Below, piece after piece: positions 1 through 20,159 of a stretch of DNA of 20,159 nucleotides (the first letter of the stretch is position 1; each line of letters begins with the position of its first letter). The DNA is from a bacterium (GTDB lineage Bacteria > Methylomirabilota > Methylomirabilia > CAVQYV01): NCBI GenBank assembly GCA_043800755.1, contig JAZDMQ010000129.1, forward strand, positions 1-20,159, in the 5' to 3' direction. The position numbers and the translations under genes are program-made. The notes under the pieces were generated by a model, which was not told the origin of the DNA, made no database searches, and worked only from the letters and a program-made list of their open reading frames with translations.

Positions 1-27
1 GGGCACTTTGATGTTTAGGGATGAAGG

Positions 28-699
28 ATGCGTATCTTAATTGTGGAGGACGAGAAGAAGACCGCTGCCTACCTGAAGAAGGGACTCTCGGAGAGCGGCT
101 TCGTCGTCGATGTCGTCGAACAAGGCGAGGATGGGCTCCACCTCGCCCGCACCGGAGATTATGACCTTGTTATCCTCGACGTGATGCTCCCCAAGCAGGA
201 TGGATGGTCAGTCCTCAATGAGATGCGACGAAGTGGTAAGCAGACCCCGGTCCTCTTTGTGACGGCCCGTGACTCGATTCAGGACCGGGTCAAAGGACTG
301 GAGCTGGGGGCAGACGATTACCTAGTCAAGCCTTTTGCATTCTCAGAACTGCTGGCGCGGGTTCGTTCCATCCTTCGCCGCGGCCCGGCCCGACAGCCTG
401 AAATGCTGCGCATCGCGGACCTGGAGATCGACCTTTTGCGACACAGAGCGACACGCGACGGAAAGCGCCTCGATTTAACACCGAAGGAGTTTGCCCTCCT
501 CTCTCTGCTGGTACGGCGGGCGGGCGACGTTCTATCCCGGACTCTGATTGCAGAACAGGTATGGGACATGAATTTCGATAGCGATACCAACGTCGTGGAT
601 GTATCGGTTCGGCGACTGCGTAGCAAAGTCGACGACCCCTTTGCAAAGAAGTTGATTCATACTGTCCGCGGGATGGGATATGTCCTCGAAGAACGCTGA
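28..699 (+). CDS. cusR: Heavy-metal response regulator, OmpR/PhoB family (CusR/CopR/CzcR-like)
   Basis: 223 aa. Receiver domain ([16 protein letters not shown] phospho-Asp, [10 protein letters not shown]) plus winged-helix C-terminus with the heavy-metal subfamily signature [28 protein letters not shown]...[13 protein letters not shown]-like GAAGG upstream. The metal sensed cannot be assigned from sequence. Confidence 0.9.
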
Positions 700-2140
700 G
701 AGTACAACAACGGATAAGTACAAGTGGTCCTTCCCTCGGTCCTTATCGATCACGGGAAGATTAACCTTCTTGTACACTTTGTCCGCTCTCGGGATACTCG
801 CCGTATCCGCTGTTTTTTTATATTGGGTGTTGGTTAGCAATTTGCGGAGGGAAGATAGTCAGTCCCTCGCCGAAGAGATTCAAGTGCTGCGCGGTATTTT
901 GCAGGACCGCTCCGACGAGCAAGAGGTTCTGGAGCAAGACTTGAAATGGGAGGAAGGTTCTTCCCGGTATTATAAATACTATATCAGGGTCTTGGATGAA
1001 CAGGGCCCTCCACTGATCGAGACGCCTGGTATGGACCGTATCATCGCCGCCCCACAGTTCCCAAAACCAATCGGGATTACAGAGATGCCGGAAACAGGAA
1101 CGAAATGGAGATCGGACGATGGCAGACCCTTTCTCCTGATGGCAGCATGGGCAGAACTTGGTCATTCCGGCGGAAATCACCGACTCCTCCAGGTGGCTCT
1201 AGACGTGTCACACGAAGATGCCCTGATCGCCGAGTATCGTCGAAAGTTGGTAGTCGTGCTCTTGTTAGGAACTCTGTTCTCCGCCGGAGTGGGTGTTGCC
1301 GTTGCCCGCAGAGGAATGAAGCCCCTGGAGGAGATTACCCGGGCAGTCCAGCGAATCAGTGTAACCCAGCTCCACGAACGGATCGCTCCGGCACAATGGC
1401 CAAGAGAATTGGCAACCCTGGCCATCGCCTTCGATGGCATGCTTAACCGCCTCGAGGACTCCTTTACCCGCCTCTCCCAGTTTTCTGCCGACTTGGCTCA
1501 TGAGTTGCGCACTCCCATCACAAACGTGATGGGCGAAGCAGAGGTGGCTCTCTCCAGAACCAGAACACCGGCCGAGTACCGGCAGGTCCTCGAATCGAGC
1601 CTTGAGGAATATGCGAGGCTATCGCATATAGTCGAGAGCTTGCTTTTCTTGGCTCGGGCCGAAAGCAGCAAGATGCGGATTGAACGATCACTGTTCAATG
1701 GCCTTAAAGAGATGGAGGCGGTTCGGGAATTCTTTGACGCTGTGGCTGAGGAGGAAGGGGTCGAGGTCATCTGCCAAGGAGAAGAGCAGCTATGCGCTGA
1801 TTCGATTCTCTTTCGGCAAGCGCTGAGCAATCTGCTTTCCAATGCTCTCCACCACACCCCGCGGAATGGAAAGATCCTGCTCTCCATCCAACAGACTGAG
1901 GATGGATGGGTGGAAGTTACTACAAGCGACAGCGGTTGCGGCATTGATCCAGAACACCTCCCAAGGCTTTTTGATCGTTTTTACCGTGTGGATCGTGCAC
2001 GTTCCCGGAAGACCTCGGGGACGGGGTTGGGCCTGGCGATCGTCAGGTCCATCATGGAGCTTCACGGTGGCGCGGTCGCAATCCAGAGCAAGCCCGCCAA
2101 AGGCACTACGGTAATCCTGAGATTTCCCCCACCAGCATGA
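680..2140 (+). CDS. cusS: Heavy-metal sensor histidine kinase (CusS/CzcS-like)
   Basis: Two TM helices flanking a periplasmic domain, HAMP ([19 protein letters not shown]), H-box [13 protein letters not shown]-box [33 protein letters not shown]. Overlaps the regulator by 20 nt. Confidence 0.9.
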
Positions 2141-2154
2141 GTTTCACCTCCAAC

Positions 2155-2211
2155 GAAATGAGCAGATTTCAGTCCTTCTGTCAGGTTCCTGTCCGGGTTC
2201 AATCGTTATAT
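2155..2211 (+). promoter_or_regulatory. Degenerate copy 1 of a CusR/CopR-type promoter cassette
   Basis: Aligns without gaps to 2577-2632 at 39/56 positions (counted by hand). Contains CTGTCAGGTTCCTGTC and ends in GTTATATT (-10-like), but the palindromic box part is degraded. Confidence 0.5.
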
Positions 2212-2576
2212 TGCCTTGCGCTGTGTGGGTTTTATGACCGATGAGCTCGTTCATTAGATGCCCCTCCATAGAATAACATTGGCCTTCGTCCTTGTCGGTT
2301 CCCTTTCATCCGGATTATGGGTCCTTATGCTTGATCGCCTCCGGTAAAGACAAACTGTGCCTTGAGCGTCTTTTCTCTCTGTTGCCTTCTGCTTTCCTCC
2401 ATCAGGGAATGGAACCAGCCAAGGTCGCACGTTTCACCTTTAGGGAGGGAAAACTACTGCGTCAAATACCGTCCGTCGACACCACGTCCACAGGCCCTGA
2501 GAGGACGACAGTAAAAAACCCGCCAGGGAAACTGCTATAACCCCAAGGTTTCTGCCGCCTGTCCAAGTCTCACCTC

Positions 2577-2634
2577 AAGATGACCAAACTGTAATCTTCC
2601 CGTCAGGTTTCTGTTCAGTTTGAACCGTTATATC
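2577..2634 (+). promoter_or_regulatory. CusR/CopR-box-like operator with downstream 11-bp-phased half-sites and -10-like element (copy 2)
   Basis: AAGATGACCAAACTGTAATCTT (2577-2598) is a near-palindrome resembling the E. coli CusR box (AAAATGACAANNTTGTCATTTT). Phased repeats CTGTAATCTTC/CCGTCAGGTTT/CTGTTCAGTTT follow, then GTTATATC. Confidence 0.65.
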
Positions 2635-2823
2635 TTGCAACCGGCCGAGCCTGCTCCGCGATCGAGGGCTCCCTCTTAGTGAAGATCAGGCCTTCAGACG
2701 CACTTTCCCTGGGGCGGTGAGAAGCATTCTTTTAGCTCAATATTCATTCGGCGCGAATAATGGCACATCCTCTTCAAGCTCAATGCCCCTTTGTGGGGCC
2801 AAACCTGCTCGCAGCTGATGCCC

Positions 2824-3014
2824 TTTGTCACCTATCACATTCATGAGATTTCACCAGAGGTGTTGCGTGTCGATTCTTGAAAGGTGGTGAGGTGATAGCG
2901 GTGGGGAGAAAACGGAGATCCTTACCAGCGAAAGCCTCAGCAGCCTCTTCGACACCCCAATCGAATTCGTGCATGTCAACGGCTACTTTTCAGGCAATAC
3001 CAGGCAAGGCGTAA
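2824..3014 (+). pseudogene. C-terminal remnant of an ABC transporter ATP-binding protein (ModF/YlmA-like), about 3 frameshifts
   Basis: Joining frames gives FVTYHIHEISPEVLRV-/LKGGEVIA-/GEKTEILTSESLSSLFDTPIEFVHVNGYF/QAIPGKA*. This matches the H-loop and following strands of ABC ATPases (VTHH...RVxxLKxGxxxAxG...LTSExLSxLF). No Walker A/B is seen upstream. Confidence 0.7.
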
Positions 3015-3089
3015 GTCGCGTGAAACGGAAGCAGTGCACCACACAGGTGCCTCATCCACTGGCGTAAAGATAAGAATACTTATTTCGTT

Positions 3090-3809
3090 ATGCAAGACAC
3101 GAAGTCCGCTTTATCAAAATGGTCCAGGAAGCTGTTAAAACGTTCCAAGAACCTTGGCTATCTTGTCTTCTACCACTATGGAAAGCAGCGTTGGTGTCCG
3201 GTCTGCGGTAAGTCAGCGCGCGGATTCAGCAAGTTTGGAAGATCTCTCCGTGAAGATGCCAGGTGCGTCCACTGTGGCGCATTGGAAAGACACCGCTTTG
3301 TCTGGCTCTATTTCGGTAAGCAGACAGATCTCTTCGATGACGGAGCAAAAAGAGTGTTACATGTGGCCCCGGAGGAATGTTTTGAAAGGCGAATGAAGAA
3401 ACGTCTGGGGGCTGGCTATCTGACCGCTGATCTGCACAATCCCCGTGTCATGGTGAACTTGGATGTTACCGCTATCCCATGCCCCAATGAGTCATTCGAT
3501 GTCATTTACTGTAGCCACGTCTTGGAACATGTCCGGGACGACAAGAAGGCTTTGAGGGAGTTTTATCGGGTGCTAAAGGAAGATGGCTGGGCTGCGTTGC
3601 TCGTTCCTATAACTGCACAGAGGACTCGTAGGGTTTTTGGTCAGAAAAGACATGTGTGGGAATATGGTCCTGATTTTGTTGATAGACTCCGTGAAACAGG
3701 ATTTAAGGTCGCGATTACCCGGGTTTCCGACTTGTTTGGAAAGGATGAGGCACTCCTTATGGGACTCAATTCCGCGAGCGGAGAGATTTACCGTTGCACA
3801 AGAGCATAG
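3090..3809 (+). CDS. Class I SAM-dependent methyltransferase with N-terminal CxxC...CxxC zinc ribbon
   Basis: CPVCG...CVHCGALERHR, VLHVAPE, YLTADL, DVTAIPCPNESFDVIYCSHVLEHVRDDKKALREFYRVLKEDG (Methyltransf_11-like), FGQxxHVxxYGxD motif. More AT-rich than the core genes. Confidence 0.85.
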   Translation: MQDTKSALSKWSRKLLKRSKNLGYLVFYHYGKQRWCPVCGKSARGFSKFGRSLREDARCVHCGALERHRFVWLYFGKQTDLFDDGAKRVLHVAPEECFERRMKKRLGAGYLTADLHNPRVMVNLDVTAIPCPNESFDVIYCSHVLEHVRDDKKALREFYRVLKEDGWAALLVPITAQRTRRVFGQKRHVWEYGPDFVDRLRETGFKVAITRVSDLFGKDEALLMGLNSASGEIYRCTRA

Positions 3810-4288
3810 GAGTTTGATTTCGGGGGGTCTCGGAGCTACCCTCAAGAGCCGTGCAAGAATGCGAAAGGCGGTATCCCCTCCCAAGACCCGTAAACGGTCT
3901 CTTCCCTGGACAGTACCTTTACTTCTTTCAGTGTTTGTGAATTCCAAAAGCCAAGCTCGTTTGCCAGGGCCGTTCTTCCGCCACGAAACAGAGATGTAAA
4001 ATCCTCCAGGCGATACTTCACCAATCAGCCACTATCTGCTTTTCTCACAACTTAGCAAATCTCCCGTTGGATCTTAGGATCAAGTAATCTTCGGAAAAAG
4101 ACGCAGAGCTCCTCTTTTGGTCCTTTTCTATTTACCTCGGACAACCCCATAAAGGAAGTCCTCGGACATCTCTGTAGGGATGATAGAGGACATAGCAACC
4201 TCCCGTGTTCGTATCTCTTGGGTATTAAGTGCAAACAATTCCTAAAATTGTGCATTCTTGGTTTCTGAAGGGCGGAAAAAGGGATAGG

Positions 4289-4664
4289 ATGTCATGGAGA
4301 AAGAAGGCAAAAGAACTGAAAGGTGAAGTTTACGCTCTGTACCTGGCCTACCAGGACCCCAGGACCCTGGTACGCCAAGGCCTTTGCCGCGTTGGTCTTG
4401 GGCTACGCCTTGAGTCCCATCGATTTGATTCCGGATTTCATTCCCGTTCTGGGCTACCTGGACGATCTCGTCATTGTGCCGGCTGGAATTGCCCTCCTTT
4501 TGAAGATGATACTTCGGGAAGTTTTAGAGGACTGTCGGGAAAAGGCACCTAACGCTCCCCGAGAGAAGCTACGGAACTGGACCGCCGGGGCGATTATCAT
4601 TCTTATTTGGATCGTAGCGATCGCCATCACGCCGAAGGTCGTCTGGAGAATCCTCGCCAGATAA
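4289..4664 (+). pseudogene. YkvA/DUF1232 family membrane protein, frameshifted near 4364-4367
   Basis: MSWRKKAKELKGEVYALYLAYQDPRT (ATG 4289) continues in another frame as PWYAKAFAALVLGYALSPIDLIPDFIPVLGYLDD, the family signature. The family's DPRTPWYAK motif is split at AGG A CCC TGG. Confidence 0.85.
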
Positions 4665-4704
4665 ACCGTGAAGGAAAACCGAGGGGCGAAAAGACCGCTG
4701 GTCC

Positions 4705-5697
4705 TCAGGACAGAAAGGGGGAGACGAGGAGGTAGGTCAGGGAGGACATCAGGGCGGAGAGGGGGATGGTGAGGATCCAGGCCCAAACGATCCGTCGGGC
4801 GACCCCCCAGCGCACCGCCGACAGGCGGGTGGTGGATCCTACCCCCATGATGGCGCCAGCGATGGTGTGGGTGGTGCTCACCGGGATGCCTCCCATTGCG
4901 GCCCCAATGATGGAGATGGCGGCAGCCGTCTCGGCGCAAAATCCTCCGATCGGCTTCAGCTTGGTGATGCTCATCCCCATTGTCTTCACGATCCGCCACC
5001 CCCCGGCCAAGGTCCCGAGGGCGATGGCCGCATGGGCGGAGAGAATCACCCAGACGGGGACATGGAAGTGCTCGCCCAAATAACCCGAGGTGTAGAGCAG
5101 GGTCGCGATGATCCCCATCGTCTTCTGTGCGTCGTTGGTTCCGTGGCCCAGGCTATAGAGGCCGGCAGAGACGAGCTGGAGACGGCGGAAATGGCGATTG
5201 ACCCGGGAGGGCGAGGCATTCCAGAAGAGATGGATCATGAGCACCATGAGGGAAGAGCCCAAGGCCCAACCGATGAGCGGAGAAAGGACGATGAAGAGAC
5301 AGATCTTCCCCATCCCTTGCAGAATCAAAACCCCAAAACCCGCCTTGGTCACTGCCGCCCCGGCAAATCCTCCGATCAGCGCATGAGAGGATGAGGTGGG
5401 CAGGCCCAGATACCAGGTGATGAGATTCCAGGCGATCGCCCCCATCAAGGCCCCCAAGATCACCCCCTGACTGATCCCCTCCGGGCGAATGACCCCTTTC
5501 CCGATGGTGCTTGCCACGCCGACTCCGAAGGTGAAGGCCGCCACGAAATTGAAAAAGGCCGCCCAGCAGACCGCCTGGAGGGGGGTGAGGACCCGGGTGG
5601 AGACGATGGTAGCGATGGAATTGGCGGCATCGTGGAAGCCATTCAGGAAGTCGAAGACCAGGGCGAGGCATATGATGAGGATGACCACGGTCAGCAT
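4705..5697 (-). CDS. pit: Inorganic phosphate transporter, PiT family
   Basis: 330 aa, hydrophobic. Signature motifs NGFHDAANSIAT, GLPTSSSHALIGG, HGTNDAQKTMGII, GIPVSTTH. Confidence 0.95.
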   Translation of the reverse strand: MLTVVILIICLALVFDFLNGFHDAANSIATIVSTRVLTPLQAVCWAAFFNFVAAFTFGVGVASTIGKGVIRPEGISQGVILGALMGAIAWNLITWYLGLPTSSSHALIGGFAGAAVTKAGFGVLILQGMGKICLFIVLSPLIGWALGSSLMVLMIHLFWNASPSRVNRHFRRLQLVSAGLYSLGHGTNDAQKTMGIIATLLYTSGYLGEHFHVPVWVILSAHAAIALGTLAGGWRIVKTMGMSITKLKPIGGFCAETAAAISIIGAAMGGIPVSTTHTIAGAIMGVGSTTRLSAVRWGVARRIVWAWILTIPLSALMSSLTYLLVSPFLS

Positions 5698-5703
5698 AGG
5701 GCA

Positions 5704-6318
5704 TCAACCATGTTTTAACACCACCGCCTCGATGATATTGGCCGCGTCTTCGCACTTGTCGGTGGCTGACTCCAGGGTCTCGTAGATCTCCTTCCATTTG
5801 ATCACGTCATAGGGGCTGTAATTCCCCTGGAAGAGGCCGGCAATGGCATCCCGGGTGATGCGGTCCGCGCTGTTCTCCAGCCGATTGATCTCCACGCAGT
5901 GCTCATAGACATGATCCAGGCCACGCAGCAGCACGATCGCCCTTTCGATCTCTTTGGCCGAGTCATAGATGATGTTGCTCAGCTCTTTGGCCTCGAGGGT
6001 CGGGCTTTCGATCTTATACAACACCATCCGGTCCGCCGCGGCCTCGATCAGATCCAGGACATCGTCCAGGGCGCTGGTAAGCGAATAGATGTCCTCGCGG
6101 TCGATGGGGGTGATGAAGGTCTGGTTCAGCTTTTTGAATATCTGGTGGGTGATCTTATCTCCCTCGTGCTCCAGATCTTGAAGCCTGCTCGCGCTCGCCT
6201 CCGGGTTTTGATAGGTTTCCATCATGATCTTCAGGGTCTCGGCCCCCAAGAGGATATTCTGGGCCGCCTGCTCGAAGAAGTCAAAGAACTTCTCCTCCCT
6301 TGGAATGATCCTCACCAT
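5704..6318 (-). CDS. DUF47 / PhoU-like phosphate transport regulator
   Basis: LEHEGDKITHQIFKKLNQTFITPIDREDIYSL...DDVLD, EINRLENSAD, IKWKEIYETLESATDKCED. Lies directly upstream of pit, the usual pairing. RBS AGGAG upstream. Confidence 0.92.
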   Translation of the reverse strand: MVRIIPREEKFFDFFEQAAQNILLGAETLKIMMETYQNPEASASRLQDLEHEGDKITHQIFKKLNQTFITPIDREDIYSLTSALDDVLDLIEAAADRMVLYKIESPTLEAKELSNIIYDSAKEIERAIVLLRGLDHVYEHCVEINRLENSADRITRDAIAGLFQGNYSPYDVIKWKEIYETLESATDKCEDAANIIEAVVLKHG

Positions 6319-6965
6319 AGTCGTTCTCCTTTCCTATCCCCTCTCTCCCTGGTCGCCCCGTTCCTCCGCCAATGTGCCCAGACAAACCAAAGGATCCCAA
6401 TAATGATGACCGCCCCGATCAGGAAATCTAACTTGTGAAAGATGGCCTGGACCTCCTTCCACCGCTCGCCCAGCTCAAAGCCGATCCAGGCAAGAAAGAA
6501 ACACCAGGGCAGGGAGCCCGCAAAGGAATAAAAGAGGAATTTCCAGAAGTCCATCCTGGCAATGCCTGCCGGCAGAGAGATGAAGGTCCTGATCACTGGA
6601 AGCAGGCGGGCCACGAAGGTGGCCATGTCCCCGTGTTTGGCAAAGAACCGATCCGCCCTCTCCAGGTCCTTTTGGCTGATCAGGATATATCTTCCATATT
6701 TCATCACCAGGGGCCTTCCCCCCCAGGCCCCTACCCCGTAGGCAAGGACCGAGCCCACGCTGCATCCCAGCGCCCCGGCCAGGGAAACCCACCAGAGGCT
6801 GAATCGCCCCTGAGAGGCGAGATAGCCAGAAAAGGGCATAATGACCTCACTGGGAAGGGGTATGCAGGCGCTTTCAATGGCCATGGCCAAAATGATCCCC
6901 AGATATCCCATGGCGGAGATGAGGGAGATGATCAAGCCGGAGAGGAAGCTCAGGATGCTATACAC
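6312..6965 (-). CDS. DedA family membrane protein
   Basis: MAIESACIPLPSEVIMPFSGYL, YGVGAWGGRP, ARLLPVIRTFISLPAGIARM motifs. Overlaps both neighbours by 7-8 nt. Confidence 0.93.
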   Translation of the reverse strand: MYSILSFLSGLIISLISAMGYLGIILAMAIESACIPLPSEVIMPFSGYLASQGRFSLWWVSLAGALGCSVGSVLAYGVGAWGGRPLVMKYGRYILISQKDLERADRFFAKHGDMATFVARLLPVIRTFISLPAGIARMDFWKFLFYSFAGSLPWCFFLAWIGFELGERWKEVQAIFHKLDFLIGAVIIIGILWFVWAHWRRNGATRERGDRKGERLW

Positions 6966-9540
6966 CGGACTTCCCCTTGCGGGATGAGGGCTTTCCCCAA
7001 AGGATCAGCACCGCTGGCAGCAGCACCAGGGAGGCAATCGTGCAGGCTCCCACCCCCAGGATACAAGCCACCCCCATGCTGATCAGGCCCGGATAGTCGG
7101 AGTAGGTGATGGTGCCGAACCCGAAAGTGGTGGTCAGGGCCGCCATCAGCACAGCCTTCCCCGTCTGGCTCACGGCTAATGCTGCATCGTACCTCCCCTC
7201 CTCATGAAAACGATGGAGCATATGCACTCCATAATCCACACCGATGCCGATGATCATGATCACTGCAAAGATGTTCATCAGGTTGAGCTTCATGCCGAAA
7301 AGGTCCATCAGCCCAAACATCCAGAGGATCCCGAAACCCAGAGGGAGCAAGGACAGCAGGACGGCCCGAATGCTCCGGAAGTCAAGATAGAGCAGGAGGA
7401 GAACGCCTAAAAGGGCAATGAGGGTGGCCAGTTTCGCATCGTGATAGACCCTAGCCTTCAATTCCCGGGAAAGGATACTCACCCCCGCGAATTTAACCGA
7501 GCCGACGCTGGACAGATCCTGCAGTAACTTCTCAGGGGGGCCGGCCCTCCAGGCCTCCCGGTCCTGGTAGACATAGGTAGCGATCCGCACCCCCCTCTGG
7601 TCCACCTTTAGGTAGCGAGTCAGGATGCGTCCCAAAGAGGATTTATTGACCTCTTCCCAGGTAATCGTTTGCGAGGGGGACAAGAACTTCTGGAATCTCT
7701 TCAAGTAGTCATCATAGGCGGAAGGTCTGAAGCCGCTCTGCTGCAAGGCGGCCCGGAAAGTGTGGACGATGCGCCCTCCACTCAGCTCATAGGCCTGCTT
7801 GGAGTCGATGTAGGCAAGCCTCTTCTGTTGAGAGACCTGGGAGGGAAGGACGGTCTCCAGGGAGTCAAACCCGGTAATGCCTTCCTTCTGCCCCCAGGAT
7901 CGGAGGCGGGAGGCAATCTCCTCGTTGACCATCAGGGCTTCCTCCACCGTTTTGCGTTCCACCACCACCACGAAGTGATGATAGGAGAGGCCTAATTTCT
8001 CCGCGATCCTCTCCTGGAGCAGGAGGGCCTCGTTATGTTTGGGCCGGATATTGCTGATGTCTTCGTCGAAGCCCAGGGAGGTCGCGAAAAGGCCAAGAAA
8101 GAGGCTGACCAGTAGGGAGACTATGACGATCCCCCGGGGAAAGCGAATGAGGGTGGGAAGGAGCCTCTCCAATCCAAAAGATCTCATGCGCGGAGCCAAA
8201 TCCTTCCGCCTGCGGTTTTCGTCCCAGGCACATAAGGCGGGCAGCAAGATATAGGTGGCCAGGAGACAGAAAAGGATTCCGGTTCCGGTGAGAAGGCCCA
8301 ATTCGGCGAGGCCGCGGAATTTGGTGACCATCATGGCAAAAAAGGCGACCGCGGTGGTGACTGCCCCGGTAAAGACGGGTTGTCCGGTCTCGGCCAGCAT
8401 CAGCTCGGCAGAGGAAGGGGCATCTCTGCCAGCTACTCGCTCCTCGAGGTAACGGTTATACATGACGATGGTGAAGTCGATCGCCAGGCCCATGAGGAGC
8501 GCTGAAAACCCGCTGGTAGCGAAATTGAGCTCTCCCACCGTGAGGGCGGCGAAGGCGGTGGTCCAGGAAATACCCACCACCAGAGGCAGACCGGCGAAGA
8601 AAAGGGATTTGAGGGTCCTGAAAGCCAATAGGAACAAGATGAGGACCCCGATGAAGGTGGTGAGGAAATTCCGCATGATATCCTTCTGGATGGTCTGAGA
8701 GTCGTTGAGGGCGATCAAGTATCCCCCCCCATAGCTCACCTTCATCTGCTCCAGGGAGGAGCCTTTTGCCTCCTCCACCTCCCGGCGCGCTTTCTGCTCG
8801 GCGGCATTGGCCATCTGCATCAGGTCTTTGCAGAAGAGGATATCCTGGGCTGGCTTCGTAGGCCGGACGATCATCAGGAGCATGGAGCGGTCTTCTGAGA
8901 GGTAGTAGCCGTCAAAGGGATAGAGTCGCAGGTTGCCGCCGCGTTTCAGCAGCCGATCCTTCACCAGGGGAAGGATGTTGAAAGGATCCTTTTCGATCAA
9001 ACCCTTCATGGGGAGGGCGGTGGGGGTGAGCATCAGAGCCTTGATGCGTTGCACCTGCTCCCGAATCCGTCGATCGCTGAGCCGTTCGGCCAGGGCATCG
9101 ACCTCCTGGGCCGAGAGATAGAGCAGGCCGCTCTCCACCAGCGGCCTGATGTTCTCCATCTCCTCCCAGATCTTGTACTCTACATAATCGATGAGGGGGG
9201 AGCAGCGAAACTCCCTGGCGAACACATCGACGAAGTCCTCGAACTCATCGGCGGGGCCCCCCTTCTTGGACTCAATGGCCACCAAGAGGTAGTCCATACT
9301 CCCGTAGTCTCGCAGGACCTCCCGAAAGGTATTCACCTTCTCATTGTCCTGGGGAAGGAGCTCAAAGATGTCGGTCTTGATCTGGAGGCGACTGGAGATG
9401 AGCAAGGAGAGCAAGAAGGAGAGGAGGATGAGGACCAGGACCAGCCGATAATGGCTATAGGAGAAATGGGCCAGGGAGCGCAGAGTTGCCCTGCGCTTCC
9501 CTAAGTCCTTGGGGCCATTGTTCTTGGAATCGCTCTTCAT
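6958..9540 (-). CDS. MMPL/RND-superfamily lipid exporter (HpnN/YdfJ-like)
   Basis: 860 aa with a 1+5 TM duplicated architecture and two large extracytoplasmic loops. Motifs LLMGLAIDFTIVMYNRYLEE and IIGIGVDYGVHMLHRFHEE, GAVTTAVAF and AALTTTFGF. Confidence 0.9.
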   Translation of the reverse strand: MKSDSKNNGPKDLGKRRATLRSLAHFSYSHYRLVLVLILLSFLLSLLISSRLQIKTDIFELLPQDNEKVNTFREVLRDYGSMDYLLVAIESKKGGPADEFEDFVDVFAREFRCSPLIDYVEYKIWEEMENIRPLVESGLLYLSAQEVDALAERLSDRRIREQVQRIKALMLTPTALPMKGLIEKDPFNILPLVKDRLLKRGGNLRLYPFDGYYLSEDRSMLLMIVRPTKPAQDILFCKDLMQMANAAEQKARREVEEAKGSSLEQMKVSYGGGYLIALNDSQTIQKDIMRNFLTTFIGVLILFLLAFRTLKSLFFAGLPLVVGISWTTAFAALTVGELNFATSGFSALLMGLAIDFTIVMYNRYLEERVAGRDAPSSAELMLAETGQPVFTGAVTTAVAFFAMMVTKFRGLAELGLLTGTGILFCLLATYILLPALCAWDENRRRKDLAPRMRSFGLERLLPTLIRFPRGIVIVSLLVSLFLGLFATSLGFDEDISNIRPKHNEALLLQERIAEKLGLSYHHFVVVVERKTVEEALMVNEEIASRLRSWGQKEGITGFDSLETVLPSQVSQQKRLAYIDSKQAYELSGGRIVHTFRAALQQSGFRPSAYDDYLKRFQKFLSPSQTITWEEVNKSSLGRILTRYLKVDQRGVRIATYVYQDREAWRAGPPEKLLQDLSSVGSVKFAGVSILSRELKARVYHDAKLATLIALLGVLLLLYLDFRSIRAVLLSLLPLGFGILWMFGLMDLFGMKLNLMNIFAVIMIIGIGVDYGVHMLHRFHEEGRYDAALAVSQTGKAVLMAALTTTFGFGTITYSDYPGLISMGVACILGVGACTIASLVLLPAVLILWGKPSSRKGKSGV

Positions 9541-10175
9541 TGAGTAAGGGTCGGCGGGTTTTCCGGGCTGGGAGAGGCGGTGAGTCTAAAAATCGAGAGG
9601 GCCTCACGGAGCCGCGAAATCTGGACCTCCAGCGCCGAGACCCGGCGTTGGATCTCTTCGCTTTGGGGGACCTGAGATCCGCAAAGCGCGACCAGGGCGG
9701 CTTGGGCCCTTTCGACCTCTTCCACCGCGTGATTGGCCTTTTGCATCTGTCCATCCAAAAAGGCCAGGGCCCGATTGAATTCGGCCCCCACCTCTTGGAG
9801 CTCATCGTGCTTTCGCAGGTGGATTCGCAAGGATAGGTTGCCCTGCCCCACCTCCTGAAGAGTTCGCTCAAAACGATAGATGGGACCGGCGATCTTGTGA
9901 GATAAGACGATGGAGTAGAAGCCGATCAGGGCCATGACGGCCCCAATCGACAGCCAGATGTATTTTTCGATCGACAAGAAGAGGTGGGCCGCCTCTTGCA
10001 GAGTCGCATTCTCCGGCGGAAGATTCGAATAAAGAATGGATAGGAGGGGGGAGTAAAGGCTCAATCCCAGGAAAAGGGTGAAAGAAAAGAGAATGATGAT
10101 GATGTAGGCGAAGATCTTCCACTGCAATCTCCGCTTGACGACATAGGACCGCCTGAAGACTTTCCCTTTTTCCAT
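9537..10175 (-). CDS. Two-TM HAMP-domain membrane protein lacking an output domain
   Basis: RRSYVVKRRLQWK N-terminus, 2 TMs, SHKIAGPIYRFERTLQEVGQGNLSLRIHLRKHDELQEVGAEFN (HAMP), then a short coiled coil. RBS GAGGGGAG. ATGA overlap with the MMPL start. Confidence 0.8.
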   Translation of the reverse strand: MEKGKVFRRSYVVKRRLQWKIFAYIIIILFSFTLFLGLSLYSPLLSILYSNLPPENATLQEAAHLFLSIEKYIWLSIGAVMALIGFYSIVLSHKIAGPIYRFERTLQEVGQGNLSLRIHLRKHDELQEVGAEFNRALAFLDGQMQKANHAVEEVERAQAALVALCGSQVPQSEEIQRRVSALEVQISRLREALSIFRLTASPSPENPPTLTQ

Positions 10176-10219
10176 CTCACTCCCCTCCTCTTAGAAAAGG
10201 GCAAGCCACAACCCAGAGA

Positions 10220-10248
10220 TTAATAGCATCCCCCCTTGCTCTTGTCAA
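10220..10248 (-). promoter_or_regulatory. Sigma70-type promoter for the HAMP-MMPL-DedA-DUF47-pit operon
   Basis: Minus strand TTGACA-17 nt-TATTAA with an extended TGn, 45 nt upstream of the ATG at 10175. Confidence 0.65.
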
Positions 10249-10436
10249 CTTGTTCTATCGGCAAGATCAATCCATTCGGACTTGAAAAATGAGGGGAATG
10301 GTTCTCTCCCTCTATCGGGACAGGCGGTTTTTTGTTCCGCATAGGGGCCGAGGCACTCCTCGGGCCCGGTGCAGGGAGGGGCTTACCACGCCTTTGCCCT
10401 CGGTCTATCGAGGCAATTGGTCCGGATTCCCGCCGC

Positions 10437-11453
10437 TTACAGTTTCCTTCCCGCCGCCTCCGCGAATGGCCTTAATTCCTGCATGAGAGTGGAAAACCGT
10501 TTGGGTTTCAGCGATTGGATCCCGTCGCTGAAGGCCTCCTCGGGTCGCATGTGTACCTCGATCATGAGGCCATCCGCGCCCGCGGCAATGGCTGCCTTGG
10601 CCATCGGAGCCACATATTCCCAGTGGCCAGTGCCATGGCTGGGATCCACGAAGATGGGCAGATGGGTCAGCTTACGCAGCACTGGGACAGCATTCAGGTC
10701 CAGGGTGAAGCGGGTCTCAGTCTCGAAGGTCCGGATCCCCCTTTCGCAGAGGATTACCTCGTAATTGCCTTGGGAGAGGATGTACTCCGCAGACATCAGG
10801 TATTCTTTGATGGTGGTGGCCATGCCGCGCTTCAGGAGCACCGGCTTGTTGATTTCTCCCAGAGAGCGGAGCAAGGCGAAGTTCTGGACATTTCTGGCCC
10901 CCACTTGCAGGATGTCGGCATATTGCCCAACCAATTCCACATCCTTGGGGTTGACCACCTCGGTGACGATATAAAGGCCGGTCATCTCCTTCGCCTGGGC
11001 CAAGAGCTTGAGCCCCTCCTCTTCCAGGCCCTGGAAGGCGTAGGGTGAGGTCCTGGGCTTGAAGGCCCCCCCGCGCAGGATGCTCGCACCCGCCTCCTTG
11101 ACCGCCAGGGCGGTCTCCACGAGCTGGGCCTCGCTCTCCACCGAGCAGGGTCCGGCGATGATCGTGAGGCGATCCCCTCCGATCTCCAGGTCGCCGAGCT
11201 TGATGACGGTTCTATCCGGCTTGAATTCGCGGCTCGCCAGCTTGAAGGGCTGGAGGATGGGGACCACGCTCTCCACCCCGGGAAGGGACTCTAAGGATTG
11301 GAGGCGGGCCTTTCCCCGTTCATCCCCTATGGCCCCCACGACATTTCTCTGGGTCCCGCGAATGATATGGGGTTGATATCCTAATTCGTTGATCCTGCGA
11401 ATCACTTCCTGCAACTGCTCCTCGGGAGCCCCGGCACGCATCACGATGATCAT
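10437..11453 (-). CDS. aroF: 3-deoxy-7-phosphoheptulonate (DAHP) synthase, type I-beta with N-terminal ACT-like regulatory domain
   Basis: MIIVMR...[19 protein letters not shown] regulatory domain. Catalytic motifs [68 protein letters not shown] at 11460-11465. Confidence 0.96.
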
Positions 11454-11465
11454 CTTTTTCCTCCT

Positions 11466-11496
11466 AATAAAATGGCCACGGATGGTCTCCGTGGCC
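11466..11496 (-). terminator. Leader terminator 2, immediately before the aroF RBS
   Basis: Minus strand GGCCACGGA-GACCA-TCCGTGGCC (perfect 9-bp stem) followed by ATTTTATT. Confidence 0.7.
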
Positions 11497-11520
11497 TTGC
11501 AGGATGAGCGGTGTATTCCG

Positions 11521-11565
11521 AAAACCAGAAGGGGCCACGGTTTTTGCCGTCTATCCCGTGGCCCC
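11521..11565 (-). terminator. Leader terminator 1 (conditional attenuator hairpin)
   Basis: Minus strand GGGGCCACGG-(15 nt loop)-CCGTGGCCCC (perfect 10-bp stem) followed by TTCTGGTTTT. The long loop and interrupted U-tract make it atypical. Confidence 0.6.
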
Positions 11566-11615
11566 GGGGATTCAGCTAAATGGGCGTGCCTCCCGGGGAG
11601 CCGAGGGATAGACGG
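11547..11615 (-). promoter_or_regulatory. Putative antiterminator hairpin
   Basis: Minus strand CCGTCTATCCC-TCGGCTCCCCGGG (11615-11592) pairs with CCCCGGGGCCAC-GGGATAGACGG (11569-11547), including a perfect 11-bp stem. This sequesters the 5' arm of terminator 1. Confidence 0.7.
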
Positions 11616-11664
11616 TCATAAAATAGAACTGCCAACACCGTAGCTTCCCTCGTTCCTGTGCCAA
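11572..11664 (-). CDS. Putative aromatic-amino-acid attenuation leader peptide (30 aa)
   Basis: GGAGG (11677-11673), 8 nt spacer, TTG start. Translation [30 protein letters not shown]. The W-Q-F-Y-F codons (11634-11620) lie just 5' of the antiterminator arm. Confidence 0.72.
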
Positions 11665-11706
11665 CGCAATTTCCTCCCTAAGTCCCTCTCCATCGAGATG
11701 TTATTT

Positions 11707-11736
11707 CCTTTATCACCCTTCTCTCCCTCTTGTCAA
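11707..11736 (-). promoter_or_regulatory. Sigma70-type promoter for the aroF leader
   Basis: Minus strand TTGACA (11736-11731), 18 nt, then TAAAGG preceded by TGn. Perfect -35 and weak -10, about 30 nt upstream of the leader RBS. Confidence 0.5.
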
Positions 11737-11822
11737 GCCCTTTTACCCGTTTATCCCCTGTTCGCCCCGCCGACCTCCATTCCTCCTCCCTTTTTCCTGC
11801 CGGGGGAATTCGGCGAAAACTC

Positions 11823-11852
11823 TTTACTCCTCACCGCTTTCATGGTAAAAAT
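11823..11852 (+). promoter_or_regulatory. Possible sigma70 promoter for the yebC-ruv-que operon
   Basis: TTTACT-17 nt-TAAAAA(T) with TGn extension. RBS AAGGAGG lies upstream of ATG 11905. Confidence 0.35.
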
Positions 11853-11904
11853 AGCAACATAGAACCTTGCGGTTGAAAGCCTTGATGAAAGGAGGGGGGC
11901 AGAC

Positions 11905-12654
11905 ATGTCAGGACACTCGAAATGGGCTGGAATCAAGCATAAGAAGGCGAAAGTGGATGCCCAGAGAGGGCGCATTTTTACGAAGTTAATCAAAGAGATC
12001 ACCGTGGCGGCCCGAGTGGGCGGCGGGGACCCGGAAGCAAACGCTCGTCTGCGCACGGCCATCCAGAACGCCAAGGCAGGCAACATGCCGCAGGAGAATA
12101 TCCAGCGAGCCATCAAGAAGGGAACCGGCGAGCTGCCTGGGGTCACCTATGAGGAATTCTCCTATGAGGGGTATGGACCAGGTGGGGTGGCGGTCCTGTT
12201 GGAGGTGATGACGGACAACCGGAATCGCACCGCCCCGGAGATCCGCAAGATCTTCGCCAAGAGCGGGGGTAATTTGGGAGAATTGGGGTGCGTGAGTTGG
12301 ATGTTTGAGAAAAAGGGCTTGATCTCCGTGGACATGAGCAAGGTCGATGAAGAAAAATTGATGACGGTTGCCCTGGACGCTAGAGCACTGGATATCAGCA
12401 CCGGGGAGTCAACCTATGATGTGACTGCCACCCCCAAGGAGTTTGAAGCGGTGAAGGGCGCGGTCGCAGCGGCGGGAATCGAGATCTCGGCAGCAGAGAT
12501 CACCATGCTCCCCCAGACCTACATCAAGCTGGACGGAAAACAGGCCCAACAAATGCTCCATCTCATGGAGGAGCTCGAAGAACATGAGGATGTCCAGAAT
12601 GTCTACGCCAATTTCGATATCCCCGAAGAGGTCATGTTGAAGATGAGCGCTTAG
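11905..12654 (+). CDS. yebC: YebC/PmpR (TACO1) family protein
   Basis: [56 protein letters not shown]. Confidence 0.97.
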
Positions 12655-12663
12655 GGAGGCCTG

Positions 12664-13161
12664 ATGTTAGTCCTGGGGATCGATCCCGGAACCCTCTGCA
12701 CGGGTTATGGGCTGGTGGATGGAGATCGGGACTCCGCTCGAGCCCTGCAACTGGGGACGATCAGGACCAGCCCCAAAGACCAGTTGCCCTTCCGCCTCCA
12801 AAAGATATATGACTCCCTGAGAGGAATCATCGATCGTTATCGGCCGGAATGGGTCGCCGTAGAATCCCCATTTGCTGCCAAGAATGTGCAGAGTGCCCTC
12901 AAGTTGGGACAATCCAAGGGGGTGGCGCTGTTGGCGGCAAGACACGGGGGGATTCCGATTGCGGAATATAGCCCCACCCAGGTCAAGTCCATGGTGGCTG
13001 GATACGGCCGGGCCGACAAGGAACAGATCCAACAGATGGTGAAAAGGACACTGGGGCTGGCCGAGCTTCCCAAGCCGGCGGATGTGGGGGACGCGCTGGC
13101 CATTGCCCTGTGTCACATCTATTGCCATTCGGGAAGGGAGAAGTTCGACCTCCGACCTTAA
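12664..13161 (+). CDS. ruvC: Holliday junction resolvase RuvC
   Basis: LGIDPG...TGYG, AVES, SALKLGQSKGV, EYSPTQVK, GYGRADKEQIQQMV, DVGDALAIALCH. Confidence 0.96.
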   Translation: MLVLGIDPGTLCTGYGLVDGDRDSARALQLGTIRTSPKDQLPFRLQKIYDSLRGIIDRYRPEWVAVESPFAAKNVQSALKLGQSKGVALLAARHGGIPIAEYSPTQVKSMVAGYGRADKEQIQQMVKRTLGLAELPKPADVGDALAIALCHIYCHSGREKFDLRP

Positions 13162-13165
13162 CCTT

Positions 13166-13768
13166 ATGATTGCCCAACTGCGAGGAAAGGTTTGCGCCAA
13201 GGCCCCCAATCTGGTCATCGTCGAGGTTGGAGGAGTCGGATTTCAGGTCTTCATTCCCCTCTCCACCTTCTATTGCCTCCCTGAACCAGGGGAGGAGGTC
13301 TTCCTCCTGACCCGCACCCACCTGAGAGAAGATGGCATCTCCCTCTACGGATTTCTCTCGGAGACGGAGAGGGCACTCTTTGATCTCCTCTGTGGGATCT
13401 CCGGGATCGGTCCTCGATTAGCCACCAATATCCTCTCTGGCATCTCCCCGGATGAGCTCATCGAAGCCCTATCCGCGGGGGATAGCGACCGCCTGCAAGC
13501 CATCCCCGGGGTAGGGAAGAAATTGGCGGGAAGGATGGCCTTGGAATTGAGGGAGAAGGTGAGGGGGATCTCAATTGGCGCGGCGCTGAAGGCGGAACCG
13601 GAGAAGGTAGAGAGGGACCAAATGGAGGACCTGGTCTCCGCCCTGGTCAATTTAGGATACCACCGCCAAAAAGCCTCCCGGGCCGCGAGCTCTGCTGTGC
13701 GGGCGGGAGGAGGTCAAATAGATTTCGAAGGGCTGATTAAAGAGGCCCTGCGGACCTTAACTTCATAA
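13166..13768 (+). CDS. ruvA: Holliday junction branch migration protein RuvA
   Basis: Start reassigned to ATG 13166 (MIAQLRGKV). [19 protein letters not shown], HhH motifs ISGIGPRLA and [17 protein letters not shown]. Confidence 0.95.
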
Positions 13769-14823
13769 TGTCTCGGCCTGAGGCTACCCGGAAGACCCAA
13801 GCGATGCCCCAAAGAATCGTCGACAAAGAGCCGTTGGAGGAGGATCGCAAGTACGATCAGACCCTGAGGCCTCATTCCTTCTCCGAGTATATCGGCCAGG
13901 AAAGGATCAAGGAGAACCTGCAGGTCTATATCGAGGCCGCCAAGGGCAGGGGGGAACCCCTGGATCACTGTCTTTTTTATGGGCCCCCGGGGCTAGGAAA
14001 GACGACCCTGGCCCACATCATCTCCGCGGAGATGCAGGTCTCTCTGCGGGGCACCTCTGGCCCCGCCATTGAAAAGACGGGAGACCTGGCGGCCATCCTC
14101 ACGAACCTCAAGGAAAACGATGTCCTCTTCATCGACGAAATCCATCGCCTGAGCCATGTGGTGGAGGAGATCCTCTATCCGGCCATGGAGGACTTCCAGT
14201 TGGACATCATCATCGGCCAGGGCCCTCACGCCCGCTCGGTCAAGCTCACCTTGCCCAAATTCACCCTGATTGGGGCTACCACCCGGGCAGGCCTATTGAC
14301 CTCCCCCCTGCGGGACCGCTTCGGGGTGGTGCATCGGCTGGATTATTATCGGGAGCAGGATATCGAATCGATCCTCCATCGAGCGGCGCGGATCATGAAG
14401 ATCTCCCTCAGCCCAGAGGGGGCTCTGACCCTGGCGGCCCGCTCCCGGGGGACCCCTAGGGTGGCGAATCGGCTGCTGCGCCGGGTCAGGGATTTTGCCG
14501 AGGTCTGGGGAAACGGGACCATCACCGAAGGTGTGGCGCGGGAGGCCCTCTCGCGCATGGAGATCGATGAAAAGGGATTCGAGGAGATGGATCGGCGCAT
14601 CCTCCTCACCATCATCGAAAAATTCTCTGGGGGGCCGGTGGGCGTGGAGACCGTGTCCGCCGCGGTAGGGGAGGAGAAGGACACGATCGAGGATGTCTAC
14701 GAGCCCTACCTGATCCAATTGGGTTATCTGGCGCGCACCCCTCGCGGTCGAACTGCCACCCGGCTGGCCTTTGAATACTTTGGCCTGCGGCCTCCTCGGA
14801 GCCTTCAGGATGAGCTACTCTGA
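13768..14823 (+). CDS. ruvB: Holliday junction branch migration helicase RuvB
   Basis: [12 protein letters not shown], Walker [10 protein letters not shown], Walker [43 protein letters not shown]. The start could alternatively be ATG 13804. Confidence 0.97.
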
Positions 14824-14826
14824 GTC

Positions 14827-15405
14827 ATGAGAATCCTCATGCATCTCTGCTGCGCACCTTGCTCCACCTACAGCCTGCGGGCCTTCCGGGAAGAAGGACA
14901 CGGCCTCCTGGGATTCTTTTACAATCCCAATGTCCACCCCTTCGGCGAGTACCGGCTGCGAAGGAAGGCCATGGAGGATTATAGCCAAACCATCGGACTG
15001 CCGGTGATCTGGCCCGCCCGGCACGAGATCGAATCTTTCCTGCGGGCAGTTGCCTTTCATGAGGAGGAGCGCTGTCGCATCTGCTACCAGATTCGCCTCT
15101 CCCAGACGGCCGAGACGGCCCGGAGCCAAGGCTGTGACGAATTCAGCACCACCTTACTGATCAGCCCCTATCAGAGGCATGACCTCCTCCGGGAGGTAGG
15201 CTTGAAGGTGGCGGAAGAGCAGGGGATTCCGTTTCGTTACGCTGACCTCCGCCCCGGCTGGAAATGGAGCCGGCAGGAGGCAAGGCAGCTTGGCCTCTAT
15301 CAGCAAACCTATTGCGGTTGCCTCTTCAGCGAGAAGGAGAGGCAACTGGAGAAGACGAGGAAGAAGGGTTGGTCCCTGGCATCGACTCCATCGGCAAATT
15401 TCTGA
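14827..15405 (+). CDS. queH: Epoxyqueuosine reductase QueH (DUF208)
   Basis: HLCCAPCS, FYNPNVHPFGEY, RCRICYQIRL, FSTTLLISPYQ, LYQQTYCGCLFS. Confidence 0.93.
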   Translation: MRILMHLCCAPCSTYSLRAFREEGHGLLGFFYNPNVHPFGEYRLRRKAMEDYSQTIGLPVIWPARHEIESFLRAVAFHEEERCRICYQIRLSQTAETARSQGCDEFSTTLLISPYQRHDLLREVGLKVAEEQGIPFRYADLRPGWKWSRQEARQLGLYQQTYCGCLFSEKERQLEKTRKKGWSLASTPSANF

Positions 15406-15596
15406 TTCTCTTAGGATGCGTCTTGGCCTTCGTAGGAGGCCTCCTCTTGCTTTGGGGCAAGATTCCCCTCCTGGGAAGACTTCCCGGCGACATCGTCATC
15501 CACCAGCGGGGCTGGAGCCTCTATTTCCCCCTTGCCACCTGCATCCTCATCAGCATCCTCCTCACGCTGCTTTTTTCCCTCCTGGGGCGGAGGTGA
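15369..15596 (+). CDS. DUF2905 family small membrane protein
   Basis: IGKFLILLG...LGRLPGDIVI...YFPLATCILISILLTLL signature. Probable TTG start at 15369 after a purine-rich RBS; the exact start is uncertain. Confidence 0.85.
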   Translation: MVPGIDSIGKFLILLGCVLAFVGGLLLLWGKIPLLGRLPGDIVIHQRGWSLYFPLATCILISILLTLLFSLLGRR

Positions 15597-15604
15597 AAGG
15601 CCCC

Positions 15605-16753
15605 ATGCCTCCTCGCCTCCTCCTCTGGACCACTTTGTGTTTCCTCGTCCTGAGCCTCTGCCTCAGCCTCCCTGCCCAGGCGATGGAGGTGAGGGTCCTG
15701 ATCCTGGAATCCGCCTCCCAGCTGACGCTCTCCAGCGAGGGCACATTCAAGGTCCTGGGTGGCAACCCCTTGGACAATACCTACCAGTATCCCCCCGACC
15801 AGAAGGTCCTTATCCGGTCTGACCTCTTCGGCTTCAGGGTCGGAGGCCAGGCGGTATACGACGGTGACCTGAAGGTGGAGGCCGATTCGCCCTTCTTGAT
15901 CCAGCTAAACGACCGGGCCTACCGAGGCAGGGTGGAGATCCACAAAGAAAAGGACAAGGGGCTTCAGGCGGTCAATGTCCTCGATCTGGAAGAGTATCTG
16001 CGCGGGGTCATCAAGGAGGAGATCTCCCCCCAGTGGCCCCTGGAGGCCCTGAAGACCCAGGCGGTGGTGGCGCGCACCTTCGCACTGAGGCAGATCATGG
16101 ACAACCCGGACCAGCTATTCCACCTGAAATGCACCACCGACTCCCAGGTGTATGGGGGGAGGCAAGGAGAGGATTCGCGCTCCGATCTGGCGGTGCAGGA
16201 GACTTCAGGATTGGTATTGACCTACAAGGGAGAGCCCATTCCTGCCTTCTATCATGCAGCCTGCGGGGGCCATACTGAGGATGCCGCGGAGGTCTGGTCC
16301 TATAATCACACCTCGCTCCAGGGGGTCCTCTGCAGCTATTGTTGGACTCGTCCGGTCTACTCCTGGCAGGTCAGCCTCAAGCAGGAGGAGATCCGCCGGG
16401 CCCTCTTGCGATGGGGCTATCAGGTGGGAGAGATCGAGGCCATCACCCCCCTGGCCCGCACCAAGACCAACCGCATCCTCCGACTGGAGATCCGCCATGA
16501 CCTGGGAAGGACCCTGATGGAAGGGAAGCGATTTCGCCAGTACCTGGGATACGACCTGATTCGGAGCACCAATTTCTTCGTGAAGCGGGAGAATAGCGGC
16601 TTCTCCTTCCAGGGCAAGGGATGGGGCCACGGGGTGGGCCTTTGCCAATGGGGGGCGAAGGGCATGGCAGAGCGCGCCTTTTCTTATGAGGCGATCCTCC
16701 AGCACTATTATCCGGGCACCCGCCTCTCCCGCCTCGAGGAGATCGGGCATTGA
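15605..16753 (+). CDS. SpoIID/LytB domain protein (peptidoglycan lytic transglycosylase family)
   Basis: Signal peptide MPPRLLLWTTLCFLVLSLCLSLPAQA, YRGRVEI, VNVLDLEEYLRGVIKEE, EALKTQAVVARTFA, SQVYGG, FYHAACGGHTE, GWGHGVGLCQWGA, ILQHYYPG. Start is ATG 15605 or GTG 15593. Confidence 0.92.
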   Translation: MPPRLLLWTTLCFLVLSLCLSLPAQAMEVRVLILESASQLTLSSEGTFKVLGGNPLDNTYQYPPDQKVLIRSDLFGFRVGGQAVYDGDLKVEADSPFLIQLNDRAYRGRVEIHKEKDKGLQAVNVLDLEEYLRGVIKEEISPQWPLEALKTQAVVARTFALRQIMDNPDQLFHLKCTTDSQVYGGRQGEDSRSDLAVQETSGLVLTYKGEPIPAFYHAACGGHTEDAAEVWSYNHTSLQGVLCSYCWTRPVYSWQVSLKQEEIRRALLRWGYQVGEIEAITPLARTKTNRILRLEIRHDLGRTLMEGKRFRQYLGYDLIRSTNFFVKRENSGFSFQGKGWGHGVGLCQWGAKGMAERAFSYEAILQHYYPGTRLSRLEEIGH

Positions 16754-17805
16754 GGCTTTCTGATTTTGATTATCCGTTGCCGAAGGGCCTGATCGCCCAG
16801 GTCCCCTTGCCGAAAAGGGATGCCTCCCGGCTCATGGTCGTCCATCGGGAAGGATCCCAACTGGAACATCGATCCTTTTCCGATCTCGGCGAATTTGCTC
16901 GTCCCGGCGACCTGGTCATCCTCAACGATACCCGGGTTCGCCCCTGCCGCCTGAGGGGATGGAAGGAAGATTCCGGGGGGAAGGTGGAGGCCCTGCTCCT
17001 CAAGGAAAGGGAAAAAGGGATCTGGGAGGCCCTGCTCAAGCCCGGGAACAAGGTGAGGAAGGATCAGCAGCTCATCCTGGCCCAGGGCAGGTTGCACGCC
17101 AGGGTCCTCGATGGAGCGGGAAGGCCCCGGCGCCTTCTGCAACTCCATGCCAACGGGGACTTAGGTGAGATCTTGAGGGAATGGGGCGAGATGCCCCTGC
17201 CCCCTTACATCAAGAGGGATCCCACCTCCGGGGCCGAGGTCGGCCTGCGGCAGATGGATAAGGATCGCTATCAGACCGTCTTCGCCAAGCAGGAGGGGGC
17301 AGTGGCCGCGCCCACGGCTGGGCTTCACTTCACCCCCAGACTCCTGGAGAGACTCCGCTCAGCTGGGGTAGGCATTGCCTATCTCACCCTCCATGTGGGC
17401 CCCGGCACCTTTCAGCCGGTGAGGAGCGAGGAGATCGCTGGCCATCTCATGGAGCCGGAGGAATATATCATCCCAGACTCCACCGCGGAGGCGATTGCAG
17501 ACTGCAAGAGGCAGGGTCATCGGGTCATCGTGGTGGGGACCACCTGCGTCAGGGCCTTGGAATCCGGCGCCCGCGAAGGAGGAGCCGTCCAGCCGGGGGC
17601 CGGAGTCGCCTCTCTCTTCATCTATCCCGGCTACCGATTCAAGGTCGCCGACGCCCTGCTGACCAATTTTCACTTGCCGCGCTCCACCCTCCTCATGCTG
17701 GTTTCGGCCTTCGCCGGCCTGGAACTTTGCTGGAAGGCCTACCAGGAGGCCATTGCCCTGGGCTACCGATTTTACAGCTATGGGGATGCCATGCTGATCC
17801 TATGA
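16750..17805 (+). CDS. queA: S-adenosylmethionine:tRNA ribosyltransferase-isomerase
   Basis: [84 protein letters not shown] start overlaps the upstream stop. Confidence 0.97.
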
Positions 17806-18950
17806 CCGGAAGAATGAAATTCGAGCTGCTCAGACAGGATCAGGAAACGCAGGCACGGCGGGGGAGGGTCCAGACCCCTCATGGCCGCATCGAGACCCCG
17901 GCCTTCATGCCCGTGGGGACCCAGGGGACGGTGAAGACCCTTTCCCCTCAGGAACTGGAGGATCTGGGGGCCCAGATCTTCCTGGCCAATACCTACCATC
18001 TCTATCTGCGCCCCGGGCATGAGATCATCTCCCAGCTGGGCGGGCTCCATGCCTTCGCCTCTTGGCCCCACCCCATCCTCACCGATAGCGGAGGCTATCA
18101 GGTCTTCAGCATGGCCCAGATCCGCAGGATCGCCGAAGAGGGGATCCACTTCCAATCCCACCTGGATGGCTCTTCCCACTTCCTCTCACCGGAGAGGGCG
18201 ATGGAGATCCAGGAGGCCCTGGGGGCCGATATCATCATGACCCTCGACGAGTGCACCCCCTACCCCGCCACCCATGACCACGCCAAGGCCTCGCTGGAGA
18301 TGACCGGCCGCTGGGCAGCCAGATGCCAAGAGGCCCACCGATCCAATGCCCAGGCCTTATTCGGCATTGCCCAGGGGGGGACCTTCCTCGATCTGCGAAA
18401 GCAGAGCATCGAGGACCTCCTGGAGCTCGATTTGGAGGGATATGCCCTGGGCGGCCTGAGCGTAGGAGAGAGTAAGGGCCAGATGTATGAAGTGGTTTCC
18501 GCCTGTGCCGGCCTCCTGCCCAGGGAGCGGCCGCGCTACCTCATGGGCGTGGGCACCCCGGAGGACCTCTTGGAGTGCGTCGGCTTCGGCATGGACCTCT
18601 TCGACTGCGTCATGCCCACCCGCCACGCCCGCAACGGCAGCCTGTTCACCCGCTCCGGCCGCATGAGCATCAAGAATACCAAATATGTCAAAGACCCGCG
18701 GCCCATCGACGAGGAGTGCGTCTGCTACGCCTGCCAGCGCTTTTCCCGGGCCTATCTCCGGCACCTCTTCCTGGCGGACGAGATCCTCGCCCTCCGCCTC
18801 AATACCTTGCACAACCTCCATTTCTACCTAACATTGATGCGGGGCGCCCGGGAGGCGATCGAGGGAGGATCTTTTCTGAGCTTCAAAGGGAGGACCCTCT
18901 CACAACTGAGGTCGCGGGAGGAAGGGGACTCAGCGGAAAGGTCAGGGTGA
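17802..18950 (+). CDS. tgt: tRNA-guanine transglycosylase
   Basis: [57 protein letters not shown], Zn site CxCxxC...HNL. Start ATG 17802 (ATGA overlap with queA) or 17814. Confidence 0.97.
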
Positions 18951-19036
18951 GTCATCTTCGAAAAAGGGGTTGGAAAGAGCAACGCCTTGTGGTAATTTGA
19001 AGGCTAATCTCGGAAAAATAAGAAAGGAGATCAATC

Positions 19037-19363
19037 ATGAACCTGGCATACGCAATGGGGGCAGTCCCTTCCGGGGGCGGCGGAGGGATGGGGGGGTTAG
19101 GCGCATTCCTTCCCCTGATCCTGATGTTTGGGGTCTTTTACTTTCTCCTCATTCACCCCCAGAGAAAGAAGCAGAAGCAGCATCAGCAGATGCTGACGGA
19201 GCTGAAGCGGGGAGATCAGATCATCACCGCCGGTCCGATCCATGCCACCATCGAGGGCCTCACCGATACGGTGGTCAAGGTGAAGATCGCAGACAATGTC
19301 CTGATCGATATCCCCCGCAGTGCGATTGCAGCCAAGATCGGAGCGCCCGAGCCCAAGGGCTAA
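19037..19363 (+). CDS. yajC: Preprotein translocase subunit YajC
   Basis: FLPLILMFGVFYFLLIHPQRKKQKQHQQMLTELKRGDQIIT, VKVKIADNV. RBS AAGGAG. Canonical position after tgt. Confidence 0.95.
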   Translation: MNLAYAMGAVPSGGGGGMGGLGAFLPLILMFGVFYFLLIHPQRKKQKQHQQMLTELKRGDQIITAGPIHATIEGLTDTVVKVKIADNVLIDIPRSAIAAKIGAPEPKG

Positions 19364-19380
19364 GGCGCATGAAGCGCTGG

Positions 19381-19923
19381 CTATGGGCGGGCCGGGGAGA
19401 GCTGCTCCTGGTAATGGCACACGGAGTTATAGTGGGCCTTCCAATCTGGAGGCAGATGGGGCAGGAGGATCCTCCAGGCTTCGAGGATACACTCGATATA
19501 GCGCGGCGAAAGGTCCGCCTTCAGGGGGCAATAGGGGGCCCGATAGAACTCCACGGGCCCCGAGGGGGATTCGCTGAATCGGGGATAGAGGGGAAAGCTC
19601 CGGCAGTCGAAGGGACGAAAGGGCCGGATGCCACAGCCTTTGTAGAGCAAGAAGGGGCAGTTCTTCTGATAATCCATCATCCCATACCGGCCCGAGGGCA
19701 GCTCGATCTGCTGAAATGGATTCTCCCCCTCCGGCAGGCTGATCTTTTCCCTGATGTATTCCAACTCATAGGGGAGGAAGAGGACCGTCTCCGGCATCTG
19801 GGTCTCGCAGGCGCCGTTGCAGGAGCTGGCGCAGTCGAGCACCGCCTCCTCGGTGAGGCGATAGACCTCCTCGATGCGTTCGTTCATCTCCTGTTGCCGG
19901 TCTTCTTCGGAATTTGGTCTCAT
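19381..19923 (-). CDS. YkgJ-like cysteine-cluster (putative Zn/Fe-S-binding) protein
   Basis: CASSCNGAC...LPYE...CPFL...CGIRPFRPFDCRSFPLYP...YCP pattern resembles CxxCxxCC-family proteins (CPFL...C.I...RP..CR.FP). Confidence 0.72.
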   Translation of the reverse strand: MRPNSEEDRQQEMNERIEEVYRLTEEAVLDCASSCNGACETQMPETVLFLPYELEYIREKISLPEGENPFQQIELPSGRYGMMDYQKNCPFLLYKGCGIRPFRPFDCRSFPLYPRFSESPSGPVEFYRAPYCPLKADLSPRYIECILEAWRILLPHLPPDWKAHYNSVCHYQEQLSPARP

Positions 19924-20089
19924 TTCATTCGTATCCCATTAAATGGCATCACATCCTATGCGACTGCGAGGATTTTTTCCAGAGAAATCTTAGTCCCCAG
20001 AACCATCGGGGTCTTTTCCTCGGCTCGATCTGCGATTCCGGCAACCGCCGGATTGGGGTTCACTTTTGAATGGGGAGGAGGACGCTAAA

Positions 20090-20159
20090 ATGGGAAAAGC
20101 AAGACTGCTGGCAACCTTAGCCCTGGTCATCTTTTCTGCTTTTTGCATCGTCTCTTCTG
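20090..20159 (+). CDS. 5' end of a secreted or membrane protein, truncated by the window edge
   Basis: Strong RBS GGAGGAGG (20074-20081), ATG 20090, MGKARLLATLALVIFSAFCIVSS (basic then hydrophobic). Identity cannot be assigned; secD is possible by context only. Confidence 0.6.
   Translation, partial: MGKARLLATLALVIFSAFCIVSS

Follow-up and report, generated by a model that had tools for sequence, protein, structure and literature searches.

In the window, by which we mean the whole 20,159-nt stretch of DNA analysed here, two hairpins with the same arm sequence stand between a short leader ORF rich in aromatic codons and the DAHP synthase gene aroF. Attenuators are usually drawn with a single terminator, and the locus raises the question whether both hairpins are stops and how one ribosome on one leader could govern the two. 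The first-pass annotation had proposed a cascade in which the position of the ribosome is relayed through two terminators. Our joint reading is that the element attenuates transcription of the DAHP synthase gene, being ribosome-mediated and built from several hairpins after the his type, and we regard this as fairly probable. Below we set out the segments, their occurrence in relatives, the predicted folds and the conservation of the pairings, and weigh other explanations against them.

Results

Organisation of the aroF leader region

All segments lie on the minus strand. Segment A (11615-11592) is the 5' arm of a first alternative helix; its partner, recognised like A itself by inverted repeats and in the folds, spans 11569-11547 and consists of B plus C (C, 11557-11547). 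CCGTCTATCCC of A pairs with GGGATAGACGG, the helix extends inward, and in the inverted-repeat search A was 84% complementary to 11547-11565 over 19 nt. B, GGGGCCACGG (11565-11556), which continues into GATAGACGG, is also the 5' arm of hairpin 1, whose 3' arm is D, CCGTGGCCCC (11540-11531), followed by the U-rich tail TTCTGGTTTT (11530-11521) with 7 T in 10 positions. Hairpin 2 consists of E, GGCCACGGA (11496-11488), and F, TCCGTGGCC (11482-11474), with GACCA as the loop between them and the tail ATTTTATT (11473-11466) behind them; the aroF Shine-Dalgarno sequence AGGAGG (11465-11460) comes next, ahead of the ATG at 11453. The inverted-repeat search of the window gave 100% complementarity for B:D (10 nt), for E:F (9 nt) and also for D:E (8 nt, with 36 nt separating the arms), D being at the same time the 5' arm of this third helix. 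The positions that the first-pass annotation had assigned to A, B, D, E and F are all exact in the window sequence, and the inverted repeats bear out its statement that B and E have an 8-mer in common whose complement lies in D and F. The 8-mer GGCCACGG and its complement occur six times in the window against 0.91 expected, a number reached in 0 of 100 shuffles, and four of the six copies fall inside a span of 90 nt (11474-11563). In the whole 2.43-Mb assembly the two hairpins of the window are the only ones made of this 8-mer, so that such hairpins are not a genome-wide repeat.

The leader ORF of 30 amino acids (11664-11572 in the ORF list) starts with TTG, 7 nt downstream of the Shine-Dalgarno sequence AGGGAGGA (11679-11672), and ends with TGA at 11574-11572. 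As B starts at 11565, the stop codon indeed lies 6 nt before B, as had been claimed. Codons 11 to 15 (TGG CAG TTC TAT TTT, 11634-11620) encode W11, Q12, F13, Y14 and F15. Leader ORFs rich in aromatic codons stand at the equivalent place in relatives, and the W/F/Y cluster is present again in the 44 aromatic-type leaders among them. The gene, with its Shine-Dalgarno sequence, occupies 10437-11465 and encodes 338 amino acids from the ATG at 11453. The product matched Pfam DAHP_synth_1 (6.9e-82) and DAHP_snth_FXD (2.7e-23) as well as NCBIfam NF006421 (1.2e-154) and is, judging from these profiles, a type I-beta DAHP synthase with an N-terminal ferredoxin-like domain. Two marks of a leader-peptide attenuator are therefore found at the locus, namely a short ORF with Shine-Dalgarno sequence and start codon just upstream of a biosynthetic gene, and a codon cluster for the end products of the pathway (W-Q-F-Y-F).

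A putative promoter upstream of the leader (11709-11736) was recognised by eye, with TTGACA at 11736-11731 as -35 box, a 16-nt spacer and GATAAA at 11714-11709 as -10 box. TTGACA is found at the equivalent relative position upstream in relatives, and a consensus promoter scan of the window returned no promoter by its own criteria. The plus-strand ORFs at 11905-14823, which by eye we take to be yebC, ruvC, ruvA and ruvB, are divergent from the aroF leader; the intergenic stretch 11737-11904 would need to carry promoters of both divergent directions.

Occurrence in related genomes

All 41 genomes examined from the same class have an aroF homologue; the unpublished genomes G030 and G039 are part of this tally. 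We read 400 nt upstream of 35 aroF starts in 30 loci, which had been picked by protein similarity and not by RNA. The full layout (aromatic leader ORF, A, hairpin 1 and hairpin 2) precedes 21 of the 35 starts, one of which, L014 from the unpublished G039, was left out of later counts. Hairpin 2 alone precedes four others (L008, L013, L015, L016), five (L009, L010, L017, L018, L019) have no leader and the gene follows another ORF, and five are second copies abutting a first aroF copy. All 20 tabulated leaders can form B:D with 8-13 bp, D:E with 7-13 bp and E:F with 9-14 bp. The layout is kept down to 65% aroF identity, and the five parts A, B+C, D, E and F are common to NC10/Methylomirabilota/Rokubacteria relatives. 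The four loci with hairpin 2 alone belong to genus g10; they have lost, or keep only remnants of, the leader, A and hairpin 1, in what looks like a deletion, and the other g10 leaders read (L006, L007, L011, L029) retain the full layout. At L025 (genome G024) an insertion of about 300 nt, in which a unit of about 100 nt occurs in two direct copies, separates hairpin 2 from the start of aroF.

From B to F, 17 sequences were aligned as A7, with L002 excluded since MAFFT had put its D in the wrong place, and L022 and L029 excluded for being near-duplicates. The MAFFT alignments A1, A2, A5 and A6, in which arm B or D was out of register in several sequences, were not used for counts. A first model, R1, built from eight sequences of family f2, included reverse-strand rows and gave the window only 15.4 bits; it was replaced by R2, a covariance model trained on A7, which had matches in 111 of the 151 genomes of the class: 73 of 74 in f2, 4 of 20 in f3, 13 of 15 in f4, 6 of 6 in f6, 9 of 21 in f7, 0 of 8 in f8 and 2 of 2 in f9. 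These tallies take in the unpublished G030, G039, G066, G089 and G130, from which no sequence was used. Alignment A9, fitted to the B:D plus E:F model, is a non-random sample: among the 150 R2 matches listed, it draws on the 30 best and on 60 hand-chosen regions that cover second matches and small families. Its 94 rows were realigned to R2 without L069 (a near-copy of L068) and L002 (below threshold), and one row is reverse-strand, which leaves 93 true elements from 74 genomes. Since R2 was trained on the arms, this set is biased towards like arms, and counts from it describe constancy within the family and not an unbiased rule. A generic hairpin-and-relay classifier run on 80 loci misclassified the known positive L125, and its counts were discarded.

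The occurrence data bear on the simplest alternative, that there is no switch and that chance or selfish palindromic repeats lie beside a short ORF that is untranslated. Translation of the leader and termination are predicted here from sequence, and Rfam gave no match in the whole window at gathering thresholds, Trp_leader, His_leader and Phe_leader included, both of which leave some room for it. We nevertheless consider it highly improbable, because hairpins of the 8-mer are found nowhere else in the genome, because R2 matches most genomes of the class and in the loci read always just upstream of genes, and because the layout persists to such low aroF identity.

Predicted folding with and without a ribosome

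The folds of the window are equilibrium snapshots at chosen transcript lengths, in which a ribosome was represented by masking the RNA up to 12 nt past the hungry codon. The A:(B+C) hairpin has -44.0 kcal/mol, D:E has -20.8 versus -19.4 kcal/mol for E:F. With the ribosome masked at W11, F13 or Y14, A5:C formed with p 0.67-1.0 and B:D with p 0 at the time when hairpin 1 would act, and in a transcript ending before F the same stalls gave D:E with p 0.99. Once F was present, the equilibrium favoured E:F (p 0.99) over D:E (p 0), so the second step of a relay must be kinetic. A stall at F15 hides six bases of A, and the masked fold then gave p 0.25 for A5:C and p 0.42 for B:D; in the model, a ribosome at F15 no longer blocks B:D. 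The folding check suggested in the first-pass annotation, a ribosome masked at codons 11-15, thus came out in favour of the cascade for W11, F13 and Y14, where A captures B+C and D pairs with E before F is made, and against it for F15 and for the equilibrium with F present. Apart from these two points, exclusive alternative structures, one of them favoured upon a ribosome stall, are found both in silico and by comparison, as is expected of an attenuator.

A ribosome on the stop codon hides four bases of B and leaves a 6-bp B:D helix at some distance from the U tract; in a transcript that has not yet reached F, D:E then has p 0.45. Because the stop-codon ribosome weakens B:D in this way, the OFF state may leak at the first stop, and hairpin 2 may, according to these folds, matter most as a stop immune to the terminating ribosome. 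In the ribosome-free RNA of the window, A:(B+C) and E:F are formed and D is paired to the upstream stretch GGGAAGCUACGGUG (11650-11637), which corresponds to leader codons 5-10. Among 24 elements outside f2, 21 fold into B:D plus E:F as free RNA; when these 24 were searched for pairing between D and the 5' part of the leader, to see whether it is conserved, the fold of the window alone showed it.

Conservation of the alternative pairings

In A7 the OFF structure (B:D plus E:F) is 98.6% paired, with four pairs changed on both sides, and in A9 it is 99.5% paired. D:E is 97% paired in A7, where the 7-bp core pairs in 17 of 17 sequences and one pair is variable, and 99.1% paired in A9, where the sole core mismatch belongs to the reverse-strand row. 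What distinguishes a his-type relay, the ability of D to pair with E, is therefore present with a paired core in all true A9 rows. As six of the seven core pairs of D:E are invariant or nearly so and one is often variable, formal covariation is thin. The A:(B+C) duplex, in which the leader end pairs with B+C, can be formed in 93 of 93 elements with -24.7 to -43 kcal/mol and with median z-scores against shuffles of -3.45, -3.9 and -2.3 in three leader classes; as its sequences differ between these classes, the helix covaries. The ON-state pairing of A with 11569-11547, as postulated in the first-pass annotation, is thus supported by the masked folds as well as by the comparison.

The one variable position of the D:E core is occupied in the 93 elements by U-A (50), U-G (23) or C-G (20) in D and E. 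When all four arms are considered in the order B-D-E-F, the combination A-T-A-T occurs 41 times, G-C-G-C and A-T-G-C 20 times each, G-T-A-T eight times, G-T-G-C twice and two others once each. Where E has A, D has C in 0 of 50 elements. Where B has G and E has A, D stays U in 8 of 8 elements from at least four genera, and 20 of the 22 elements with G in both B and E have C in D. The base in D appears to follow E when B changes, a pattern that is suggestive but no statistical proof, since the relatives are not independent and only a handful of separate events is estimated.

The two hairpins as putative terminators

The terminator scan of the window listed E:F only, with 9 pairs (7 of them G-C), a loop of 5 and the tail ATTTTATT. 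E:F is 99.3% paired, counted in cells over the 93 distinct rows of A9, and together with its U tract it forms a conserved putative intrinsic terminator between leader and aroF, at which transcription would end. Hairpin 1 was not listed because its 15-nt loop exceeds the limit of 8 in the scan. It has a 10-bp stem with -23.6 kcal/mol and a tail with 7 T in 10, but the U tract is interrupted and the loop is large; whether hairpin 1 of the window truly terminates transcription we judge to be about even. In the lineage of the window, B:D with its U tract is probably a first, weaker stop. The OFF state had been described as two terminators, B:D and E:F. Both pairings are conserved and E:F fits the terminator pattern, but hairpin 1 fails the scan, so that this description is supported for the pairing and for the sequence pattern of the second terminator, and is about as likely as not for the first.

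The relatives divide sharply in the 12 nt after hairpin 1, which contain 6-11 T in 24 of 24 elements from f1, f3, f4, f5, f6, f7 and f9, versus 0-4 T in 69 of 69 elements from f2. An exception to the U tract outside f2, standing outside this table of 24, is the closest relative of the window, L002 (aroF 91% identical), whose hairpin 1 is followed by 1 T in 10. Due to the missing U tract, hairpin 1 is not a terminator in f2, and since f2 has nonetheless retained the leader together with A and hairpin 1, D:E is the sole link from the leader to E:F. The claim that the signal reaches hairpin 2 via D:E is strengthened by this and by the conservation of all four pairings, and is weakened by the preference of the equilibrium for E:F.

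An alternative reading confines regulation to hairpin 1 as a classical three-part switch and regards hairpin 2 as an unregulated tandem copy, which serves as a leaky back-up or a stabilising 5' stem and makes D:E a by-product. It would account for the victory of E:F over D:E at equilibrium. It would also accommodate two loci in which we recognised by eye only one hairpin, of the GGCCACGG type and with U tract, behind an aromatic leader and A (L122:227-370 and L146:230-340; aroF identity 72-73%), and the four loci with hairpin 2 alone before aroF and neither leader nor D, where either hairpin 2 is not a strong terminator or the gene copies are shut down. The f2 elements are hard to reconcile with it, because a hairpin 1 without U tract cannot be the regulated terminator for which leader and A were kept. 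If a G+C-rich hairpin of 9 bp with a U tract stood unregulated beside the Shine-Dalgarno sequence, expression would, moreover, be lowered at all times, and the arms are compatible throughout the class, with no D:E mismatch in true rows and with D tracking E when B changes. We therefore consider it unlikely and prefer the relay through D:E.

Further elements of the class

The genome carries a second attenuator of this type at locus L101 (G000:C87:15973-16256, with the R2 match at 16141-16224), which has a TTGACA promoter, the leader VENLSAIFGLGCTFWYYYYS and U tracts after both hairpins. In L101 and in its counterpart in genome G001, B and E contain GCCGTGG and D contains CCACGGC, and D:E is a perfect helix of 8 bp. 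Compared with the aroF leader, the arms of L101 differ by a two-base swap that has been kept in step in three arms. F of L101 reads CCGCGGC, so that E pairs with F via a U-G wobble but with D via A-U. The gene downstream of L101 belongs to the DeoC family (Pfam). The counterpart gene in G001 (L202) encodes an ADH synthase, and the gene after it encodes 3-dehydroquinate synthase II; this pair is the alternative entry into the shikimate pathway. With aroF included, aromatic leaders thus seem to stand before both routes by which the pathway is entered.

The two-hairpin module also stands behind leaders of other codon composition. At 38 f2 loci in L062-L116 (e.g. L065:752-830) it follows a conserved Leu/Ile-rich leader with a consensus like MLSLGLILLALPGLPGASA, in 35 of the 38 upstream of a pyruvate phosphate dikinase (PPDK) gene, so that a leader of branched-chain type precedes a gene of central carbon metabolism. 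Val-rich leaders such as ...SVVVAVVRACPRAGGV precede it at L073, L096, L076, L086, L102-L106, L111 and L114, and the genes that follow encode a sigma-54 activator (f7), a small Cys-rich ORF (f4) or malate synthase and isocitrate lyase (f6).

That arms so nearly invariant in 93 elements precede unrelated genes, among them those for DAHP synthase, ADH synthase, PPDK, the sigma-54 activator, malate synthase and isocitrate lyase, could also mean that the GCCACGG/CCGTGGC stems are sites for a common RNA- or DNA-binding regulator, with protein recognition as the cause of the near-invariance. A base with two pairing partners is, however, expected to evolve slowly without any protein, and the changes observed keep the pairing on the sense strand via G-U, where DNA or the other strand would have C-A mismatches. 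Leader codons matched to the pathway and the exclusive A:(B+C) helix already account for control. A common regulator is thus quite improbable in our view, and we retain the attenuator reading.

Metatranscriptome contigs

Four metatranscriptome runs contain the stretch in the form of contigs. Two of these, X2 record 5 (11295-11559) and X3 record 9 (11408-11557), run from the tail of hairpin 1 through hairpin 2 into the beginning of aroF. They fit read-through molecules, and carry-over of DNA is also possible. We used bridging alone, since contig ends (X4 record 13, 11516-11699; X1 record 4, ending at 11551) are not usable as RNA ends and uncovered stretches carry no meaning.

Discussion

We propose that a ribosome on the 30-codon leader would sense how much charged Trp, Phe and Tyr tRNA is available. 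When it reaches the stop codon, A could not hold B+C, so that B:D and E:F would form; E:F with its U tract would terminate transcription, and B:D would serve as anti-antiterminator. When it stalls at W11, F13 or Y14, A would remain free to capture B+C, and D would be released. D would pair with E as soon as E has been made, F would be single-stranded while RNA polymerase passes the U tract, and aroF would be transcribed. Comparison and equilibrium snapshots give good support to this relay, as far as sequence-based work can. What we infer in this model is that transcription ends at either hairpin, that D:E kinetically precedes E:F, and that the attenuator responds to amino-acid supply.

The shared arms suggest how such an arrangement could arise. 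A tandem duplication of a single terminator hairpin would yield the two-terminator form seen in the window, and the 3' arm of the first copy would automatically be an antiterminator of the second, as the D:E complementarity would come free with the duplication. The single-hairpin form of L122 and L146 may be the ancestral state. If the first U tract was lost afterwards, the f2 (Rokubacteria-type) form, a pure relay, would result. The class thus seems to show three stages, with one terminator, with the terminator duplicated and with the first copy reduced to a relay, and could illustrate from nature how multi-hairpin attenuators of the his type arise. The module would have been reused behind leaders of differing codon make-up, for both entry routes into the shikimate pathway and also before the genes for PPDK, malate synthase, isocitrate lyase and the sigma-54 activator. 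Our joint reading in its wider form, that the duplicated terminator is a self-relaying module and the standard output of Methylomirabilota leaders, acting through two serial stops or, in f2, as a pure relay, is put forward tentatively and as having somewhat less than an even chance.

One ribosome signal appears to be relayed through a chain of hairpins to two serial stops, which would multiply the OFF state without cost to the ON state. For the annotation of Methylomirabilota genomes, the elements represent an unannotated RNA family. In the literature searched, outside of which lie most subscription journals, we found neither leader-peptide attenuation in Methylomirabilota/Rokubacteria nor tandem terminators under leader-peptide attenuation.

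Among known systems, the trp attenuator of E. coli (trpL, RF00513) is the textbook case in which the position of the ribosome determines whether an antiterminator or a terminator hairpin forms. Although less stable than the terminator, the antiterminator prevails there by forming first; the second step proposed here would likewise be kinetic. Unlike the present element, trpL has four segments, one terminator and no relay via a second pair of arms. In Corynebacterium glutamicum aroR-aroF, a DAHP synthase gene is preceded by a leader peptide containing Phe-Tyr-Phe, and ribosome stalling at these codons raises read-through (PMC11802643, citing Neshat et al. 2014). By this published description, with which alone the comparison is made, the two systems share an aromatic leader before a DAHP synthase gene and, on our model, would share read-through driven by stalling. 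They differ in phylum, and the summary of the C. glutamicum system given there mentions no second terminator and no relay.

The closest likeness is to the attenuator of the his operon (hisL, Salmonella enterica/E. coli). As outlined in PMC4046918, it comprises a leader peptide and six RNA segments that form two alternative sets of hairpins, B:C plus D:E for read-through and C:D plus E:F for termination, and untranslated RNA terminates. To the extent of this outline, the topology is the same as that of A:(B+C) plus D:E versus B:D plus E:F in our element, whereas hisL has seven His codons in place of W/F/Y codons and the target here is DAHP synthase; the two are not similar in sequence, Rfam His_leader being unmatched in the window. 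Unlike in hisL, the middle hairpin and the terminator have identical arm sequence here, and the middle hairpin carries a U tract that makes it terminator-like, in the window as in all 24 elements tabulated outside f2. The logic of the relay is thus already known from the his attenuator; what is new is the terminator-like middle hairpin and the arms that it shares with the terminator.

Follow-up and report, generated by a model that had tools for sequence, protein, structure and literature searches.

Considered as a whole, the anatomy of the leader, its alternative folds and its conservation among relatives make it very probable that a type I-beta DAHP synthase gene is preceded by a ribosome-mediated leader-peptide transcription attenuator, built as a relay of five RNA segments. 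Here, the window denotes the whole stretch of DNA that was analysed, 20,159 nt in length; the element lies on its minus strand, in the divergent region upstream of the gene (Table 1). It combines the features by which leader-peptide attenuators are recognized: a short ORF with its own Shine-Dalgarno (SD) sequence; a cluster of codons for pathway end products; an intrinsic terminator; and an antiterminator that excludes it. The TTGACA box, the SD with its TTG start, the 30-codon ORF, the W-Q-F-Y-F run, the long hairpin and a terminator had all been reported by an initial annotation of this DNA and were recovered in place by a sequence check. Its central proposal, that ribosome stalling at the aromatic codons of a leader peptide tips an attenuator toward its antiterminator and away from its terminator, is strongly supported by comparison with relatives.

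Table 1. Features of the DAHP synthase leader and of related elements (coordinates are those of the window unless a locus or contig is named).
Feature	Position	Strand	Details
YebC-family gene	11905-12654	+	NF001030
Divergent region	between YebC-family gene 11905-12654 (+) and DAHP synthase gene 11453-10437 (-)		450 nt
-35 box, leader promoter	11736-11731	-	TTGACA; identified from sequence
-10-like hexamer	11713-11708	-	ATAAAG; 17-nt spacer from TTGACA, spacer ends in TG
SD of leader ORF	11678-11673	-	GGGAGG; 8 nt, then TTG start (11664)
Leader ORF	11664-11572	-	30 codons + stop; TTG start; stop at 11574-11572
Control codons	11634-11620	-	TGG-CAG-TTC-TAT-TTT (W-Q-F-Y-F)
Individual control codons	W 11634-11632; F 11628-11626; Y 11625-11623; F 11622-11620	-	
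Antiterminator hairpin 1:2	11617-11546	-	72 nt; segment 1 11617-11591, segment 2 11570-11546; -43.8 kcal/mol, z -5.9
T1 hairpin (2:3)	11565-11531, feature to 11521	-	GGGGCCACGG, 15-nt loop, CCGUGGCCCC, then UUCUGGUUUU; -22.2 kcal/mol
Proposed anti-T2 pairing 3:4	11540-11489	-	segment 3 CCGUGGCC with segment 4 GGCCACGG; -19.7 kcal/mol folded alone
T2 hairpin (4:5)	11496-11474, feature to 11466	-	GGCCACGGA, 5-nt loop, UCCGUGGCC, then AUUUUAUU
SD of DAHP synthase gene	11465-11460	-	AGGAGG, then ATG
DAHP synthase gene	11453-10437	-	type I-beta, 338 aa; NF006421 at 514 bits; TIGR01361 over residues 72-328
Metatranscriptome contigs	X3 11516-11699; X4 11458-11685; X2 11408-11557		
Paralogue element	G000:C87:16074-16224 (= L112 1501-1651)	+	R1 at 37 bits; outside the window
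Pyruvate phosphate dikinase leaders	L116-L120, L132, L134, L142-L149, L151-L160		Rokubacteria-type genomes

The regulated gene had been named aroF in the initial annotation. Its identity as a DAHP synthase stands; the protein is of type I-beta (NF006421), not the E. coli-type AroF. It matches PDB entries 1rzm and 3pg9 over its full length, and because this alignment includes the N-terminal regulatory-type domain, the enzyme is likely to be under allosteric control as well. Five loci (L020, L021, L022, L026 and L028) carry two paralogous DAHP synthase genes in tandem, with 62-68% identity to the query; the stop of the first gene overlaps the start of the second, and a single leader precedes the first.

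A scan for consensus promoters called none at the leader, and the promoter assignment rests instead on conservation of the -35 box. Of the 73 leaders with enough flanking sequence, 71 have a CTTGAC[A/G/T] box at the corresponding position, with a TA-rich hexamer ~17 nt to its 3' side. Downstream, the equivalent leader ORFs of relatives have GAGGAGG or GGAGG followed by an ATG or GTG start. In L127, L128, L131, L088 and similar Rokubacteria-type leaders the leader ATG follows the -10-like hexamer by ~7-10 nt; with so little room between them, many of these peptides may be made from transcripts that are leaderless or almost so. The window also holds a second short ORF (11693-11616, minus strand; ATG at 11693, 25 codons), which overlaps the leader ORF in another frame and ends exactly where segment 1 begins; it has no SD and is not rich in aromatic codons.

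Four nucleotides separate the end of the final Phe codon from position 11615, the first paired base of the 72-nt hairpin, confirming the distance initially given. Just one Trp and one Tyr codon stand ahead of segment 1 in the window leader, and the stop codon lies 39 nt past segment 1, within the loop of hairpin 1:2.

Folding predictions describe two mutually exclusive states. When segment 1 is included, hairpin 1:2 forms and segment 3 is left single-stranded; when it is omitted, T1 and T2 both form, and T1 was seen only in such folds. A hairpin competing with a terminator, as described in the initial annotation, is thus present, with 1:2 sequestering eight of the ten bases of the T1 5' arm. 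That description was nevertheless incomplete: two hairpins are followed by U-runs, and T2 had gone unmentioned. T2 has a folding energy of -17.9 kcal/mol (z -6.1), is called by a terminator scan, and ends 8 nt 5' of the SD of the DAHP synthase gene. Neither T1 nor T2 pairs with that SD.

The proposed mechanism follows from these alternatives. Transcription would start ~35 nt 3' of the TTGACA box, and a ribosome would translate the 30-codon leader. If charged Phe-, Tyr- or Trp-tRNA were scarce, the ribosome would stall on W-Q-F-Y-F, just 5' of segment 1, leaving segment 1 to pair with segment 2 as the long antiterminator. Segment 3, kept free by this pairing, would then be available to segment 4 as the latter emerges; with 1:2 and 3:4 both formed, neither T1 nor T2 could fold, and RNA polymerase would read into the DAHP synthase gene. 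In the opposite case, when supply is good, the ribosome would run over segment 1 toward the stop codon in the hairpin loop; with segment 1 covered, 2:3 (T1) and 4:5 (T2) would form and transcription would end. As the stop codon lies so far past segment 1, a ribosome waiting there does not cover it, and the masking would have to come from a ribosome following close behind the polymerase.

With segments 3-5 alone, the equilibrium fold is T2 rather than 3:4, so that 3:4 could protect only kinetically, by pairing before segment 5 is made. The distribution of U-runs bears on the same point. When the 75 full-length leaders were classed by regular expression, 26 had a U-run after T2 only and 15, the window leader among them, after both T1 and T2; T1 stood alone with a U-run in 17 and alone without one in three, two had neither U-run, and the 12 leaders left unparsed by the pattern show T1 with a U-run by eye, like the T1-alone class. 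The T2-only class includes most Rokubacteria and the nearest relative of the window. Lacking a U-run in those 26 leaders, T1 could act there solely as an anti-antiterminator, which leaves 3:4 as the necessary route of control.

Covariation was examined on two alignments. RNAalifold applied to A1, the alignment of 21 leaders, predicts 1:2 and T2, with compensatory changes in 6 of 18 pairs. On alignment A3, pairing reaches 97.3% in the 8-bp core of helix 1:2 and 99.1% in T2, and both partners have changed in five of eight and four of eight pairs, respectively; for helix 3:4, 92.1% of cells are paired and two of eight pairs are changed on both sides. A3 was fitted to a model that holds 1:2 and T2 but not 3:4, and the fit favours the former two. 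The covariation score was reached by none of 500 shuffles, and slid controls were 29-61% paired, as against 95-99%. The register of the T1 5' arm differs from group to group on A3, so the T1 pairs were counted sequence by sequence at one variable arm position. There, 62 of 63 parsed leaders have a standard pair (A-U 41, G-C 16, G-U 5) and the remaining one is a mis-parse; A-C never occurs, and 12 leaders were not parsed. The five combinations found across the four arms (ATAT, GTAT, ATGC, GTGC and GCGC) are each compatible with 2:3, 3:4 and 4:5. Helices 1:2, 2:3 and 4:5 covary; complementarity in 3:4 would also be expected if T2 were a duplicate of T1.

The initial annotation had suggested looking in orthologues for a conserved short ORF with W/F/Y codons and for covarying stems, and the ORF, like the stems, is borne out by the comparison. 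The enzyme is present in all 41 same-class genomes searched, and the leader was compared at the best 30 matches, from 30 of the 41. The same leader parts lie upstream in 21 of these best 30 DAHP synthase loci. In five others (L009, L010 and L017-L019) the gene directly follows an upstream gene and there is no leader. In the remaining four, all of genus g10 (L008, L013, L015 and L016), the aromatic leader is deleted and T2 with its U-run is kept directly before the DAHP synthase SD; survival of T2 without the leader in these genomes suggests that T2 alone is leaky or weak, or is otherwise employed. In L015 the start of the leader ORF survives for a few codons.

A covariance model, R1, built from the 21 leaders in A1, matches 131 of 151 genomes sampled from Methylomirabilota, representing 52 of 54 genera; in genus g4, a match was found in just 4 of 18 genomes. 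Full-length copies number 75 in 76 loci. The 131/151 and 75-copy tallies take in the unpublished genomes G039, G058 and G100, and the 41-genome searches (for DAHP synthase and for aroA', below) take in G030 and G039, likewise unpublished; nothing depends on them. Locus L014, from G039, forms one row of A1 and of A3.

In 74 of the 75 leaders there is an ORF that has a start codon and whose stop precedes segment 3; the exception is cut by the end of its locus. Exactly one frame qualifies in 51 leaders and more than one in 23, where the more aromatic frame was taken, a choice that biases the aromatic count upward. With that bias, 73 of 74 leaders have at least three aromatic codons among the 12 before segment 1: seven leaders have 7, 23 have 6, 20 have 5, 16 have 4, seven have 3 and one has 2. 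Non-qualifying frames hold none in 60 cases, one in 42, two in 21 and three to five in 4. Overall, aromatic codons make up 42% of these 12 positions in the 74 leaders, as compared to 7.4% genome-wide. By residue, the control regions contain 23.5% F, 11.9% Y and 6.6% W; the corresponding values for the long ORFs of the genome are 3.8%, 2.5% and 1.1%. Segment 1 is read in different frames between groups (..GVCP.. or ..YRLPGGPMP), and the aromatic run always abuts it. This combination indicates conservation of segment 1 at the RNA level and of the aromatic run at the codon level. Neither the N-terminal nor the C-terminal part of the leader peptide is conserved among relatives.

The aromatic run was also tried as a stand-alone statistic and rejected, because such runs are common. 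Eight runs of at least four aromatic codons in five occur in the window, where ~4.3 per 20 kb would be expected from the genome rate and shuffling (20 replicates) gave 0-5. The run alone is thus not significant; its significance derives from its position and context and from its conservation.

The identity of the amino acid that is sensed requires closer consideration. The initial annotation proposed an OR-gate responding to all three aromatic amino acids. All three codons are indeed present in the window leader and in 34 of 74 leaders, and a three-way gate in this genome is possible; it is not a conserved property, as Tyr occurs in 62 of 74 leaders and Trp in 42, and the closest relative (G001, whose enzyme is 91% identical) reads F-G-K-F-V-F, with neither Trp nor Tyr ahead of segment 1. 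Phe, found in 74 of 74 leaders, appears from these sequences to be the constant control amino acid. One could go further and regard the element as a sensor of Phe, or of Phe and Tyr, in practice, in which the single Trp codon elicits no physiological response and there is no three-way gate. The codon counts and the G001 leader fit this proposal, as does the aroR leader of Corynebacterium glutamicum (F-Y-F), where transcription increased under Phe limitation but not with Tyr availability (Neshat et al. 2014, as described in PMC11802643). Against it, Trp accounts for 6.6% of control codons versus 1.1% genome-wide and occurs in 57% of leaders where ~12% would be expected, an enrichment indicating that Trp has been selected in many lineages; moreover, a ribosome stalled at the Trp codon would leave segment 1 fully free. 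We judge the restricted sensor to be a genuine possibility, but rather less than probable.

More radical departures would deny the ORF any sensing part, or the hairpins any part in termination. Segments GUCUGCCC, GCCACGGGGCAGAC and CCCGUGGC are unusually conserved across the phylum and in paralogues before unrelated genes, and T2 survives alone in the four g10 genomes, as might be expected if the conserved RNA were a riboswitch or a protein-binding leader. Yet the two alternative pairings account for every conserved stretch, and the 1:2 loop varies in length and sequence, which leaves no conserved unpaired core for a ligand. The Rfam search for a known leader family that the initial annotation called for (cmscan of 11300-12000, E up to 10) yielded just two sub-threshold microRNA matches, evidently by chance, and no Trp_leader, Phe_leader, His_leader, Leu_leader, Thr_leader or T-box. 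The ORF, its stop position and the aromatic enrichment are kept in 74 of 75 leaders despite differences of frame, and paralogues alter the codon content, not the scaffold; a riboswitch or protein-binding leader is accordingly very unlikely. Comparably improbable is a functional micropeptide, or hairpins that act on mRNA stability or translation instead of transcription termination. A G-V-C-P motif is frequent after the aromatic run, and T2 is close to the SD of the gene; however, G-V-C-P is gone in the groups that read segment 1 in another frame while the nucleotides are unchanged, the terminal parts of the peptide lack conservation, and both hairpins carry U-runs and leave the SD unpaired. 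The attenuator thus remains the preferred reading, with leader translation, ribosome stalling and the kinetic action of 3:4 its presumed working parts.

The element is a known kind of device for which no report was found in the phylum Methylomirabilota. The initial annotation knew of no description for this kind of gene, but one exists: in aroR-aroF of C. glutamicum, a leader peptide with Phe-Tyr-Phe lies upstream of the DAHP synthase gene (PMC11802643), as first predicted in PMC4046766. Compared by description as given in these sources, the likeness is functional: a short mixed-aromatic leader before DAHP synthase, with transcription raised on stalling. The two systems differ in phylum, and the Methylomirabilota leaders often add Trp, use a five-segment relay with two hairpins, and precede a type I-beta enzyme with an N-terminal domain. 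The C. glutamicum aroF product presumably belongs to another DAHP synthase subclass. A table entry also cites a suggestion, reportedly made in 1980, that E. coli aroF is controlled in a Tyr-tRNA-dependent manner. Beyond these two cases, no other DAHP synthase leader peptide or attenuator was found in the literature searched, nor any paper there pairing Methylomirabil* or Rokubacteria with 'leader peptide'; the main text of Seliverstov 2005 (PMC1262725) contains no aro gene.

Among classical attenuators, enterobacterial trpL and pheL share with this element a leader ORF, end-product codons, and an exclusive choice of antiterminator or terminator set by ribosome position. In contrast to the gene considered here, they serve branch-specific operons with codons for a single amino acid. 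The geometry also differs: there, the ribosome stalls inside segment 1 and 2:3 is the antiterminator, whereas here it would stall before segment 1 and 1:2 would be the antiterminator. Without translation, the trp leader defaults to termination, while the Methylomirabilota element would default to read-through. The E. coli ilvGMEDA leader (ilvL) is multivalent, with codons for branched-chain end products and a single terminator. Like ilvL, the present leader combines in one peptide the codons for more than one end product of the same pathway, here aromatic rather than branched-chain; the Leu/Ile/Val-rich pyruvate phosphate dikinase leaders described below are closer to ilvL than is the DAHP synthase leader. 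T-box leaders are said to occur on aromatic biosynthesis genes of Firmicutes, as reportedly described by Panina and colleagues in 2003. T-boxes likewise read out tRNA charging at the RNA level and choose between terminator and antiterminator on aromatic pathway genes, but they bind uncharged tRNA directly and require no translation, and the present leader has no T-box match.

What is new is the interlocked double terminator, a paralogue before the archaeal-type genes aroA' and aroB', and, in Rokubacteria, reuse of the scaffold upstream of pyruvate phosphate dikinase. In the 2.43-Mb genome, the GCCRYGG hairpin followed by a T-run is confined to two sites, this element and the paralogue. The leader of the paralogue has ..TFWYYYYS-stop at its end, and the same arrangement of segments follows, including two hairpins with U-runs; the paralogue precedes genes for ADH synthase (aroA', TIGR01949) and 3-dehydroquinate synthase II (aroB'), the archaeal-type pathway entry. 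The leader is kept in G001, with a compensating G-to-A change in segment 1. Among the 41 relatives searched (E up to 1e-40), aroA' was found only in the family of the window. At trpE-trpG-trpD of the same genome (L136 570-825, G000:C125), inspection by eye revealed no Trp-rich leader ORF or terminator.

Further users of the scaffold come from 40 second-tier R1 matches fetched in other genomes. Twenty-five precede pyruvate phosphate dikinase (TIGR01828) and have a conserved Leu/Ile/Val-rich leader, ..LSLGLILLALPGLPGASA-stop. Nine are further DAHP synthase leaders. Four have a Val-rich leader, ..AVVVAVRGVCP.. (L121, L122, L130 and L135), followed in L121, L122 and L135 by a small Cys-rich protein of 89-108 aa; the L130 contig ends first. 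The other two (L123 and L124) have the leader ..SAVVVVRACP.. and then a protein of 474-489 aa that, judged by eye, looks like a sigma-54-dependent activator.

A unifying possibility would be a phylum-specific, modular five-segment relay cassette (GUCUGCCC / GCCACGGGGCAGAC / CCCGUGGC / GCCACGG / CCGUGGC), duplicated and re-programmed by control-codon swaps: Phe-biased before DAHP synthase; Tyr-biased, F-W-Y-Y-Y-Y, before aroA'/aroB'; Leu/Ile/Val-rich before pyruvate phosphate dikinase; and Val-rich before the putative sigma-54 activator and the small Cys-rich protein. We advance this tentatively, as a conjecture that falls only somewhat short of probable. If all copies sense tRNA charging, stalling would regulate central carbon supply (PEP/pyruvate) and regulators, extending beyond biosynthetic operons; the two shikimate entry routes would in that case respond to different aromatic amino acids, in a manner resembling the three E. 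coli isoenzymes.

These data bear on how entry into aromatic amino-acid synthesis is controlled in a poorly studied and mostly uncultured phylum, which includes the NC10 methane oxidisers and soil Rokubacteria; the proposed control in the genomes searched is a translation-coupled RNA switch. The element represents a well-conserved RNA family with covarying stems that Rfam lacks and that could serve in metagenome annotation. It also offers a natural series for the evolution of attenuators, from a single terminator to a relay with a silent first hairpin and on to two terminators, with one scaffold serving different control codons.

Two studies yielded metatranscriptome contigs that cover the leader with at least 99% identity, and contig X2 bridges T2 into the DAHP synthase gene. 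Contig ends (11516, 11458, 11699 and 11685) differ from one study to the other. As such contigs show neither RNA ends nor levels, and the libraries may contain DNA, they give a weak hint that the leader region is transcribed. In three metatranscriptome runs a population variant is found at 11626, within the first Phe codon of the control run; the change, TTC to TTT, is synonymous.
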